Of a stretch of 64,000 nucleotides of DNA, positions 1 through 64,000 are shown piece by piece. Every line of letters starts with the position of its first letter. Positions within the stretch are counted from its first letter, which is position 1. Where the stretch lies: IMG/VR virus record IMGVR_UViG_3300035670_000008, positions 1 through 64,000 of that record. One strand, given 5' to 3'. A model generated the notes under the pieces. That model worked only from the letters and a program-made list of their open reading frames with translations, did not search any database and was not told the DNA's origin. Both the position numbers and the translations under genes were made by a program.

Positions 1-193
1 CGTGGAAGACTTCGTCAGTCTCTTCCTCTTCGTCGTTGTCATGGATAAAGCGGACAGGCTCCCGGTCGGGGTGGAGTTCAAACCACTCCTCTTCTGTAAT
101 CTCTACGGTCTGTCCGTCGCGACGGACAAAGATACCGCTAGAGGGGGGTTTGATGATGGGTGTGTCGGAGATTAAATAGACGTCAAGAGACAT
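1..193 (-). CDS. hypothetical phage protein, truncated by window edge
   Basis: ATG at 193, open frame MSLDVYLISDTPIIKPPSSGIFVRRDGQ... runs to position 1; not in ORF track. Confidence 0.6.
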   Translation of the reverse strand, partial: MSLDVYLISDTPIIKPPSSGIFVRRDGQTVEITEEEWFELHPDREPVRFIHDNDEEEETDEVFH

Positions 194-196
194 AAT

Positions 197-221
197 AAAA
201 GCGGGGGCCTGTACGCCCCCG
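197..221 (-). terminator. intrinsic terminator-like hairpin
   Basis: CGGGGGC-6nt-GCCCCCG followed by CTTTT on the minus strand, just after the stop at 229. Confidence 0.6.
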
Positions 222-228
222 ATGTAGG

Positions 229-846
229 TTATACGGTAGTTAGTGCTTGCGCCTGTCGTTTCTCCAGGTAGGTCAGTTTAGCTAGCGCTTGCGCGAGTTG
301 GGCTTTGGTGGCAGCTAGTTCTGCTTGGGTTTGCTCTAGCTGAATTTGGAGCTGGCGCTTGGTGGGTCCTTCGGTATTGTGATTTTCTATTTCACTCCAA
401 TACGTGTCTAGGGTTAATTCTTCTTCAAGGCGCCCTGCCGCAAGTTGCTCTTTATACCATCGAATCACTTTAAGAGTGCGACACAACCGCATACACTTCT
501 TGACAGTCTCAGCGTCGGTGTCGTCCTGCATCCCTAGCTTAAGGACAATGCCCCAATTTTCAGCTAAGTTTATGTAGTCGTTAGCGGTAGTCTTACTCCA
601 GCCGCATTGCCGTAGATAGTCCTCCCAACCAGTGAAGGTGCCCATATCGGTTTCTACAGGGTTGCTTTTTGTAGCTGGCTTTAGTAAGTTGCGAATTTGG
701 ATAAGAGCGTCCCCGCTATCTTTATAGTGTTGGATAGCCCGCATCTTGGTGCGTTGTGCTAATTCGTACTCTTTCTCTGCTTTAGCTTTTGAAGCCATGG
801 CGCTGTCGTGGAGCTGTGTTATACTTAACATATACCTTTGTGTCAC
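229..846 (-). CDS. DUF3102-like putative DNA-binding protein with C-terminal coiled coil
   Basis: SGDALIQIR...WEDYLRQCGWSKTTANDYINLA resembles the DUF3102 pattern; heptad-rich C-terminus. Confidence 0.5.
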   Translation of the reverse strand: MTQRYMLSITQLHDSAMASKAKAEKEYELAQRTKMRAIQHYKDSGDALIQIRNLLKPATKSNPVETDMGTFTGWEDYLRQCGWSKTTANDYINLAENWGIVLKLGMQDDTDAETVKKCMRLCRTLKVIRWYKEQLAAGRLEEELTLDTYWSEIENHNTEGPTKRQLQIQLEQTQAELAATKAQLAQALAKLTYLEKRQAQALTTV

Positions 847-889
847 TTAAATGAATAAACTTCTGTTGGCTGCTACCAACATAAGCCCT

Positions 890-921
890 AAATAAACGTC
901 CGGAATTCCGGACGTTTATTT
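890..921. repeat. perfect 32-bp palindrome
   Basis: AAATAAACGTCCGGAA|TTCCGGACGTTTATTT, no loop, intergenic. Confidence 0.95.
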
Positions 922-986
922 TATTCTAGTATAAGTTATATTCCTTAAAGCGACAATATAGGTGTATGCAAAAAAGAACAACAAAT

Positions 987-1316
987 CTATACTTGTTTGT
1001 GTTTCTCTACCTCTAGGGAAATAAGGTTCCAGTCCCACAGGAGATTGTAGATAACCTTGTTGACGGTGCCTATCTTCCCGTAGAGGCAGTCTCCTTCTAT
1101 CTTGGCGGTGCGGGGTATGTACCGTTTGATGTTAGGAACGTTCAGTAGGTTGATAGGGGCAGGTAAGCCTTCCCCTACAGCGTAGATATGTAGGAAGCAG
1201 TAGCCGTAGATAGGTCCGTGCTGTATGGTGCAATTCAGTCTGTACATTGTGATAACTCCGCTCGGAAGGTGGACATGTGGGAGACTACGGATGTGGGCGC
1301 GTTGTTTCTGGAACAT
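987..1316 (-). CDS. hypothetical protein (start possibly near 1247)
   Basis: ORF in the co-directional gene run. Confidence 0.5.
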   Translation of the reverse strand: MFQKQRAHIRSLPHVHLPSGVITMYRLNCTIQHGPIYGYCFLHIYAVGEGLPAPINLLNVPNIKRYIPRTAKIEGDCLYGKIGTVNKVIYNLLWDWNLISLEVEKHKQV

Positions 1317-1708
1317 CGACTAGTTACCTCTACCTCAAATTTAGGTTCGTAGGTAAATCGAATCCATCCCCACCACTCTCCACCCCACTTATCAATACAG
1401 TTAGGGTGGTACGTTAGAGTTGCATACTCGATAAACTCCTCTAGTTCTGCGAGGTAGGTTTGCTTTAAGTCGTTACGCTGTGTTTCTCCTACATATATGT
1501 CTACTTTGCTAGAGCACTCTAGTGGGTTAGCGATTAGCTTCAATGCTACAGAAGTGACGCCCTGCTCTACCAACTCGTCGAAGATACGGAGTATCTCGTC
1601 GTGCCGTTTGTAGTAATACTCTGAGGGCTGGTAGAAAACTTTGGATTTGGGTTTGTAGACGTTGGTGAAGTCACGAAACTCCTTGATGTGTCTGATGGAC
1701 TTAAGCAT
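1235..1708 (-). CDS. hypothetical protein
   Basis: ORF with TAATG coupling to the upstream gene. Confidence 0.6.
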   Translation of the reverse strand: MLKSIRHIKEFRDFTNVYKPKSKVFYQPSEYYYKRHDEILRIFDELVEQGVTSVALKLIANPLECSSKVDIYVGETQRNDLKQTYLAELEEFIEYATLTYHPNCIDKWGGEWWGWIRFTYEPKFEVEVTSRCSRNNAPTSVVSHMSTFRAELSQCTD

Positions 1709-2031
1709 TACTGTTGACTCAAATCGTCTAGGGTGTTTTTGTATCGCTCTCTAATTTCTTGCACCGCGGCTTCAAACTTCTTTTGTCGCTTAAAGTGCTC
1801 CCGCCTAATCATACCTTCCAGCCGCGTTAGCTCAGGGCAGATGTTAGTGTAGCTCCGCAGCTCCTCTAACAACTGCTCTGCTTCATCAAGCTTCCGCTCG
1901 TCGATAAAGACGTAGCAGTCGTGGATGGCGCGGCGGAAGGAGTCCTTAAAGATTTCGATGTCGAAGTAGTAACCGAAGACCTTGACGTAGATGCAGCGGT
2001 AGTAGCGGTTGCCGTAGTTGCTAATCTTCAT
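1708..2031 (-). CDS. hypothetical protein
   Basis: tightly packed ORF. Confidence 0.6.
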   Translation of the reverse strand: MKISNYGNRYYRCIYVKVFGYYFDIEIFKDSFRRAIHDCYVFIDERKLDEAEQLLEELRSYTNICPELTRLEGMIRREHFKRQKKFEAAVQEIRERYKNTLDDLSQQ

Positions 2032-2034
2032 ACT

Positions 2035-2385
2035 TTACCCCCGGTCGTTCTCCACCAACTCGTAGTTGATGATGTGGTAATACTCATCTAACATACGGTC
2101 TTTGCTCTCTACGGCGTCGATAAACTCTTGGTAGCTCAAGTACATATAGACAAAGCCGTCTCGGACTCCGAAGCTATCACCTTCCATGTCTTCGTCGTAG
2201 TCGCCGAAGCTGACGTATAGGTTCATCAAATCGTCTTCTTTACCTACCCCAAGGACTTCCGCGCCGCGGTACCTCGGGACTCTTGCAATTACCTTTCCGC
2301 AGGAGCACATAAGGTCGATGTTATCTTCCATGTTAAGGAAGACAGGGACATGGCCTAGGTGGGCTCTTAATTCTTTGTAGTTCAT
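2035..2385 (-). CDS. hypothetical protein
   Basis: tightly packed ORF. Confidence 0.6.
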   Translation of the reverse strand: MNYKELRAHLGHVPVFLNMEDNIDLMCSCGKVIARVPRYRGAEVLGVGKEDDLMNLYVSFGDYDEDMEGDSFGVRDGFVYMYLSYQEFIDAVESKDRMLDEYYHIINYELVENDRG

Positions 2386-2792
2386 AGCTTACTCAGGTCT
2401 AGTAGGTCAGCGTAGCCAAAGCTACCATCCTCAACGGTTATGATATAACGTACTCTTCCATCCCATAGCACTCGGATTGCATCGTAATTAGCTTTGGGCT
2501 TCTCCGTTGCTCTGTAGTAGGGTACCCCTGCTAGGATGAGCAGCTCGGAAAAGAAAACATCTAAGTTTAGGTACGTAATATCTACTGCAGACTTATTACT
2601 CTTTTGTAGGTATTTCCATACGTTGAGGTACAGCTTTACTTTCAAGTCATCCAAATCTGTGAATATTTGGTAGCTTACTTTAGCGGTTTCTTCTGTAGCC
2701 CACGACCAATGCAGCGTTGCTCCTGTTTTTGCGCTGCTCATATCTGCTCCTCGAAGCGTCCGTCTACGAACTCTAAATAGCTTCGTACCCAC
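2382..2792 (-). CDS. hypothetical protein (start likely MSSAK near 2741)
   Basis: ORF with ATGA coupling. Confidence 0.55.
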   Translation of the reverse strand: MGTKLFRVRRRTLRGADMSSAKTGATLHWSWATEETAKVSYQIFTDLDDLKVKLYLNVWKYLQKSNKSAVDITYLNLDVFFSELLILAGVPYYRATEKPKANYDAIRVLWDGRVRYIITVEDGSFGYADLLDLSKL

Positions 2793-2959
2793 ACCACTCC
2801 GTCTTTCAGCGCGGCGTAGGTAACTAAGATTTCTTTGGTATCGACGTGGGTGCCGGCGGTGATAACTCGATACACTCCGCCGGTGCGGAGGTGCTTAAAG
2901 GTCTTACCGATTAGTTCTCTGGGGCTCATTGTTTTAGTCATCAGTATCGTCTTCCTCAA
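2738..2959 (-). CDS. DUF1653 domain protein
   Basis: FKHLRTGGVYRV...THVDTKEILVTY...VWVRSYLEF.DGRF. Confidence 0.8.
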   Translation of the reverse strand: MRKTILMTKTMSPRELIGKTFKHLRTGGVYRVITAGTHVDTKEILVTYAALKDGVVWVRSYLEFVDGRFEEQI

Positions 2960-3170
2960 TTAGAACGACGTTTATGTCTGGGGTGTCGACGTATTCAGCG
3001 TGGGGATTAATGTAGCGGTAGATTAGGTCTTCTACTGCTTCTACTGCTTCTTCTTCGCTATCTGCGTCGACTTCGATATTCATTTCTAGGCGGACTTGGG
3101 CGCTGTATTTAGACATGGTAATTATGAATGATGGAGTATCGTAGTTAAAAGTGACTCCTAACGTATTCAA
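2934..3170 (-). CDS. small acidic hypothetical protein
   Basis: IEVDADSEEEAVE motif common in small phage proteins. Confidence 0.6.
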   Translation of the reverse strand: MNTLGVTFNYDTPSFIITMSKYSAQVRLEMNIEVDADSEEEAVEAVEDLIYRYINPHAEYVDTPDINVVLIEEDDTDD

Positions 3171-3423
3171 GCCAGGCGTGAAGAACTGAGTTAGCTAGGT
3201 CTTTGTCGGTCATTGCGCTTAGCTCTTCTTTGTTGTATGAGCCTTCACCGGCCCAGTCGGCTTCCTGCACACACCATTCTCTTTCTTCAGCGGTCATAGG
3301 GCGCAGGATTTCATTAGAGCAGTATCTGTGTAGCATAGCTTCTTTAAAAGTGCATAAGCACCCGTGTTCGGTCTTGTCATAGCCACATGGACACTTGATA
3401 GGGATGTCTTGAAATAGTGCCAT
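3145..3423 (-). CDS. hypothetical protein
   Basis: packed ORF, Cys-rich N-terminus. Confidence 0.55.
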   Translation of the reverse strand: MALFQDIPIKCPCGYDKTEHGCLCTFKEAMLHRYCSNEILRPMTAEEREWCVQEADWAGEGSYNKEELSAMTDKDLANSVLHAWLEYVRSHF

Positions 3424-3427
3424 ATTC

Positions 3428-3808
3428 TTAGATAAGAGGGTCGCTGTATTGATTCAGTTCTTCTTTATGCTCCCGTAGGTACGTCAAGCACTTCACCAGT
3501 GCCGAACGGGAAAAGTCGGGGCACTCGATGCAGGCCCGGAAGCCTTCGCGGTGGTCACCGTTAAGGATAAAGAAGCACTCCGCGTTGCCTAAGACTAAGG
3601 CAGTGGTATCACAACCGTAGTCCTTACGACTGGAGGGGTGGTTGTTGTAGGAGATATACCAGTGCTTGCTATGGGTATCCACGTCGTCGGTGCGGTTGGG
3701 CACGACCATAGGGATACCGCCCAGCATTTCAAAGTGTCCTGTGTTAGCCATGGAACACCACCTGGGCGCCGTCGCCAATATCATTGTTAGCCCACACTTC
3801 ATTTCCAT
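3428..3808 (-). CDS. hypothetical phage protein
   Basis: YISYN...DYGCDTTALV...FFILNGDHR motif seen in phage hypotheticals. Confidence 0.6.
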   Translation of the reverse strand: MEMKCGLTMILATAPRWCSMANTGHFEMLGGIPMVVPNRTDDVDTHSKHWYISYNNHPSSRKDYGCDTTALVLGNAECFFILNGDHREGFRACIECPDFSRSALVKCLTYLREHKEELNQYSDPLI

Positions 3809-4013
3809 TATTGTCGATGGTCTTGAAGAAGATGTAGACAGCGCCGCTGGGCATAGTAACGTACATTAAGTCTTCCTGCACGGCGGCAACTCGTCCTTCT
3901 GACCTGACAGTGCTGCTACCGCAGCCACGCCAGCCGTTAGAAGTGAGTTCCGCGCCGATGTAGTCTACCTCTACGGTGACTTTTTGGTGGAGTAGTTTAG
4001 CTTTGGCTTCCAT
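3744..4013 (-). CDS. hypothetical protein
   Basis: packed ORF. Confidence 0.5.
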   Translation of the reverse strand: MEAKAKLLHQKVTVEVDYIGAELTSNGWRGCGSSTVRSEGRVAAVQEDLMYVTMPSGAVYIFFKTIDNNGNEVWANNDIGDGAQVVFHG

Positions 4014-4821
4014 ATTGGTCTGGGGTAGTAGCGACAGGGGCAGTAATGGTTTCTTCGCCGTATAGCAGCACAGCTAGCGAGTAGAGCTTATCGATAACGC
4101 CGACCTCTTCAGCATAAGACAAGGCTGACTTACGTTGGTTCTTAGCCCGGGTGACTAGGTCAACGTGGTGGCGGTAGCGGTATTCCCGGTACAAGTCTCC
4201 CCACAGTTTTTGGTAGGACTCCCCGGTACGATACGCGTAGCTACGCAGCAGTTCGTTAAGGCTGGAGCGGATGGACTTTTCGGGTACCTCTTCCATAGCA
4301 GCAGGCAGCGCTAGGATTTCCTTATCCACCCGGTCGAAGCGGCCTTCAATCACCTTCAGGCGGGTGTCTTGTTCTAGCAACGCGCGGGCCTGTTCTTGTT
4401 GACGTTGCTCCACGGCGATGATGGCTTCGGCTTGTAGTCTTAACAGCTCGCCGGGGCTTAGAGGTTGTTGGGTGTAGCTTCCGGTCTTACGAATTGCGGG
4501 TAGTACTTCCGAAGTGACCCAGCGTTTAAATGCTTTGGCTTGCGGCTTGTGGCTGCCTAAAACAGCAGAGTAAAGACCGGACTCATTGATGATAGAGAGC
4601 CTGAAAGTATTGCTGCCAAAGGTTTGTCCCAAAATGGGAGAATCCATTCCGTTGGGGTTAATAGTTTGTTTGTCCTCTTCGTCAACATGCTCTAGCAGTT
4701 TTGCAGGGTTTGAATATTCTAGTACAGCGGCTACTTCTTTAGCCACGAACCAAGGTGTGTCGTCAATAGTGATGACGCTAATGGTTTGGGTGTTGAAATC
4801 GAAAGTATTCAGGTTGCTCAT
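3997..4821 (-). CDS. Bro-N domain (antirepressor-like) DNA-binding protein, Bro-1
   Basis: PWFVAKEVAAVLEY...INESGLYSAVLGSHKPQAKAFKRWVTSEVLPAIRKTGSY. Confidence 0.92.
   Translation of the reverse strand: MSNLNTFDFNTQTISVITIDDTPWFVAKEVAAVLEYSNPAKLLEHVDEEDKQTINPNGMDSPILGQTFGSNTFRLSIINESGLYSAVLGSHKPQAKAFKRWVTSEVLPAIRKTGSYTQQPLSPGELLRLQAEAIIAVEQRQQEQARALLEQDTRLKVIEGRFDRVDKEILALPAAMEEVPEKSIRSSLNELLRSYAYRTGESYQKLWGDLYREYRYRHHVDLVTRAKNQRKSALSYAEEVGVIDKLYSLAVLLYGEETITAPVATTPDQYGSQS
4620..4646. repeat. in-frame quasi-palindrome in Bro-1 (encodes DSPILGQT)
   Basis: aggtttgtccc-aaaat-gggagaatcca, 8 of 11 arm positions pair. Confidence 0.6.
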
Positions 4822-4859
4822 AGTTAGGGTAAAATCCTTAGAAAATTAGGGTGAATAAA

Positions 4860-5054
4860 ATGGCAGACCTTTATGAAAAGACCTACCACGCTGCGTTGGA
4901 TTGGGCGAAGCGGCACTACCCCAACGCGAGTAAATACCACGTGGCTGCGTTTGGAGACTCCGTGGTCTACTTGGTGACCGGAGCCTCAACTTCTTTAGGG
5001 GGAGGGCCTTCGATAAGAGAAGTACTTTCTTTCTTATGGCAGGAGGTAGTTTAA
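4860..5054 (+). pseudogene. 5' half of a gene interrupted by the paralogue+HNH insertion
   Basis: MADLYEKTYHAALDW...GGGPSIRE aligns with the N-terminus of the 5058..5507 product. Confidence 0.75.
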
Positions 5055-5057
5055 GTT

Positions 5058-5507
5058 ATGGACATCATTAAGATGTATCACCGCGCTCATAAATGGGGAT
5101 TAAATCATCACAGCGCGGCTCATCCTCAACACCACCGCTCCTTTGCTGCAGCAGTAGCTCAGCTATGCTGTGACGACCCAAAGGAGCCACTGAACAAAAG
5201 GGAGACGCTACTCCTAGAACTTTTACAGATTAGCGGCGGTCCGACGTGCCGTGAAGGTGCAGCAATATGGGCAGCCTATGGTAAAGGCGACTCGGTTAAG
5301 TCTAAGCATGAAGGTATGACTATCTTTTATGTAGACCCTAAGGTTAAGCGTCCAGGTACCTGGACGTTCGACGAAGCAGTTGAGCATTGTGAGCCTTACT
5401 GCTACGGCGAGCTAACTAAGTTGCACCTCGAAGTTTCCAGAACTGACCCGTGCTTTGATGACCCGCCGGAAGATTTGTTATCCTTGAAGAAACTATTATC
5501 TTCTTAA
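5058..5507 (+). CDS. hypothetical protein, full-length paralogue of the interrupted gene
   Basis: N-half matches 4860..5021 and C-half matches 6142..6396. Confidence 0.8.
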   Translation: MDIIKMYHRAHKWGLNHHSAAHPQHHRSFAAAVAQLCCDDPKEPLNKRETLLLELLQISGGPTCREGAAIWAAYGKGDSVKSKHEGMTIFYVDPKVKRPGTWTFDEAVEHCEPYCYGELTKLHLEVSRTDPCFDDPPEDLLSLKKLLSS

Positions 5508-5509
5508 GG

Positions 5510-6136
5510 ATGTCTAGAAAAGACTTAACGGGACAAAGGTTTGGGCAACTTATAGCGCTGGAGCCCGCAGAAAAACTTAAAGGAAAAAGCACTTGGCTTT
5601 GTCAGTGTGACTGTGGTGAGATGACTATCGTCCAGACTAAGCGTTTAACTACTGGACATACAAAGTCGTGTGGTTGTCTTCAAAGAACCATAACTTTGAA
5701 GCATGGCTTAGCTAGGTCGAAGACCTACCAGGCATGGCGCAATATGAAGTGTCGTTGTTTGTTGAAAACCAGAAAAAGGTGGAAGGACTACGGAGGTCGG
5801 GGAATAACTGTAGACCCAAGTTGGATGGACTTTGAAAACTTCTTAAGAGACATGGGCGAAGCTCCTCCAGGTATGTCCCTTGAGCGTGTCGATAACGATG
5901 GCAACTACTGTAAAGAGAATTGTATATGGGCAAGCTGGGAAGACCAGTATCGTAATCGTAGGACGAGTATTCTTATAACTTTGGAAGGGGAAACCAAAAC
6001 TATATCGGAGTGGTGTAGGCACTACGGCATCAACAGAAGCGTTTACGTGTCTCGAACTAAAAGAGGGTGGAGCATAGAAGCTGCTTTGACTACTCCGGTG
6101 GATAGTCGTTTTCATCCGAAGAAATATTGTGGCTAG
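5510..6136 (+). CDS. HNH-family homing endonuclease
   Basis: DLTGQRFG..WLCQCDCG..KSCGC..YGGRGI..SLERVDNDGNYCKENC.W. Confidence 0.9.
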   Translation: MSRKDLTGQRFGQLIALEPAEKLKGKSTWLCQCDCGEMTIVQTKRLTTGHTKSCGCLQRTITLKHGLARSKTYQAWRNMKCRCLLKTRKRWKDYGGRGITVDPSWMDFENFLRDMGEAPPGMSLERVDNDGNYCKENCIWASWEDQYRNRRTSILITLEGETKTISEWCRHYGINRSVYVSRTKRGWSIEAALTTPVDSRFHPKKYCG

Positions 6137-6141
6137 TAAAC

Positions 6142-6396
6142 GACTTAGTTAGCTGGAGTCTGATGGGGCCTAAGGGTCAGTGGAGTAAAGTCCAAACCGA
6201 CAAGGGGGAGCTGACTGCTCTATTCCCAGATGGGTCGATGACCCCTGCAGGGGAGTGGGAGTTCGATGCTGCCTGCGGTCACGCAGCGGTCATCTGCTTT
6301 GGGGAGCTACCTCCAATAGCAAAGGTCATCTCTCAACAGGAATTCTGCTTTGACGATGACCCTGCAGATATGGATGCGCTAGCGGAGATGGATTAG
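6142..6396 (+). pseudogene. 3' half of the interrupted gene (may be translated from TTG 6127)
   Basis: GEWEFDAACGHAAVICFGEL...CFDDDPAD vs GTWTFDEAVEHCEPYCYGEL...CFDDPPED. Confidence 0.75.
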
Positions 6397-6638
6397 AGTA
6401 CGCTTAACTGTACGTCGTCGATTTGAATAAGTTCTATTTGGGTGGGCTCCCCGTCGGTGCCGTAGTGGACAATCACGCCGGGGGCTACTTCTTCGCTTTC
6501 GACGACTTCGCTGTAGCCAATGCTAAAGGTTGCGGCCTTGTCATTAATATTGACCCGTAGGGTACGTAGGATAGCTTTGGTGCGGGGGTCAATTGGGTTC
6601 GGGGTTGTTGACTTGTAGTCTTGTGGTGATGTTGTCAT
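6393..6638 (-). CDS. DUF2283 domain protein
   Basis: VVESEEVAPGVIVHYGTDGEPTQIEL. Confidence 0.7.
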   Translation of the reverse strand: MTTSPQDYKSTTPNPIDPRTKAILRTLRVNINDKAATFSIGYSEVVESEEVAPGVIVHYGTDGEPTQIELIQIDDVQLSVL

Positions 6639-6650
6639 GTTTGCATGTGC

Positions 6651-6947
6651 TCAAGTTCGCACGTCTAGTAATACGTTTTCAATCTTGTAGCGGCGGACGT
6701 GAAAGCCCTGCTTAGGCAGCTCTTCTACCAGTTTGTACATCCGCTCCAGCAGCGTTTCGTAGTCCTTGTGCCGTCCGGTGATGAAGGAGTCCAGGTTGCT
6801 GGGGATTCCCTTCTGCATAAAGAGCTTAGCTAACCGGAAGTCCTGCGTAGCTATGGTCTGTTTCAATTGGTCTACTTCGGTGGAGTCCAGAACTGGGTCT
6901 ATGGTAATGTGACACTCGAAGTAGTACTCAGTAGTTGGGTTACTCAT
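6651..6947 (-). CDS. hypothetical protein
   Basis: FECHITI...VRRYKIE phage hypothetical pattern. Confidence 0.6.
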   Translation of the reverse strand: MSNPTTEYYFECHITIDPVLDSTEVDQLKQTIATQDFRLAKLFMQKGIPSNLDSFITGRHKDYETLLERMYKLVEELPKQGFHVRRYKIENVLLDVRT

Positions 6948-7255
6948 GCTGTTAGCCAGAATATATCGTCTTCTTCTTCAATCCACTCTGAACCGTCGTA
7001 TTCGCGGATAACGAATCGCTTCCCTATTGATACCCATTCGACCTCTAACGAGTCAGTTCCTCTTAAGTTACTGTACTCGCTGTAGTGTTGTTTACAGTAG
7101 GTATTGATTTCTTCTACTGTAGCGTCGTTGAGAACTAGGGTCGCTAAAGTTGGGTCGAATACTAACCTATCATCACCGTGTCGGGTATACCAACCAACTA
7201 TAGACATAGGAGTATACAACACGGCTACTTTTCCATCTTTGACTAATTTATTCAC
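6944..7255 (-). CDS. conserved phage hypothetical protein
   Basis: KDGKVAVLY..GW.T...LEVEWV..G..F.I.EYDGSE pattern. Confidence 0.7.
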   Translation of the reverse strand: MNKLVKDGKVAVLYTPMSIVGWYTRHGDDRLVFDPTLATLVLNDATVEEINTYCKQHYSEYSNLRGTDSLEVEWVSIGKRFVIREYDGSEWIEEEDDIFWLTA

Positions 7256-7263
7256 TTTGGCTC

Positions 7264-7560
7264 CTAGTAAAAATGTTGTTCGTCGTAATCATCTTCGTAG
7301 GTAACACCATTGAACTCCGCAAGGTCGGGCAGTGCGGGTTTTAGTGCTGCTGCAATAGCGTCATGCAGCTTGGACAGGACTTCTTTCTGTGGGAAGGCTA
7401 CATAGTTCTCGGTGTAGTAGCCGGGGTCTTCGGGAGACTTACTAAGGTCTACTTTCTCCAACCACAGAACTTCTTCAAATCCTTCGTCTTCGTCAAGCCC
7501 GTCGATACGGTAGAAGTGGGTTGGGTATTCCGTTTCGCGAATGATGATTTCAATACTCAT
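7264..7560 (-). CDS. hypothetical protein
   Basis: packed ORF. Confidence 0.55.
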   Translation of the reverse strand: MSIEIIIRETEYPTHFYRIDGLDEDEGFEEVLWLEKVDLSKSPEDPGYYTENYVAFPQKEVLSKLHDAIAAALKPALPDLAEFNGVTYEDDYDEQHFY

Positions 7561-7570
7561 TGTCTATTAC

Positions 7571-8104
7571 CTAAAAGAAGGCTACCCAAGATGCATGGCT
7601 GACATTGCCGGCGTCAATTTGTTTTCTTCCGGGCAGTGTTACGGTGGTGACGCCGCTTACTAGATACACCAGTCCATTGATGTCATCGTAGGAGCTGCCG
7701 TTGGAGTTGCTGTCATGGTAGTAAAGCTCTAGGTTTAGCTTGGTCTTGTAGTAGAAGTCTTTGCAGACTCTTTCCCACGCAGCTACGAGTTCTTTTATTT
7801 TCTCTTTGATTAACTTGTCCAACTTATCATCGGTGAGTTGTTCGTCATCAAGATCACCTACTAGCGCTTCTGCTAGGCTCTCTTCGTCGCCATATTCAAG
7901 CGCGATATAAAGAGTTTCTTCATCGTGATTCGCTAGGTATTTCTGTATGGTATCCCAGCCGTCTAACTGTAGGGACTCCAGCCACTTAGCCTCTGCTACC
8001 CAGCCGGAGCTGGCTCCGTATCCCATTCCCATTAATCTTCCTCCATTACTAAGCTTAATCGAATGTCGTCGGCTCCGTGGAGCTCGTCTGCTTTGACTGA
8101 CCAC
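7571..8104 (-). CDS. hypothetical protein (start likely MGMGY near 8032)
   Basis: packed ORF. Confidence 0.6.
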   Translation of the reverse strand: MVSQSRRAPRSRRHSIKLSNGGRLMGMGYGASSGWVAEAKWLESLQLDGWDTIQKYLANHDEETLYIALEYGDEESLAEALVGDLDDEQLTDDKLDKLIKEKIKELVAAWERVCKDFYYKTKLNLELYYHDSNSNGSSYDDINGLVYLVSGVTTVTLPGRKQIDAGNVSHASWVAFF

Positions 8105-8316
8105 TCCTTCATCCCGTTGGGGGACTGGTGGAGATAGAAGGTGAAGCGGCGGGGGTCTTCTCCGTGTTCTTCGACAGTAACTTTACCGTTACTGAAGTCA
8201 ACTACGCGGGCGGGGATGGAAAAGATGCTTTCGTAGCCACCGCTGACGTAATCCCAGTCGGCGTAGATTAGGTGAACGGTGGCATGTAGATTATTCAAGT
8301 TGACTGTAGTTACCAT
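8032..8316 (-). CDS. hypothetical protein
   Basis: packed ORF. Confidence 0.55.
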   Translation of the reverse strand: MVTTVNLNNLHATVHLIYADWDYVSGGYESIFSIPARVVDFSNGKVTVEEHGEDPRRFTFYLHQSPNGMKEWSVKADELHGADDIRLSLVMEED

Positions 8317-8319
8317 GGT

Positions 8320-8679
8320 TTAAAAGTCTTGTAAAGGTTCTTCTTCTGCTTGCTCTTTGCTTTTTTCTGTCGCTTCGCCGCAAAGGAAGTCTAATACTCC
8401 GTCTGAGAAGCCCACTTTAGTTAGCTGGAAGTATTGTTCTAAGAGCCTCCTCATAGAGGCTTTATCCTTTTCTTCTAACGGGTCAGTTAGAACATTAATG
8501 ATTTCTTCTGAGCCTACCTGCGCTACGGCAGCTTCAATCTCTTCTTTGCTATGGCCTAAGGCTTTGATAAGACACATCAGCTGGGCGCTCAGCACCATAT
8601 TCAGCAGCGCATCTTCGTAATAAGCAGTCTCCACCTGTTTCTGGCGGTGGCTAGCAGCGGTTAGGGTTTGTTTCTTCAC
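8320..8679 (-). CDS. hypothetical protein
   Basis: packed ORF. Confidence 0.55.
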   Translation of the reverse strand: MKKQTLTAASHRQKQVETAYYEDALLNMVLSAQLMCLIKALGHSKEEIEAAVAQVGSEEIINVLTDPLEEKDKASMRRLLEQYFQLTKVGFSDGVLDFLCGEATEKSKEQAEEEPLQDF

Positions 8680-8834
8680 TGTGAGTTTGACTCCTTTAAT
8701 AACCGAATGATTTCATCTAGCTTGTCCGCGCAAGCATCTACGTCGCTACGCAGCCGTCCAAGTTCTTCATGGATGTCTTGGTGGTGGAAGCGTAGCGGCA
8801 CCTGCAGGAGCTTTTTAAGTAGCTTCTTCTTCAT
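8676..8834 (-). CDS. small hypothetical protein (52 aa)
   Basis: MKKKLLKKLLQVPLRFHHQ...; GTGA overlap with the next gene; below ORF-track cutoff. Confidence 0.5.
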   Translation of the reverse strand: MKKKLLKKLLQVPLRFHHQDIHEELGRLRSDVDACADKLDEIIRLLKESNSQ

Positions 8835-8870
8835 TGTTATACTGGGATTGTACTTTCATTGGTTTTTAAC

Positions 8871-9167
8871 ATGGGTCACAAGGTTAAAGTAAGTGCGGTT
8901 CCTCTTGAAGGCTCGGAGATTGCCCAAGGGTTTGATGTTCATTTGTTTGTGGATGACCAGCCGTTTGAAGCTACAAAGCTGACGATTGTAGCTGAAGCAG
9001 GCCGAGCAGTGGTGAAAGCTATTGTAGAGTTTGGGATTAGCGAACTTGAGTTTGACGGCTACCCGGAGACTGCTTTCTTAGCGTTGGGCAGCGAGTCTAA
9101 GTTGACTGCTGAGGAGTATAAGAAAGCTGTGGAAGACCTCCGCCGAGCTGCTTTGGGTTTAGAGTAG
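8871..9167 (+). CDS. hypothetical protein
   Basis: isolated plus-strand ORF from ATG 8871 that fills a gap. Confidence 0.6.
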   Translation: MGHKVKVSAVPLEGSEIAQGFDVHLFVDDQPFEATKLTIVAEAGRAVVKAIVEFGISELEFDGYPETAFLALGSESKLTAEEYKKAVEDLRRAALGLE

Positions 9168-9204
9168 AGCAACTTGAAGTTTTTGCGCATTGCGGCTTCT
9201 CTAT

Positions 9205-9564
9205 CTATTCCCATCGTTTCTGTCTCCATACATCTGTAATCGTTTGCTGGTGGTACCACTCCCAGATTGGTCGGCTGAAGTAGTAATTCCAGTCCAACTC
9301 AAAGCAGTAGCGGTCGTTCCGAATGGTTAGTGCTAAGTAAGATGGGTAGTCCAACCAACTATCAGACCAGCTGACCTTAAAGCAGACCCAACCAATCCAT
9401 AGCTGCGTCCAGGTGTAGCCATTGATAAAGGTCAGAGGGCCTAACTTCAAGGCGATACGGCCATCGCTACTTACTTTTAGAACGTTTTTAGCTTTACCCA
9501 TTGCCGTACTCCCGGGCGCTGCCTTCGCAGTAATCCCATTCGTCTTTATACCCGTCATGCCCAA
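9205..9564 (-). CDS. Trp-rich hypothetical protein
   Basis: ORF. Confidence 0.45.
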   Translation of the reverse strand: MGMTGIKTNGITAKAAPGSTAMGKAKNVLKVSSDGRIALKLGPLTFINGYTWTQLWIGWVCFKVSWSDSWLDYPSYLALTIRNDRYCFELDWNYYFSRPIWEWYHQQTITDVWRQKRWE

Positions 9565-9817
9565 AGTTTTTGGGCTCTGGTCTGTACCGAGCTACCACGT
9601 ATTCCCCAGACTCCGTCCTGAATAGGACTTCGTTTTCAGTGCGGCTGCCGCGGGCATACTCTTCTAAGTCTGCTTCTGCCAGTAGGGTGACGACGTTGTA
9701 AGCAGTCTTTCCTAAGAATTCCCCCCGCAGTAACCAGCTGTAGGGTTTGGAGGAGCCGGGCAGCCCATTGGGGAAGTGGATAAGTTGTTTACCGTTGGCT
9801 AAGTTAATCGTTTCCAT
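9494..9817 (-). CDS. hypothetical protein
   Basis: packed ORF. Confidence 0.55.
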   Translation of the reverse strand: METINLANGKQLIHFPNGLPGSSKPYSWLLRGEFLGKTAYNVVTLLAEADLEEYARGSRTENEVLFRTESGEYVVARYRPEPKNFGHDGYKDEWDYCEGSAREYGNG

Positions 9818-10268
9818 GTTCGTGTTCCTCCAGTTTCTGTAGTAGGTCTTTTACGTTACCTAAGGCTGCCCAAATCTCTTCGTCGCTGTACTTTAGGTGT
9901 ATAACAATTTGAAGGTCACCGTCATCATAGACCTTTAGTGCGGAGCTGCCAATTCGGTACTCTGGCTCGAAGTTCGTTAAAGGCGGGAGTTGATCTTCTT
10001 TCTCTTTGTAGTCTGCATCTTCATCTATGGCCAGTAGCTCCCAACTGACTCCGTATAAGTCTTCGGCCTTGAAGTACTGGACTTCTTTTAAGAACTTGCT
10101 GACTCTTAAGGCTTTTTCTAATGTTGCCCTGGGTAAGTCACACTCAATGTAATCGGGGGTAGAACCCCACTCGATGTTGCTGTAGGTGACGGCTGTAACG
10201 ACGACAGTGTTAATTTTGAATTTGTAGAATTGTTCCATAACTTTACATTTCAACAATTGAAGCGTCAC
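9804..10268 (-). CDS. hypothetical protein
   Basis: packed ORF. Confidence 0.55.
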   Translation of the reverse strand: MTLQLLKCKVMEQFYKFKINTVVVTAVTYSNIEWGSTPDYIECDLPRATLEKALRVSKFLKEVQYFKAEDLYGVSWELLAIDEDADYKEKEDQLPPLTNFEPEYRIGSSALKVYDDGDLQIVIHLKYSDEEIWAALGNVKDLLQKLEEHEHGND

Positions 10269-10977
10269 TGTAGATAATCAAGGCGATGGCATAGAGCTTG
10301 TCAATCACCCCAACCTCTTCAGCGTATTCGCAGACGGTCTTGCCTTGGTTCTTGGCGCGGGCTACCAAATCAACGTGGTGCCGGTAGCGGTACTCTTTAT
10401 ACAGATTTCGCCATAGGTTTTGATAAGACTCGCCGGTGCGGTAAGCGTAGCCACGGATAACTTCGTTTAAGCAGGAGCGAATGGATTTTTCAGGAACTTC
10501 TTCCGTAGCCGGGGGTAACTGTTTGAGTTCTTCATCGACCTTGGCAAAGCGCTGCTCGATGATGGCTAACTTCATGCTGTGTTCGGTCAACCGCTTTTCG
10601 TGGTCTACCAATACCTGTGCTGACTGAAGCACTACTTCTGCTGTTGACAGTGGTTGAATTTGGTAGCTTCCAGTTTTACGGATGGAAGGCAGCACCTCTT
10701 GTACTACCCAGTCTTGAAAAGGCCCAGCTTGGGGTTTGCGTGAAGTAAGGACAAGTCGGTAAAGCCCAGACTCTGAAATGTAGACGGTGTCAGGGTTATC
10801 GACACCCTCGGTATTACCGATGGTCTTTTCGTAATCTTTTAGGCGGCTGTAGGCGTCACTATAATTCTTGATTTCCAGTACACGACAAACGTCTGCTCCT
10901 AGAAACCAAGGCTCGCCGTCAATAGTGATAACGCGTACTTCTTGGGTGTTGAATTGGAAAGTTGTTAGATTTGTCAT
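10243..10977 (-). CDS. Bro-N domain protein Bro-2, paralogue of Bro-1
   Basis: GEPWFLGADVCRVLEI..ISESGLYRLVLTSRKPQA..FQDWV..EVLPSIRKTGSY; C-terminal domain closely matches Bro-1. Confidence 0.92.
   Translation of the reverse strand: MTNLTTFQFNTQEVRVITIDGEPWFLGADVCRVLEIKNYSDAYSRLKDYEKTIGNTEGVDNPDTVYISESGLYRLVLTSRKPQAGPFQDWVVQEVLPSIRKTGSYQIQPLSTAEVVLQSAQVLVDHEKRLTEHSMKLAIIEQRFAKVDEELKQLPPATEEVPEKSIRSCLNEVIRGYAYRTGESYQNLWRNLYKEYRYRHHVDLVARAKNQGKTVCEYAEEVGVIDKLYAIALIIYSDASIVEM
10801..10827. repeat. in-frame 27-bp quasi-palindrome in Bro-2 (encodes KTIGNTEGV)
   Basis: gacaccctcgg-tatta-ccgatggtctt. Confidence 0.8.
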
Positions 10978-11005
10978 AGGATTCCTTAGAAAGGTTTAAT
11001 GGTTC

Positions 11006-11611
11006 TTACGCATAAATTTTTTCAATCAATTGGTTGATTACAGCGCCAATACAGAAACCTTTTTCTTGGGGCTCATACCGAATCCAAGAGCAGCCAAGAA
11101 TACTCGTAATACAATCCTGACGCTCAATGTCTTTTTTGGTTCGATAGCTATGATACGGCTCATCGCACTCAACGGCGATACGGTGCTGAGGGAAGTAAAG
11201 GTCAATTCGATAGCCTGAAACGAAAAACTGTTCAATTGGGTTTAAGTGTTGAAAAGCAGACTTAATAATTCGGAGTGTGTCGGCTTCAATAGAAGAACGA
11301 TGTATGTTTAGGTTTATACCTAGCTGCTCTGCTACCAAACGAGCCTTTGGTTTTCGTGACTTTTGTAGTAATTGTTTTACGCCCGGTTCCCAAATCACAG
11401 TTATAAGTTGGGGTCCACCAAGGGTCTCCACTAACTGGAGACCCTTCCACTCTTCATCAATACTTCGTGCTAGCCGCGATCCATCGCTCTCTGCTTCTAG
11501 TACAGTGGCTAAGTCAGTAGCTACCACACCAAAATCAAATGTGCCCTCTGGGTGTTTAACGAATCGAACTTCTTGTTGGTCAAAGTGTTGAGCGATTAAT
11601 TCAATTGTCAT
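11006..11611 (-). CDS. Bro-N-like domain fused to a DUF559/Vsr-like PD-(D/E)XK endonuclease, Bro-3
   Basis: VVATDLATVL..KGLQLVETLGGPQ..VIWEPG..SRKPKA, then YRIDLYFPQHRIAVECDE..H..D.ER..WIRY. Confidence 0.85.
   Translation of the reverse strand: MTIELIAQHFDQQEVRFVKHPEGTFDFGVVATDLATVLEAESDGSRLARSIDEEWKGLQLVETLGGPQLITVIWEPGVKQLLQKSRKPKARLVAEQLGINLNIHRSSIEADTLRIIKSAFQHLNPIEQFFVSGYRIDLYFPQHRIAVECDEPYHSYRTKKDIERQDCITSILGCSWIRYEPQEKGFCIGAVINQLIEKIYA
11420..11446. repeat. in-frame 27-bp palindrome with perfect 11-bp arms in Bro-3 (encodes KGLQLVETL)
   Basis: aagggtctcca-ctaac-tggagaccctt. Confidence 0.95.
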
Positions 11612-11650
11612 TGAATACCTCCGAAAGGTTTAATGGTTTTCTTCTCTTCA

Positions 11651-11677
11651 AAGGGTGTCCACATTATGGACGTCCTT
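11651..11677. promoter_or_regulatory. intergenic 27-bp quasi-palindrome, putative operator of the Bro-3/Bro-2 unit
   Basis: aagggtgtcca-catta-tggacgtcctt; 19/27 identical to 11420..11446. Confidence 0.65.
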
Positions 11678-11686
11678 AGCTAGTTT

Positions 11687-11706
11687 GCTTTCTTTTTGCT
11701 TTTTTC
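11687..11706 (-). promoter_or_regulatory. conserved 20-bp upstream motif GAAAAAAGC-N5-GAAAGC
   Basis: identical to 32738..32757; one mismatch to 34898..34917. Confidence 0.6.
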
Positions 11707-11720
11707 AGTCGCTTCAATAG

Positions 11721-11748
11721 AAAAAGCTGCCCACCGAAGCGGGCAGCT
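11721..11748 (-). terminator. intrinsic terminator
   Basis: AGCTGCCCGC-TTCG-GTGGGCAGCT followed by a T-run on the minus strand. Confidence 0.8.
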
Positions 11749-11801
11749 ACCATACATACACAATTACCCACCGATATGAGGCCTCGGACGCGGGCCAGCG
11801 A

Positions 11802-12407
11802 TTAGGCTAAGTGCAGCTTGCGAGTCAACCACTTATACGCGGCGAATAGTCGGTAGCCAACTCGGAACTTCGCCGTTTCAGCTTCTATAAGCATGGTTGT
11901 AGCTAACTTCTGCTTGAAGATATCTGTGTACCGATAGACCTTGATGGGGTCTTTGCCACTGTCGTGGGCTGTGGCAGCTTCAGCAAAGGTATCAAACTTC
12001 TGCCGGTGCGTAGCTACACCGTAGATTAACTCCAGCGCGTTGTAGATTCCATAGTCAACTGCGAAGTGTGGTTTTTCACCAGGCCAGTTGAGCCCTTCGT
12101 AGCCCCGCTGCCACAACGGACGGACGCCCAGCTTCTTATTGGTCAACGAAGCCAGCACCCAGTCGAGCAGCACGATATTGGTGTCGGGCCAGTAGTAGCA
12201 GGTGCCTCCGTAGACTTCTGAGTACCACCAGAACCACCGCCCGATCCATAGTTTCTGTAACCACTGTGGCATCCCACCTACGATGTCGGGGTCGTAGATT
12301 AGGGGGCTGACGCTGGCATAAAGGTCGTCTTCAATCTTAACGATGTAGCCTGGGTACTCTGGTTCAATCTTCCCGCAGCACACGACGATTTCTGCTTTAG
12401 TTTCCAT
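11802..12407 (-). CDS. hypothetical protein
   Basis: packed ORF. Confidence 0.6.
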   Translation of the reverse strand: METKAEIVVCCGKIEPEYPGYIVKIEDDLYASVSPLIYDPDIVGGMPQWLQKLWIGRWFWWYSEVYGGTCYYWPDTNIVLLDWVLASLTNKKLGVRPLWQRGYEGLNWPGEKPHFAVDYGIYNALELIYGVATHRQKFDTFAEAATAHDSGKDPIKVYRYTDIFKQKLATTMLIEAETAKFRVGYRLFAAYKWLTRKLHLA

Positions 12408-12816
12408 CTTTTGTTTCCTCCTGGATGCTTTTCTTGCTGTAGCTGCGCAGGCGCTGCTTCAGGGATTTATCCCAGTCGCCTATCTGCTGTTGCTTGTTGT
12501 TGATGATTCTGTTCAGGTGACGTTCGATTGGCTTAGCAACGTTCTCAAAGAACCACTGGCGCATGACCTCAGCAGGTAACAAAGGCGACTTAGCTAATAA
12601 ATCTACTGTCACTGGCTGCAGCCGGATAAAGACTTCTTCATCCAGCTGTAGGTACAGCACGCCGGGATAGACATTGGTAAAGGCAATCTTGCCGCAGACT
12701 TTTTCGTAATCGGCTCCTAAGGCTTCTCTATATTGTTCAAGAAACCTTTTTAGGTATAGCTCCGCTACCTCGGTGAGTTGGCGCTGCTCGATTTCATAAT
12801 CAAATATATCTAGCAT
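12397..12816 (-). CDS. hypothetical protein
   Basis: packed ORF. Confidence 0.6.
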   Translation of the reverse strand: MLDIFDYEIEQRQLTEVAELYLKRFLEQYREALGADYEKVCGKIAFTNVYPGVLYLQLDEEVFIRLQPVTVDLLAKSPLLPAEVMRQWFFENVAKPIERHLNRIINNKQQQIGDWDKSLKQRLRSYSKKSIQEETKDGN

Positions 12817-13145
12817 CAGCTTGCTTTCTGTGATTGGTTTTCATAGACGTAGCGGGCGGCGTACTTGATTTCCAACGCGCCCAAGAAGGGATAGTCGTCC
12901 AACAACGTGCCGAAGCTTTCACCTCGAAGGAGTAGACTGCCAATATGGTGGACGGTAACGCGCGTGTTAGGGAATGTTACCGCCCCGCCCATTACGTCTG
13001 GGTCGGAGCTAAGTGTATCTAACCAGCTGTAGTAGCTCAATCTTTCCGTTCCTTTAGGTATTGTATTTGTTCTAACCATTGCCTTAGCAGTTCTTCTTTC
13101 CACTCCAGGTCGTTTATCCTGTCTTCTAGACTGTCGATGTGGCAT
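12816..13145 (-). CDS. DUF433 domain (antitoxin-like) protein; start likely MVRTN near 13079
   Basis: DPDVMGGAVTFPNTRVTV..I...L..GES...LLDDYPFL. Confidence 0.85.
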   Translation of the reverse strand: MPHRQSRRQDKRPGVERRTAKAMVRTNTIPKGTERLSYYSWLDTLSSDPDVMGGAVTFPNTRVTVHHIGSLLLRGESFGTLLDDYPFLGALEIKYAARYVYENQSQKAS

Positions 13146-13228
13146 ATCAGCTTGAGTAGCACTGCGCCTACGAGTATGACCAGATACAGAAAGATGATGG
13201 TTAGTCTTACTTCAACGGTCATTGCCAC
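13037..13228 (-). CDS. small membrane protein
   Basis: hydrophobic helix followed by coiled coil. Confidence 0.5.
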   Translation of the reverse strand: MAMTVEVRLTIIFLYLVILVGAVLLKLICHIDSLEDRINDLEWKEELLRQWLEQIQYLKERKD

Positions 13229-13491
13229 CCGCCAAATCTATCTTCTAGGTAGCTTACTAGCCGACGGATAAAGTCTTCGTCGAATTGCTTTGTCCAACTG
13301 AATTCGTTGGCTTTAGCAGTTAGGTCATAAGCAGTGATGGAGCTGTTAATCTCTTGTTGTTCCTCTTCGGTGACGTTGCAGCATTCAATATACTTATCCA
13401 CCTTGACGGATAGAATAATCACCAAGTACAGCAGCGAGTAGAGTTCTTCTTCTAGTTCTTCGGTAGTGGTTTTGTCTAGAGCAATAATCAT
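13219..13491 (-). CDS. hypothetical protein
   Basis: packed ORF. Confidence 0.5.
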   Translation of the reverse strand: MIIALDKTTTEELEEELYSLLYLVIILSVKVDKYIECCNVTEEEQQEINSSITAYDLTAKANEFSWTKQFDEDFIRRLVSYLEDRFGGWQ

Positions 13492-13493
13492 AG

Positions 13494-13883
13494 TTAATAA
13501 AGCTGGACAGTCTTCCAGTTGATAGCTTCCATTTCTTCAAATATATCGCGTAGCTGCCGCGCCCATTCTTCTTTAGTGATGTCCCGGCAGGCACCATCGA
13601 ACCAGTCCATAAACCAGTATTCAATCTTACCGTTAGGGAAGAAGCGGATTTGGTCGCTAGGGCCGCCGTAGCTCAGCATATAACTGTAGTAGCCGCACTC
13701 TTGCCATTCAAAGGTTCCAGGTTCGATATACTCAAAGTCCAAACCGTATTCGTGAAAGGGCGGCAGATTGTGTTCCTGGCTCCCTTCCGTTAAGACATCG
13801 ATGTCGTTTAGATACAACTCGATGTCAGCTTTTACTTTGGCTAGTTCATCGTCAATTCTCTGCTCGCAAGTTCGTTCTGACAT
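13494..13883 (-). CDS. conserved phage hypothetical protein
   Basis: EYGLDFEY..GYY.Y.LSYGGPSDQIRFF..YWFMDWFDGA. Confidence 0.7.
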   Translation of the reverse strand: MSERTCEQRIDDELAKVKADIELYLNDIDVLTEGSQEHNLPPFHEYGLDFEYIEPGTFEWQECGYYSYMLSYGGPSDQIRFFPNGKIEYWFMDWFDGACRDITKEEWARQLRDIFEEMEAINWKTVQLY

Positions 13884-14455
13884 AATTCATCTTCGATGCG
13901 GGTGCGTAGTTTTACTTTCTTCTGTAGGGCTAGCCGGACGATATCGTCTAGCTTAGATACGACCTTACCGGTGGCGTCCACACCTACGTCCACCGCTCGG
14001 TATTCATCTAGGGGACTTCTACGTCCATGAAGGTGCCCGAAAAGATGGACTGAGCCATCCATCATGCCATACCAATCTAGGATAGGGTAGTGCATCATGA
14101 CCAGCCGGGTGGGCGGCAGGCCTTCTTTCTTGTAAGTGAACGTATGGTAGTCCACGATATTAACGAAGCAGGCTTTGAACTTGCCCCTGTCTCTAAAGCT
14201 TCGGTCATGGTTGCCAGCCACTAGAAACTTACTGCCGTTGAGGGCGTTCAGGATTTCTACCGTCCTTGGTAGGTTATAGAAGGAAACGTCCCCTAGGATA
14301 TAAACGAAGTCTTCCGGCTGGACGGTAGAGTTCCACTCGGCAATCATACCTACCGTCATACCATCAACGGTGAGGTACTTGCCTCGGGTGTGGGCACAGT
14401 AGTTAAGGATGCTCCGCTGCCCAAAGTGGAGGTCGGAGGTGATGTAGGTTTGCAT
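13841..14455 (-). CDS. calcineurin-like metallophosphoesterase
   Basis: TSDLHFG, LGD, GNHD, HYP and GHLH motifs. Confidence 0.9.
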   Translation of the reverse strand: MQTYITSDLHFGQRSILNYCAHTRGKYLTVDGMTVGMIAEWNSTVQPEDFVYILGDVSFYNLPRTVEILNALNGSKFLVAGNHDRSFRDRGKFKACFVNIVDYHTFTYKKEGLPPTRLVMMHYPILDWYGMMDGSVHLFGHLHGRRSPLDEYRAVDVGVDATGKVVSKLDDIVRLALQKKVKLRTRIEDELCQNELASRELTMN

Positions 14456-14458
14456 AAC

Positions 14459-15196
14459 TTAGCGGAAGTAAGAGTGAATAACTTCGTCTAGCTGCTCATT
14501 AACAGCGTAATGCTTAACATCATACTTGCCAATTCTCTCTTTGAATGCTGGCTCCAAGTAACGAGACACGTATCGTCCTAAAGCACTTCCAGTCCCTATC
14601 CTTTCTACACTGTAACCAAGTTCCTTAGCCCGTACTTTTACAATGGTGTACTCGATCTTCTGCCCACCTAATAGCTTTTGATTTCGCATCAACTCTAGGT
14701 CGTCAGTTAAGGCATCCTCCAACAGAAGTTTAAGGTGCGGTTTAACTTGTAAGGTTGGGATTACGGCGGCGGCATTAATGTAGTCGATTATATCCCGCTG
14801 GGGCAATGCAGGTGGTTGTGCGTCTTCCGGCTTTGTCTTCAGTTTGTTTAGAATCTGCTCTAAACCAAAGGCACCAAAGGTACGCATTAAGGCTTTCGCA
14901 CCAGGGGCTTTGGCTTTTGACTCGTAGGCAAAGTATTCGAGCACTAAGATTGCAGCTACTGGAGTGAAGCCGTTTTCGGATAAGTCTGCGGCTTCAAACC
15001 CATGCTGTACAAGCCTTTCAGCTAATTTTTGTGAGCTAAAGTCTGCACCTCGAATGATAGACATATCATTCACATCAGCCATACGAGCTACGCCACGAAT
15101 GGATAAGTTTCCATTCGGCATAGCTTCATTAGAGATTAGACTGAACAACGCGGCGGGGGTATTAATTAAGCCGAAGCTAGGTAATGAATTAGTCAT
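14459..15196 (-). CDS. antirepressor/KilA-like putative DNA-binding protein
   Basis: LSIRGVARMADV...ILVLEYFAYES..A..LMR.F pattern recalled from cyanobacterial and phage antirepressor-like proteins. Confidence 0.55.
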   Translation of the reverse strand: MTNSLPSFGLINTPAALFSLISNEAMPNGNLSIRGVARMADVNDMSIIRGADFSSQKLAERLVQHGFEAADLSENGFTPVAAILVLEYFAYESKAKAPGAKALMRTFGAFGLEQILNKLKTKPEDAQPPALPQRDIIDYINAAAVIPTLQVKPHLKLLLEDALTDDLELMRNQKLLGGQKIEYTIVKVRAKELGYSVERIGTGSALGRYVSRYLEPAFKERIGKYDVKHYAVNEQLDEVIHSYFR

Positions 15197-15219
15197 ACTG
15201 ATTTAGTTGATGGGTAAAC

Positions 15220-15247
15220 AAAAAAAAGCGGTGGTTAAGACCGCTTT
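15220..15247 (-). terminator. intrinsic terminator
   Basis: GCGGT-8nt-ACCGC followed by T8 on the minus strand. Confidence 0.7.
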
Positions 15248-15264
15248 ATACTAACGTTCGATAA

Positions 15265-15398
15265 ATGGGTGTAAGCATTACTTACATCCTTATTCTTCTT
15301 CTTCTCGGGTGCTTAGAGTTAACTTAAAGGGAACGTATATTACCCGTACCCTAGTTAAAGCTTTCTTACCTATGGGGACAAGCATTGTTTGTCCCCAT
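15265..15398. repeat. array of three 27-bp quasi-palindromes of the Bro-N in-frame type
   Basis: 15265 atgggtgtaag-catta-cttacatcctt; 15327 aagggaacgta-tatta-cccgtacccta; 15372 atggggacaag-cattg-tttgtccccat. Confidence 0.75.
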
Positions 15399-15419
15399 GT
15401 CGGTCGTTTATAGCTAGGT

Positions 15420-15629
15420 TCATTGTTCTGCTGCGTCTTCTATTGTCTCAGTGTCGTAGAATTCCAAGCTGAAGTGTCCAGCATCGACGATGCTCTTCAC
15501 TAGGCTTTTGGCTTCTTTCAGCAATGCGTCTAGTTCTTCTTCAGTTTCCGCGGCGTTGTCGCTATGCACGGGGAAGTTAAGACTAAAGTAGTGCACATAC
15601 TTTGGTACGTAGTTAGGTGCGTTTTTCAT
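15420..15629 (-). CDS. hypothetical protein
   Basis: packed ORF. Confidence 0.55.
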   Translation of the reverse strand: MKNAPNYVPKYVHYFSLNFPVHSDNAAETEEELDALLKEAKSLVKSIVDAGHFSLEFYDTETIEDAAEQ

Positions 15630-15631
15630 GA

Positions 15632-15982
15632 TTAGATTTTACTTACTCGCACAGGGATGCGACCTTTCTTCAGCGGGGCTAAGCGGCGAAAGGCAGCTTT
15701 ACTTAAGTCCAGGCTGCAGTGGCAGCGGTCGGTAACTGTAACTACCACGCTTCGGTTCTTGTAGCGGACGCGGAGCCGCGTGCCCAGGCGGTAGGTTGGG
15801 TGTGCAGCTACCATAGCGGACTGGCTGAAGCGGCGTCCGTTGGCCATGCGCCGTCCATTGTAGTAGTTGCTGTAGTAGGTAGCACTAGCACGAACGGTTC
15901 GTGCGTCCACAGGGGCCTCAGGAATAAGGCAGATACCAGTTAGGGTACATAGCGCAATGGCTAGGGTTTTCTTTAAGCTCAT
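15632..15982 (-). CDS. RlpA-like double-psi beta-barrel protein with signal peptide
   Basis: ATYYS..YNGRRMANG..F...MVAAHPT..LGTRLRV..VTVTDR..LDLSKAAF; start MSLKK at 15982, downstream of a hairpin. Confidence 0.85.
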   Translation of the reverse strand: MSLKKTLAIALCTLTGICLIPEAPVDARTVRASATYYSNYYNGRRMANGRRFSQSAMVAAHPTYRLGTRLRVRYKNRSVVVTVTDRCHCSLDLSKAAFRRLAPLKKGRIPVRVSKI

Positions 15983-16052
15983 GAATGAAAAGCCCGCCGG
16001 AAGCGGGTTGTAAGGGTTAATCGTAGCTAAGATCAATCGATTGACTCTAATC

Positions 16053-16301
16053 TTAGGTGTTGTTCTTGACGCTATAGGTAAGGTCAGTAATTTTGTCCTC
16101 CAACCTTTTGATATACTCCAACATAGCGTCGCACTGAGTGTAGAGCCGTTTGATGTGCCCTTCGTAGTCATCAGTTGACCAATTGGCATACTTAGTGTGA
16201 CCGTTGTAGCTATAGGGATAGTATTCCGGCTTACCAAGTGGGCGCGGAGGAGTAGGGTGCTCGTCAAATCTTAAAGGCATTAGCTCTACTCTCCCAACCA
16301 T
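16053..16301 (-). CDS. small coiled-coil hypothetical protein
   Basis: ORF. Confidence 0.5.
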   Translation of the reverse strand: MVGRVELMPLRFDEHPTPPRPLGKPEYYPYSYNGHTKYANWSTDDYEGHIKRLYTQCDAMLEYIKRLEDKITDLTYSVKNNT

Positions 16302-16465
16302 AGATAAGCGTTTAGGCTAAACTCATCTGGCTTTCCCTCTGCTTTTTTCTCTGCCTTCGTGTCTACAGCAGTGATATTAGGGTCAGTTGTTTCGTCAATA
16401 GCTTTTACGTAGGCAGCCTTTAGAGCGGAGTAGTTCCAGCTGTATTTTGATTGGTTTGGTAGCAT
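16286..16465 (-). CDS. small hypothetical protein (59 aa)
   Basis: MLPNQSKYSWNYSALKAAY... fills a gap; below ORF-track cutoff. Confidence 0.45.
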   Translation of the reverse strand: MLPNQSKYSWNYSALKAAYVKAIDETTDPNITAVDTKAEKKAEGKPDEFSLNAYLWLGE

Positions 16466-16471
16466 AATTCT

Positions 16472-16762
16472 TTAGCGTTGGGGTGGGATGGACTTTTTAA
16501 GTAGTTCGGTTAGCTTCCACTTTAGGTAGCTGTAGTATAGGTAGCTAACAACCATGCCGGGCAGTAAACAGATACGTTCAATGTGCTCCATGAACGTTAG
16601 CTTCCTGTCCGGCTCAAACAACTCCCGGCGGTCGAAGGAGTTGTGGACGACTATTAATGACCCATCTATAGATATCTGTACCTTGGGCCGGCACGGGCAT
16701 AAAACGCTTTCGACATGCTCGTAGTAATCATCCACAGGGACTACATGTAAGGTGGGCTTCAC
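16472..16762 (-). CDS. hypothetical protein
   Basis: HVVPVDD..EH...CPCRP...VVHNSFDRRE pattern. Confidence 0.65.
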   Translation of the reverse strand: MKPTLHVVPVDDYYEHVESVLCPCRPKVQISIDGSLIVVHNSFDRRELFEPDRKLTFMEHIERICLLPGMVVSYLYYSYLKWKLTELLKKSIPPQR

Positions 16763-16992
16763 TCCGTAGCCTCCTTTTCTATCAACTGTTTCTTGCTAGC
16801 TTTAAGTTGCTTCCACAGAGCCTTAATTTGTTTGTAGGCTTCGGCTGACTCAAGCTTGCCCCCGCTCTCCAAACTAACGATAATCGATACCCGATTCTGG
16901 AATTCCTGGAGGTTCGCATCAAAAGCTAGGTTCTGGGGAGTGAACCGACCGTAGTAGCGGGACTGGGGATACAGGAAGCTGTCTTTATCCAT
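16759..16992 (-). CDS. conserved cyanobacterial small protein (host-like)
   Basis: FLYPQSRYYGRFTPQNLAFDANLQEF..RV....LE.GGK....AY.QIK.LWKQLK.SKK, recognised as a cyanobacterial family. Confidence 0.8.
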   Translation of the reverse strand: MDKDSFLYPQSRYYGRFTPQNLAFDANLQEFQNRVSIIVSLESGGKLESAEAYKQIKALWKQLKASKKQLIEKEATE

Positions 16993-16995
16993 TTG

Positions 16996-17265
16996 TTAAA
17001 GCCTCATTAATACTAAAGGACGAATTTCTACTGTGTCGCCGCCGTCTTGGTGCTTCACAAATAACCTGCCATACTCGATGAAGTACTCGTCTGTAGGTGT
17101 GCAGTAGACTACAGTGCAGTTGTTGTACTCGTCGCAATTTACATACCCTAAGCCTAGCTTGCCAGGTTCACTGACTAACTTAGCTACGATATAGCCGTTG
17201 ACGCCGATACACTCAGCTTTGTCTAGGATTCTTAAAAAGTCGTCGTAGCTAAGGGGTGACTTCAT
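16996..17265 (-). CDS. hypothetical protein
   Basis: packed ORF. Confidence 0.55.
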   Translation of the reverse strand: MKSPLSYDDFLRILDKAECIGVNGYIVAKLVSEPGKLGLGYVNCDEYNNCTVVYCTPTDEYFIEYGRLFVKHQDGGDTVEIRPLVLMRL

Positions 17266-17548
17266 TGTTAACCCCCGCTCTTTCCAAAACTAAGTTAGCT
17301 AACTCCACCGCTTTCTCTTTGGTTAGGATAGTTTCCCCGTAAGGGCGGGTTAACTTATCCCCAAAGATATAGCGGAGTCCAATCCGTAGCCGCTGCAGAA
17401 AGCCGCCGTGATTTAGGTGGACTCCAAAGACAATCTCTTCGATGTCCTCTTCATTAGCAGTGAAAGGGCTATCCCAAGTAAACTGACTGACGACGATGTG
17501 GTGTTCAGCGGTGCCACATTCACAAACAAAGAAGTCGTGTCTGATCAT
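17249..17548 (-). CDS. conserved phage hypothetical protein
   Basis: FFVCEC...EH...VHL..GFLQRL..GLRYIFG. Confidence 0.65.
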   Translation of the reverse strand: MIRHDFFVCECGTAEHHIVVSQFTWDSPFTANEEDIEEIVFGVHLNHGGFLQRLRIGLRYIFGDKLTRPYGETILTKEKAVELANLVLERAGVNNEVTP

Positions 17549-18153
17549 AGGGTTTCCTCCAATACAGCGCGTTCTTTACCTAAGTCACGGTTGACTGCCC
17601 GTTCGCTAGAGAATTTATCACCATAGCGGGTATACAGTTTCACCAGGTTCTTTCTGAACACTGGGGAAAGTCCGCTGTTATTGTCGGAAACGATCCAGGG
17701 GATGTGCATATACCAGGTCAAATCGCCCAATTCTTCAATAATGTTAATCCCGTCGAGTTCTTCTTTTTCAACGATAGCTCGGTAAAGAGCGTTGACCAGC
17801 TCGGCAGCTTCCGTGGCTACACCTAAGATGGAGTGAATCAACCGGCGGTCGATTAGCACGTCGTCCCAGCTATCTACTGTTATGTAAGGGTTACCATACT
17901 CACTCCTGTGGTGGTCGGCTTGTTCTTCGACAGTGGTGTATTTGTTATCCCCGTAGAACAAACTCTTCTTCAATTCGTCCAAGCCGTCGCTAATCTCTAG
18001 GAACTGCTCCATAATAGCCATGGCCGTAGCTATGGGGTAGCGGTCGCCATGCCAAGAGTTCGACAAAGTGCAGCTAGCCCCTTCACAGTACTCTTGCCAA
18101 GTGATGTCTTCGCCATTAAGGCACTTTTCAATTACTGGGTGCATGTCTTTCAA
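17545..18153 (-). CDS. mazG: MazG-like nucleotide pyrophosphohydrolase
   Basis: HSILGVATEAAEL...EELGDLTWY...N..KL..RY. Confidence 0.85.
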   Translation of the reverse strand: MKDMHPVIEKCLNGEDITWQEYCEGASCTLSNSWHGDRYPIATAMAIMEQFLEISDGLDELKKSLFYGDNKYTTVEEQADHHRSEYGNPYITVDSWDDVLIDRRLIHSILGVATEAAELVNALYRAIVEKEELDGINIIEELGDLTWYMHIPWIVSDNNSGLSPVFRKNLVKLYTRYGDKFSSERAVNRDLGKERAVLEETL

Positions 18154-18168
18154 GTAGTGGTTATTGGT

Positions 18169-18663
18169 CTATGGTACTTCGCAAACGAATCGGTAGACTG
18201 TTTGCAATAAACTTTGGGGGTACAAGTTGGCGTGGAGGTCTTTGTCAAAGTAGACATCTAGCAGACAGCCTAGGATTTGCTCCTGCAGTTCTTTGACTAA
18301 GAAGTCTGAGAACTGTAGCGCCCGCTTCCAAATGGCTCCCTTCTTATCTTTCTTGCCGAGGAAATACAGCCGTGCGCCGATAGTAAAGAGTTCTTTGGCT
18401 GGGGAGCTAGTTAACTCATATTGCTGTTTGTTGACAACGAAGCGTCGGCTACGCATAGCAGCCCGGACTTGTTTCGTTAACACCTTGTTCAATTCGGTAG
18501 GTTGAGGCTTCCAAGATAACCCGGAGTTCAACAGAGACTGAAGGGCGTTGCTTAGCTCAATGGTCTTGAACATTGCTAGTGCTTTCTTTTCTTCGGGGGA
18601 CATTAGCTCTAGAAGTGTAGTGATGTAATGTCTATCAAAATCGATTGCCTGTATTGTCTGCAT
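18169..18663 (-). CDS. hypothetical protein
   Basis: ORF. Confidence 0.6.
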   Translation of the reverse strand: MQTIQAIDFDRHYITTLLELMSPEEKKALAMFKTIELSNALQSLLNSGLSWKPQPTELNKVLTKQVRAAMRSRRFVVNKQQYELTSSPAKELFTIGARLYFLGKKDKKGAIWKRALQFSDFLVKELQEQILGCLLDVYFDKDLHANLYPQSLLQTVYRFVCEVP

Positions 18664-18665
18664 AA

Positions 18666-18884
18666 TTAGCTTTCTACATGTGGGTGCTCAAACATAATGA
18701 TTTCTCCTAGCGGCGGGATGCCGTTAAAACCAACAACAACGTAGTGTCGGTCGTTGTAGCTATACCGGTCTCCGCGCGTAGGTTTGTCGAAATGTGCCCA
18801 GTCATGAAAGATAGGAACACTCTGATTAGTATCTCGTAAGAAAATACCGTACACTCCGCTTAACATAGGTTTGTTTGCTGCCAT
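18666..18884 (-). CDS. hypothetical protein
   Basis: ORF. Confidence 0.5.
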   Translation of the reverse strand: MAANKPMLSGVYGIFLRDTNQSVPIFHDWAHFDKPTRGDRYSYNDRHYVVVGFNGIPPLGEIIMFEHPHVES

Positions 18885-18915
18885 AGCTTGTACATGGTTG
18901 ACGTCTCGCTTTAAT

Positions 18916-19479
18916 CTAGCTTTCTTTGGTATAGGTTACACCAGCTGGGCTTACTACAATGCCGGTTGTTTCATAATCTGTTACAACTTCTAGTAGTCGG
19001 TTTTGTCTTACTAGAAGTTGGTCTAGTAGACAGGCTAGGTAATAATTGAACTCTAGGCGTGGATTATCCCTGATTAAGATTGAGATGGCTTCTCGCTCGT
19101 TGTAGCCACGTAGCACTAGATACCCCAACGCGTAGGTGTTAGCTACGTCTTCATTATCTACAAAGATAAAATGAGGGGTAAGTTGTTTCTTTAGGCAATA
19201 GGCTACAAAGTCTAAGTAAACACTAAAGCTTTCTAATGCTTGTGACCAGAAGGCTTCCTCTGACTCATCGTCGAAGTCATCCGGCTTAGAGGTCTGCCAG
19301 ACGTTTGCGACATAAGCATTCTCTAGTTTAGACAGCCTTGCTTCCATTCCTGGTGGGTTTATAAGGAATATGGCTAGCCCGTCGGTGGCTACGTCATGCA
19401 GTCTGAGGTGCAGACCAAATAACGCCACGTTCTCTACTTTGACTTTACCTTTGGCGTCAACCTCGGCGGTGGTAAACAT
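18916..19479 (-). CDS. hypothetical protein, possibly a degenerate tyrosine-phosphatase fold
   Basis: C-terminal EAISIL..NP...N....LLDQLL.RQNRL; no CX5R motif. Confidence 0.4.
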   Translation of the reverse strand: MFTTAEVDAKGKVKVENVALFGLHLRLHDVATDGLAIFLINPPGMEARLSKLENAYVANVWQTSKPDDFDDESEEAFWSQALESFSVYLDFVAYCLKKQLTPHFIFVDNEDVANTYALGYLVLRGYNEREAISILIRDNPRLEFNYYLACLLDQLLVRQNRLLEVVTDYETTGIVVSPAGVTYTKES

Positions 19480-19525
19480 ATAGGCAATAAATGAGTTTCT
19501 AGTATTCTACTGGTCATCTTCATTT

Positions 19526-19559
19526 AAAGAAAGAGCTCGTCCTATTAAATAGAACGAGC
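19526..19559 (-). terminator. terminator of the RNR operon
   Basis: GCTCGTTCTATT/AATAGGACGAGC hairpin followed by TCTTTCTTT. Confidence 0.65.
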
Positions 19560-19581
19560 ATCTCCCAACTACGCTATTGCT

Positions 19582-22425
19582 TTATCCGTGACAAGCGAGG
19601 CACTCCTCAGCACCACCTTCCTTTAGCTTACCAATACTTGCCTGAGTTCGGCTAGGTAAATCAGCTTGGCTAGCGGATTCACTGCGGCAGTAGTAGAGGG
19701 TCTTTAGACCTTTCTTCCAGGCTTGGTAATGGACGCGGGTGTAATAGGTTTCATCTACATCCTTGGTAAAGAATAGATTGACGGACTGGGCCTGCCCTTG
19801 CCGGTGCTTGTCCATTAGTTTCTGCCGGTCAGCCGCCTGGTTGATAATCTCCATTTGGTTGATTTCCCGGGCGGTTAAGAAGACTTCTTTCTCTTCGTCG
19901 GTTAGGAAGTCCAGGTGCTGCACACTACCCTTAGCAGCGACGATAGTATCCCAAACCTCTGGGGTGTCTTTGCCACGGTTAGCCAGTAGCTGCTTGAAGA
20001 TAGGGTTGTAGTAAAGGATAACTCCCTTAGCACCCCGCTTCTCAAAGCAGTTAGCTGCTAGTGGCTCGATGCCTGCGGAGACATGACCACAGATTAGAGA
20101 GTTAGATACCGTAGGCGCGCAGGTTAACGTATGAGTATGACGTAACCCTGTGCCTTTACACCACTCCGGCTCGCCATAGATTTTAGCTAAGTCTTTGCTG
20201 GCTAGGTTAGTCTCATCAGCGAGTTTGTTGAAGATGACTTTATTCAGCAGCCGGGCTTGGTAAGACTCGAAGGGAATCATCTTCTGCTGCAGCAGGGTAT
20301 GATAACCCAGTACCCCTAGACCTAACATCCGACTCTTCTCCGCAAAGCGGACAGCATTCTCGAAGCCAACCATTCGGCTAGCCTTATCAATATACTCTTG
20401 AATAACACCTTCCAAGAACCAGATGGCGTAGTAGATAGCCTTGGTATCTTTCCACTCTTCCCAGCGGGCTAGGTTCATGGAAGACAAACAGCAAACAAAG
20501 GTATGAAGCTCGTCAGTGTAGGCGGTTATCTCGCTGCAATTGCCTGTCATACGGCCATCAGCCAAAGCAAACTTATGAGTGCTAGGAACCTCCGTGCAGT
20601 AAGTTGGAACTGGGTCTACGTCTATGATTTCAACTTTTTGTACTTTTCCGTAGGTAGGTTTAGTGTTATAAGCACCTCGTTTCGTTGGACGCTCGAACTT
20701 CGGTAGTCTTGAGAAGCAGCATACGTCAGCTAGTTTATAGGCGCTGGAATTGGAGACAGTCAGACGGTAGCAGGCCGCTGTGCTGTACTCTCCGTAACCA
20801 TCATTAAAATCCGTTTTACCGGCTGCACGCATACAATTAAGGCTGCTATAAATGCCGAGGCTTTTTAGAAGCAGCTGTATTTGTTCTAGAAAACCTTTGT
20901 GGATGCTTGCTAGTTGGTAACAGCGGGCATCCCGACTGTTTACAACTGTTCCATCCCCGTCAAACAATCCTGCTAGGAATTCTACCTTACTAGTAAACGT
21001 CCAATCTAAGTATTCTTCTGGTAGCTGCTTTTTGTATTCCTTGCACCAAGGATAGAGAGATGCTTTTCGCGCTGTTAGCCCTAGAACGTTAACTCGGTTT
21101 TCACCAGCCATCTTAACATTAGCTTCTGTTATGCACGCGTCGTTGCAGTTTTCGTCGATCGATAAGGAGTTTACACCAGAAAGAATCCGCTCCTGGCACA
21201 TATACTTTGTGTCGTATAGCCACAGAATCGGTTTTCCATTGTAGCTAGTTCCATCGGCGGCTAAGAAACCTTTAAGGTAGGCGGCTTCGAGCTCCACGTT
21301 TCCGTTGTATTGGACTGCGTGTGTTTCCACAGTCATACTGTGCTTGAGGTCCTTAGCTTCCACAAAACCAAAGGCTTCGGTAGGAAAGCGGTGGTTTAAA
21401 GTAACACGGGTTTTACTTCCGTCTCGGAATGTAACTTCTACGAGTTGGTTAGTATGCCCCTTATACTCAAAGGAATTGTTTTGTACCCACTGCTCCCCAT
21501 CCCAGATGGTCACAGTTTTTCCTACGAGGTCTTTTATCTGTTTGGGGCCTTCTGATGTAGCCACCAGCTCTTCACCTAACAGACAGATATTACTAGCTGT
21601 TACCTTTAGATTATTGTTTAAGTAACCAAGCGGAAGGATATCGGGGTTGTTGACGTTGTCTGTGAAGAATAGATAAGGCTCGCCTGTCTCCTTCCGAGTC
21701 TTTAGAATTTCGGTATAAAGTTCGACTGCTTCTGGGTCGCCGCTCTCGATAGCGTGCATATCAGCGTCACTAATACACACCGCATGGTGGAGATTCATGC
21801 AGCGTTGGTTCTCATCCCCTTGGGGACGGCGCATCCGCAGGAACTCCCGAATGTCCTTGTGGTTAAAAGGCAGATACATTGCTGTAGCCCCGCGGCGAGT
21901 CTGCCCTTGGGAAGTAGCTATGGTTGCTGAATCAAAGACCTTACACCAAGGGATGACTCCTTCTGAATAGCCCCCACTGTGAATAGGCTCACCTCGGCCT
22001 CGTACATTCCCGATATATACACCTACACCTGCCCCTTTACTAGATAGATGAGACAGCTCTTTAACCGAGCTAAAGATTCCATGCAAAGAGTCAGATACGC
22101 TAATGGTATTGCATGAGATGGGCAACCCACGGTCGGTACCCATATTACTCAACACAGGTGTAGCTGGGCCTAGCCAGCCGTGCCACATCATTGAAAAGAA
22201 GATGGGGGCTAGCTCGGGTTTACTAAGCCTGGCTGCCACGGCGTTAGCCACACGCTTATACATATCCCAAGGGGTTTCCCCTTCTAGTAGATACCCATGT
22301 TTAAGGGTGTGTAGACCCTCTGGAGTCATCCAGTAAGGCTGCTCGTTGACGGGCTTGTGACGAATGAGTGGAATACCGTGAACTTCTTGAGTGGCGGCGG
22401 CAGGGGGGATAGGAAAGATGAACAT
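19582..22425 (-). CDS. nrdA: class Ia ribonucleotide reductase alpha subunit containing an intein
   Basis: PATPVLSN, ISC, SQG..RRGA, TGEPY, SNI|C...N|CSEI, APTVSNS, GLKTLYY, C-terminal CLAC. Confidence 0.95.
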   Translation of the reverse strand: MFIFPIPPAAATQEVHGIPLIRHKPVNEQPYWMTPEGLHTLKHGYLLEGETPWDMYKRVANAVAARLSKPELAPIFFSMMWHGWLGPATPVLSNMGTDRGLPISCNTISVSDSLHGIFSSVKELSHLSSKGAGVGVYIGNVRGRGEPIHSGGYSEGVIPWCKVFDSATIATSQGQTRRGATAMYLPFNHKDIREFLRMRRPQGDENQRCMNLHHAVCISDADMHAIESGDPEAVELYTEILKTRKETGEPYLFFTDNVNNPDILPLGYLNNNLKVTASNICLLGEELVATSEGPKQIKDLVGKTVTIWDGEQWVQNNSFEYKGHTNQLVEVTFRDGSKTRVTLNHRFPTEAFGFVEAKDLKHSMTVETHAVQYNGNVELEAAYLKGFLAADGTSYNGKPILWLYDTKYMCQERILSGVNSLSIDENCNDACITEANVKMAGENRVNVLGLTARKASLYPWCKEYKKQLPEEYLDWTFTSKVEFLAGLFDGDGTVVNSRDARCYQLASIHKGFLEQIQLLLKSLGIYSSLNCMRAAGKTDFNDGYGEYSTAACYRLTVSNSSAYKLADVCCFSRLPKFERPTKRGAYNTKPTYGKVQKVEIIDVDPVPTYCTEVPSTHKFALADGRMTGNCSEITAYTDELHTFVCCLSSMNLARWEEWKDTKAIYYAIWFLEGVIQEYIDKASRMVGFENAVRFAEKSRMLGLGVLGYHTLLQQKMIPFESYQARLLNKVIFNKLADETNLASKDLAKIYGEPEWCKGTGLRHTHTLTCAPTVSNSLICGHVSAGIEPLAANCFEKRGAKGVILYYNPIFKQLLANRGKDTPEVWDTIVAAKGSVQHLDFLTDEEKEVFLTAREINQMEIINQAADRQKLMDKHRQGQAQSVNLFFTKDVDETYYTRVHYQAWKKGLKTLYYCRSESASQADLPSRTQASIGKLKEGGAEECLACHG
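20539..21585 (-). mobile_element. 349-aa intein with LAGLIDADG homing endonuclease
   Basis: starts CLLGEELV; block B VTLNHRF; YLKGFLAADG and FLAGLFDGDG; ends MTGN before C-extein Cys. Confidence 0.93.
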
Positions 22426-22480
22426 ATCTTATTCCTGATTAAAACTAAGGTGGATAAATTTAAGGAGTGCAGCGTAGAGA

Positions 22481-23464
22481 TTAAACTTCAGCCAAGACGG
22501 CGTTCCAGTTGATTAGGTCAGGGTTGAAGTTACCTTTGGCATAGTTAGTGACGCGGGCGGCGAAGAAGTCAGTGGATTGCTCACCAGCGGTCATTAGATA
22601 GAACCAGTCAGCTACACTACGGACGACTTGGTCATCGACTTCATACAGAGCGCTTAGACCTAAGTCAGATAGCTTCAAGTTGGCGCGGTGCTTAATGAAC
22701 TCTTTGACCTGCTCAGCGTTCAACCCCTCCATCTTGTGTTGGTTGAACACCATGTCGATGAAGTTGAACTCTAGCTCTACGGTTAGCTTAGCAGCTTCGA
22801 TAATCTGGTCGTAGAGGTCAGTTTCCTTAGCTAGGTAAGGGTACTCTTCCATCAAAGTACGGAACAGCCAGCAGCCGGCTTCAGTATGTATCAACTCGTC
22901 CCGAACCGAAAAAGTAATGATTTCCCCTACCCCTTTGAGTAAGTTACGGGTAGAGAAGTGAAGTAGGATAGCAAAACTGCTGTAGAGACTAACACCTTCG
23001 CCGAAGCCAGAATAAACAGCTAAAGATAGTGCTTTGTCGTACATAGTGTCATCTGTATGATGAACAAGGTTATCGATCTTAGCCGCGGCGGTTGGCTCTT
23101 GAAGGAAAGCGTCGTATTCCTCTAATCCTAAAGTCTCATTAAGGTAGTTATAGCTCTTAGCGTGAATACCTTCCCACGCTGCAAATGTAGCTGCCATCAT
23201 TCTGACTTCCGGCTTTGGAAACCACTTACTTACCTTTTGCGCCCAGTAGCTACCGATATAGATTTCAACCTGGGTAAAACCTAGTAGCACTCCAGCAATG
23301 ATTTTCTTTTCTTCTTCGGTTAGCTTATGCTCCCAATCGTCTACACAACTGGCCATAGCAATTTCGCTCCACAGCCAATGAGATTGTTGCTGCTTCAACC
23401 AATAGTCGTAGGCAGCATCGTACTCAAAAGGCTGATAAGCACGTCGTTCTTCAATTAACGTCAT
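22481..23464 (-). CDS. nrdB: class Ia ribonucleotide reductase beta subunit
   Basis: E..H..SY, EGVSLYSSF, DE..H di-iron ligands, DFF..RVTNY. Confidence 0.95.
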   Translation of the reverse strand: MTLIEERRAYQPFEYDAAYDYWLKQQQSHWLWSEIAMASCVDDWEHKLTEEEKKIIAGVLLGFTQVEIYIGSYWAQKVSKWFPKPEVRMMAATFAAWEGIHAKSYNYLNETLGLEEYDAFLQEPTAAAKIDNLVHHTDDTMYDKALSLAVYSGFGEGVSLYSSFAILLHFSTRNLLKGVGEIITFSVRDELIHTEAGCWLFRTLMEEYPYLAKETDLYDQIIEAAKLTVELEFNFIDMVFNQHKMEGLNAEQVKEFIKHRANLKLSDLGLSALYEVDDQVVRSVADWFYLMTAGEQSTDFFAARVTNYAKGNFNPDLINWNAVLAEV

Positions 23465-23565
23465 GTGACCGTCCTTACGTCTTCAGGTTTTATTACAGTA
23501 GCTTGTTTTCTAATGTATGACCACCGTCTCTTTAACTTTGTTTTTGGGCTATGCCAAGCACATAG

Positions 23566-23594
23566 AAAAAGGATGACGAACCGTTCGTCATCCT
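23566..23594 (-). terminator. intrinsic terminator
   Basis: AGGATGACGAA-CGG-TTCGTCATCCT followed by TTTT. Confidence 0.8.
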
Positions 23595-23620
23595 CGACAG
23601 TAGTGGCTGTACTTTATCTA

Positions 23621-24343
23621 TTACTTCAGCTTTAAGCCTGTTGGGGCGAGCGCTCTCCCTAAGCCAACTTCGTTGAACCGCTGCATGATTAGATGTGCCT
23701 TCTCAGGTAGAACATCCAGTAGAATCTCTTTGTTGATATGGATAATTTGTTCTATCTTTTGCTGAGCTGTCTGTTTGTTCTGGAATTTCTCCACAACTAC
23801 TGATAGCTGCCGTAGCTCCGAGATGTACTTGACATGATTCTCTGGGTCGTTCTCTAGTCTGGCTAGCATTCGGTAAATCATCGCCCCTAGGTCTTCCCAG
23901 GTACGCTCGTAGTCTAGCGGGGTGGTAGAGCGTACCTTCGCTTGCTCCAGCGGCTTAGATTTGTCATACAGTTCACAGAAGTTCTTAACGGTACTGGCAC
24001 TCAGCTGAAAGCGGGTAGCGATGTCTTTGTAGGACATCTTTGCCTCTCCCCGTAGCCGAATGATTTCTGCCCCAATGCCAAGCTTCTCAATCTTGCTGTG
24101 CCCGATTTGAGTAATCTTAGCAGTCTCCTCTGTGATGCAAAGGACATCATCTTCAGACTCATTTAGGACTTTCAGCAAGGCGTCTGCCCTGGCGCTGATG
24201 GCGGCTACGTCGGCTTTGTTACTTAGAGAGACAATTCCCTCTAAGTCGTGTAGCTGCGAGCAGATAACGTCTAACTGCTCAATAATAGACAGAGCATTGT
24301 TGGCTTTCTGTAAGGCGCCGGCGTCTACATCGTAACTATACAT
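23621..24343 (-). CDS. HTH-containing hypothetical protein
   Basis: MSYKDIATRFQLSASTVKNF. Confidence 0.55.
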   Translation of the reverse strand: MYSYDVDAGALQKANNALSIIEQLDVICSQLHDLEGIVSLSNKADVAAISARADALLKVLNESEDDVLCITEETAKITQIGHSKIEKLGIGAEIIRLRGEAKMSYKDIATRFQLSASTVKNFCELYDKSKPLEQAKVRSTTPLDYERTWEDLGAMIYRMLARLENDPENHVKYISELRQLSVVVEKFQNKQTAQQKIEQIIHINKEILLDVLPEKAHLIMQRFNEVGLGRALAPTGLKLK

Positions 24344-24347
24344 AAGG

Positions 24348-24962
24348 TTATGGTTGATTCATAGCGTTAATTTGGTCTTGCAGGTTAGCTATATCCTGCC
24401 GCAAGTCTAGTATTTGCAGGTCTATGTTACTAAGACTACTCTGCGTGGCAGACGTCCCGCCTTGTAGGCTTGAGATACTATTTAAAGCGCCGTTTAACGA
24501 GCCTTGCAACGACTGCATGTTATTTTGTGTAGACGTTACGTTGTCTTGTAAAGAGCCGATGTTGTTGTTAGCTGTCTCCAAAGCAATCTCTAAGTTTGAG
24601 ATGAGCTGCTGGGCCTCATAGATAAGGTTATCAAGCCCGTCCATTCGGTTGTAGCCATAGATAATAGCTTCCCATAGCTCGTAGATTTCGTACTTGAACA
24701 CATCGATAGCCTGGTTCAGCCGGTCTCTGTTCTCTACTACAGCCGCCGCTAGAGCAGCTAACAGCCCTTCTAACATGCCTACGTTTGAGACAATATATCC
24801 GAACAGATTACCGATGTCTAATGCTTGTCTTCCCTCAATAGAGGCGTAATGCTCCGCGATTCGTGCGTTGGACTGGTCGGTTAACTCTTTAGACCTGGCA
24901 GTTCCACCAAAGTTAACGGGCGGTAACTGTTCTAATTCATGTAGCCTGCTGTAGTGTGTCAT
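24348..24962 (-). CDS. coiled-coil protein
   Basis: long heptad repeat. Confidence 0.6.
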   Translation of the reverse strand: MTHYSRLHELEQLPPVNFGGTARSKELTDQSNARIAEHYASIEGRQALDIGNLFGYIVSNVGMLEGLLAALAAAVVENRDRLNQAIDVFKYEIYELWEAIIYGYNRMDGLDNLIYEAQQLISNLEIALETANNNIGSLQDNVTSTQNNMQSLQGSLNGALNSISSLQGGTSATQSSLSNIDLQILDLRQDIANLQDQINAMNQP

Positions 24963-25642
24963 TTAATAAGGACGCTAAACTCGCTGGGATGTAAGTCTTT
25001 GTGTTTCATAATGAATATTATAGTATCAATAGCTCGCTCCCACTTTGCTCTAAGGGAATACCCGTTCAGACGTAGTTGGTTGGCTATCTCTACGCGGTTA
25101 CCTAAGGACGCCCAAACACTCCAGAGAGTTAGGTACTCTCGCTCGGAGGCTAACGACCGATAGACCTTTACTGCATTCATTACCTCTTGGTTGGAGAACT
25201 TATCCCAAGTAACAGGGTTTCTCCAGTCTCCACCGTAGGGGAACTCCTGCTGTAGATATTTTAAGAAGGATAATCTAATACGATTTATCTCATGCGTGGC
25301 TACAGCGCTTATATCGACTTCTTCGACCGTAGGCTGTGTTTTCTTATCGGCTAATATCTTATAGACTCGGTTCTTGATGTGGCTATTTGTTGTCGGTTTA
25401 CCAGTTGACTTAGCCACCTCGTCCAAGTATTCATAGACTTCTGGGCTAGGTAGGAACTTTACCCTACGCCGCTTACCTACCTCTAAGTTGAAGGAACCCA
25501 GACCTCGTATCGTCAGCCGTCTTGTGTTGGCTAAGGTGAGCACGATATACTCCCTTAGCGCAATCACTATGCTCCCAGTCACTGAGCGAGGTAGGTTAAG
25601 CCGCTCTTCTAAATACTCAGAGAGGCTACCTAAGTTAAGCAT
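24959..25642 (-). CDS. HU/IHF-like domain fused to a C-terminal HTH-like domain
   Basis: LSEYLEERLNL...LTIRGLGSF...RRVKFLPS; C-terminal RVEIANQLRLNGYSL. Confidence 0.6.
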   Translation of the reverse strand: MLNLGSLSEYLEERLNLPRSVTGSIVIALREYIVLTLANTRRLTIRGLGSFNLEVGKRRRVKFLPSPEVYEYLDEVAKSTGKPTTNSHIKNRVYKILADKKTQPTVEEVDISAVATHEINRIRLSFLKYLQQEFPYGGDWRNPVTWDKFSNQEVMNAVKVYRSLASEREYLTLWSVWASLGNRVEIANQLRLNGYSLRAKWERAIDTIIFIMKHKDLHPSEFSVLIK

Positions 25643-26777
25643 CGACTACGTTTGAAGGCACATTTAGGCTTAAGAAGTCAGCTAGCTCTGGTTTTACATA
25701 ATCAACGTAGCGTGGGTGGCACAGCGTTATGTAAGGGCAAACCTGCTTAACTTCTTTGGTCTTCCAATCCCGCTTAACACAGGGGGAGTTGTAATCGGTC
25801 GGCTGCCGTTTAGTGAAGTTATCCTGCTCGGTACTGGAGTTAATCGATTTCTGGACTTCCTCGAAGTGTTTAACAACAGCTAACGCAATTGCTGGGTCGG
25901 TCTTAGCGATTACAATGTCGCCGCTAGGTAAATGGTTAATTGCTAGGTAGTCCGGCCAATCTCCAGTCGCCTCGTACTCTAAGTAAGCATAGAGGTTGAG
26001 CTGGGGGTGAAAGGCTACATCTAATCCTTCTGGCTTGCTGGAGCCTGTCTTGTGATCGCTGATGACCTTAGCTCCCTCTGTAGTGGTGTATTTCAAGTCA
26101 ATGAACCACGCCCACTCTTGGCTACCGTCATTCCAAGGTAGCTTCTCTTCGGAGGTATACTCAATGCCAGTGACTTCTTTAACCCAGTCGGGCAGCTCAA
26201 AGTTATAGAAGCATAATGCAGCTGCAGCGGCGGTGTTAGCTAAACTAATCCGTTTGAACTGAGCATTTAGGAGACAGGCGGTATTATCGATTGTCAGTTT
26301 GAACTCAGCTAGCCCGTAGGCTTGATACATGTCGCTTAGCTCTTTGGGTGGGTAACCGATCGGGTCTTTGGGGATTGAGCCATCTCGGTTACGAATGGCG
26401 TCATTACCTGTATAGTTAGCTGAGCACCGCCGTAGCAGCTTAGCGTAACGAGTTGCATAGGTGACCACTAGGCTAGCGTCTATCCCAACTCCTCTTTGCT
26501 CTTCGTCTAAGTCTCTGGCGACCGGGATAAGACAGTTATCTTGAATCCACTGGGGGATAACCACCTCTAAGATTGATTCCTTTGGAGAGCCTTTTAGGAA
26601 CTCCTCGACGCACCGGTGAGCTAACGTCCCTTTCAGGAAGTAGTCTTCTAGTGGAATTTGTATTCCTTCTGGCTTTACGATGTAGCGGTATTTGAACTTG
26701 CTAGGACATTCTTGGTAACAGCTAAGCCGAGTAAACGAGGTTATCGGCTTCTCTTTTGAGCATGTTGGGGTAGTCAT
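25635..26777 (-). CDS. PD-(D/E)XK Cas4/RecB-like exonuclease
   Basis: SFTRLSCYQECP, GTLAH, IDL..ISDHKTG, QLNLY, C-terminal C..CPY...C. Confidence 0.85.
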   Translation of the reverse strand: MTTPTCSKEKPITSFTRLSCYQECPSKFKYRYIVKPEGIQIPLEDYFLKGTLAHRCVEEFLKGSPKESILEVVIPQWIQDNCLIPVARDLDEEQRGVGIDASLVVTYATRYAKLLRRCSANYTGNDAIRNRDGSIPKDPIGYPPKELSDMYQAYGLAEFKLTIDNTACLLNAQFKRISLANTAAAAALCFYNFELPDWVKEVTGIEYTSEEKLPWNDGSQEWAWFIDLKYTTTEGAKVISDHKTGSSKPEGLDVAFHPQLNLYAYLEYEATGDWPDYLAINHLPSGDIVIAKTDPAIALAVVKHFEEVQKSINSSTEQDNFTKRQPTDYNSPCVKRDWKTKEVKQVCPYITLCHPRYVDYVKPELADFLSLNVPSNVVDA

Positions 26778-27306
26778 TAAATCTGTGGTGTACTATTGGC
26801 AACTTGAAAATGCAGCTTACGTCATCTATTATATCATCTTTAACTAAGCCACCAAATAGTACTCCCAGAGCGTCTAGCTCATGTTCGCTTATTACTTTGG
26901 GTAGCGTTTGACCGTTCTCTAAAAGCCAGAGTCGGACACTGTCCTTTGTGTTTCTAACACCTATCTTTCGTGGCCAACTATCCGCTTGGGTATGATTCGG
27001 GGACATTGTTTCATAAGGGTAGCCGACCCGGAATAAATAGTTGTGAATGGTTGTTTCCACCTTTAGCAGGGCGGTGAAGGCTCGTATTAGCCTCGCTCTG
27101 GAGTAGATTGCTTCGGTATATACTTTGGCTGGCTCTACGGCTTCACAGCAGCTACGGATGAAGTCTTCTATCAGCATCAGCTTCTCTGGCATGCTCAGCT
27201 TAGCTTTTATAATCAAATTTGAAGTTAGAATGACTCGTCCGTTCGTAGCTGCGATACCTGTGTTACTAGAGGATTGGTCTAGTCCTATATACCACTTGTT
27301 AAGCAT
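26722..27306 (-). CDS. RuvC-like Holliday junction resolvase
   Basis: IGLDQSSSNTGIA, VYTE, HELDA. Confidence 0.75.
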   Translation of the reverse strand: MLNKWYIGLDQSSSNTGIAATNGRVILTSNLIIKAKLSMPEKLMLIEDFIRSCCEAVEPAKVYTEAIYSRARLIRAFTALLKVETTIHNYLFRVGYPYETMSPNHTQADSWPRKIGVRNTKDSVRLWLLENGQTLPKVISEHELDALGVLFGGLVKDDIIDDVSCIFKLPIVHHRFNDYPNMLKREADNLVYSA

Positions 27307-27673
27307 GTTCTTTTAATAAGCTAACTAGTTTGTCCAATAGTAACAGACGGTTAGTGATATAGTCGCAGGTCTTAGAATAAATGACCTCCGGGGGGTCAGC
27401 GGGCAGCTTACCTAAAGTAACTAGAATCCAGCAGTTGTGGTATAGCACAGTTGCTTTAAAGCTGGGCTCTAGTGTTATCTTAGGCAGCGCGTTACTATAC
27501 AGACTGTTAAAGACGGCGGATTGGAAGATGAAGGGGGTTAAATCGTAACTAGCCGGGCTTAAACAGACTTTCTTCTTATAGAAGTGGCAGTTGTGCTCGT
27601 CCAGCCAGATGATATCCCCTAACGTGCTGGACTGAGTCTCTTCTATACGTTCATATAATTGTTCTACTAGCAT
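27299..27673 (-). CDS. hypothetical protein
   Basis: packed ORF. Confidence 0.55.
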   Translation of the reverse strand: MLVEQLYERIEETQSSTLGDIIWLDEHNCHFYKKKVCLSPASYDLTPFIFQSAVFNSLYSNALPKITLEPSFKATVLYHNCWILVTLGKLPADPPEVIYSKTCDYITNRLLLLDKLVSLLKEHA

Positions 27674-28418
27674 AAGTTTCCTCCAGGAAGTTTACTGGAC
27701 GTTCGCTGGCTGCATGGAAGTACCGCTGACGTTCTGCGTCACTTAAAGCGTCTAAGAACGTATCTCCGAAGATAACATCCCACCAGTGGTTACGCTGGTT
27801 TAGTAAGTCTTTGGAGACGATTGCTTGGGGATGATTCGTCTCTAAAGCGGCTATCCAAAGCTTGGGGGCTAGTCGTAGCGTGCTCTTGATGCAGTACTTC
27901 AGACTGAACGTGCTGTCCAGTAGCAGAGCGGCGGAGTCTTTGTTTAGCCGCCCAAGGTTTTTATCTAACGCTAGGTCTGGTAGTAAATAGCGGTAGTGTT
28001 TAGTGATTAACCATACTCGTTTCTTCTCACTGATGGCCTCTAGCGCAAATCTAGCCGGGCTTTTGTCGTCGTGGGCGCATCTAATCTCTTTGATATAGGG
28101 GATGTTAACTGAACATAGCGTGAGTGATGGGTTAATCAGCTTCTGCTCATACTCTAACCTTGCGGCGCCGTGGTTAATCTTACGTCTAGCTAACTCGGTG
28201 TAGCCGACCGAGTTTATGTCTTCTGGGTAAAGTACATAGTCCAGGCAAACCACGCCGCTTTCGTCTAGGGTTCTTATATAAGCTTCAAGCCCGCCAACGG
28301 TGCAGTCCCTCAGCTTCTCTGCTGGAGGCGTAGGTATGCCATTAGGAAAGTAAGCAACGGTTACAAAGACCGCTCCAGCGAAGATGAAATCAATGTAGGG
28401 AGCAAAGGCGTAAATCAC
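27651..28418 (-). CDS. hypothetical protein
   Basis: packed ORF. Confidence 0.6.
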   Translation of the reverse strand: MIYAFAPYIDFIFAGAVFVTVAYFPNGIPTPPAEKLRDCTVGGLEAYIRTLDESGVVCLDYVLYPEDINSVGYTELARRKINHGAARLEYEQKLINPSLTLCSVNIPYIKEIRCAHDDKSPARFALEAISEKKRVWLITKHYRYLLPDLALDKNLGRLNKDSAALLLDSTFSLKYCIKSTLRLAPKLWIAALETNHPQAIVSKDLLNQRNHWWDVIFGDTFLDALSDAERQRYFHAASERPVNFLEETYASRTII

Positions 28419-29605
28419 AGCAACGTTTTGAGGTAGCTAGTCCAACTAGGGTAGGCAGCATCGACGAACTGCTTTAGCATTAGCTCCAGCTCTAGATTGT
28501 ACTTAGCTAGCCGCCAGAGCTGGTCGTGCTGTTTAATGTCATTCTTATATAGGTCGAAGGCAAACTTCTCCAAAGGAATACAGTTGTTGGCTAGGTGACG
28601 CCGGTATTCCTTAGGGTCGTATTCGATAGTGATTAGGTAATCGTTAACGTCTTTGACTCCTGACCAGTCCGGCACCATACAACAGAAGATAGGTATCTGT
28701 AGCTCTAGCGAGAGGTTAATTAACCCAGGCATGATATTAGACCAGCTCTTGTACTGGCCAAACTTCTCGGTTCCTAAGGCATACTTATCCCGGTCGAAGA
28801 TAGCGACTAGGTGGGTGATATGCTTTAAAGCCCAAGCGTAATGCACCATGGGGTTGTGAACGCCGAAGCAAGCGACGGCTGGCTCCCCTATCTCTAGGAG
28901 AGATAAGCAATCAGTCACACCTTCAGTAACAACGACATAGTCCTTGTCTTTAGGAATCTGGTCAAGGTTATATAGATAGTTATTGATAGGTGGTTTATGT
29001 TGGGAGTGCATCCACCGCGGCTCGACGGTTGGGTCTACTGCCCGGCTAGTGAAGTGGACGATTGACCCGTTGCAATCTCTTACAGGGAATATCAGCCGGT
29101 CTTGGAAAAAAGGACGACTTGGCTTAGCCTCATACCAAAGGTTGTATCTAACTAGTAGAGCCCTGATATGGTCAGGTACGTCGTTGCCAGGAGGGGCGTA
29201 GCCGACATCCTTCAGCACAGCTAGGCTATAGCCCCTGCTGGTTGCGAAGTCTTTCAGGATATTAGGATTCTTTCTAGCTTGTTCGAGGAAGTATTCATGA
29301 ACATCTGCTAAGCCGGTTGCCTTTTCTCTGTAGATATGTTCACCTGGGGCGGCTAGTTGAGCTAACTCTCGGAAGGCTTCTTGGTTGGTCTTGCAAATCT
29401 CATAGTCAACCAGGAGGTTGAGAATATCTCCCCGCTTACCACACTTGAAACAAACGTAGTGCTCGTTGCGGGTGGTCTTGAAAGCCGTGTGGCTAGAACA
29501 AAAAGGGCAAGGCTGGCGCCCGTCCCCTTTCGTTAGCGGGATGTTAAATTTCTCAGCTACCGTTGTTAGTGTTAGCTGGGCTTTTAGCTGCTGAATAGAG
29601 GTCAT
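28415..29605 (-). CDS. DnaG-type DNA primase
   Basis: CPFC...CFKCG zinc finger, F.DRLIFP, TOPRIM TEGVTD and FDRD, KDVND. Confidence 0.92.
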   Translation of the reverse strand: MTSIQQLKAQLTLTTVAEKFNIPLTKGDGRQPCPFCSSHTAFKTTRNEHYVCFKCGKRGDILNLLVDYEICKTNQEAFRELAQLAAPGEHIYREKATGLADVHEYFLEQARKNPNILKDFATSRGYSLAVLKDVGYAPPGNDVPDHIRALLVRYNLWYEAKPSRPFFQDRLIFPVRDCNGSIVHFTSRAVDPTVEPRWMHSQHKPPINNYLYNLDQIPKDKDYVVVTEGVTDCLSLLEIGEPAVACFGVHNPMVHYAWALKHITHLVAIFDRDKYALGTEKFGQYKSWSNIMPGLINLSLELQIPIFCCMVPDWSGVKDVNDYLITIEYDPKEYRRHLANNCIPLEKFAFDLYKNDIKQHDQLWRLAKYNLELELMLKQFVDAAYPSWTSYLKTLL

Positions 29606-29807
29606 ATACGGACTCTAACTCTTTAACGACGTCGTTTAGGTTGCTTAAGTCGTCTTTAAGCTCTAGCTGTTTACATAATTCTAGTAGGGCTAGTTGCTTA
29701 ACGGTGAGTTTGAGCAGTACCTGACCCCCTAAGTCTAGGTTTGCTAGCGCTTCTTTTGCCTCGAATCTAGTAGGGTTAGGTAGCTTCGTCACAGTTGAAG
29801 TAGTCAT
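29553..29807 (-). CDS. hypothetical protein
   Basis: packed ORF. Confidence 0.5.
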   Translation of the reverse strand: MTTSTVTKLPNPTRFEAKEALANLDLGGQVLLKLTVKQLALLELCKQLELKDDLSNLNDVVKELESVYDLYSAAKSPANTNNGS

Positions 29808-31281
29808 ATACCTCCTCTAAAGTGCAGATGTGAGCAGCGTCTTCGTACCGTTTATTTAGGATGTGCATCCGTTTTCTGGAGTGGGTCTCCAGGTAATGCT
29901 CCTCTACGTCGTAGAAGTCCACGATGATGGAGCGCTTCTTCGTACCTGAGCGGTCGATGCGGAGGACTCTTCCATCCCGCTGAGTATTAATCCGCTCGTT
30001 AGACCGTCCAGCGCAGTTAATAACCAACTCCAGCTTCGGCAGGTCTTCCCCTTCGTTCAGGATGCTAGAGGCAATTAAGCAATCCAAGTCTCCACTACGG
30101 AAGGCATCGAGGATTTCCATCCGTTTCTTACCTTTGGTGCTGCCGTCGATAAACTGGATATCTAACCCTCGCTTCTCAGCCAACTCCTTAAGAATCAGGC
30201 CGTGTTCGATGCGCTCAATAATAACGAGAGCATTTCCGCCCCGCCCCTTACTATTCAAGAAGTTCACTAACACATCGATAGCTAACTTATTGCGGGTAGC
30301 ATTTCTGACGACGGCTTCCATGTAAACCTCGTCCGGGTCTGGCTTGCAGTTGGGTAGGTAAGGGTAGCTAATAAACCGACCGCCGAAGTCGTCTTTGTTG
30401 ACGAAGTGACCATTGTAGAGCTTCTCATCATGTCTAAGACTAATGAAGAAAGCTTTAGGCGCGTGGATGACGTTGAGGTCAACCATAACGGATTCTGGGA
30501 TAGTTAACACCTTCGGTCCGGTTACGCCTTCCAATACCAAGTCGGCCCCATCGGTACGCCAATTTGTAGCGCTAAGTCCTAGTCGATAGCCAGTATTAGG
30601 ACAGGCGTCGCTAATGGTTTGATAACTTTTGCTCGCCCCGGCGTGGGACTCGTCAATGATTAGTACCTGCTGGGCGTCTAACTCTCCTTTAAACTTACCT
30701 TCGGCATGTCTAGCTAGAGAGTTAATAATCCCGACGGTGACCCGTTCCCACTTAGATTTCCCATCTCCGATCTGCCCAATAGATTCTTCTAAGGTCTTCT
30801 CTAAGGTACGTGTCATGTTAGCCAGCAGATTTAGGCTAGGCACGGTAATTAGAATCCGCTCGTTAGGGAACTGTTGAACGAAGAAGGCTGCCGCCCAGCT
30901 CTTTCCCGACGCTGTAGGAGATTGGATTAGACATCTATGGTATGAGAGTGCTGTCTCGACAATCTCTCTCTGGTGTTTAAAGGCCCAGTCAGGTAGCTCC
31001 CAGAGCGTAGGCTTAACGACGTCGTATAGACATTCGTAGTCGAACTCTACTTTATAGGAGTCCAGCAGGTCTACGACTCTAGGTAACAAGCCGGTAGGGA
31101 ACTTGTCTTCGTAAACGTTATAGCAGCAGCGGGTATCGTCTAACCAGGACATACCTCGTTGTTTAATTAGGTAGCTAACGCTTTTGTCCTTCCAGGTCAG
31201 TTCTTGTTTAATAACGTTGCGTAGGTTATTGTCAGCCCCTTCTATCTTCGTCTGAGCTGCGTCGAATATTAGCTTAAGCAT
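29776..31281 (-). CDS. SF2 DExH helicase (UvsW-like)
   Basis: PTASGKS, DESH, LSAT, EGEDLP, QRDGRVLR. Confidence 0.9.
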   Translation of the reverse strand: MLKLIFDAAQTKIEGADNNLRNVIKQELTWKDKSVSYLIKQRGMSWLDDTRCCYNVYEDKFPTGLLPRVVDLLDSYKVEFDYECLYDVVKPTLWELPDWAFKHQREIVETALSYHRCLIQSPTASGKSWAAAFFVQQFPNERILITVPSLNLLANMTRTLEKTLEESIGQIGDGKSKWERVTVGIINSLARHAEGKFKGELDAQQVLIIDESHAGASKSYQTISDACPNTGYRLGLSATNWRTDGADLVLEGVTGPKVLTIPESVMVDLNVIHAPKAFFISLRHDEKLYNGHFVNKDDFGGRFISYPYLPNCKPDPDEVYMEAVVRNATRNKLAIDVLVNFLNSKGRGGNALVIIERIEHGLILKELAEKRGLDIQFIDGSTKGKKRMEILDAFRSGDLDCLIASSILNEGEDLPKLELVINCAGRSNERINTQRDGRVLRIDRSGTKKRSIIVDFYDVEEHYLETHSRKRMHILNKRYEDAAHICTLEEVYDYFNCDEAT

Positions 31282-31286
31282 AAAAG

Positions 31287-31311
31287 AAAAAGCCGGGTAG
31301 TTAACCCGGCT
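31287..31311 (-). terminator. intrinsic terminator
   Basis: AGCCGGGT-TAACT-ACCCGGCT followed by TTTT. Confidence 0.8.
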
Positions 31312-31317
31312 AGTAGT

Positions 31318-32712
31318 TTATTCTTCAGGCGGCATCAGAGCAGAGAACTTCCGTTTAGCTAAGTTGCTCTTCTGCTCCGTGGGTGTAGGTTCTTCAGCTA
31401 CTTCCACCTCAGCTTCTGCCTGCTTCAAAACAGGCGGGTTAGGAGGCGTAGCCACGGCGCTTACGGCAGGGGTTCCGACTGAGCGGCTTTTGCCTTTCGT
31501 GTCGGCAACTTCCTGTTGGTAAGTACCTAAAGCAGCTTTCAGCCAATCCAAGGGGGTAGCGCCCCGACCAGCGGCGATAACTTCGGGGTCCCGCACTGGC
31601 GCAAAGACCGGCATGTGCAGGGTGTTGAACTCCTTCCGAGAGAGTTGACCAACGTACACTTCCGTAACCACGGGGTAGACGGTGTTACCACCCAGGTTGG
31701 CGCGGCGGACGTCGCCGGGGGCAGTGCGCTTGGCGTGGAGGTACTTGCTGAAGTAGTCGCCCCAGCTGTAGATTTCCGGCGGTAGGTAGCAGTGTTTACC
31801 CGCGCGGATAACCGGGCGTTCAAAGTCCCCGTTGCCGATGGGCCAGTGCTGCACTTTGGACATGCCCCGGATTTTAAGGATGAAGGGCTCGGTCATGGGT
31901 TCGAGCTTGCCGGGCTCTACTTCCGTCATGAGTTGGGCATCAGCAATGTCCACCCACTTGACTTTGGAGTTACCTCCGGTTAGCACCGCGCTGTTGTCCA
32001 AGACACCAAGCTGGAAGACCGCGAACAGGACGTAGCCGTCGAGCCGGCAGCTGGGGACTTGGGAGTTCGGGTCAAGGAACTGCTCCAGAGTGCCTTCGTA
32101 GTGCTCCCCGGCTTCAACGCAGCTGCGGCAGGTGCGCCGTTCGCTGGTCTTCACATCGGGGTCAGTACCCACGGGCGGGCGGCTGCCGTAGAGTTCCAGG
32201 TAAGGACGGTCAGCCAACCAACCAGTAAGTTCGTGGGGAGCTTTCTTGCTCTTGTGAATCTGGTTGATAGGCACTTCCAAGCAGTACCGGTCTTTGGTTT
32301 CCAGGGGCGGGTCGTAGGATTTATCGACCAGGCAGGTGGTGCCGCACAGCACTTTGCCTTCGGAGTTCTTCATCTGGAAGCTGTACTTCGGACCGATAAC
32401 GATACCCCGCAAGCCGACGAAGGTGTGCTCTACCGCGCGGGTAACTTCTTCGTAGATTTCAATCTTACTTTCCGTAAGTTCTTCAATCTCTTTCTTGGTC
32501 TTGGGCCAGCTCCAAACGATGCGTTCGCCGTTGATAGTCGTAGCTCGGTGGGCTTTCCAACTCGCGTCGTATTCTTCAACGCCCATCTCCCGCATTGCCA
32601 GGGACTCGGGGGCGTCCTGGGAGTCGGCTAGTAGCTGCTCCAGGTTATCAAGATTGATAGAAGTTAGGTCAGTAGGCGTGGCAGGATTAGTTTTAGCTAA
32701 GTAAGAAGTCAT
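31318..32712 (-). CDS. putative ssDNA-binding/annealing protein
   Basis: stand-alone transcription unit in the replication block, CxxC, low-complexity tail, visibly GC-biased codons; function inferred only. Confidence 0.4.
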   Translation of the reverse strand: MTSYLAKTNPATPTDLTSINLDNLEQLLADSQDAPESLAMREMGVEEYDASWKAHRATTINGERIVWSWPKTKKEIEELTESKIEIYEEVTRAVEHTFVGLRGIVIGPKYSFQMKNSEGKVLCGTTCLVDKSYDPPLETKDRYCLEVPINQIHKSKKAPHELTGWLADRPYLELYGSRPPVGTDPDVKTSERRTCRSCVEAGEHYEGTLEQFLDPNSQVPSCRLDGYVLFAVFQLGVLDNSAVLTGGNSKVKWVDIADAQLMTEVEPGKLEPMTEPFILKIRGMSKVQHWPIGNGDFERPVIRAGKHCYLPPEIYSWGDYFSKYLHAKRTAPGDVRRANLGGNTVYPVVTEVYVGQLSRKEFNTLHMPVFAPVRDPEVIAAGRGATPLDWLKAALGTYQQEVADTKGKSRSVGTPAVSAVATPPNPPVLKQAEAEVEVAEEPTPTEQKSNLAKRKFSALMPPEE

Positions 32713-32737
32713 ACAAATGTAACCAATTGAGTGATTA

Positions 32738-32757
32738 GCTTTCTTTTTGCTTTTTTC
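32738..32757 (-). promoter_or_regulatory. conserved 20-bp upstream motif
   Basis: GAAAAAAGCAAAAAGAAAGC, 25 nt before ATG 32712. Confidence 0.65.
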
Positions 32758-32786
32758 TTCGTGTTCGGGTTTCAACCCCTTATCTT

Positions 32787-33770
32787 CTATTTTAGCTCGG
32801 GGGCTAGGCGGTTTGAGGGTATGTCAAATATACTACTATAGGCAAGTTTGGCTTGGACAGAGGGTTTCAGAACCCAGTACTGTTTCTTCCCTTTTCGTAG
32901 GTAGAACCCTTCTGTACCCGGCGTAGCCAACACAGCCGTCGACAACCATATCCAATGGGCGAACATCCCTAGTAGTTTACCTAAGGACTCACCACGCTCA
33001 ATCCTCTCTAGAACTGGCTTTAGATACAGATTCAAGCAATAAGCGCCTGCTCCTATCAGTAGGATAGGGTATTCCCCGTTGGCATATTGCTTTGTCGGGC
33101 GGATTAGTCGGTAATACAGAGCGGGTTTTATAGACCCCCACACCTTTGTACCTTCTACAGTCGTTAAGGTATTGACTAAATCAAAGCACTCCCGGCTGGT
33201 TATATGCTTAGTCTCGAACGGGTTGTCTTCTTTTTTGTCCTTAAAGGTCATGATGTAGTTAATCCGCCGCATGGAAGTGTAAGGGTATAGCTGGTTAACT
33301 ACCCCAGGGAAGTTATACTCCTCATGCGGCTCAATAAACTCTACCCCGCGTAGGTCTAACTCTCGGTATAGACCACCCTCCAAGGATTTGATAGCAGCGG
33401 ACGGCTTCTTGTCTTCTAGCTCTAGTAGACAGATGAATACATAGGTGTTCTCATCGACGTTGAGCATCTGGTCGTTAGGCAGCAGGTTATTACTATCAGT
33501 TTTGACGCTACCATAGTTAACCGATTTGGGCTTAACGATAATCTCGCCTGTCCCTTTGGTTTCAGCGGGGATAATAATAACCGCCGTTGCCTCCGGGGTG
33601 AAGCGAGTGTCTAACGCTCGCCTGACCTCTTGGGTGGTAGGTTCAATTAACAGCTCTGGGGTCAGCTCTAACAAAGAGCAGATGAACTTGACCTGTTGGA
33701 TAGTTCCTACGGTTAGATAAATAACGCCAGGCTGTAGCTGTGTGACTAGGTCAATTACTTTACGTGACAC
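32787..33770 (-). CDS. hypothetical protein, possible clamp-loader accessory (delta-like) subunit
   Basis: size and overlap with the DnaX-like gene; no clear motif. Confidence 0.35.
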   Translation of the reverse strand: MSRKVIDLVTQLQPGVIYLTVGTIQQVKFICSLLELTPELLIEPTTQEVRRALDTRFTPEATAVIIIPAETKGTGEIIVKPKSVNYGSVKTDSNNLLPNDQMLNVDENTYVFICLLELEDKKPSAAIKSLEGGLYRELDLRGVEFIEPHEEYNFPGVVNQLYPYTSMRRINYIMTFKDKKEDNPFETKHITSRECFDLVNTLTTVEGTKVWGSIKPALYYRLIRPTKQYANGEYPILLIGAGAYCLNLYLKPVLERIERGESLGKLLGMFAHWIWLSTAVLATPGTEGFYLRKGKKQYWVLKPSVQAKLAYSSIFDIPSNRLAPELK

Positions 33771-34878
33771 CTAAGTCTAAGCCTCCAAGTTGTAAGAGAT
33801 AGTCCTTTAGGTCAACCCGGTACTGTAAGTCTATAGACTCATAGAGCCGTCTGAGCGCGAAGAGTTGGTGGTCGTGGTTACCCCGTCGCTCGCGCATAGC
33901 ATTACCGATGTCCTTGGTTAAATCCAGGACAAAGTCCTTAACATTCCGAGGGCCATAGACAGACATGATTCGCTGGATGAGCTCTTCTACCTCGTAATAC
34001 TTACCCCGTTGAAGCGCTTTCCAGATGTCAATTCGGTCTTCCGCATCGGTATACCTTAGAAAGTACTTAACGGTTTCAGGTTGGATGTAGTCGCAGTACG
34101 GGTCATGTACGCCGAGCTGTTGATACTTACAACAAGCCGCCCGAATGGAACCGTGGCTAGCCCGCGCTATCTGGGCGGCGATCTCCTCTGTCAGAAGCGG
34201 ATAACCGCTGTTGGGCGCAATGGTTAGTAAGTAGTCTTTAATAGTCTCGTCTGGGATGTTTCGTAGCTCAATCGGAAAGCCACGCTCTTCGATAGCCCAG
34301 AGTTCCTGCTCAGGGATTTTCTCTGGTTGCATTGTCAACATTATATAAACCGTTAATTGGTCATTCTCCAACTCGGCTTTCAACAACACTTTCTGACGCT
34401 CGTTACTAGGGAATAGTTGCCACTCATCGAAGATGACAAAGCGGAAGTAGGGGCGTCCATAACCCAGGTCTACCGGTGGCTTAGAGCCAAACTCTAACCC
34501 GCGTTTTACCAGCTTACCGGTAGACTCTTCCTCGGTTCCGTAAGCACCAGGCTGCAGGTGCAGAATATTGGTGTATTCGCTGCCTTGTTGTCTAAAGTCG
34601 ATGACCTGCCGGCAGAGCTCACATTCACCACAGGGGTTAACCCCTCGGTAGGTAATGCCGTTGCGCGTATAGTCTTGTGGGTTACTGCAGTTTAAAGACC
34701 GAATTAGTAAGTTAATTAAGGAAGTCTTCCCGGAGCCGGTAGACCCATATATTGTGATAGACCTAGGCATAGTCGTAACGCCGTTGGAAATACAGTTCAA
34801 CAACTGGCGTAGCTCCATGTCATGTCCCCAAAACTCCTCCCAACGGAGCGGAGTTAGTTCTTGTGGTAAATTCAGCAT
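33760..34878 (-). CDS. DnaX (gamma/tau)-like clamp loader AAA+ ATPase
   Basis: P..WEEF.G, GSTGSGKT, LNC...PCGECELC zinc module, VIFDE, GSIR. Confidence 0.85.
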   Translation of the reverse strand: MLNLPQELTPLRWEEFWGHDMELRQLLNCISNGVTTMPRSITIYGSTGSGKTSLINLLIRSLNCSNPQDYTRNGITYRGVNPCGECELCRQVIDFRQQGSEYTNILHLQPGAYGTEEESTGKLVKRGLEFGSKPPVDLGYGRPYFRFVIFDEWQLFPSNERQKVLLKAELENDQLTVYIMLTMQPEKIPEQELWAIEERGFPIELRNIPDETIKDYLLTIAPNSGYPLLTEEIAAQIARASHGSIRAACCKYQQLGVHDPYCDYIQPETVKYFLRYTDAEDRIDIWKALQRGKYYEVEELIQRIMSVYGPRNVKDFVLDLTKDIGNAMRERRGNHDHQLFALRRLYESIDLQYRVDLKDYLLQLGGLDLGVT

Positions 34879-34897
34879 TTCTTGGACCTCTTGATAG

Positions 34898-34917
34898 GCT
34901 TTCTTTTCGCTTTTTTC
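34898..34917 (-). promoter_or_regulatory. conserved 20-bp upstream motif
   Basis: GAAAAAAGCGAAAAGAAAGC, 19 nt before ATG 34878. Confidence 0.65.
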
Positions 34918-34963
34918 ACCGTTTTCACGGACTAGAGTGAAGAATATAGAGCTTTACTTATTT

Positions 34964-36670
34964 ATGTCTAATGATACTAATCGCTCGCTCCGTGCTCTCC
35001 GTCAAGCTAAGGTAATTAATACCTCAGCTGAGGTAGCTGGAGTCAGCCAGTCAGCAGTGACGGCGGTTAGGAATCCGAACAGGCAGAAGCCTCCTAGAGA
35101 GACTAATTATATTAACGAGGCTGCTCAGACGGAACCTTTAGTCAACACGAACTTGGTTCGTTTGGCCAGACCTATTCAGTCAGTCGGTGCCGAGCTTAAC
35201 AGTAATGAATCTCCTAACTCGAAGGCCACGCTGTCTGCATCCCAACGTGAGTTTAGCCGACGGGTAGCTGAGCCAGAGCTCCCTTCTACTCCACCATTAA
35301 TACCAGACTTAGCAGTTGCTTTTGTCCCACGCCTGCTGCGGCAGCCTCTAACTATCGAGCCTACTTCAGAGACGGCAAGTTCTGACCTAGGTACCTCGAC
35401 TAGCTATAGTCTACTTAGAGACGAGCCAGTAGTTGTTTTAGATTCTTATACAGATGAAGTTGTCTTTAAAGCGGCTGAGCCTCCAACGGATTGGGAGTTA
35501 TATCAAAGGGAGTTTGGTTACACTGCGCCGCATGTCTACTTAGGGCAGGGGCTTACCTTTGACCCCCAAACTGGGAGTCTTAAGGTCACCTACGACCCAC
35601 CAACTCAGGAAGGTGGAGTTTCTAGCGTTGTAGGAGTTACCGGAGACGTCACAGTAGAAGACATCATAAATGCTCTACTAGATGTACCTGATTTAGAGTT
35701 AGGTAGCGCGGTTGATAGCGTCGTAGGGTTAGAGGGCGACATCACCGCTAGTCAGATTGCTGCGGCGTTGAATCTACTGACAGGTGAAGAAAGACTTAGC
35801 TACCTCAGCCTTAAAGACACTCCGGTTATCCCTGTATTACCAACGACCGTCGAGCTAGCCACAGCTCTTAATTCTTTAACTGGCGCCAGCCGGATTAGCT
35901 ACCTCAGCCTTAAAGACACTCCTACCATTCCGGTGCTGCCGACAGCGGCGGAGTTAGCGGCGTCTCTTAACGCCCTAACCGGTACCGACCGGATTAGTTA
36001 CTTAAGTCTTAAAGATACTCCTACTATTCCAGTTATTCCGGCATCGTTACCGCCAAGCGGGCCTGCTGGTGGAGACCTAACTGGAACCTACCCCGACCCT
36101 ACGTTAGCTACGGTAGGTGTAGCAGCAGGCACGTACACTAACGCAACGATTACCGTTGATGCTAAGGGCCGGGTGTTAAGCGCAGCTAGCAATGTCATTG
36201 ATATTCCTACTAGTGGAATTTTAGCTAGGACAGGTTCAACTGCTGCCTTAGCGCCTAACGCCTCAGCGGAGCTGTCTTTCGACTGCGGGACTAACGGGGT
36301 CATTTTTAAAGTCACTACTAACGTTAACTGTTTGATTAGGCTTTACTCAAATCCTACCGCTAGGGCGGCAGACAGCCGGGCTCTAGGGGTGTTGCCTACG
36401 GTTTACGTGGCTGGGCTAGTACTAGAGGTAGAAACGCAGAGTGATTCTCCAGTGTGGTTGGGGGCCCAACCGTTTGTTAATACACAAACGCCCCAACTTA
36501 CTTATTTATATGCCACAGTATTTAACCTTTCTGGTATGACTAATTCTTTAAGTATTGAACTACAGACAATGTCCAGCGTCCTGGCCCCTGACTTTACAGA
36601 CTACGACCTAGACGACGATGGCTATATTGACGAAGACTTTTTACCTGATGCTGATGGAGGTAGCTTCTAA
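34964..36670 (+). CDS. tail fibre-related structural protein
   Basis: three SYLSLKDTP repeats, [12 protein letters not shown] and ITVDAKGR fibre motifs. Confidence 0.75.
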
Positions 36671-37746
36671 TGGCTAACACAATACGAATTAAACGCCGGG
36701 TAACTGGCAACGCGGGCGCTCCAACTGGACTATCCAATGCAGAGCTAGCCTATAACGAGGTAGATGATGTCCTTTACTATGGTAAGGGCCTGTCTGGAGT
36801 TGGGGTTGAAGCAGCGGCAGTGGTTCCGATCGCAGGGCCGGGTCATGCGGTTACTTTAAACACAACTCAAACGATTTCAGGTAACAAGACCTTCAGCGGC
36901 ACGGTTGTGTTAGGCTCTAACGCAACTGCTACCACGCCGGCTACGAATGATAACTCGACCGCAGTAGCCACAACCGCCTGGGTGAAGCTCCAGGGTTACG
37001 GCTCTGGTTCTGGTAGTCTGACTAGCGTTGGGTTAGCCCTTAGTACCGAAGCGAACGCTTTCTTAGCTGTCAGTGATACTCCATTAATTGCCAACGGCAA
37101 CATTACACTTGACTTAGATTCGCAAACTGCGAACCATGTCTTCGCTGCTCCAAACGGGTCTGCTGGCAAGCCTGGCTTCCGTGCATTGGTTGCTGATGAC
37201 ATCCCTAGTTTAAGCACACTCTATCTGCCACTGTCCGGGGGGACGTTAACCGGGGGCTTAACTGTCGGCGGTGACTTGGTTGTTAACGGTACTACTACCA
37301 CCATTAACAGCACCACGTTGGATGTAGACGACATTAACATCACGTTGGGTACAGTTGGCAGCCCCACAGATAGCACCGCCAACACTGGTGGGATTACGCT
37401 TAAGGGGGCCTCTGATAAACTCTTCCGTTGGCTTAGCTCGACGGCGGCTTGGACTAGCTCAGAGCATATTGACTTAGCAACTGGTAAGGCTTACTACATT
37501 AACGGGACTTCGGCGCTGTCTGCTACTGCACTGGGTTCTGCGGTTACCTCCAGCTCGTTGACTTCCGTAGGTACGCTTACGACAGGTACTTGGAACGCCA
37601 CAACCATCGGCGTGGCTTACGGTGGTACTGGTGTTACTACTTTGACTGGTATAGTAAAAGGGAACGGCACTGGTGCGTTTAGCGCAGCTGTCGCTGGTAG
37701 CGATTATTTGAATAACGACAGCGTCATTGACTGCGGAACTTTCTAG
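36670..37746 (+). CDS. tail fibre protein
   Basis: MANTIRIKR...ELA.N, QTISGNKTF, ATTAWV, LTSVGTL, IDCGTF. Confidence 0.8.
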   Translation: MANTIRIKRRVTGNAGAPTGLSNAELAYNEVDDVLYYGKGLSGVGVEAAAVVPIAGPGHAVTLNTTQTISGNKTFSGTVVLGSNATATTPATNDNSTAVATTAWVKLQGYGSGSGSLTSVGLALSTEANAFLAVSDTPLIANGNITLDLDSQTANHVFAAPNGSAGKPGFRALVADDIPSLSTLYLPLSGGTLTGGLTVGGDLVVNGTTTTINSTTLDVDDINITLGTVGSPTDSTANTGGITLKGASDKLFRWLSSTAAWTSSEHIDLATGKAYYINGTSALSATALGSAVTSSSLTSVGTLTTGTWNATTIGVAYGGTGVTTLTGIVKGNGTGAFSAAVAGSDYLNNDSVIDCGTF

Positions 37747-37766
37747 TATTATACCTGTAACATCTA

Positions 37767-39533
37767 ATGCCTAACAAAGTAAAGCTAAAACGGTCGGCTA
37801 CTCCTAGCTCAGCACCTACTACAGGTCAGCTGGAACTAGGGGAGCTCGCCATGAATACCTATGACGGTAAGCTTTTCTTTAAAAAAGATGACGGGGCAGA
37901 GTCTATTGTTACGATTGCTCCAGCTTCCGGGACTTTTACTGCTCAAACAACTGCACCGTCTAATGCAGCCACAGGGGACCGGTGGCTAGAAACCAGCACC
38001 GGAGTCCTATACACTTATTTTGATGGCGCTTGGATTGAGTTCGGAGCTAAAGGGCTAGACGACCTACAGACCGTATTCAGTGACCCGGTGGTCACGCGAG
38101 TAGGGACAGCTACTGGAGATACTTCAGCCACGTTACCTGCTCATCAAGCTGGAGATATTATTATTGGTTGGGCGTTTAGGGATGGTTCGACCACTAATCC
38201 TACATTGCCGGCGGGTTGGATAAGTTTAACCTCCAGGGACGGGACAAGCTGTTCTGCTCGGATGGGTTATAAGATTGCTGCTTCCGCTGCTGAGACCACA
38301 GGGACTTGGACGAACGCCAGCGTCGTGGCATTTGCGGTTTATCGTGGCGCTCGTTCCGATGGCGCTGTTGACCCTGTAGCCGACTGGGCATTTGATACTG
38401 GGACAAGCAGCACGGTCAACTACGACGGGAACAATATAACGCTCAACTCAGACCGTACATGGGTTGCCGCATTTGTCGGGCATCGTTCTACCGACACGAC
38501 AATTGAAACCGCGCCGTCAAATCTGACTAATGTTACTAGCTACGCGAATGCGACTGCTGAAGTAGCAATACATGATACTAACGGCGGGGTAAGCTCTTTT
38601 GTTGACGATTCAGTCTCCATCACGGGGACGAACAGTGGATGGATCACTGAGACCGTGACTATTGAGCCGCTGCTCAACCCTTCGACGTATCTGGACTTTC
38701 CATCTAGCCCTAGCGTTGATGATACTTATAGCTACTCTAATCTGACCTGGAAGTGGAACGGGGTTGGTTGGAGATTGCAATCAGCACGTGATGTTCAAAC
38801 GTTTAGCTCTAGCGGAACTTGGATAAAACCAACCCCAGTTCCCTCTGAAGCGTTCGTACTCGTCGAGTTATGGGGAGCTGGAGGCGGGGGTGGTTCCGGT
38901 GGACTAAGCACAGCAAGCGTAGTGTATGGAGGAGGAGCAGGTGGAGGGGGCGAGTATATAAAAATTCTTATACCAGCTAGTGACTTGCCTAATTCTGTTT
39001 CTGTAACGATTGGAGCTGGTGGTACTGGAGGGGCCAATAGTGATGTTAATGCTGGTTCATCCGGGGGAAGCACTTCATTTGGATTTTTGGTCGCCAACGG
39101 TGGAGCAGGAGGCCCTAGTAGCACAAGTGGTACATTATTGCAGGGCAACGGAGGGTCATCATCAATTTCCTTTGAGCCGGGCGCAGACGGGAATGGAAGT
39201 ACAGTGTTATCCGGAGCTGGGGGAGGCCCTGGTGGATCTTATGCCTTTCAAGTCGGTTACGACGGAGGCGAGTGCGCATCCAAAAGCACTGGCGCGGCCG
39301 CAGGAGGCAGTGGCGTTGGCGTAAATGGGAGCAACGCAACAACGTTTGGTAACGGCGGTGGTGGTGGTTGGACTGCCGTGGCTGACAACACAAATGCAAC
39401 CAATGGTGGAAATGGAGCAACCGCCGGAGGGGGAGGGGGAGGAGGTAGTGTCAAGTATACTACAACTGCTGGTACTAGAGGAGCTGGCGGTAACGGCGGA
39501 AATGGTTACGCAATAATCACAAGTTACTTTTAA
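37767..39533 (+). CDS. tail fibre protein with glycine-rich C-terminal domain
   Basis: GELAMNTYDGKLF, FPSSP..WKWNG, VELWGAGGGG... Confidence 0.8.
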   Translation: MPNKVKLKRSATPSSAPTTGQLELGELAMNTYDGKLFFKKDDGAESIVTIAPASGTFTAQTTAPSNAATGDRWLETSTGVLYTYFDGAWIEFGAKGLDDLQTVFSDPVVTRVGTATGDTSATLPAHQAGDIIIGWAFRDGSTTNPTLPAGWISLTSRDGTSCSARMGYKIAASAAETTGTWTNASVVAFAVYRGARSDGAVDPVADWAFDTGTSSTVNYDGNNITLNSDRTWVAAFVGHRSTDTTIETAPSNLTNVTSYANATAEVAIHDTNGGVSSFVDDSVSITGTNSGWITETVTIEPLLNPSTYLDFPSSPSVDDTYSYSNLTWKWNGVGWRLQSARDVQTFSSSGTWIKPTPVPSEAFVLVELWGAGGGGGSGGLSTASVVYGGGAGGGGEYIKILIPASDLPNSVSVTIGAGGTGGANSDVNAGSSGGSTSFGFLVANGGAGGPSSTSGTLLQGNGGSSSISFEPGADGNGSTVLSGAGGGPGGSYAFQVGYDGGECASKSTGAAAGGSGVGVNGSNATTFGNGGGGGWTAVADNTNATNGGNGATAGGGGGGGSVKYTTTAGTRGAGGNGGNGYAIITSYF

Positions 39534-39537
39534 CCTT

Positions 39538-39984
39538 ATGAGATACGCAGTTATTAAGAATGGTGTGGTGGACAATATCATCGTTGCCGAAGAGACTATC
39601 TTGGCAGCACTCTTTCCAGAGGGGAATTATGCGATTTGTCCTGATGGTGTGAACATCGGCTACAGCTATAGCAACGGAGAGTTTACAAGTTCTCCCATCC
39701 AAGAGTTTCCTCCCGACTGGCCAGGCTTCAACATGGCTATTGCACTGGACACCAATATGATTCAGTACGAAGTGGTAGCTAACCAAGCCCATCCATCTAT
39801 TGTTACAAAGAAAGACTTAGCCTACTCCATTATTACGGATAAAGGGTTAGACAACTTTGCCGCTATCTTCCCAATGTTCTGTCAGTTGGCTGGGGTTTCG
39901 CCGGAGCACCGGGAAGAGTGGGCAACGATGGCAGAGTCATTCCACTTGCCGGCGGACTTCGTAAGTATCGTCAGAGGCAGCTAA
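39538..39984 (+). CDS. tail fibre assembly/chaperone-like protein
   Basis: [23 protein letters not shown] directly follows the Gly-rich fibre. Confidence 0.6.
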
Positions 39985-39985
39985 T

Positions 39986-42900
39986 GTGGTTAAGCAGAAC
40001 TACCCCGGTGTAATTGATAACGCAGCGACGACAGCAGTCACTTATCTAAGTGAATTGCTGGACGTTTCTGTCGACTACAACACAATTACACCTGGGCAAG
40101 TTCTAACCTACGACAGCGTCCTCCAGAAGTGGAAACCGGCTACCTTCAGTGCGGTGGTATCCGTTAACGGACTGACAGGCGTAGTTAGTTTAAGCACCAC
40201 CAACATCGGGGAAGGATCTAACCTTTACTTCACCAACAGCCGAGTAGACAGTCGGGTGGCTCAACTCCCGTTGAACCAACTGTCGGATGTCAATACTCTT
40301 GGGCAGGCTATTAACGACGTTCTAACCTACAACGGCTCGGCGTGGGTACCAGCTCCCGTAGCTACGGTACTAACTGTCCGGCTCGATGATTTAACCGATG
40401 TTACTATCTCTAATCCTGCTAACGGACAGGTCTTAACTTACAACTCAACTACTCAGCAGTGGGGGCCTGGAGCAGCGGTTACGTTAACTAACACAGACCA
40501 GCTACCAGAGGGCTCTAGTAATCTCTACTACACGACTGGGAGGGTTGACACACGCATCGGCCAGACGTCTATCAACGCGTTGTCTGATGTTAATACCAGT
40601 GGGAGTGTCAACGGGCAAGTCCTAGTTAAACAGTCTGGAATATGGCAGGGCGCTGATTTAGTTCTACCTACGACAACGGATGACCTACCGCAAGGGTCAA
40701 CCAATCTGTATTACAGCGACAGTCTGTTTGATACCCGGCTGGGTCAATCATCTCTTAACGCGTTGTCGGACGTAAACACCGTCGGTAGCGTTAACGGACA
40801 GGTACTGGTCAAGCAGTCTGATGTTTGGCAGGGGGCAGATTTAGTCTTACCGACGACAACGGACGATTTACCCCAAGGCACAACTAACAAGTATTATTCC
40901 AACTCCTTAGTAGACGCCCGGCTGGGACAGGTGTCTATAGATGCCTTTGTTGATGTCAGTCTAGCTGGTATTACTACCGGTCAGGTGTTGGCTTGGAACG
41001 GTAGTTTGCTCTCGCCTGTTACGGTATTAACGACGGCGAGCACGACAGACTCTATCAACCAAGGGACTAACCCAGACCGGCGGTATCTTAGTAATAGCAA
41101 CCTAACCACAGCGTTGGGCGTTCAGAGTATCAACGCGCTGTCGGACGTTACAATTGCTTCTCCGAAGGCTGGTCAGGCCCTAATCTATAACTCTTCGATT
41201 GGACAGTGGCAGGCTGGAGACGTTACCACGCTGTCTTATTCCTTTACCTGGCAGTCTAACGGAGACACTAGGGGCGTCCTTTACTGGTTAGGTACGGAGG
41301 CTTTAAAGGTTCCCCATACTAGCCCAGCGCTTAAATCTCAACCTTACGGATTGACAGTAACGTTATCGTCTAACCTCCCAGGCACGCCTACGTCTTATGC
41401 AGCAGACCGCAACGTTAATACCTTGGTTAGCACGGCTAGCGAACCAGGGGCTTGGATTATGTTCGACTTTGGGTCGAATAAACTTCTTAGCCCGAAGGAA
41501 TACACCATCCGGGGTCGTAATGACTCTGATACTAGGCACCTTCGTAACTGGAAGATACAGGTTAGTCAGGACGGGCTTAGCAACTGGATTGATGTTGACA
41601 CCCAAACGAATAATCCTAGTATCATTCAGGGTGGTTATTTCTATGGAGCTACTACAGCTGTAGATTCTTACCGCTACGTCCGTGTGCTGCAGACTGGGTT
41701 GGACTCTGACGGAACGGAGTATCTAACCTTATCAGAGGTTGAGTTCTACGGTGACTTAGTGATGTCTGGGGTCAGCGCCCCAACGACGACGGATGACTTA
41801 CCAGAAGGCACGACGAACCTCTACTACACCAACACCCGGGTTTCTAGCTATCTATCCTCCGCTACTAACTACGTCGGCACAAATGCGTTAACGAACAACG
41901 CTGTCACGTTCTCTAAGATTCAGCAGGTAGCCACCAACTCGTTGCTAGGTCGCTATACCGCCGGTACTGGGGTCGTAGAGGTAATTACTCTAGGGCCGGG
42001 GTTGGTACTTAACCAAGGGATTCTGTCTGCCCCAGGGAATAACCTAGTCACCTCCGTCGTGGGGGCGGTAGGGGATGTTACTGCTACTCAAGTTTCTACA
42101 GCGCTTAACGCTTTAACCGGCGCTAATCGAGTTAACTACAACTCCCTACAGAACACACCGACTGCGCTGCCTCCAAGCGGAGCTGCCAGCGGGGACTTAA
42201 CTGGAACCTACCCCAATCCAACGTTGGGTGCTAACGTAGTAACCTTCTCGAAGTTCCAGCAAATTAGCGCAAGCAAACTTCTAGGACGGTCTACAGCTGG
42301 CACCGGGAATGTCGAAGAACTTAGCTTAGGTACCGGCTTTACTTTAGTAGATGGAACGCTATCTGCAGTAGGAGAAAGCTCCCCACTGGAAGTCAAATAC
42401 AATGGTGTTGCCCAAGGCTACGCCTATACGGTGGATTTAATTGGGCTGCCTGATGGGTTAGTTTATGACGCAGGTACGAATACCTCTACTGTTTACTTAG
42501 CCCCGGTTACAGCAGCACAGCGGACGTTGAGCTTGTTAACCAACGCTGGTTTTGAGAGTCCAGCGGTTAGCAACTGGCAGAGCGTCACGGCTCCTGGCTG
42601 GGGTTCTATCTTACTGGGTAATAACGGGAATGCCTATGGGAACCCTAACGCCCCAGAAGGTACGCAGGTTTGGATTGGTCAAGTAACGATAGCAGGCGAT
42701 ACCCGCACGATTAGCCAAACAGTAACTATACCTGCGGGCTGTTACTCCCTGCGGGTTAGTCTTTGGTTGGCTAGTAGAAATGCTTCCAACAACATCACCG
42801 TCGAGATTCTTTTCAACGGTTCGGTGGTGTGGACGAAGACCCCAGTTACCCATACCAGTTGGCAGCAATATACAACTAGCTGGATTAGCGTAGTTGGTGG

Positions 42901-44581
42901 GTCTTCTTTGACCTTTGCTATCCGGCTTACTCAAGCGGTCAGCTCTGACCAAACTACGTTTGTAGACGGCATCACCTTTGAAGGCAAGCTCGCCGAGCTG
43001 CTGGCGTCTAACGTAGCCTTCACTCCATCAGGGACAATTGCAGCGTCTAGTGTACAGGCCGCTATCGCCGAGTTAGACACCGAAGTCAACTCGTCTTTGA
43101 CGACGATTAACACGGCTATCAATACGACGCTTCCTGGTTTAATTAACGCTAAAGAGCCTACGATTACTGCTGGTACACCCTTACAGTATTGGCGTGGCGA
43201 CAAGTCTTGGCAGACGTTACCCACGTCGTTACCCCCAGAGGGAGCTGCAGGTGGTGACTTAGCGGGCCAGTATCCTAACCCCAGTCTGGCTTCTACTGGT
43301 GTGCTGGCTGGCACCTACAGTAACCCAACTCTTACTGTTGACGCTAAAGGACGTATCACTTCTGCGGCAAATGGCGTAGGCGGCGGTGGTGGAGGAGTTT
43401 CCTTTACTAGTAACGTAGAAAGTCTACTGGCGACCAAGGAGCTAACCTCTGAAGACGCTTACTTCCAGTTCCTAACGCCTAGCGGGGCTAACCGCTCGGT
43501 CGTACTGACCCCTGGTTGGACAGGGCAAATCATTAACGACAGCGACGGCACTTATAGCATTGACATCAAAGAGACCGCTCTAGGGGATGTTGTCTATAGT
43601 CTGAATGCAGCTACGAACGTTCAGAGCGTGTTGGCTTGGTATAACGGCAGTGAATATGTTCTGCAAGAGACTGGGGTCTATATCCCCGATCCAGATAGCC
43701 TAAACGACCCTATCTATAACCGGGAGGCTATTTCAGCTACCAAGACGTTGACCTTACAGAGTCCTAAAGTCCAGCTGCTTACTCCAGTGGGAGTTGACCG
43801 GAACGTGGTGCTGGCAGTCGGCTGGCGTGGGTATGTCGTTAACTTAAGCGAAGGCGCTTATGGACTTCAACTACAAGAGACTGCCGGCGGACCAGTTGTT
43901 TATACACTTAGCGCTGTAACAAACACCCAAGCTGTCGAAGTGTGGCACGACGGTGTTGAGTTCTGGATTCGGGAAGTTGGGGTCTTTGAAGACTTAGGCA
44001 CGGTCATTGACTACAACACTCTAGCTAACAAGCCAACTATCCCTACAACTCTACCCCCTAACGGGGCTGCGGGTGGGTCTTTAGCTGGAACTTATCCTAA
44101 TCCAACGTTGGCGGCTACAGCGGTGACTCCAGGGTCGTACACCAACGCGAATATTACTGTTGGGGCAGACGGGCGTATTACTGCAGCTGCTAATGGTACC
44201 GGTGGTGGCGGAGGTTCTGTTAACTTTACCTGTAACCTTGAGACATTGGCAGGAACCAAAACTCTAGCGGCTGACAGCCCCTACTTCCAACTGCTTAACC
44301 CCAACGGGGCAGCCCGTAGCGTTGAGCTGCACATCGGTTGGACGGGTCAGATTATTAATGACAGTGATGGTACCTACCCAATTAACTTAACCAGCGGGGC
44401 TACCCAGATTGCGGAGCTGTCGGCGGCTACGAATCTAAAGAGCGTCCTCGTTTGGTACGCCGGGACAGAGTATGTTGTACAGCAGACCGGTATATTTCAG
44501 CAGGAGTCTAACTACTCCGCCGGTGGGCTGACTAACACACAGCAAACCATGCTTAAGCTAGCACTACGGAGGGGGTTGTAG
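39986..44581 (+). CDS. long tail fibre with repeats, discoidin-like and carbohydrate-binding-like domains
   Basis: L..LSDV...GQVL.Y and TTDDLP.G..NLYY repeats, F5/8-like domain, NAGFE.P domain, three GGDL.G.YP motifs. Confidence 0.85.
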
Positions 44582-44584
44582 AGT

Positions 44585-45328
44585 ATGCCTACTGAGCTTA
44601 AATACCCATTCTCTAAAACTGTCTTAAGGGCTGACCCTTACGCTAAGAATGTAATACTTTATTTAAAAGGAGACGGGGTTGATAACAGCACTTCTATTTT
44701 AGACAGCTCTCTAGTTTATCCAAAGACTCCTAGCTCAAATACCGGTGTAGTAACAAGTACTTCAGAAGCTAAATATGGCAGCTCCAGTCTTTACTTTGCT
44801 GGCTCGAATAATAGTAGGTTACTGTATGCCGACCAGTCTGATTGGGATTTTGATGCAGGTGATTATACAATAGAATGGTGGGGAAAGAGTATAACTGCGG
44901 CTAATGCTGGTGCTACATACACCGCTGTGTTAGGTAATGCTCCAGATGTGGGTGCCTCTCAGGCTGGTTGGATAATCACGCATACCCCTAGTATCAACGC
45001 TATTGGTTTACATGTTAGTACTGGCGGCGGCTCTTGGAATGTTGTTAATCATTCCGCTAACACTGGAGCACCTGTTTCAGGGTGGGTGCATTATGCTTTT
45101 GTAAGAGAAGGTAATAATAGTCTTGTTTTTATTGGCGGCACTTTAATGAGCACAACACCATTTTTATCTAGTAACATGCCTTATTCTTCTCTTTCTTTTT
45201 GGGTTGGTAGAACTTCCAGCGGTTATTTTAACTTGACGGGCTATTTAGACTCCATTCGTATAACAAAACGAGTGGCCCGCTACACTTCCAACTTTAACCC
45301 AGAGAGTGATACCTATCTTGCTTACTAA
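44585..45328 (+). CDS. LamG/concanavalin A-like domain tail protein
   Basis: KYGSSSLYF, DYTIEWW, WVHYAFVR, GYLDSIRITKRVARY..NF. Confidence 0.85.
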   Translation: MPTELKYPFSKTVLRADPYAKNVILYLKGDGVDNSTSILDSSLVYPKTPSSNTGVVTSTSEAKYGSSSLYFAGSNNSRLLYADQSDWDFDAGDYTIEWWGKSITAANAGATYTAVLGNAPDVGASQAGWIITHTPSINAIGLHVSTGGGSWNVVNHSANTGAPVSGWVHYAFVREGNNSLVFIGGTLMSTTPFLSSNMPYSSLSFWVGRTSSGYFNLTGYLDSIRITKRVARYTSNFNPESDTYLAY

Positions 45329-45333
45329 CTGCT

Positions 45334-45762
45334 ATGGCTAAATCAGACGTTCTTTACATTCCCAAGCAATACCAAGCCTTTGGCAACTCCTTTGCCAGTG
45401 CTGACGGCACGAACCTCAAGACGTTATACACCGCGCCGACGGACGATGCTAACCTTATCTTGCTCAGCATTACTAGCTCTGATACAGCGGCAACGGACGT
45501 GTTGCTGTACCTAACCATCGGCGGCACCGACCGGCTGATTGGTCACATCGACGTACCCATCGGCGCTGGCACCAATGGCACAGCCAACGCTGTTGACGGG
45601 CTAAATGCTACTAATCTCCCCTTTATCTTGGTCGATGACACAGGGATTAATCACTTTTTACCTCTGAAGGGTGGGGTGATTCTGAAAGCTGGTATGCGCG
45701 CGGCTGTGACCTCTGGTTGCACCGTTACAATTACTGGTATCGTAGCTGACTACACAGCTTAG
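45334..45762 (+). CDS. small tail-associated protein
   Basis: TLYTAP..VPIGAGTNGT; paralogue of 47638..48006. Confidence 0.6.
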   Translation: MAKSDVLYIPKQYQAFGNSFASADGTNLKTLYTAPTDDANLILLSITSSDTAATDVLLYLTIGGTDRLIGHIDVPIGAGTNGTANAVDGLNATNLPFILVDDTGINHFLPLKGGVILKAGMRAAVTSGCTVTITGIVADYTA

Positions 45763-45770
45763 GGGGAGTT

Positions 45771-46412
45771 ATGTTGAAGGGTGGTGTAGGGCGTAGTGGT
45801 TTAACATTACCTGCAAAAAGCGGCTCTAGTAATGTAGTCACTAGAATCGTCAATATACCTTTTGTTAACAACAATTTGTATGAAGGTGTTTTTTATTATA
45901 TTGGCACTAAATTTGGCACTCAACCTTATACCAACGCCGCTCTTATATCTGATGAAAATTATAGAGTTAAATTTCATCATGGGCAGTTATATCAAGACTC
46001 TGCGGGCTTAGGCCCTTTTTTACTTCTAAATAGACCTGCCAGTCTCACTCAAGCTAGGGCTCCTTTCCACACAGCCCAATATGCTGACTACGCTCTTATT
46101 GTTATACTCCCACCAAGGCTTAAACTAAAGCTAACAGGTTTTTCTATTCAAGGTAGAACTGATTATGAAGGGGGATACGTAACTCAACTACGGGTGACCG
46201 GTTGTAAAAACACACCAGTCTTAGCCCCTATGTTTCAAGACTTCGGCACTTTTAACACAAATATAACAACGCAAGGGGTGATGTATACACAGTCAAACCT
46301 TGTTTCTAATGACTACTACACTTCGTTTAACTTTACCCGCTTGGCTGACGGATACAATGGTTACTTTATATGCCCCTTCTTAGAGATATATGGCGAGTTA
46401 TCTATAGGTTAG
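45771..46412 (+). CDS. discoidin-like receptor-binding protein
   Basis: GVFYYIGT...SIQGR...LEIYGEL parallels the discoidin-like domain in 39986..44581. Confidence 0.55.
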   Translation: MLKGGVGRSGLTLPAKSGSSNVVTRIVNIPFVNNNLYEGVFYYIGTKFGTQPYTNAALISDENYRVKFHHGQLYQDSAGLGPFLLLNRPASLTQARAPFHTAQYADYALIVILPPRLKLKLTGFSIQGRTDYEGGYVTQLRVTGCKNTPVLAPMFQDFGTFNTNITTQGVMYTQSNLVSNDYYTSFNFTRLADGYNGYFICPFLEIYGELSIG

Positions 46413-46414
46413 TT

Positions 46415-47629
46415 ATGACCAAGTTTATTTACTCTGCTAAGAACCCTGGCGCTACCGCTGCTGTTGCAGCTACAGTTGCTACCTTTACCGCTACTACTTC
46501 TTCCCTAGCGACCAATGCCAGCGAGGATATTAACTATGCTGTTGCTGAGTCAGGTATCTTAGTAAGCTTCACTGCTAACCGAGCCTGTCTAGTCCGAGTC
46601 TATGACTCTGCTACCACCCGCGCAGCAGATACTCGTACCTACAATCAAGCAGTCCCGGCGGCGGGCGTGACCGGACTTATCGTAGAGCTAGAGATTGACC
46701 CAGCTATTGCAGCTAACTTAGATGTCAACGTTATCTTTGCTAACGACGATGCACCGCAGAGTGAGTCGTTATACGTTAGGGTGTTTAACTTAGATGTACC
46801 GGCGGCTATTACTTTAACTCTGAAAGCTGTCAGGTTTGTTGAAGTTGTTCCTGCATTATCCAGAGAGGTCTTGACTGCTAACCGTACTTACTACGTTAAC
46901 ACCACCACAGGGTCTAATAGCAACGACGGACTGAGCCTAGAAAGTCCTTTTCTGTCTGCAACTTATGCAAGCCAGCTCATAAGTAAAAGCTTAGATTGCA
47001 GCCTTTTTGACGTCACTATTGAACAGGTGGGTAACGAGACGGCAGGCGTAGTATTAACGCCTATTTTTGGTAGCGGCAAGCTTCTGTTTAAAGGTAGTGT
47101 TCCCGGCACCCAAATAGATAATGTAGGCGGGCTTAGTGCAGTAGAAATATGGGGTAACGGTGGGGGTGTATTTGAGTTACAAAATCTGGTGCTTGGAAAT
47201 ACCTGTGACCAATGCCTTAGTCTTAATAACGGGGCCACTATTAACACATTGGATAATATTGAATACAAAAATGGTAAGTTTGGGATTTTGTGTTTGACAG
47301 GCTGCCGTTTGTCCGCCAAAAAGAACTTTTCTTTTTCTGGAAACCGCTGGATATACCCGGTCTACTGTATTGATGCTGACATTACTTTTCACACCATTAA
47401 CCCGGCTCCAGGGGCTATAACCCTAGCTTCAGGTAGTGCTTGGAGCGGTTACTATTTTATCTACTGCGAGCGTGGATATGTACGTCTGTACAACTCAGCT
47501 TATGTAACCTTTTCTGGTAGTGGTACCGGAGGTCGTATTCGATGTGATTATGATGGAAAGGTTATTAGAGGGAACGTGGCTGTTCCAGGCAGCGGAGACT
47601 TGCTGCAAAATGGTGGTGCTGTTTATTAA
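46415..47629 (+). CDS. tail spike-like protein with beta-helix C-terminus
   Basis: RTYYVN..GSNSNDGLS..SPF motif; N-terminal module shared with 34964..36670. Confidence 0.7.
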   Translation: MTKFIYSAKNPGATAAVAATVATFTATTSSLATNASEDINYAVAESGILVSFTANRACLVRVYDSATTRAADTRTYNQAVPAAGVTGLIVELEIDPAIAANLDVNVIFANDDAPQSESLYVRVFNLDVPAAITLTLKAVRFVEVVPALSREVLTANRTYYVNTTTGSNSNDGLSLESPFLSATYASQLISKSLDCSLFDVTIEQVGNETAGVVLTPIFGSGKLLFKGSVPGTQIDNVGGLSAVEIWGNGGGVFELQNLVLGNTCDQCLSLNNGATINTLDNIEYKNGKFGILCLTGCRLSAKKNFSFSGNRWIYPVYCIDADITFHTINPAPGAITLASGSAWSGYYFIYCERGYVRLYNSAYVTFSGSGTGGRIRCDYDGKVIRGNVAVPGSGDLLQNGGAVY

Positions 47630-47637
47630 TTAAACTT

Positions 47638-48006
47638 ATGTCCCAAGTCATCTATTCTTCTCATTACCCTGGACACAATACACCTTTGGCGGTGGTTGTT
47701 AGCGAATACTCTCGTCTAACCAATACCTTAGACGACACATTAGGGAACAAGCTGTTCTTTGCTATCCGTAAAGACGGCGTCGACTACCCTATTTCCTGGG
47801 TGGCTTTACCAGTTGGGTCGGGAACAAACGGTACGCAAGACTCTGTAGAGGCAATCATAGCTACGACCTTTTTACACCGGCAGATAGATAATAATGCCAA
47901 TCCTTACTTTGAGCTCCAAGCTGGAACTATGTTAACTATGAAGCCGGAGAACCCTGCTTCTCCAAATAAAACAATTTGGGTTCTTACCACACAAGAGGAT
48001 TACTAA
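47638..48006 (+). CDS. small tail-associated protein
   Basis: LPVGSGTNGT; paralogue of 45334..45762. Confidence 0.55.
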   Translation: MSQVIYSSHYPGHNTPLAVVVSEYSRLTNTLDDTLGNKLFFAIRKDGVDYPISWVALPVGSGTNGTQDSVEAIIATTFLHRQIDNNANPYFELQAGTMLTMKPENPASPNKTIWVLTTQEDY

Positions 48007-48009
48007 GCC

Positions 48010-48282
48010 GTGACTCAAATTATTAAGCTGCGGAACATCCCCACCCCGGTCGTTGATGTTGTCTACGTCAACGTTAACTACCCTGGGATGCTGCTCTACG
48101 GTGATGTTACCCAGGTCGTACCTAACTACTATGCTTATAATAACCCGCTGTTGTTGCTTACCGAACTAGAGCGGGACACGGGGGAGATTATCTACGCGCC
48201 AACTAGTTTCCAAACGACTGGTAGCGCAGAGTATGCAGCTCCGGCGCTGGGGTCGCTGACGGTTAACGCAAGGGGGTTCTAA
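48010..48282 (+). CDS. hypothetical structural protein
   Basis: packed ORF. Confidence 0.55.
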   Translation: MTQIIKLRNIPTPVVDVVYVNVNYPGMLLYGDVTQVVPNYYAYNNPLLLLTELERDTGEIIYAPTSFQTTGSAEYAAPALGSLTVNARGF

Positions 48283-49200
48283 GTGCCACTTATCTTTCTT
48301 AACGGCGGGGCACCCGACTACATGGGGTATGTCTTTACGACTACCTCTGACTTGATTAACACAATAGAGAATACCCTTCAGACAGCAGGCTGGCAGACGG
48401 TAGAGAAAGCCGGCGACGGGCTGACCTTATTCATGAAGGGTATTACCAGTCAGAACTCCCATGAGTGCTTCATGGAGTTTAAGGTATCCGCTAATGGGAG
48501 TGTTACCAACGGCTTTTTCTTAGACCAACGTGGCTTTCATGATGCTGCTCGCAGTGCTGGTTCTCCAGCAAATATCCTACGACATAGCTACGTGGTCGGG
48601 CACCCCAACCGGCTGTGGCTGACTGCTGATAACGACTCAGGCTGTATGGCTATTCTGGATGCGACTAATACAATGCGCGGCTCTCATTTCGGCTATCTAA
48701 ACCGGGTGGACACCACCGACCAATGGGCTTGGATGATAGGTTGGATACATCCTCTAGGTTACGCATACGCTTACACAGCTAAGTCCAAGTTTAATAACAC
48801 TAACTGGCGGCTGTTGAGTGATGATTACAATTCTTATGCAAACCGAGCCCAAAGTACTAATCCTACTATCCCGACGTCTACATTTGACTTCATGCAACGA
48901 GGGTTTGGTTTGTATAATTTTTATGCTTATGGCCACGTTAACAATCCATTCTACAACGGTCATTACGGTCGGTTGAATTACACAGGTCGTCCAGTTATAG
49001 ACCCGTACTGCTATCAGGAAGGCCGTGGCTCGACGACTGCTTATGGGGGTTATCAACTACTTTACTTCCGGGGTTATGTTAAACACGCTTACTGCGGGGT
49101 AGCGACGTTACCTGCAGCAGCTCAAGTTGTGGACACAACGGGCTACCGGATATTATCTGCGGGTGCGGCTGGTAACTGGCAAGGAATGAGGATAGCATAA
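48283..49200 (+). CDS. virion-associated paralogue 1 of 4
   Basis: MPL.F.NG...NRLWLTAD...TDQWAWM...WQGMRI. Confidence 0.75.
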   Translation: MPLIFLNGGAPDYMGYVFTTTSDLINTIENTLQTAGWQTVEKAGDGLTLFMKGITSQNSHECFMEFKVSANGSVTNGFFLDQRGFHDAARSAGSPANILRHSYVVGHPNRLWLTADNDSGCMAILDATNTMRGSHFGYLNRVDTTDQWAWMIGWIHPLGYAYAYTAKSKFNNTNWRLLSDDYNSYANRAQSTNPTIPTSTFDFMQRGFGLYNFYAYGHVNNPFYNGHYGRLNYTGRPVIDPYCYQEGRGSTTAYGGYQLLYFRGYVKHAYCGVATLPAAAQVVDTTGYRILSAGAAGNWQGMRIA

Positions 49201-50135
49201 TGCCTTTAGTATTTGTAAACGGGCAAGCACCGGACTACAGCGGGTTTATCTTTACGACATCCACTGGGGTTATTGATAAAGTCCAAGAGACGTTGGTTGC
49301 CGCGGGCTGGACGACTTATTACAAAGCTCCAGACGGGCTGTCGCTAACGATGGTGGGTACGACGGCGGCGGGGGTCCATACCTGCAGCATGGAGTTTAAC
49401 GTCGGAACCTACGGGTCGGTAACCAATGGGAAGTACTTAAACCTCCGGGCTTGGCATGAACCTACTAAAGTTACCGGAAGTCCTATTAATATCCACCGAT
49501 TGATTTTTGTTGAAGGTAAAATCAATCGGCTGTGGCTGACGGCTGACCAAGACTCAGGTTGTATTTCTATCTGGGGGGCTGAAGGCAGCATGACCGGCTG
49601 GCACTTTGGGTTTCTAGATCGGATAGATACTACCGACCAATGGGCTTGGATGATCGGACAGTTGGCTACTAGTAGCTATCCAACGGCTTACGTCGCTAAG
49701 TCTAAGCACGCCAATACCAACTGGTATCGATTAAGCAATGACTTTGGGTCTGGCACCAGTGCCAACAGCGCCGAGTTTAACTCGGACTATGCTACCTACC
49801 CGCAGACGACGTTAGACTTTACGATGCGGGGGCAGTGGTATGAAAATTCTTTAACTTATGGTGACACCCGTAATGCTTTCTTCAACCCCTGGCAGGGGCG
49901 GTTGAATTACAACGGACAAGCCATTATAGACCCATACTGTTACATGGAAGGTCGAGGGTCTATGGCTGCTTATACGGTCGGTAGTTATCTGCCATTGTAT
50001 TACCGAGGCTACGTCAAGAATGCTTACTGCGGGGTGGCTAGTTTACCGGCGGCTGCCCAGTTAGTAGACGCAGCTACAGGCTACCGGATTCTGTCGGTTG
50101 GTGGTGCTTGGTGGCAAGGAATGAGGATTTTGTGA
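49200..50135 (+). CDS. virion-associated paralogue 2 of 4
   Basis: same scaffold motifs. Confidence 0.75.
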   Translation: MPLVFVNGQAPDYSGFIFTTSTGVIDKVQETLVAAGWTTYYKAPDGLSLTMVGTTAAGVHTCSMEFNVGTYGSVTNGKYLNLRAWHEPTKVTGSPINIHRLIFVEGKINRLWLTADQDSGCISIWGAEGSMTGWHFGFLDRIDTTDQWAWMIGQLATSSYPTAYVAKSKHANTNWYRLSNDFGSGTSANSAEFNSDYATYPQTTLDFTMRGQWYENSLTYGDTRNAFFNPWQGRLNYNGQAIIDPYCYMEGRGSMAAYTVGSYLPLYYRGYVKNAYCGVASLPAAAQLVDAATGYRILSVGGAWWQGMRIL

Positions 50136-50136
50136 T

Positions 50137-51051
50137 ATGCCTTTAACTTTTATTAACGGCGGCGGGCCTGCTTACCGAGGGGATATCTTTACTACTGGGG
50201 CGGAGTTAATCGACAAGCTAGATACTTATCTAACTACGGCTGGTTGGACGACTATTACTAAAGTCGCAGGTACAAGTCTGTTGGTGCAAGGCAATAGTCT
50301 GAACGATCATAAGTGTTACGTCCAGTTTGTCATTAAAGTGAACAGTGGGGTAGCCGACGGACGGTTTTTAGTCGTGCGGGGATTTCACGCTCAGGATTTA
50401 GTCACCGGCTCCCCAGATGACTACCACCGGGTTACCTTTCGGGAAAACGGTATTAATCGGATGTGGTTGACAGCGGATGAAGACTCTGGCTGTTTGTGTA
50501 TTTGGGGGTCTACTGCTTCCTGTGCAGGTATGCACTTTGGATTTCTAGACCGAATCGAACCAACTGACCAATGGGCTTGGATGGTAGGTTGGATTCACTC
50601 CTTAGGTATTCTCTACTCATTTGTAGCTAAGTCCAAACACGGCGGCACGGACTGGCATAATATTAAGTCGGTCTATGACTATACAGCTAGTGACAACCCT
50701 TGGAGCCGATATTCCGTTCTACCCACTTCTACTTTTGACGCCGTTGCTAGAGGGAAGCCTTATAACGGCTACTCTGATGGAACCAACCTAAACGCCTTTT
50801 ACGCTCCAAACGAAGGTAAAAATAACTACACTGGCAACCCTTTAATTGACAGGTATCACTACTTAGAGGGCCGGGCTTCCACAACGGATTACGCAGCTGC
50901 CCAAGCAACTTTATACTTCCGGGGCTACGTCAAGAATGCTTACTGCGGGGTGTCTCAACATGCGGCCACCCGGATAACGACTAATCCACTTAACAACGAA
51001 GTTATTTTGTCAGTAGGTGGGGCTAGCTGGCAGGGGATGAGGATAGTATAA
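50137..51051 (+). CDS. virion-associated paralogue 3 of 4
   Basis: same scaffold motifs. Confidence 0.75.
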   Translation: MPLTFINGGGPAYRGDIFTTGAELIDKLDTYLTTAGWTTITKVAGTSLLVQGNSLNDHKCYVQFVIKVNSGVADGRFLVVRGFHAQDLVTGSPDDYHRVTFRENGINRMWLTADEDSGCLCIWGSTASCAGMHFGFLDRIEPTDQWAWMVGWIHSLGILYSFVAKSKHGGTDWHNIKSVYDYTASDNPWSRYSVLPTSTFDAVARGKPYNGYSDGTNLNAFYAPNEGKNNYTGNPLIDRYHYLEGRASTTDYAAAQATLYFRGYVKNAYCGVSQHAATRITTNPLNNEVILSVGGASWQGMRIV

Positions 51052-51971
51052 TGCCTTTAGTGTTTTTAAATGGGGCATCGCCGGACTACACTGGCTTCAC
51101 TTTTACAGATGGGGCGGTGCTGTTAAATACCATTCGGGATACCTTGGTATCGGCGGGTTGGACAATGTTAACAGAGACCGCTGGCTCTACGGTGTATCTA
51201 CAAGGAACTAGTGTCACGAATAGTCACCCGTGTTACATGCAGTTCTCGGTGAAGACTAACGGCGGCAAGACCAACGGGCGATACTTAGTTATCCGGGGCT
51301 GGCAGACTTACAACGCTCCTACTACGTTTACTACGGCGTCGCCAGACGATACCCTCCGGTTAGAGTTTATCCAGACGGGTACGAATCGGCTGTGGCTGAC
51401 TGCTGACCAAGAAGCTGGGGCAGTGTGTATCTTTGCTAGTGATGGTACGTCCGGCGGGATGCACTTTGGTTTCTTAGACCGGATTAGTCAGACTGACCAG
51501 TGGGCTTGGATGGTAGGCTTTATCCATGCCCGTGGCTACGAGTGGGCTTACGTTGCTAAGTCTGGTTTTAACTCAACCAACTGGCGGCTGCTGGTTAGTG
51601 ATTACAATGTGGGCACTAACTATAGTGATTACTTAATGTCCTTACCCGTCAGCACCTTTGATTTAACGATGCGGGGTAAGCCTAGAGACCACTACAACGA
51701 TACAACTAATACCAACGCGTTCAGGAGTGCCCCCAACGGAAGGCTTAACTACGACGGCAAAGCAGTCGTTGACCCCTACTATTACTTAGAGGGCCGGGGC
51801 TCCACAACGGCTTACGCTATTCTATCGGCTCTTTACTTCCGTGGGTTAGTTAAGTTTGCTTATTGTGGCCTGGCGTCCCAGAACGCTTGTCTGTTCTGCA
51901 CTGACCCAACGACGAACTACCGAATTCTGTCCGTCGGGGGCTTGCAGTGGCAGGGTATGCGCATTCTCTAA
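51051..51971 (+). CDS. virion-associated paralogue 4 of 4
   Basis: same scaffold motifs. Confidence 0.75.
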   Translation: MPLVFLNGASPDYTGFTFTDGAVLLNTIRDTLVSAGWTMLTETAGSTVYLQGTSVTNSHPCYMQFSVKTNGGKTNGRYLVIRGWQTYNAPTTFTTASPDDTLRLEFIQTGTNRLWLTADQEAGAVCIFASDGTSGGMHFGFLDRISQTDQWAWMVGFIHARGYEWAYVAKSGFNSTNWRLLVSDYNVGTNYSDYLMSLPVSTFDLTMRGKPRDHYNDTTNTNAFRSAPNGRLNYDGKAVVDPYYYLEGRGSTTAYAILSALYFRGLVKFAYCGLASQNACLFCTDPTTNYRILSVGGLQWQGMRIL

Positions 51972-51972
51972 C

Positions 51973-52449
51973 CTACTGAAGTAAATGGCTCTCCAGGAAG
52001 TAGATATATTTGTTGACCTTCGCTTGCGCAGTCATCAAATCGTTCTGGGTGGTCAAGTCTAGCGTAGCCGTCTGACCGATGGCTTCAATCAGATAGGCGC
52101 TGACCGCAGCTAACCGTTTAACGACCTCCGTAATTAATCCCTTCGGTTCCGTTTGGTCTAACGGGAACAACGGCAGCCGGCTTTCCTGAGCAGCGTACTC
52201 TACTGTACCGTAGGCTTGCCCGCCAAGACTAATAACAGCTTCCGCGAAGGCATCAGTCAGTTCACTGGCTAGGTCGTAGACTTCATCAAACAGCCGATGG
52301 ACAGAGATGAACTCTGCGCCTTTGACATTCCAGTGGGCTTGTTTAGCTGCGTAGGTCAGGCTGATACAGTCGGCAACCAATTGGTTTAGGATAACTACTA
52401 TCTGTCGGCGGTCACCTTCAGGTAGGGGGTTGAAGGTTGGGTGCATCAT
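51973..52449 (-). CDS. dps: Dps ferritin-like DNA protection protein
   Basis: KQAHWNVKG..F..VH.LFDE.Y...D..AE...LGG. Confidence 0.92.
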   Translation of the reverse strand: MMHPTFNPLPEGDRRQIVVILNQLVADCISLTYAAKQAHWNVKGAEFISVHRLFDEVYDLASELTDAFAEAVISLGGQAYGTVEYAAQESRLPLFPLDQTEPKGLITEVVKRLAAVSAYLIEAIGQTATLDLTTQNDLMTAQAKVNKYIYFLESHLLQ

Positions 52450-52451
52450 CT

Positions 52452-53066
52452 CTAATCTTCTCCGCGGTAAAATTCTTCTTCATCAGCTTCGCTGTCAGGC
52501 CCCCCGTCGAGCATCTCTACTAGCTCTTCTTCGTGTTGGCTATACAGCCGTTGGATTTTATCCAATAGATTAGTTTTAGTCTCTAGCTGTAGCTTCTCTA
52601 GTAGCTGCTGAGTATACCCGGCAGTTAGTTTTGACCAAGTAAACGGGATTGTAATCTCGATGACTTCGGTGTTGTCGCTGATAGCGGAGATAGTAGCGGA
52701 ACCCATGCCGCAGTTCTCATTTAGTAAGGAACAAAGTTCCGAGGCAGCTACGCCGCTGGGCATACCTGGGTGGGTCATTGTAGTTAATGTCCCAACAGGG
52801 ATAAACATCAGTAGAAACTCACCGTAGCTACGAATACAGAACATATACTCGTCTTCAAAATACACGCTTAGGTTGTATTTCCCACTGGAGTCCTCTACTT
52901 TGCAGCTTATAGCACCGTCGATATTAAACTTCGACACCATGAACTGTAGGAAATTCTGACTGCTCTCGATTTCCCGCTTGAAGAAATAGACCCGAAGCTG
53001 CTTATAGATGTCGTTGGCGAGCTCTAACATAACATTTGCCTGTTTTATCCTTAATGTAGTTCTCAA
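52452..53066 (-). CDS. hypothetical protein
   Basis: packed ORF. Confidence 0.55.
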   Translation of the reverse strand: MRTTLRIKQANVMLELANDIYKQLRVYFFKREIESSQNFLQFMVSKFNIDGAISCKVEDSSGKYNLSVYFEDEYMFCIRSYGEFLLMFIPVGTLTTMTHPGMPSGVAASELCSLLNENCGMGSATISAISDNTEVIEITIPFTWSKLTAGYTQQLLEKLQLETKTNLLDKIQRLYSQHEEELVEMLDGGPDSEADEEEFYRGED

Positions 53067-53374
53067 GAGCCATACTTGCGAAATAGTTCTTTAATTGGCA
53101 GACGATAATAGTCTAACTCACTATTGCGCTCGATTTTATCGATGACGTCTGCCCAGACAACAGTGCCATCTTTTCGCCTTGCTTTAAAGATTTTCCCCTC
53201 AAGTTGTAGACGGGCAATATGCTTTGTCAGCCTCAAGCGGACGTTATCTAGCTGTTTGTTAGAAAGAGCTGAGACATCGTGCCTAACAGCGAGAATCTCC
53301 TCCAAGCTAAGGGGCTGCTCAGACTCTTTCAATATGGTGTTAATACTAATTGGCTTCTTGTTGTCGATATTCAT
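53063..53374 (-). CDS. putative winged-helix protein
   Basis: ILKESEQPLSLEEI...LTKHIARLQLEGKI. Confidence 0.5.
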   Translation of the reverse strand: MNIDNKKPISINTILKESEQPLSLEEILAVRHDVSALSNKQLDNVRLRLTKHIARLQLEGKIFKARRKDGTVVWADVIDKIERNSELDYYRLPIKELFRKYGS

Positions 53375-53537
53375 TTGTAGACAGGGCCTTCTCTAGTATT
53401 TTCTTAGCTCGGAAAATCGTCCAAGGGTGACGCAGGAGACTATCGATGTCACTCTTGGTGTAGCTTTGGACTCTTTGAAAAATCTCATCGTCCGTTAACC
53501 GCAGAAGCGTGTGCTGCTCGTACAGTACATTAAACAT
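53346..53537 (-). CDS. hypothetical protein
   Basis: packed ORF. Confidence 0.45.
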   Translation of the reverse strand: MFNVLYEQHTLLRLTDDEIFQRVQSYTKSDIDSLLRHPWTIFRAKKILEKALSTNEYRQQEAN

Positions 53538-53541
53538 GTGG

Positions 53542-55230
53542 TTATCCTGCTAGTAGTTTCTTGATGGCTTCGGCGGGGCTTAGGTCTTGGATTGAGGCTT
53601 CAGTCACATCGTCTCCTAGGTCATAATCCATAAGTAGTCGGCTGCCTTTAATCTTTTCCGTAGCTAACATGACTTGGTGTTGGTCAATTAAGCCACTGGT
53701 ATAAATATAGTGGGTGTTTACTATTTCGTTCTTATTGCCCGGGCGGACGGCTCGGCTTAGCGATTGTTGAATCTTAATGCTGCTCCAGGGGATGCAGTAG
53801 TAGATAACATCAGAGGCCGCAGTTAGGTCAATCGACTCTGCAGTTAAGTTAATACTGAATACCCCGACCTTAACGGTAGGGTCGTGCTGGAAGCGGGCGA
53901 TTAAATCAACCCTAGCGTCTTGACTTAAAACCGCCGGTGTCTCTTCTGGGTCTTGAGCATACAACCGAATAACCCGTTCAGCGCCGATGGTCTGTTGGAG
54001 CTTTCTAGCTGCGATACGGGCTGACAATACATAGGAGCAGAACACAATAACCTTACCGGATGCCTTCTGTACAAGGTCGACCAGTTTGTTTAGCTTGTTC
54101 GAGCCATGGGTAGGACAGTTAGCTACTTGAATGAGCGGTACTAGGAGTCTTAATGCTTCAGCATTCCGGCGGTCTGCGCTAAGCCGAAGAGCGTTCCGGT
54201 GTGCGTCTAGATAGGCGGTGTGTAGCTCTAACTGCTCTGGTGTGGGTGGGACGCCCACTAGGTTCAACTCGTTCTTAGGGATTGTAATACAGCTAACGAC
54301 TTCTGGGTCGTCAATCCGAACTCGGTGGACGAACCGCCGCATTAGCTCGTAGTACTCAGGTGCCTTCATTGGGTCTAGCTTCTGAATGTACCGCTCCGGG
54401 GCATTCTCTCCAGTCTGTCCGGTATAGTTAGTGTATAGCTTAGTTTTAGTGCTGTATCGCTTGGAGAATACACCAAGGTCTCTGAACGGGAAGTACTTGC
54501 CGTAAATCAACCGGCATAGGTGAAAGACATGGGGTAGCTCGGTTAACGTTCCAGTCAGAGCTACTCGCCGTTTAGCCCGGCTGATGACGTAACGTAGGTG
54601 CTCCATCCGGCTGCTGCCTTGCTGAAGATTATGAGCCTCATCGATGACGATGTAAGAGGGTTTGAATCGCTTAACTAACAATCTACTGATGAAGTTCCTG
54701 CTGCCGGTTAGACTTCTAGCCCGCCGTTTCGGGAAGTCGTGGTTGTAGATGATGATGCCAGCTCCTGGCGGTAGCCCAAGTAGTTCCTTTTCGGTGCCGA
54801 CGACGGCGTAGGATAAACGAACATCTTCGACCCGGTTTAGCCGTTCAATCTCTTCTACCCATCGCTGAGCAGAGAGAATGTTAGGCACGATGATATGTAC
54901 CTGAGCTCGACGTTGTAGCTGTCGACCATAGATAGCTACCATCGCTAGCAGCGCCGTGTTAGTCTTTCCAGAACCTAGTGCGTGGGTGAGAATGTGCCGG
55001 CGCCGCACACACACCGCCGCGGCGTTCTTAGCTTGATAAGGTCGGTAGGTCAGCTCCGGGTAGATTTGGGAGACTAAGTCCGTATAAATAGTGTCAACCT
55101 TATAAAAATAATGCTTGAAGGACTCCGTTTGGGTCAGAAGGCTATCTTCTACCAGCTCGTAGTTGAGGAGGCTCAAAGGGTCATTAATAATGATTTGGTC
55201 AGTCATCGTTTCATGAATCTCGCTAAGCAT
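53542..55230 (-). CDS. SNF2-family helicase/ATPase
   Basis: YQ, LGSGKT, DEAH, ALTGT, IDLTAA, Q..SRAVRPG. Confidence 0.9.
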   Translation of the reverse strand: MLSEIHETMTDQIIINDPLSLLNYELVEDSLLTQTESFKHYFYKVDTIYTDLVSQIYPELTYRPYQAKNAAAVCVRRRHILTHALGSGKTNTALLAMVAIYGRQLQRRAQVHIIVPNILSAQRWVEEIERLNRVEDVRLSYAVVGTEKELLGLPPGAGIIIYNHDFPKRRARSLTGSRNFISRLLVKRFKPSYIVIDEAHNLQQGSSRMEHLRYVISRAKRRVALTGTLTELPHVFHLCRLIYGKYFPFRDLGVFSKRYSTKTKLYTNYTGQTGENAPERYIQKLDPMKAPEYYELMRRFVHRVRIDDPEVVSCITIPKNELNLVGVPPTPEQLELHTAYLDAHRNALRLSADRRNAEALRLLVPLIQVANCPTHGSNKLNKLVDLVQKASGKVIVFCSYVLSARIAARKLQQTIGAERVIRLYAQDPEETPAVLSQDARVDLIARFQHDPTVKVGVFSINLTAESIDLTAASDVIYYCIPWSSIKIQQSLSRAVRPGNKNEIVNTHYIYTSGLIDQHQVMLATEKIKGSRLLMDYDLGDDVTEASIQDLSPAEAIKKLLAG

Positions 55231-56009
55231 TTAATATCTTCGATATAGCTATACAAGGGGGAGCCTGGTAGCGGCGGATATAGCCAGTCGTTACTAGTAA
55301 CGTGTATACGTCCTTTCCTGAACTTGTATCCGGTTTCGATTCTGGGCTCGCATCTTGCAGCTCGGCTCGGGTTCAAGGTAAAGATTGCTGGGTGGTTAGC
55401 CAACGTTAAGTCTTTACGTCTCCGACAACCATTGAGTTTTAGTTCTTTCAGCATGGGGCCTTCTTCCGGGAATAGCAGGCAGACGGCATCAAAGGCAGTC
55501 GAGCCCGCCACTAGAACAGGCACCTGGGGAACGTAGTTATCTAGGACGCTAAACTCGTTGCACAGCCAACGTAGGGCGCACTTTTTCACTTGAGTATTGA
55601 ACAGTGGTTTGTTTTTACCAGGGTTGCACTTCAAGGCGTTGGTCATCCACACCTCGTTGTAAGTGTCCAGGTTATACATGGCTTCTAGTATCATGCGGAG
55701 GAAGCCGCCCGCGTTATTCGGACGCAGCAGTCCACTCTTTTGATACTCTCCCTGTTCCTCCCTGGTAGAGACGAAAGGGTAACCATTAGTGGCTTCATAC
55801 GGACCGCAGAAGTCACTTATCACAATCAGACGTACCTTAGATAGGTCATCCGGGCCTGCTCCACCGACAGCAGTTTCTTTTGGGTCTTTCTCTTCTTTCT
55901 TGGCGTTATGATACTCTCGTCTATCTCCAACATCGCAGGCTCGGCAGGTTGGGTCGAAGGGGATTAGTGGGTGGGGGCTTCTTAGATAAGAAGGAGGTCG
56001 TTCAGCCAT
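55203..56009 (-). CDS. uracil-DNA glycosylase family 4-like protein
   Basis: CRAC, G.PFV, AG..L, TNALKCNP, C..WL..E, TLNPS. Confidence 0.8.
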   Translation of the reverse strand: MAERPPSYLRSPHPLIPFDPTCRACDVGDRREYHNAKKEEKDPKETAVGGAGPDDLSKVRLIVISDFCGPYEATNGYPFVSTREEQGEYQKSGLLRPNNAGGFLRMILEAMYNLDTYNEVWMTNALKCNPGKNKPLFNTQVKKCALRWLCNEFSVLDNYVPQVPVLVAGSTAFDAVCLLFPEEGPMLKELKLNGCRRRKDLTLANHPAIFTLNPSRAARCEPRIETGYKFRKGRIHVTSNDWLYPPLPGSPLYSYIEDIKCLARFMKR

Positions 56010-56193
56010 CGATGGCCTCCAATAAAAGGCGTGGGTTTTCTCCTTGGATGGGGGAGCGTATAATCTGCTTAACCAAGTAGAGGCGACCTGTTTTATCTTT
56101 AACAGTCGCCCCTTCTTTTAAGACATGAATACGCCTCCCCCAGCTTAAGTGATGTGGGTACTTAAGCTGGTAGCGGGAAGGCTCTTTAGACAT
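56002..56193 (-). CDS. hypothetical protein
   Basis: packed ORF. Confidence 0.5.
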   Translation of the reverse strand: MSKEPSRYQLKYPHHLSWGRRIHVLKEGATVKDKTGRLYLVKQIIRSPIQGENPRLLLEAIDG

Positions 56194-56195
56194 TG

Positions 56196-57542
56196 TTACT
56201 CGCCGGTTAACCGGTCGGATACATCTTTAGGTATCTTAGCAGCTACGAAGGTGCGGCACTGCTGGGAATAAGGCACAGGGTCAATAAATAAACACCAGCG
56301 CCGGTCTAGGGTTGAGTAGGCTTGGGTTAACGTCACCAGTGACTTGGGAGCGTCCTTAGACGGCAGTGCCCACTCATCTTCCAAATCATCCTCGTAGTCA
56401 TCGGACTCGTAAATACTCTGAGCTTCGCTGTCTTTGCTATGCTTGAGCATCGTGGACAGGGCCTGCTTTAAGTATTGATAGTTGACGACGATAGGCTGCC
56501 AAGGATCGTCTAAACCGTCCGGGGCTGCGTAGGTACTGAACGACCGCTCGCGCCCCAATATATCAGCCTGTTTGGTAATCAACAGCCGGGTGTTATCCAT
56601 ATCTTTCAGAAGGAGGTCTTCTGAGTTAGCCTTCTTCTTAGGCGTCTGGATGATGATTGCTTCGTAGAGCTGCTTTAGGTCAAAGACCCGTGTCGCTTCG
56701 TTCTCTAAAGGCGGGCTAGCTAGGATAACCGGAGCTACTTTGCTGACAGCTGGGTAGATATAGGACTCCATGACTGGGAGCGTAATCCCTCCGAGGTCTC
56801 CCTGAAAACGGATTTGAGTTGGCTGCTCTAAGTCGTTTACTAATATCACAACTGTGGGGTCGTCCTTGAATACTGAAGATACCCGAGGCAGATGACGGGC
56901 ACTAATCCCTAGGTTAATCTCTACGTCCTCTGGATGTAGCCGAGGTACCATCCCTTTGATATAGCTAATGCCGCTCTTACCAGTGAACTCAGTGCAGTAT
57001 AAGCTTAACGAATCATAGGTCTCGTCTTTTAACCAGACGGCTCGGTCGCTGGTGTCACCCTTACATTTGGAGAAGGTGTTGATGTAGTTGCAAGCCTTAC
57101 GGAATGCCCAGCCGTCAGTAAGCGCGCTTAACTTAACCCAATCGTATGTAGGCTCCTCGAAGGTTTCGATGTCTCCGCTATAAGTGTTGGACTCCAGGTT
57201 CGGCGGGTTGGCTGTATCCGTCATACATTGAACGGAGATAACATTCCGATTTGTACCTTTAAGCCGCAGACCGTGACGCTTCCACACATCATTAGAAAGT
57301 CGGCTCTTTAGGTCGTCTCCGTCTAATAAGAACTTAGTGCCGACCACACCGAATCCAGTGATGTAGCGGCTATACCAAGCCCCACCGATTAAATAGCTGG
57401 TGAGTTTACACCGCTCCGAATCGACCTGTTCTAGTAAGATATAGCGAAGGATATTACCCGGCTCTCGAGTCGTGTCCGGGTCGTACAGATAACTTAGCGC
57501 GGTGATTAACTCTTGCGCGTTACCGAAATCAATATAATTCAT
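56196..57542 (-). CDS. putative divergent beta sliding clamp (DnaN-like)
   Basis: ELITAL...ILRYILLE....KLT...FLLDGDDL and IVVNYQYLKQAL resemble DnaN domains I and III. Confidence 0.45.
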   Translation of the reverse strand: MNYIDFGNAQELITALSYLYDPDTTREPGNILRYILLEQVDSERCKLTSYLIGGAWYSRYITGFGVVGTKFLLDGDDLKSRLSNDVWKRHGLRLKGTNRNVISVQCMTDTANPPNLESNTYSGDIETFEEPTYDWVKLSALTDGWAFRKACNYINTFSKCKGDTSDRAVWLKDETYDSLSLYCTEFTGKSGISYIKGMVPRLHPEDVEINLGISARHLPRVSSVFKDDPTVVILVNDLEQPTQIRFQGDLGGITLPVMESYIYPAVSKVAPVILASPPLENEATRVFDLKQLYEAIIIQTPKKKANSEDLLLKDMDNTRLLITKQADILGRERSFSTYAAPDGLDDPWQPIVVNYQYLKQALSTMLKHSKDSEAQSIYESDDYEDDLEDEWALPSKDAPKSLVTLTQAYSTLDRRWCLFIDPVPYSQQCRTFVAAKIPKDVSDRLTGE

Positions 57543-57567
57543 TTTGTTTAATAGGGTTTTGAGCTTT

Positions 57568-57996
57568 CTATCGGCTCTTTTCTTCGTCTTCTAGTTCTCT
57601 GCTGAGTTTTTCTATTAAATTCTGGAGCCGGCAGCTGTCATCCCCCGGGACTCTAGGGAGTGGCAGCTCGGTATTAGGCCATAGGTAGATATCCCCGCAG
57701 ATGCAATGCAGCTCCGTTAAGCCGGCTATCTTAACAGCGGAGGGCATTCGACAGTTAGCACAATGCTTAATCTCCCATTCCTCAGCTTCCAATTCCCCAA
57801 TGGAGCAGTCAGTCAGCGATAGATACACAAACCACCGCTGTTCCCAGATAGACTCCCAGAACTGGTTAAACTCGGTAGAATAACCGTTTAACCCTCGGAC
57901 GGCAGGTGTGTCTAATAACTTACCACCGGACTCCAGACGCTTACCGGCCTGTAGCCACAACCCAACGTAGTGTTTTAACTCTTGTTTGGTAGCCAT
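57568..57996 (-). CDS. conserved cyanobacterial hypothetical protein (host-like)
   Basis: MAT..ELK.Y...W.Q.GK...YS.EF..W...YL..TD..I.EL...WE...CA.C.MP...WPNTELP.PR.P. Confidence 0.75.
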   Translation of the reverse strand: MATKQELKHYVGLWLQAGKRLESGGKLLDTPAVRGLNGYSTEFNQFWESIWEQRWFVYLSLTDCSIGELEAEEWEIKHCANCRMPSAVKIAGLTELHCICGDIYLWPNTELPLPRVPGDDSCRLQNLIEKLSRELEDEEKSR

Positions 57997-57999
57997 AGT

Positions 58000-58665
58000 C
58001 TAGTAGTTCCAACGGATGCGACCAGGTCTAAGATCCAAATGGCAAAAGCCTTTTTTAGCTCCATACCCTAATGCTTTATCCCACTTGCCGTCCAACCACT
58101 TCTGGAATTGATAGATGTCCTTTCCGACTGGGTAGATGTCAGCAGCACTGCCGTTGATGTGCTGGCTGTTGGACACACCACCAACGGCTCGGTTGACTGC
58201 AGGCGGGCGGTACCAGCTAGTTACGCCAATAGGGCCTCCCCAAGCTTCACGAACTTCGTCCAATTCCTTAGCTAACCGTAGGATGTTGTTAATTACATTT
58301 GCATCTCTGGGTATCCGGCGAGGGTCACCTTTGGTCACGTCGTTGACGGTGAAGTATTTGCAAATCCGTTGAGCAGGATTCTTCCAATTGATTTCATCTG
58401 CGCTAGGTATTTTACCAACCTGCTCAGCTAAGTCTATCAGCAGCTTTGCGGAGCCGGGGCCTAGTAATTTAGGCTCGCCTTGGTTCGTAGCCAGCTTAAA
58501 GCGAATGAACGCTGCCTTTGTTTTAGGCCCGCAGACCCCATCTACGTGGTCTAGGTAACCTGCTTTAGTAAGGGCCGCTTGGAAGTCCTTACAGAGCTCC
58601 TCGTCAGCATTTAATTCATCTAGGGAGATGACTTTTTTACCATTGGCGAAGGTAGCTAACTTCAT
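58000..58665 (-). CDS. endolysin: peptidoglycan-binding domain + peptidase M15
   Basis: Q.AL...GY...VDG.CGPKT; TSWYRP...N..VGG..NSQH..G.AADI, HLDLR. Confidence 0.9.
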   Translation of the reverse strand: MKLATFANGKKVISLDELNADEELCKDFQAALTKAGYLDHVDGVCGPKTKAAFIRFKLATNQGEPKLLGPGSAKLLIDLAEQVGKIPSADEINWKNPAQRICKYFTVNDVTKGDPRRIPRDANVINNILRLAKELDEVREAWGGPIGVTSWYRPPAVNRAVGGVSNSQHINGSAADIYPVGKDIYQFQKWLDGKWDKALGYGAKKGFCHLDLRPGRIRWNY

Positions 58666-58868
58666 GGTTGAGGGCCTTTAGTAGGAGGTTTACGTTGAGT
58701 TCTGTTAACAGCTCTTAAGTCAGGGCTTAAGACGGCTAAGCCTGAAGACATAAAGGTATAGAAGGCGTTGTTCCACACATCCTTTACTCGGTCGGGCACG
58801 TAGATTGAGGATACTAACAATGCTATAGATACTCCTAGCAGGCTAGCCCCCAGGGCAGTTTGGTTCAA
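58662..58868 (-). CDS. putative holin-like membrane protein
   Basis: two hydrophobic segments, basic tail, overlaps the endolysin start. Confidence 0.45.
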   Translation of the reverse strand: MNQTALGASLLGVSIALLVSSIYVPDRVKDVWNNAFYTFMSSGLAVLSPDLRAVNRTQRKPPTKGPQP

Positions 58869-58903
58869 TGGTGTAGCTCCGAAGCTCTACACCATCAACC
58901 TAG

Positions 58904-59122
58904 TTAATACTGGGCGATTTCTAGTAGGTGCTTGGCTTCCTCTACGGATCGGTACATCATATCGTAGACGTTCTCACAAGGCGTGCCTGCTTGGATGTGG
59001 GCGCAGTAAATCCTTAGGGAAGCGTCCTCTAATTTATTCAGCGGGGCATCGGGGTCTAGTGAATACCCGTAAACTCTAGCCCCACTGCGTTGGGCGAATA
59101 GGTCTCTCGTCAAAGCATCCAT
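58904..59122 (-). CDS. hypothetical protein
   Basis: packed ORF. Confidence 0.5.
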   Translation of the reverse strand: MDALTRDLFAQRSGARVYGYSLDPDAPLNKLEDASLRIYCAHIQAGTPCENVYDMMYRSVEEAKHLLEIAQY

Positions 59123-59124
59123 AT

Positions 59125-59307
59125 TTAGTCATTGTGATAAGGGATAGCCCCGATATCTACTTCGTGGGTGTCTAAGAGCTCTACAGGCTCTTCAGGCAAC
59201 AACTTTTCCTGAGCTACTATGTCGATAGCTTCCTGGAGGTTGCTCGCCTTGATTTTAACGATACCGGCGCATTCGTAGATAACGGGGATTTTGAAGACTC
59301 GCTTCAT
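59125..59307 (-). CDS. small hypothetical protein
   Basis: IKASNLQEAI pattern. Confidence 0.5.
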   Translation of the reverse strand: MKRVFKIPVIYECAGIVKIKASNLQEAIDIVAQEKLLPEEPVELLDTHEVDIGAIPYHND

Positions 59308-59340
59308 AGGTGAAATGGCTACACTATACTATTCTTTAGC

Positions 59341-60348
59341 TTAGTGTGCCCAGACAGGGGCGATAGCGAACTCGGCTTTGCCTTTAATCTCAGAGCCCAT
59401 TCGTTGGAACATCTTCGTCTGAGTATCTTCCATGACTTGTTTGCACAGCTTCGCCCAATGTAAAGCCTCTTCGTCGTAGCCAAACTTAATCTTGGTGACG
59501 ACGCCGTCCTCGATTTTGCATCCATCCCAATCAACCCAGACTTTGCCGGGGGCTTGAATGAGTACTTCATCGTGACATTGACCTATTAGGGCAGGCGGGG
59601 TTTCTAGGTGGGCGTATGGCTCGAAAGTTTCATCCAACGTAATCATTGATTCTTTTGTTTGTATGCTTGAGAGTCCCTGCACTTGGAAATTAACGGCAGC
59701 TCGTTCTGCGGATTCACCCTCTTTTCCGCCTGCTCTTTCTTCTGCTACCCAGCGATTTACGTTATAACCATAAGGTAGAACGGCGTAGCCGCGGGCTGCT
59801 GCAATCCGACCTACCTCCTCCGCCCACTCATAGTAGCCAGTGTAGGTATTACGGTGGTTCTTAACCCATCCTTCCGCAATCTCTAACTTAACATGGTTTC
59901 GTTCGCTAATAGATTGAACGGTTGATAGGTATAGCATCGCAAAATTCAAAGTTTTTGCTGTGTCTCTGGGGCATCTCTTATCTCCAAAGAGAAAAGCGCG
60001 GGCGATGGCTTCCCACTCGTCTTCAGTTTTACCTACGAATCTTTCAGGAGCTATACAGTTAACGGCTGTTAACGTGTGGTAGTCAGAACGAGGGTTGTTA
60101 TATACTTTCCCTTCAGGAGTAGTTAGTTTTTCTGGAACTAGGAAAGACTCACACATAATTGGGTCTTTCGAGACGACCGCAGCCACACGGATTTCCTGGC
60201 TAGCAAAATCACAGCTAATGATGACCCCACGTTGTGTGCAGAAGCCGTTGCGGGGGTTACTGACAAACTCTAGCTGCTCTACAGTAGGTGCCTGGGCTAC
60301 GCCGGCTGTGGTGCCATTAGATTTAGGTCTGGTTAGTAGTTTACGCAT
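59341..60348 (-). CDS. polA: family A DNA polymerase, C-terminal catalytic part
   Basis: motif A DFASQEIRV, motif B RDTAKTLNFAMLY, N.QVQG, motif C HDE; start MRKLL at a TAATG overlap. Confidence 0.9.
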   Translation of the reverse strand: MRKLLTRPKSNGTTAGVAQAPTVEQLEFVSNPRNGFCTQRGVIISCDFASQEIRVAAVVSKDPIMCESFLVPEKLTTPEGKVYNNPRSDYHTLTAVNCIAPERFVGKTEDEWEAIARAFLFGDKRCPRDTAKTLNFAMLYLSTVQSISERNHVKLEIAEGWVKNHRNTYTGYYEWAEEVGRIAAARGYAVLPYGYNVNRWVAEERAGGKEGESAERAAVNFQVQGLSSIQTKESMITLDETFEPYAHLETPPALIGQCHDEVLIQAPGKVWVDWDGCKIEDGVVTKIKFGYDEEALHWAKLCKQVMEDTQTKMFQRMGSEIKGKAEFAIAPVWAH

Positions 60349-60548
60349 TAAACAAAGATATATCGGTGGTCTGGGATTTGACGGATGAGCTCCACGCATT
60401 CGTGGGCAGCTTCCTCGTCTACAAAGATTTTAGCCTTTGAGCGGTCGAATGTTAGCACTGGGCTGATGAACCCACGATTCTTCACAGCACCAATGATAAA
60501 CGCGGCGGCTCCCTGATAAAAAAACGATGGACGAAAATATTTGAACAT
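60348..60548 (-). CDS. small hypothetical protein
   Basis: coupled to the polA C-terminal gene by TAATG. Confidence 0.5.
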   Translation of the reverse strand: MFKYFRPSFFYQGAAAFIIGAVKNRGFISPVLTFDRSKAKIFVDEEAAHECVELIRQIPDHRYIFV

Positions 60549-60587
60549 AGGCTAGCTTGGGTAATAGAACAGTTTTCTAAGTTTGCT

Positions 60588-60920
60588 ATGGTTTCTTTTT
60601 TCTCTTTTCTTTTAGGTATAGGGGTTTCACTTTTAGTACTAGGTCTTACTGAAGCAGTTATTAAACCACTTGCGACAAAGACGACTAAATACTATATCAA
60701 GGCTTATGTGCCTAAATTATTAGACTATTTAGATGAGTTCTTGCCGGTATGGTTTGGTAACCTGTCGGAGGAAGAAATTAGACAAGAACTTATCCGATTC
60801 CTTTGGACAGAGGCTACAGAACAAGGCGAGCGTATTGAAGAAACTCAAGTAGAGGAGATAATCAACACTGCAGAATCAACTTACTCTTTCTTTAAGAACG
60901 CGTCTAAACTATTAAGCTAA
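60588..60920 (+). CDS. membrane-anchored hypothetical protein
   Basis: N-terminal transmembrane helix; TAATG-coupled to the next gene. Confidence 0.6.
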   Translation: MVSFFSFLLGIGVSLLVLGLTEAVIKPLATKTTKYYIKAYVPKLLDYLDEFLPVWFGNLSEEEIRQELIRFLWTEATEQGERIEETQVEEIINTAESTYSFFKNASKLLS

Positions 60921-61984
60921 TGTACGAACAACTATCTTTATCTTTGGAAGAAGTCGACCTCGATATTATATTAGACGATGCCGCCCTCCAGAAGGAAAAA
61001 GAAAAGTATAACTTACTCCAACGTAAATATAAGACTGCTTTACGGGAGTTAAGCGATACAAAGCAGAGTCTAGAGATTGCTTTAAGCCTTAAAGCCCAAA
61101 GAGAAAAACTGTCGGTGTGCGCCATTCAAACTAGCGCCTCCGAGACCGAATTACCAGAAGCTATTCCCATCATTATGTGGAGCGACTGGCACGTCGGTGA
61201 GCGGGTAGCCCCCGAGACCGTCGAGCACGTTAACTACTATAGTCCAGAGGTGTGTAGCCGTCGAGCAGACATCCTTTTTGAGAACACCGTCAATACGTTG
61301 CTGATGCTTAAGCATAGCTATACCATCCGTAACGTTATCATCTGGCTTGGCGGGGACTTTATCTCGGGGCATATCCACGAAGAGCTAATGGAGTCTAATT
61401 ATCTATCTCCTCCACAGGAGATACTCTACGTAGCTAACATCCTCAAGCGGGGTATTAACAAGGTCTGTGAGCAAGCTGGAATAGAGGTGGTTCACATCCC
61501 TTGTAACTTTGGTAATCACGGGCGGTTGACCCATAAGACGAGAGCTAGCACAGGGCATATTAACAACCTTGAGTGGATGATGTACTCTTTTCTAGCTCAA
61601 GATTTTGAGGATAACCCAAAGGTCACGTTTATGATTGCTGATGGGCCGATGATTCACTATGAAGTGTTTGACAAGCGCCTACGGTTTACCCATGGAGATG
61701 CAGTTAGCTACAGCGGTAGTGGGATGGGCGGGCCTTCTAATTCCATTCTCCGCTGGATCAACAAGCAGGACGCTAGTTCAATCGACTTTAAAGCCGACAT
61801 GACCTTTCTAGGGCATTTTCATACGACTATATTCGACCGCCGCTTTACTGTAAATAACTGTTTAATTGGAGCTACGCCGTACTCTATCCGGTGCGGCTTC
61901 CCGATTGAGCCAGCAGACCAGGCATTGGTACTTCTAGAGAAAGCTAAGGGGTTTACTTTACGTTATACTGTTGCTGCGGAGTGA
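60920..61984 (+). CDS. calcineurin-like metallophosphoesterase/nuclease with N-terminal coiled coil
   Basis: SDWHVGE, GGD, GNHGR, HGD, GHFH. Confidence 0.88.
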   Translation: MYEQLSLSLEEVDLDIILDDAALQKEKEKYNLLQRKYKTALRELSDTKQSLEIALSLKAQREKLSVCAIQTSASETELPEAIPIIMWSDWHVGERVAPETVEHVNYYSPEVCSRRADILFENTVNTLLMLKHSYTIRNVIIWLGGDFISGHIHEELMESNYLSPPQEILYVANILKRGINKVCEQAGIEVVHIPCNFGNHGRLTHKTRASTGHINNLEWMMYSFLAQDFEDNPKVTFMIADGPMIHYEVFDKRLRFTHGDAVSYSGSGMGGPSNSILRWINKQDASSIDFKADMTFLGHFHTTIFDRRFTVNNCLIGATPYSIRCGFPIEPADQALVLLEKAKGFTLRYTVAAE

Positions 61985-62185
61985 GTTCAAAGCCTGTCTC
62001 CCTTTTTTGGTTAGTTTATACGGGGCCTTACCGAAAATAAGGCCCTTGTTTTTTAGGGTTATAAGGGCCTGAGCGATGTCCGAGCTATCCGTTAGGCAAT
62101 CGACTGGATAGGCAATGCTATCATTTACGCCGAAAGCCAAGAGGACTTCAGTCTCCGCCGGGTTGAGTTGGTTGAATGACTTCAC
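61958..62185 (-). CDS. small winged-helix protein
   Basis: AL.TLKNKGLI....YKLTKKGRQAL. Confidence 0.55.
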   Translation of the reverse strand: MKSFNQLNPAETEVLLAFGVNDSIAYPVDCLTDSSDIAQALITLKNKGLIFGKAPYKLTKKGRQALNSLRSNSIT

Positions 62186-63530
62186 TAGGGAAAAACTCTT
62201 CTTTAGGCATGGTTATCTTACAAGTAGTTCTGCCAGATTGTTGCTGCATGTTGGGAGTTGCGGCCGACATCCGTGACGTAGCGGCGCCCAGCTGGTCATA
62301 AGAGCAATGGATTCGCCCCGTTGCTACGTTGATATACTTCCGTAAGTCCATACCATCCTGTTTAGTGAGCTTTTTGAACTTTAAGATGGCTTTTACTACC
62401 GGGGTTAGTTGTAGCAAGGCGGATTCTTCCAACTCCAGGAACTCGCTGTAGAGTTCAGCCTCTTCTACGTCGACGAATACCTCCTGAGCCGTCTGCTGTC
62501 GGTTCTCGGAGGCGGCGAAGATATCTAAGAGTTCGCAGGCTCGGCGTAGACCCTCTGCCTGGGTGGAGTCAAACTTTTCAAGTTTCAACCCAACGTTAAT
62601 GAGTTTTAGCAGCTCGGTGCTAGACCGAAGGGTGCTAAGCGCTCGACGTGTGGGTTGTTCTTTACCGTTACCTAAATCAATCGGCTGGTCGAGGTTGAAC
62701 TCGTAGCTAAGATAGACTGCGACTTCCTCCATCTCTTGTCTAATTCCTTCCTGGAAGTAACCCATCATCTTCCGGTCGGCTGGCATACCAATGTATTCCA
62801 TTTTGGCGATGACGGAGACTAGGCGCATCTCTCTATCTAAGGACTCCTGCATCCCTAGACCCCAATCGTCGCTGTGGTTACCAGTTTGATTCAGGTCGGT
62901 ATGCGGCATGGGAGTAACTAACGTCTTAGTTTGTATCTCCCGGATGGGAAACAAATACTGTACGTCGTTAGCCGCGTAGGTTAACTTACCCAACCAGTAT
63001 TCGTTCTCCAGGTTTCTACCGCTTAAGTCTAGCGCCCAGCTACTGACTCGCTCTTCTTTCTTCCCGGTGATACGGACGTTGAGTAGCTCTCGACAGATGT
63101 CAGCGTAGCCGTGACCTAACTGTCTAGCGACTTTAGAACCAGTAGCATTACCGATAAGCTTACTAGCCACAACAACATCAAAGACATTCTTGAACCATAC
63201 TCCAAACTCGTTATATAAGAACTTGAGGTCGAATCTCAGGTTTGCTCCCAGGATTCGGTCGGTCTTTAGTAGTAAATCTCGTAGCGGGGCTCTATCGTAA
63301 TCTAGAGCCCGTAGCCACGCTAAGTCAAAAATAAGGGGCTGCCCTTCCGCCCGCTTGAGGATTAGAAGGCTAATCTCAGCTGTATGGGCGTCTAAAGCAG
63401 ACCCTACGGTTTTATACGTCCCGCGAACGGAAGTCTCTACGTCGAGGGCCAGTGCCGCTGTGGAGCTGCTGAGCATTTCAACAGCGGCTTGGTAGTCCTC
63501 TAGGGTGGTGATGTATTTAAAGGAACTCAT
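62148..63530 (-). CDS. polA: family A DNA polymerase, N-terminal part (3'-5' exonuclease + thumb)
   Basis: ExoI DVET, ExoII N.RFD, ExoIII YAAND, ME..G, GRIH.SY.Q..AATSRMS...PNMQQ. Confidence 0.9.
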   Translation of the reverse strand: MSSFKYITTLEDYQAAVEMLSSSTAALALDVETSVRGTYKTVGSALDAHTAEISLLILKRAEGQPLIFDLAWLRALDYDRAPLRDLLLKTDRILGANLRFDLKFLYNEFGVWFKNVFDVVVASKLIGNATGSKVARQLGHGYADICRELLNVRITGKKEERVSSWALDLSGRNLENEYWLGKLTYAANDVQYLFPIREIQTKTLVTPMPHTDLNQTGNHSDDWGLGMQESLDREMRLVSVIAKMEYIGMPADRKMMGYFQEGIRQEMEEVAVYLSYEFNLDQPIDLGNGKEQPTRRALSTLRSSTELLKLINVGLKLEKFDSTQAEGLRRACELLDIFAASENRQQTAQEVFVDVEEAELYSEFLELEESALLQLTPVVKAILKFKKLTKQDGMDLRKYINVATGRIHCSYDQLGAATSRMSAATPNMQQQSGRTTCKITMPKEEFFPSEVIQPTQPGGD

Positions 63531-64000
63531 CGAGCTCAGGGATAGGGTACAGTTGGGAAGAAGCCCGCCCGAGGGTTTTGTAGGGTTTCTTCTTCAGGAA
63601 TTTGTCGAGAGCCCACATAGACCGTAGATACAAATCTTGGCTGGTGGCGAACTCACGGTGATGGCGGCGGTTAAGAATATGCCCACGGAGCAGGATAGCA
63701 ACGGACTCTTCGTCTCCCGAGTATAACCCAGTATCAACGACTTCCATGAAGCGAGCTAGGACAGCTTTATCCTCTCCTAATACTAGAGCCCGAACGATAA
63801 TCGAACGGTAGGGGGCATAGGAGATATTAGACGTCCCGAAGCGCTGTGCTGCAAAAGCAATCTCTTCGCTGTATTTCTCGTAGGTCTCGATGATTTTAAC
63901 CCGGCTGACCTTCTTCATATCCCGGATGTTACTGCCGTAGGTGAAGTACAGGTACTTAGCAATGGACAGCTGGTGTTTATTGGTCTCCACCCCGATAATC
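63517..64000 (-). CDS. hypothetical protein, N-terminus outside the window
   Basis: frame stays open to the window edge. Confidence 0.55.
   Translation of the reverse strand, partial: IIGVETNKHQLSIAKYLYFTYGSNIRDMKKVSRVKIIETYEKYSEEIAFAAQRFGTSNISYAPYRSIIVRALVLGEDKAVLARFMEVVDTGLYSGDEESVAILLRGHILNRRHHREFATSQDLYLRSMWALDKFLKKKPYKTLGRASSQLYPIPELDEFL

Follow-up and report, generated by a model that had tools for sequence, protein, structure and literature searches.

Free-standing, non-coding copies of a Bro-gene palindrome upstream of an antirepressor-like phage gene

Why does a phage keep three short palindromes, each with different arms, in one of its few intergenic gaps? The elements lie in the first 64 kb (positions 1 to 64,000, hereafter the window) of the 216,563-bp virus record IMGVR_UViG_3300035670_000008, which is present in subsurface-metagenome runs. 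Every gene around them is on the minus strand, including a phosphoesterase (13841-14455), P0001 (14459-15196, 245 aa), P0002 (15420-15629, 69 aa, no family), a DPBB lipoprotein (15632-15982), and two Bro-N genes (10243-10977 and 11006-11611), the latter fused to a DUF559/Vsr-like nuclease. An earlier sequence-only reading described three Bro-type palindromes upstream of an antirepressor-like gene and offered a multi-operator or decoy region, a cassette reservoir, or a short structured transcript as explanations, without excluding coding. We found that this observation is correct, whereas its interpretation is supported only in part.

The three 27-nt elements are located at 15265-15291 (B1), 15327-15353 (B2), and 15372-15398 (B3), with starts 62 and 45 nt apart, and all read A[T/A]GGG-N6-[C/T]ATT[A/G]-N6-CC[C/T] on the plus strand. 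They share GGG...CCC ends and a YATTR centre but differ in their arms. On the coding (minus) strand, B1 reads AAGGATGTAAG-TAATG-CTTACACCCAT, a 9-bp stem with a 5-nt loop in which eight pairs are Watson-Crick and one is A.C (G.T on the plus strand). B3 has 13-nt arms around one central base that are 92% complementary and is the most stable of the set (-15.5 and -19.7 kcal/mol on the minus and plus strands). Both B1 and B3 fold far better than shuffled sequences on either strand (z -3.7 to -6.3). B2 is degenerate (GGGTACG...CGTTCCC), with 3+3 pairs around a mismatch, a 9-nt centre, and z of about -1, and it counts as a member only through its shared ends, centre, polarity, and 5' arm. A loose pattern with up to one mismatch gave 16 hits in the window against 6.15 +/- 2.7 in shuffles (0 of 100 shuffles reached 16), and three of the hits lie within 134 nt. 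A hairpin scan of the whole 216.5-kb genome found only one further member, copy A (11651-11677, stem 11653-11675). A hairpin with a CATTA loop at 199.7 kb proved to be an ordinary terminator in the opposite polarity.

The terminator noted between the array and P0001 is real but lies on the minus strand (15217-15247), with an 8-bp stem (15247-15225), a 7-nt loop, and a run of eight T. On the coding strand, the order is therefore the P0002 stop, B3, B2, B1, the terminator, 28 nt, and the ATG of P0001. Because the terminator acts on the strand of the upstream gene, the array is a 3'UTR or a leader and not a simple promoter region. None of B1-B3 is itself followed by a T run on the coding strand, and only B1 was flagged as terminator-like, on the opposite strand. 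A promoter scan found none on the minus strand between 10000 and 19000, with only partial -10-like TAAT strings in the loops. The whole 222-nt spacer folds better than shuffles on both strands (z -2.5 and -3.8), although a possible anti-terminator pairing between 15356-15368 and the 5' arm of the terminator (11 of 13 pairs) does not appear in the minimum-energy fold. The 31-codon minus-strand open reading frame (15290-15385) exists and starts at the ATG in the B3 loop. No match at gathering score was found in the window with Rfam 15, and permissive scans of both palindrome loci gave only sub-threshold chance hits.

To determine whether the elements belong to the conserved backbone, we compared the locus with related phages (comparison contigs and loci are given L numbers here). 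Searches with blastn and tblastn against GenBank phages returned nothing for the locus or P0001, and only hits of 27% identity or less for the helicase; IMG/VR scans with the phosphoesterase, the DPBB protein, and the helicase also returned nothing. Relatives were instead obtained by aligning contigs of other sequencing runs to the locus and through protein clusters. Two relatives, at about 90% and about 83% identity, skip 14272-15433 and 14245-15630 (joints 14271>15434 and 14244>15631). In the sister phages L007/L008, the stop of the P0002 homologue overlaps the phosphoesterase start, so that the window carries a 964-nt accessory cassette (14456-15419) consisting of the array, the terminator, and P0001. 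The sister phage L009 has other genes at this site, and the ENA contig L010 has an identical cassette. The sequence-only reading had proposed that a conserved small gene in relatives, with the palindromes not conserved, would refute it; the region is simply absent from L007, L008, L009, and the second relative recovered from the sequencing runs, and the only other copy is identical. In addition, copy A lies in a clean 47-nt insertion (11634-11680), 42 nt upstream of the ATG of the Bro-N/DUF559 gene 11006-11611, where L009 and L007 both read ...GCAAACTA|TTAAACCTTT... without interruption. In L009 (8660-8732), a short upstream open reading frame ends in ATGA on the Bro start codon (MSEKEKAKRKQTIKPFGELQ); in the window (11612-11720), the 47-nt insertion interrupts it, and the ATG in the loop of copy A reopens the same frame (18 codons). 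The sister phages also carry a cytosine DNA methylase (PF00145; L007/L008 4689-5798, L009 3008-4117) between the DPBB gene and the P0002 homologue, which the window lacks (1108 extra letters in the alignment), in the same hyperplastic stretch.

The downstream gene is antirepressor-like, as had been suggested. P0001 had no Pfam or PHROG hit of its own, but its C-terminal 150 residues (93-244 in the alignment) are 47% identical (E 4e-42) to the C-terminal half of a Bro-N protein in locus L061, with the junction at the SRKP motif. The N-terminal 92 aa are unrelated; P0001 is thus a Bro-family protein that lacks the stretch of Bro-N normally carrying the palindrome described below. Its neighbours in a protein atlas (KilA-N, ORF6N, Rha, and BstA_C clusters) agree, as leads only. 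Homologues of P0001 (40-44% identity) sit in contigs L002-L005, which are rich in GCGATCGC (the cyanobacterial HIP1 motif), and L004/L005 have a TCTTACTA-A-TAGTAAGA palindrome about 150 nt upstream, which hints that the gene pool of the phage, and perhaps its host, is cyanobacterial.

The name Bro-type palindrome also fits. We built a covariance model (R1) from B1-B3, copy A, and two similar hairpins noticed inside Bro-N coding sequences. The model found the element at the same protein position in Bro-N genes of the window, in L009, in a divergent Bro-N gene of L003, and in 7 of 9 IMG/VR Bro-N loci; a wider IMG/VR scan with a Bro-N alignment returned the same 9 loci. Among Bro-N genes not used to build it, sites in L003/L066, L062-L068, L131, L138, L150, L151, L084, and L082 were recovered at E from 1e-3 to 4e-6, whereas the scores of A and B1-B3 follow by construction from their place in the seed. 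Minus-strand scores exceeded plus-strand scores (36.7 against 20.6 bits for B1), and both A, before the Bro-N/DUF559 gene, and B1-B3, before P0001, share the polarity of the adjacent Bro-family gene. In the window, gene 11006-11611 carries an in-frame palindrome at 11420-11446 with 11 perfect pairs, covering codons K56-L64 (KGLQLVETL), which is the most stable hairpin window of the whole open reading frame (rank 1/199). A weaker one (9 pairs with one mismatch, 1-nt centre; rank 3/242) lies at the same Bro-N position in gene 10243-10977 (10801-10827), while the third Bro-N gene, 3997-4821, has no palindrome. The fixed position is K-G-x5-T-[L/P], just before the GGxQ motif. The family is defined by shape and not by sequence: about 23-27 bp, usually (A)AGGG...CCCT(T) at the base, a centre that continues the symmetry (YANTR), and inner arms that differ from copy to copy but stay complementary. 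B1, B3, and A fit this description fully, and B2 only partly.

To test generality without selecting for pairing, Bro-N genes were taken from 200 cyanobacterial genomes and from about 120 genomes in each of two other phyla, aligned by an iterated protein profile, and scored at the aligned site. Among 82 distinct Bro-N sites from phages and three bacterial phyla, chosen only by protein alignment, 43 (52%) have a palindrome of at least 8 Watson-Crick pairs with at most one mismatch and 26 have at least 10, against 1.3% and 0.28% of all in-frame 27-nt windows of the same open reading frames. The site ranks first in its open reading frame in 15 genes by palindrome score and in 18 by folding energy, and is in the top 2% in 30 (binomial P about 1e-24) and 37 of 82 genes, respectively. 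The arms and the encoded residues change together (KGL..ETL, KGV..DTL, RGT..GTP, and NTLI.NEGI), for example GTC/GAC giving V..D and CTC/GAG giving L..E, and one gene has a fully different perfect palindrome coding NTLIINEGI. In 31 of the 43 genes, at most 1% of synonymous recodings keep the palindrome. On an unselected alignment of fifty 27-nt sites, 61% of cells pair against 49% in shuffles and the covariation score is 0.31 against 0.16, exceeding all 500 shuffles and all slid registers. In an AlphaFold model, the segment (K56-T63 of gene 11006-11611) is predicted to form a single beta strand, so that protein symmetry does not explain the palindrome. Moreover, a second Bro-N subfamily with a longer insert at the same site (KKEGSQL..CNQLKMKA; L086, L089, L101, L103, L124, L125, and L153) carries an 11-14-bp perfect palindrome there, of unrelated sequence (e.g., CAGTTGGTTACA / TGTAACCAACTG), in three phyla. 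We found no paper describing this feature in the library searched.

Free-standing copies beside bro-type genes recur in three unrelated genomes. L151, a proteobacterial genome, has a perfect copy 22 nt before the Bro start codon and abutting the ribosome-binding site, which shares 8 of 10 arm positions with the coding palindrome of that gene. L067 has one just upstream of its Bro gene, and L003 has one between the Bro stop and a P0001 homologue, with a 5' arm identical to that of B2. The copies A, L067, and L151 share the 3' flank CCCTTTG. Nevertheless, free-standing copies are rare, occurring in about 4 genomes among roughly 95 bro loci searched. An exact-pattern scan of IMG/VR for the A/B1 subtype returned none, and a scan of 185,579 species genomes for a host repeat of this subtype gave 41 scattered single hits, of which 3 were complementary against about 2.2 expected, which is at chance level.

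Taken together, these results indicate that B1-B3 and copy A are free-standing, non-coding members of a palindrome family whose usual home is inside Bro-N coding sequences. We favor, at a probability of about 0.45, the reading that the palindrome is a cis-acting site recognized through its structure, as a hairpin in RNA or single-stranded DNA or as a cruciform or symmetric duplex, by a Bro-family nucleic-acid-binding protein or its partner. Only the symmetry, the ends, and the centre are kept, so whatever reads the site should recognize structure. In this view, P0001 lost the N-terminal part holding the site and has three copies in front of it instead; with a terminator 28 nt before its start codon and no recognizable promoter in between, it might be expressed mainly by read-through from the upstream operon, and the array plus terminator would act as its regulatory leader (an attenuator or insulator with protein-binding hairpins). 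The analysis itself establishes the family membership, the insertion of copy A and of the recently gained cassette, the nucleotide-level selection on the coding palindrome, and the Bro relationship of P0001, whereas protein binding, the nature of the target as RNA or DNA, and the control by read-through are inferred from sequence alone. Several findings weigh against this reading. The five palindromes in this genome all have different arms and none of the three resident Bro-N genes has arms matching A or B1-B3, so a sequence-specific cognate partner inside this phage is not evident, and we dropped the idea of a cognate operator within this phage. In addition, free-standing copies are rare, sister phages do without the array, copy A, and P0001, B2 is decayed, about half of the Bro-N genes have no palindrome, and a site before a terminator is an odd position for a DNA operator. 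A classical set of operators for one sequence-specific dimeric repressor is unlikely, because the arms of A, B1, B2, B3, and the two coding palindromes all differ, and a cassette reservoir has only indirect support from the position of the array at the edge of an indel cassette.

Bro-N is one of the commonest domains in phage and prophage antirepressor genes, and its function is poorly understood. If confirmed at scale, the coding palindrome would give the family a concrete, testable nucleic-acid partner that is position-fixed, tuned by codon choice, and free in sequence, occurring in about half of the genes sampled across three phyla. It would also be a rare case of strong selection on DNA or RNA structure overriding amino-acid identity inside a folded domain, and could help explain why bro genes are so mosaic. 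For annotation, it identifies small intergenic palindromes near bro-type genes as family members and not as terminators or operators of unknown origin.

The main rival, which we consider unlikely but serious, is that the free-standing copies are recombination scars or hot spots without a regulatory role. The coding palindrome would be a break or template-switch hot spot, short palindrome-centred patches would be copied into nearby junctions during cassette exchange, and the palindromes would persist by homogenizing their own arms through intrastrand template switching, so that the array marks successive exchange events at a hyperplastic site. The array and copy A are both insertions, the site between P0002 and the phosphoesterase holds different cargo in L007/L008, L009, and the window, the mismatches in A and B1 are transitions in one arm, B2 is decaying, and copy A, including 3' flank similarity, resembles a Bro-N coding fragment (KDVHNVDTL against KGVHTVDTL in L131). 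The bro genes are also visibly mosaic. A bro gene like that of L009 (250 aa) is split in the window at the SRKP motif, about 25 codons 3' of the palindrome, the same motif at which P0001 joins: gene 11006-11611 keeps its first 91 residues (84% identity) and continues into the nuclease, whereas gene 10243-10977 has a different Bro-N domain joined to the L009-type C-terminal 145 residues (about 95% identity). It looks like an in-frame nuclease-plus-new-N-domain cassette inserted at the SRKP motif, possibly a homing-type element that borrows the Bro-N domain. However, only the palindrome itself is shared; the flanks of B1-B3 show no Bro-N coding similarity on inspection; three different palindromes in tandem, in one polarity and at 45-62-nt spacing, are hard to obtain from scars; P0001 has a copy family on one side of the cassette only; and maintenance of the coding palindrome at one site through complete sequence turnover across three phyla argues for function and not neutral homogenization.

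This rival has a parallel in the PeSL cassettes of T4-type phages (Arbiol et al. 2010, PMC2839356; Comeau et al. 2014, PMC4122927), short intergenic motifs with GGGG...CCCC stem-loops that are concentrated in hyperplastic regions, sit at the borders of gene insertions and deletions between sister phages, and have been proposed as targets of a recombination protein. The elements here share the G-run/C-run stem-loop at indel borders. However, PeSLs are about 100-bp conserved sequences that include a strong sigma-70 promoter and flank cassettes on both sides, whereas here no promoter was found, only the roughly 25-bp palindrome is shared, no copy lies in the 3 nt between P0001 and the phosphoesterase, and the family also lives inside a protein-coding sequence. 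REP/BIME palindromes and integron attC sites are likewise imperfect palindromes defined more by structure than by sequence, which cluster in intergenic arrays after genes and can stabilize mRNA or serve as single-strand recombination sites. REPs occur in tens to hundreds of copies with a RAYT transposase, whereas this genome has four free-standing copies and no Y1 transposase (no PF01797 match); attC sites are 57-141 bp with R/L boxes and need an integron integrase. The lack of a Y1 transposase also led us to drop an IS200/IS605-type single-strand hairpin, as the end hairpins of the one TnpB/Cas12f-like gene (72895-74103, outside the window) are not family members. A CRISPR mini-array is not indicated, because the repeats differ in their arms and a direct-repeat search gave only 80% over 15 nt.

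A more speculative possibility, which we regard as improbable but not excluded, is that Bro-N genes carry a self-site, a variable, codon-embedded palindrome recognized by the encoded or a partner nucleic-acid-binding protein in a cognate, structure-dependent way, so that protein and site would be inherited as one unit. A phage could then collect free-standing palindromes of foreign specificity, such as the array here, either to titrate or hijack Bro/KilA-N-type regulators and defence proteins of competing prophages or to place an accessory gene under their control. Operators inside coding sequences, such as the lambda ori iterons within gene O, lac O2, and gal OI, are also symmetric protein-binding sites embedded in frame in a gene, and in lambda the gene is that of the binding protein. 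Those sites have a conserved sequence within a system, whereas here the sequence is free and only the symmetry is kept, which points to recognition of structure. Arrays of roughly 30-bp imperfect palindromes (hr regions) often lie next to bro genes in baculoviruses and are associated with rearrangements, although hr palindromes are near-identical within a genome, are bound by IE-1, and are enhancers and origins in eukaryotic viruses; no homology is implied.

It is less likely that the elements are plain RNA-level features of the upstream transcript, i.e., 3'UTR hairpins protecting the P0002 mRNA from 3' exonucleases or processing sites, with the resemblance to Bro-N palindromes reflecting ancestry only. 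The array does lie between the P0002 stop and a good terminator on the same strand, B1 and B3 are predicted to be stable hairpins as minus-strand RNA (-8.8 and -15.5 kcal/mol), and the spacer folds well, as described above. However, the P0002 homologue of sister phages has no 3'UTR at all, copy A sits after a terminator in a 5' leader, and this reading explains neither the conserved ends and centre nor the link with bro genes. Leader hairpins of the nut/boxB type are similarly small, with a conserved loop, and are transcribed just upstream of an intrinsic terminator that must be read through to express the next gene; here, no N-like or Q-like factor was identified, the stems are 9-13 bp against 5 bp for boxB, and copy A lies after its terminator.

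A decoy or anti-defence array, titrating foreign Bro-N/KilA-N-type DNA-binding proteins such as prophage abortive-infection proteins of the BstA kind, is a remote possibility that rests on analogy. The arms match no resident Bro-N gene, so any cognate partner would be foreign, and the atlas neighbours of P0001 include BstA_C, KilA-N, and ORF6N clusters, as leads only. BstA, with a KilA-N N-terminal domain, is suppressed by aba, a short, variant-specific DNA element that overlaps its own gene, acts in cis or trans, and needs multiple copies in trans (Owen et al. 2021, PMC8585504). However, aba has a demonstrated function, is 63 bp, spans the gene start, has terminal direct CCCGCC repeats, and is not a palindrome, whereas the elements here are palindromes without such repeats, the coding one lies about 55 codons into the Bro-N domain, and the array has only three copies, one of them decayed.

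Plus-strand features, as antisense terminators or a small RNA, are very unlikely: all non-Watson-Crick pairs are G.T on the plus strand, the hairpins are 1.5-4 kcal/mol more stable there, and B1 is flagged as terminator-like on that strand, but the G.T pairs are explained by transitions in one arm of an ancestral perfect GGGTGT/ACACCC palindrome, intact in L003, L068, and L131, there is no plus-strand gene or promoter nearby, and the polarity relative to bro-type genes is that of the coding copies. Least likely is a small protein gene, since, although A, B1, and B3 each have an AAGGA/GGGGA stretch 6-8 nt before an ATG in the loop on the coding strand, the ATG and the M-[L/W]-[T/V]-P start follow automatically from the palindrome sequence, B2 has no ATG, the putative ribosome-binding site would be locked in the stem, and the absence of the region from relatives, with the only other copy identical, leaves no coding signature.

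We also found a recurring intergenic module (window 11725-11800; genome 213100-213200; L007 8021-8120 and 9336-9473; L009 8586-8730), with a small hairpin with covarying ends (GGCC/CCCC...CGCGYCCGA...GGCC/GGGG), a TATATCGG-like box resembling a -10 element, a strong terminator about 30 nt later, and an A-rich leader, which could be a short RNA or a promoter-terminator unit. Outside the window, an apparent tRNA gene (about 68470-68545) lies in the spacer 68394-68583, whereas a tRNA search found none inside the window. Finally, Pfam hits indicate that the ribonucleotide reductase large subunit (19582-22425) carries an intein with a LAGLIDADG homing endonuclease.

Follow-up and report, generated by a model that had tools for sequence, protein, structure and literature searches.

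Whether a family A DNA polymerase (PolA) that occupies two separate genes still works as one enzyme is the question raised by this locus. The window, the whole stretch of DNA that was analyzed, comprises 64,000 nucleotides (positions 1 to 64,000 of IMG/VR record IMGVR_UViG_3300035670_000008) and belongs to a linear phage record of 216.5 kb with an estimated completeness of 96%. The reading favored here, with a probability of roughly 0.8, is that fission of the gene gave rise to a heterodimeric PolA, joined non-covalently and with an active site composed from both chains, for which we infer the assembly, activity, and transcription units.

Two genes for one family A polymerase

The ORF listing and profile search located the polymerase in two minus-strand ORFs, the N part and the C part (Table 1), at the places given in a preliminary description of this DNA. 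The first ends with a stop at 62148, the second has a new start at 60348, and no single polypeptide carries thumb, palm, and fingers. The separation of 1.8 kb with four ORFs of 75, 354, 110, and 66 aa, two of them inverted (354 and 110 aa), was likewise as described. The N part matched PF01612 (DNA_pol_A_exo1, E = 4.6e-17), positions 62 to 148 of the PF00476 (DNA_pol_A) profile, and PHROGs 17 and 31382. The C part matched positions 140 to 343 of PF00476 (E = 1.2e-20) and PHROGs 17, 2573, and 35406; both halves scored above the Pfam cut-off. Since the profile matches of the two parts adjoin each other, the locus represents one polymerase cut once, and the earlier claim that the C part resumes where the N part ends in an ordinary PolA holds.

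The exonuclease and polymerase motifs, with PF00476 and PF01612, place the enzyme in family A with proofreading. Exo I (DxE), Exo II (NxxxFD), and Exo III (YxxxD) were represented by D30/E32, N97/F100/D101, and Y185/D189, invariant or nearly so. Exo I to III and motif 2 were invariant in the alignment of 17 N-part homologs, including motif 2 residues R420, N427, and Q429. Motif 2 carries what we take to be the equivalents of Klenow R668, Q677, and R682. In the C part, E52 was retained alongside the residues of motifs A, B, and C, and both parts thus keep all their catalytic motifs, as the preliminary description had stated. The longest C-part ORF extends upstream to 60399; its true start is likely the ATG at 60348, a position common to 12 homologs, because all relatives start there. 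The NPRNGF sequence of the C-part head is presumably the equivalent of Klenow RIRQAF.

Table 1. Features of the split polymerase locus, in window coordinates
Feature	Position	Strand	Basis or remark
PolA N part, 460 aa: 3'-5' exonuclease, thumb, motif 2 (TGR..PNxQQ..R)	62148-63530	-	Pfam, PHROG
Exo I	63429-63452	-	N part
Exo II	63219-63245	-	N part
Exo III	62952-62978	-	N part
Motif 2, residues 417-434; last canonical polymerase element before the break	62229-62282	-	Klenow/Taq alignment
N-part tail, residues 435-460	62151-62228	-	Pattern conserved in relatives
75-aa winged-helix ORF in the break	61958-62185	-	Model, homologs
Terminator-like hairpin just 3' of the 354-aa gene	62022-62046	+	Consensus scan: 9-bp stem, then T run
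354-aa gene, PHROG 284 'exonuclease'	60920-61984	+	phrog_284, E = 3.7e-34
110-aa ORF, hydrophobic N-terminus	60588-60920	+	Conserved in L005 and L006
66-aa ORF; TAA stop overlaps C-part ATG (TAATG)	60348-60548	-	Conserved in relatives
PolA C part, 335 aa: palm and fingers, motifs A/B/C, C-terminal WAH	59341-60348 (ORF to 60399)	-	Pfam, PHROG
C-part head, residues 1-30: basic start, then distal loop half, into NPRNGF	60259-60348	-	Conserved in relatives
Motif A, catalytic Asp47	60187-60216	-	D47, Q51, E52 invariant
Motif B (R128, K132, F136, Y140)	59929-59967	-	Invariant columns; aligned to Taq 659-671
Motif C (H259, D260, E261)	59563-59580	-	Nearly invariant; aligned to Taq HDE

Position and spread of the break

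In the alignment, Taq residues about 588 and 595 flank the break, which we take to lie between about 683 and 687 in Klenow numbering; the PNLQNIP motif precedes it, and the strand running up to the motif A aspartate follows. Between motif 2 (PNxQQ) and the motif A strand, this clade carries a specific surface loop of 35 to 50 residues, and the cut is at its tip. Tail and head run in-line as one piece in the fused relatives P0088, P0098, P0183, and Microcoleus phage My-WqHQDG. Because the break falls inside a loop that these relatives carry whole, the short extra tails of the two parts are the two halves of that loop, not newly gained sequence as the preliminary description had it. The first 13 residues of the N-part tail form the conserved proximal half; the last 13 are a window-specific extension that arose after the usual stop codon was lost and overlaps the next ORF. 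A cut at the boundary between exonuclease and polymerase domains was rejected, since the N part runs through PF00476 position 148 and therefore takes in the thumb as well as motif 2.

The break is common to about 48 protein clusters, including gp180/gp178 of phage Ma-LMM01, and across relatives the gap between the halves varies in length, from about 0.1 kb up to more than 9 kb. All N-part clusters with at least 29% identity (48/48) end 16 to 48 residues past the N.QQ motif, and an exhaustive search returned mostly stand-alone C parts of 290 to 350 aa that start just before the NPRxxF strand. The gp180/gp178 alignments and the length census agree on an intradomain break of the Ma-LMM01 type, with an N part of about 430 to 480 aa and a C part of about 290 to 350 aa.

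Fission or re-fusion occurred at least three times on the tree. The main split clade has the fused P0088 and P0098 as its sister, and P0183, which carries an intein and a group I intron, is nested within it. These three belong to the same PolA subfamily, with 33 to 43% identity to the N part, but have one ORF; My-WqHQDG, whose PolA is also one ORF, and its cluster representative P0135 show about 24 to 28% identity. The fused relatives share with the window's phage the tail and head sequence elements and the synteny of RecA followed by polymerase. The Ma-LMM01 lineage was placed among fused forms, and its fission may therefore be independent.

Splicing, inteins, and assembly

If the gap were an intron or another RNA-level device (group I/II, trans-splicing, or translational bypass), a single protein would be made. 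Group I introns do interrupt the C part in three relatives, and the Rfam search found them as a positive control: in L012 inside motif A (RF00028, 79.3 bits), in L013 with three matches (E = 3e-7 to 5e-5), and in L014 (RF00028, 67.5 bits), some with HNH or LAGLIDADG genes. The same search gave no group I/II match at E ≤ 1 over the 5.5 kb from 58500 to 64000, nor at E ≤ 10 over the gap alone. Moreover, the N part stops after a conserved tail, a conserved ATG opens the C part with its 30-residue head, two of the gap's four genes lie on the other strand, and relatives fill gaps of widely varying length with ordinary cargo genes. None of the RNA runs searched held the locus. A spliced mRNA, which the preliminary description had named as contrary evidence, is thus opposed by the lack of an intron match, the own start and stop of each half, and the inverted module between them; splicing across the gap is unlikely on these sequence grounds, and RNA-level devices as a whole appear very improbable.

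Post-translational ligation of the halves by a split intein, as in cyanobacterial DnaE, would likewise yield one protein. Inteins do occur close to the break in relatives: at GRxS|C and PN|C, a few residues away, there are complete mini-inteins or HNH-bearing ones, but these are contiguous and lie within the N part, 8 residues upstream of the break. In the window, Pfam revealed no HINT or intein match in either half, while the same search does detect complete inteins in polymerase genes of relatives; together with the Rfam result, this upholds the earlier remark that no intron or intein motifs are visible. The conserved 13 residues of the tail and the 30 of the head are, even taken together, far too short for a HINT fold, Cys437 of the tail is not conserved, the SN|P end of the head lacks a Cys, Ser, or Thr at +1, and in the fused relatives both segments are ordinary loop sequence. 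Protein trans-splicing is therefore hardly credible here.

Excisable elements that interrupt genes occur in cyanobacteria, and this precedent lends some plausibility to excision of the gap DNA during infection, which would restore one gene; a misassembly could mimic the split as well. Logan contigs from three runs, all of one study and possibly the source data of the record, each span 58800 to 63900 with zero differences and zero joints. The same split recurs independently in many other, unrelated samples, so that the misassembly objection of the preliminary description failed. Direct repeats were absent from the two borders, the gap showed no recombinase, and the joined halves would still have a stop and a start codon between them. 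Artifact and excision alike are next to negligible explanations.

Selection on the two halves

The two halves were the only family A matches in the 216.5-kb record, and no family B (PolB) or family C (DnaE) polymerase was found in this 96%-complete sequence. As the record is linear and not closed, a small chance is left that a second polymerase lies in the missing part, which would suit a polymerase pseudogene decaying in pieces while the phage uses a host or not-yet-found enzyme. Against such decay, dN/dS was 0.05 for the N part and 0.05 to 0.06 for the C part, with pN of 0.13 to 0.20 against a saturated pS of about 0.72 to 0.78 in both halves, which indicates strong purifying selection. Every catalytic residue is retained, and the split has been kept in about 48 clusters spanning 29 to 75% identity. 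The objection raised in advance, an intact polymerase elsewhere with these parts decaying, has accordingly found no support, and a pseudogene is a very remote prospect.

Co-folding and proposed two-protein enzyme

Co-folding of N-part residues 205 to 460 with the C part, a check that the preliminary description had suggested, gave an ipSAE of 0.82 in three of three runs versus 0.01 for the best of three controls, a high score that may simply reflect how well the PolA fold is represented as single chains among solved structures. At least 67% of contacts were shared between the runs, with partner pLDDT of at least 82; among solved complexes 51 of 78 come up to the co-fold mark, among mismatched pairs 2 of 108. 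The predicted interface includes N-part residues 431 to 450 and C-part residues 23 to 39. The model supports binding, and since the chains are pieces of a well-represented single-chain fold, what it speaks for is completion of the PolA fold, not a useful binding affinity.

The two proteins could also act separately, the N part as an exonuclease or DNA-binding protein in its own right and the C part as a minimal polymerase, alone or with another partner. In databases the two Ma-LMM01 proteins carry separate labels, '3'-5' exonuclease' and 'DNA polymerase', and the halves can be more than 9 kb apart. However, the invariant thumb and motif 2 of the N part would have no role in a stand-alone exonuclease, and the C part lacks both. 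The co-fold puts the two chains into one PolA fold, and the N part was present at every examined locus or contig showing the C part, the window's genome having both. Independent action is accordingly improbable, if less so than splicing or decay.

With no intron or intein to rejoin the halves, the heterodimeric PolA most likely works as a two-protein complex, and the two-subunit reading first offered from the sequence is supported, assembly and polymerization in the cell being presumed. Fission of the replicative family A polymerase gene would have produced polypeptides of roughly 51 and 37 kDa (calculated), each translated from its own start with neither RNA nor protein splicing, which would come together non-covalently as a single PolA fold. 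The proximal half of the loop would be kept as the C-terminal tail of the N part and the distal half as the N-terminal head of the C part, both lying in the modeled interface. The N part would supply the exonuclease, the thumb, and the motif 2 contacts to minor groove and primer, the C part, through motifs A, B, and C, the metal-binding aspartates together with the dNTP-binding helix, and neither half would polymerize alone. Translation of the C part may be coupled to the upstream 66-aa ORF via the TAATG overlap. The halves are probably transcribed separately, because an inverted two-gene module lies between them.

Genes between the halves

All four gap ORFs are conserved in two relatives, L005 and L006. 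The 354-aa gene, likewise inverted there, had no Pfam or PDB sequence match; the 110-aa ORF showed dN/dS of 0.12 to 0.24 where computable. The 66-aa ORF, 80 to 91% identical in both relatives with dN/dS of 0.05, had no family match. The number of terminator-like sites in the region was not above the shuffled expectation, and a promoter scan for the C part gave 10 promoter-like sites versus 5.8 ± 2.2 expected, none well placed or convincing.

Homologs of the 75-aa ORF were found between or near the halves in L005, L006, L007, L008, L012, and L013 and were absent from L011 and from fused loci. Its AF2 model (pLDDT 79) was closest to the winged-helix folds F-93, MarR, and PadR (TM about 0.7, E ≥ 0.02), and winged-helix Pfam and PDB matches were weak. 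A small winged-helix ORF sits in the break of most split genomes and often overlaps the N-part stop or the C-part start. Insertion of a homing endonuclease, as with mobE in nrdA of phage Aeh1, was rejected: the gap ORFs gave no HNH, GIY-YIG, or LAGLIDADG match, and the ORF in the break is modeled as a winged helix only.

The 75-aa ORF may be the remnant of the element that cut the gene. It might also have become a third member of the polymerase cassette, for instance by aiding assembly, by binding DNA, or by autoregulation that keeps the two halves in balance. A joint reading, in which it is both, the loop is a permissive site of fission and fusion, and the gap harbors cargo, is speculative and rather doubtful. 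Were it true, the PolA loop would be naturally permissive, having been cut and rejoined several times over, and obligately co-inherited halves would enclose a safe harbor for cargo genes, of more than 9 kb at its largest.

Comparison with known split enzymes

PolB of Methanothermobacter is encoded in two genes. A split family B polymerase occurs in chimalliviruses as well (PMC13648687). Like the window's PolA, both are replicative polymerases made from two separately encoded pieces with no intein; set against it by description, they belong to a different family and have a different cut point.

In Aeromonas phage Aeh1, an essential enzyme is reportedly split by inserted DNA with neither RNA nor protein splicing, and its fragments reassemble. 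This enzyme is a ribonucleotide reductase of the genes-in-pieces type with nrdA split by mobE, according to the citation of Friedrich et al. 2007 in PMC5418858. The Aeh1 insert is a recognizable homing endonuclease, whereas the ORF in the PolA break is a 75-aa winged helix with no nuclease domain, and the PolA split is ancient and widespread while that of Aeh1 is confined to one phage.

Two-ORF PolA has been described in T7-like cyanophages of clade B (S-TIP37) and, as parts I and II with about 2 kb of small ORFs between them, in LUZ24-like Pseudomonas phages (PMC12695635; PMC3890496; bioRxiv 10.1101/325100). Their cuts lie at the exonuclease/polymerase boundary (171 and 546 aa in UFV-P2), so that each product is a whole domain; in the window's phage, by contrast, the cut goes through the polymerase domain itself and two chains make up the active site.

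The same break is found in Microcystis phage Ma-LMM01, with gp180 ('3'-5' exonuclease', 427 aa) and gp178 ('DNA polymerase', 320 aa), and in MaMV phages. There it follows the xxQQxS motif and a short tail whose last residues are a hydrophobic pair and precedes N(S/P)Rxx...DFSSQE, and a small ORF in the break is common to Ma-LMM01 and the window's phage. Identity to the window's proteins is only 26 to 27%, the gap is about 0.1 kb, its 51-aa ORF is not detectably related to the winged-helix ORF, and gp178 is almost without an N-terminal head, unlike the C part of the window. Both Ma-LMM01 halves are transcribed as middle genes, in the same class (PMC5780444). In the searchable literature, the Ma-LMM01 polymerase is treated as an ordinary PolA and its split passes without comment (PMC3201878). 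The split was thus already present, unremarked, in Ma-LMM01 and dozens of uncultured relatives; the two-gene PolA is a known but undescribed kind of arrangement, to which the window's phage adds a new member.

The polymerase gene is divided once, between motif 2 and motif A

The family A DNA polymerase, described from the sequence alone as split into two genes, was found as two ORFs on the minus strand of an IMG/VR virus record of 216,563 bp (CheckV completeness, 96%), of which the window makes up the first 64 kb. Their positions and those of neighboring and related features are given in the table. The N-part and C-part ORFs match successive portions of the same profiles, Pfam DNA_pol_A and PHROG 17 (DNA polymerase; positions 654 to 989 and 1006 to 1231, respectively), and therefore represent one polymerase, cut once. 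The preliminary description was also correct in placing four ORFs between the halves, two of them on the opposite strand, and in stating that both parts keep their catalytic motifs. In the alignment with homologs, the motifs of the N part (Exo I to III and motif 2) and of the C part (A, B, and C) were intact and invariant or almost so.

Compared with solved structures, the N part ends directly past the PNLQNIP element (Taq about 588), and the C part picks up with the RRAF strand (Taq 595) leading into the motif A aspartate; in Klenow numbering we take the break to lie at about 683 to 687. Translation of the C part almost certainly begins with the ATG at 60348, because all relatives begin there, giving a protein of 335 aa. 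This ATG overlaps the TAA stop of the 66-aa ORF (TAATG). The N part of the window runs on for 13 to 14 codons beyond the stop position of its closest relatives (after ..LFT), in what looks like the loss of a stop codon, and consequently overlaps the start of the 75-aa ORF by 38 nt in another frame.

Coordinates of features in the window and in related loci (L-numbered); P-numbered handles are homologous protein clusters
Feature	Position	Strand	Description
N part	62148-63530	-	460 aa; PolA 3'-5' exonuclease family and Pfam DNA_pol_A profile positions 62-148
N-part run-on	62148-62189	-	Codons past the stop position of the closest relatives
75-aa ORF	61958-62185	-	First of the four gap ORFs
354-aa gene	60920-61984	+	Inverted pair member
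110-aa ORF	60588-60920	+	Inverted pair member
66-aa ORF	60348-60548	-	Fourth gap ORF
C part, longest ORF	59341-60399	-	Pfam DNA_pol_A profile positions 140-343
Endolysin	58000-58665	-	Peptidase_M15_3 and weak PG_binding_1 match; PHROG 894
448-aa protein	56196-57542	-	Kept downstream of polymerase in L005-L008; no family match
Methyltransferase	L005:7450-8028; L006:7390-7968		Methyltransf_24/TylF type, in the gap
RecA-like recombinase	L007:7852-9927		691 aa; Intein_splicing match
Fused PolA, Microcoleus phage My-WqHQDG	L009:2902-5001		YDG at motif C
Group I intron	L012:11493-11953		79.3 bits
Group I matches, sub-threshold	L013:15542-15858, 16735-16995, 17710-17901		Flanking HNH and LAGLIDADG genes at exon borders
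P0183	L014:485-2470		Second intein insertion site
Group I intron	L014:2437-2732		67.5 bits

Both halves are intact and maintained

Between the window and loci L005 and L006, synonymous sites were saturated (pS 0.72 to 0.78; pN 0.13 to 0.20), and dN/dS, where computable, was 0.05 to 0.06 for the N part and the C part, which argues for maintained genes and not debris. No other family A, family B, or DnaE-type polymerase was found in the 96% complete virus record, and together with the low dN/dS this speaks against halves decaying beside an intact polymerase elsewhere. A misassembly was not supported either. Logan contigs from three runs each covered 58800 to 63900 in one piece with zero differences or joints, but the runs belong to one study that may be the source data and so provide no independent support; better evidence that the arrangement is real comes from the recurrence of the same split across many unrelated samples.

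The cut lies in a loop, and the halves are predicted to complete the PolA fold

Relatives with a single, fused polymerase ORF, namely, P0088 and P0098 (about 746 aa), P0183, P0151, P0172, P0190, P0200, and the polymerase of Microcoleus phage My-WqHQDG, each carry an insertion of 35 to 50 residues after motif 2 that is absent from canonical PolA. The first part of the insertion resembles the tail of the window N part, and the last part resembles the head of the C part leading into NPRxxF. Its in-line presence suggests that the subfamily had a long surface loop and that the gene was broken within it. Of the short extra tails reported earlier as acquired, the presence was confirmed and the acquisition was not, since fused relatives carry both the tail-like and the head-like segments in-line. 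The alignments point to a pre-existing loop as the cut site and to a composite active site; one chain carries the primer and minor-groove contacts, and its partner carries the catalytic carboxylates.

Co-folding of N-part residues 205 to 460 and the 335-aa C part scored 0.82 in each of the three runs, compared to 0.01 for the best of three controls, with at least 67% of contacts common between runs and a partner pLDDT of at least 82. In calibration, 51 of 78 solved complexes reached the score mark, as did 2 of 108 mismatched pairs. The interface includes N-part residues 431 to 450 and C-part residues 23 to 39, and the two halves of the loop may pair across the chains, possibly in the two-stranded ribbon suggested by the model interface. 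Because solved PolA structures are single chains, the model may merely recognize two pieces of a familiar fold; the prediction is that the halves complete the PolA fold, and it says nothing about binding in the cell. A two-subunit (heterodimeric) PolA, as first proposed, is the best-supported reading, with a probability of roughly four in five; chains of about 51 and 37 kDa would assemble into the predicted active enzyme.

No element rejoining the halves was detected

Splicing at the RNA level was addressed by a search of Rfam, which gave no intron family in 58500 to 64000 at E ≤ 1 and none in the gap alone at E ≤ 10. Group I introns detected in the C parts of relatives served as the positive control: in L012 inside motif A, where exon 1 ends ISCDYAG, in L014 after the first exon, and as three sub-threshold matches in L013.

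At the protein level, the N parts of many relatives contain complete inteins (P0022, P0024-P0026, P0035, P0037-P0042, and P0044-P0055 in the N-part alignment A1). They are inserted at GRxS|C, about eight residues upstream of the break and within the N part, either as mini-inteins of about 155 aa or as larger, HNH_3-containing inteins of about 330 aa, and P0183 has a second insertion site, PN|C. The window N part is intein-free at both sites, and its +1 residue is Ala compared to Cys or Ser in most aligned relatives, intein-bearing or not. Neither half of the window gave a HINT match, and the residues at the junctions do not suit splicing. A split intein acting by trans-splicing was suggested at first by a relative whose 609-aa N part gave HINT matches; it was rejected as the inteins are complete, inside the N part, and off the break. 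An element excisable from between the halves was likewise rejected, there being neither direct repeats at the borders nor a recombinase in the gap. The N part closes with a stop codon, and a conserved start of its own opens the C part. The statement that no intein or intron motifs are visible thus held for the Rfam and HINT searches and for the junction residues.

The inverted gene module between the halves argues for their separate transcription; scans for promoters and terminators yielded no signal above chance that accounts for transcription of the C part, and no RNA run was found to contain the locus. Across this phage group, the polymerase gene is a hot spot for mobile elements, both introns and inteins. 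In L007, from a 220-kb relative, the Intein_splicing match of the RecA-like recombinase upstream of the polymerase indicates that a second replication gene of the group is probably intein-bearing.

Genes in and around the gap

Six other loci have homologs of the 75-aa ORF, placed between the halves or close to them. In L006 the start of the homolog overlaps the N-part stop, and in both L008 and L012 it fits tightly between the halves, overlapping at both ends. The AF2 model of the 75-aa protein (pLDDT 79) is similar to those of small DNA-binding proteins with a winged-helix fold, such as SSV1 F-93, MarR, and PadR (TM about 0.7, E ≥ 0.02), and weak sequence matches fall in the same fold class. 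The homolog is absent from L011 and the fused loci and undetectable in Ma-LMM01; it is therefore common but not obligatory, and a role as an obligatory subunit was rejected. Speculatively, it might be a relic of an inserting element or an accessory regulator. The 354-aa gene has motifs like those of calcineurin-type phosphoesterases, judged by eye, and gave no match in Pfam and PDB sequence searches; a possible nuclease role is suggested solely by PHROG 284, "exonuclease."

The endolysin gene sits amid replication genes, three small ORFs downstream of the C part, as it does in L005, L006, and the P0010 contig. The 448-aa protein was considered as a sliding clamp, with the hydrophobic pair at the C terminus of the N part as its binding motif. 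This found no support and was dropped: the AF2 model is too poor to use (pLDDT 48), the profile does not match that of the Ma-LMM01 clamp homolog gp176 (hhalign probability 0.05), and the hydrophobic motif is accounted for because fused relatives carry it in-line in the loop. No tRNA genes were found in positions 1 to 64000 of the window, where GC content is 0.45 to 0.51 and AT skew is negative across most of the length.

Distribution and origin of the split

A word-based search recovered 12 C parts and about 48 N parts encoded as stand-alone proteins, with 29 to 75% identity, and every such N part stops 16 to 48 residues past the N.QQ motif. An exhaustive C-part search gave 1001 matches at E ≤ 1e-3, the best mostly of 290 to 350 aa and starting just ahead of the NPRxxF strand; viral contigs queried with the single C-part protein yielded no related loci. 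The same split was found in relatives, with variable gap content: one 51-aa ORF in Ma-LMM01, one 108-aa ORF in L008, a pair of small ORFs in L007, four ORFs in the window, six in each of L005 and L006, twelve over 5.7 kb in the P0010 contig, including ThyX and PhoH, and more than 9 kb in L011. The two extra genes of the closest relatives L005 and L006, one of which encodes a methyltransferase, show that cargo between the halves was recently gained or lost. In the fused polymerase of My-WqHQDG, motif C retains the catalytic Asp, with the flanking His and Glu of HDE replaced.

In the tree built on the N-part region, P0088 and P0098, both fused, branch as sister to the main split clade, fused P0183 is nested within it, and the split Ma-LMM01 lineage is placed among fused forms, requiring at least three changes of state. 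A single split clade was not rejected by the AU test on an earlier, smaller data set (P = 0.094); with the fused relatives from the exhaustive search added, a single origin was discarded. Given that P value and the many long branches, which make the number and direction of events uncertain, the claim is limited to the loop having changed state more than once, whether by opening, by closing, or by both.

Significance and comparison with known systems

Family A polymerases are among the best-studied enzymes, serve as workhorses of biotechnology, and are nearly always single chains. The phage clade described here, whose nearest cultured relatives are cyanophages, has long kept a polymerase divided within the catalytic domain. 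An active heterodimer would offer a natural, evolution-tested PolA split site, located between motif 2 and motif A, that could be exploited in split-enzyme and conditional-assembly designs, and a system for asking how stoichiometry is set when halves are transcribed apart. In annotation, such N parts should not be called stand-alone exonucleases, and polA-based phylogenies and marker surveys expecting one ORF will mishandle split genomes.

In Ma-LMM01, which can be cultivated on Microcystis NIES-298, the polymerase is encoded by gp180 and gp178 and is cut at the same place as that of the window; the pair is labeled "exonuclease" and "DNA polymerase" in databases. The replication surveys consulted handle this polymerase as plain PolA, leaving the split unremarked (PMC3201878). 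Split PolA is also found in T7-like cyanophages of clade B (PMC12695635; bioRxiv 10.1101/325100) and in LUZ24-like phages (PMC3890496), cut at the exonuclease/polymerase boundary. In contrast to these domain-boundary cuts, the window cut is intradomain, of the Ma-LMM01 type. The two-gene PolA is not categorically new; its kind is known yet essentially undescribed, and the present analysis adds that the cut is ancient, that it is widespread and has been made or undone repeatedly, and that it falls in a loop that already existed, with a composite active site. Its nearest mechanistic analogues we take to be the genes-in-pieces RNR of phage Aeh1 and split family B polymerases.
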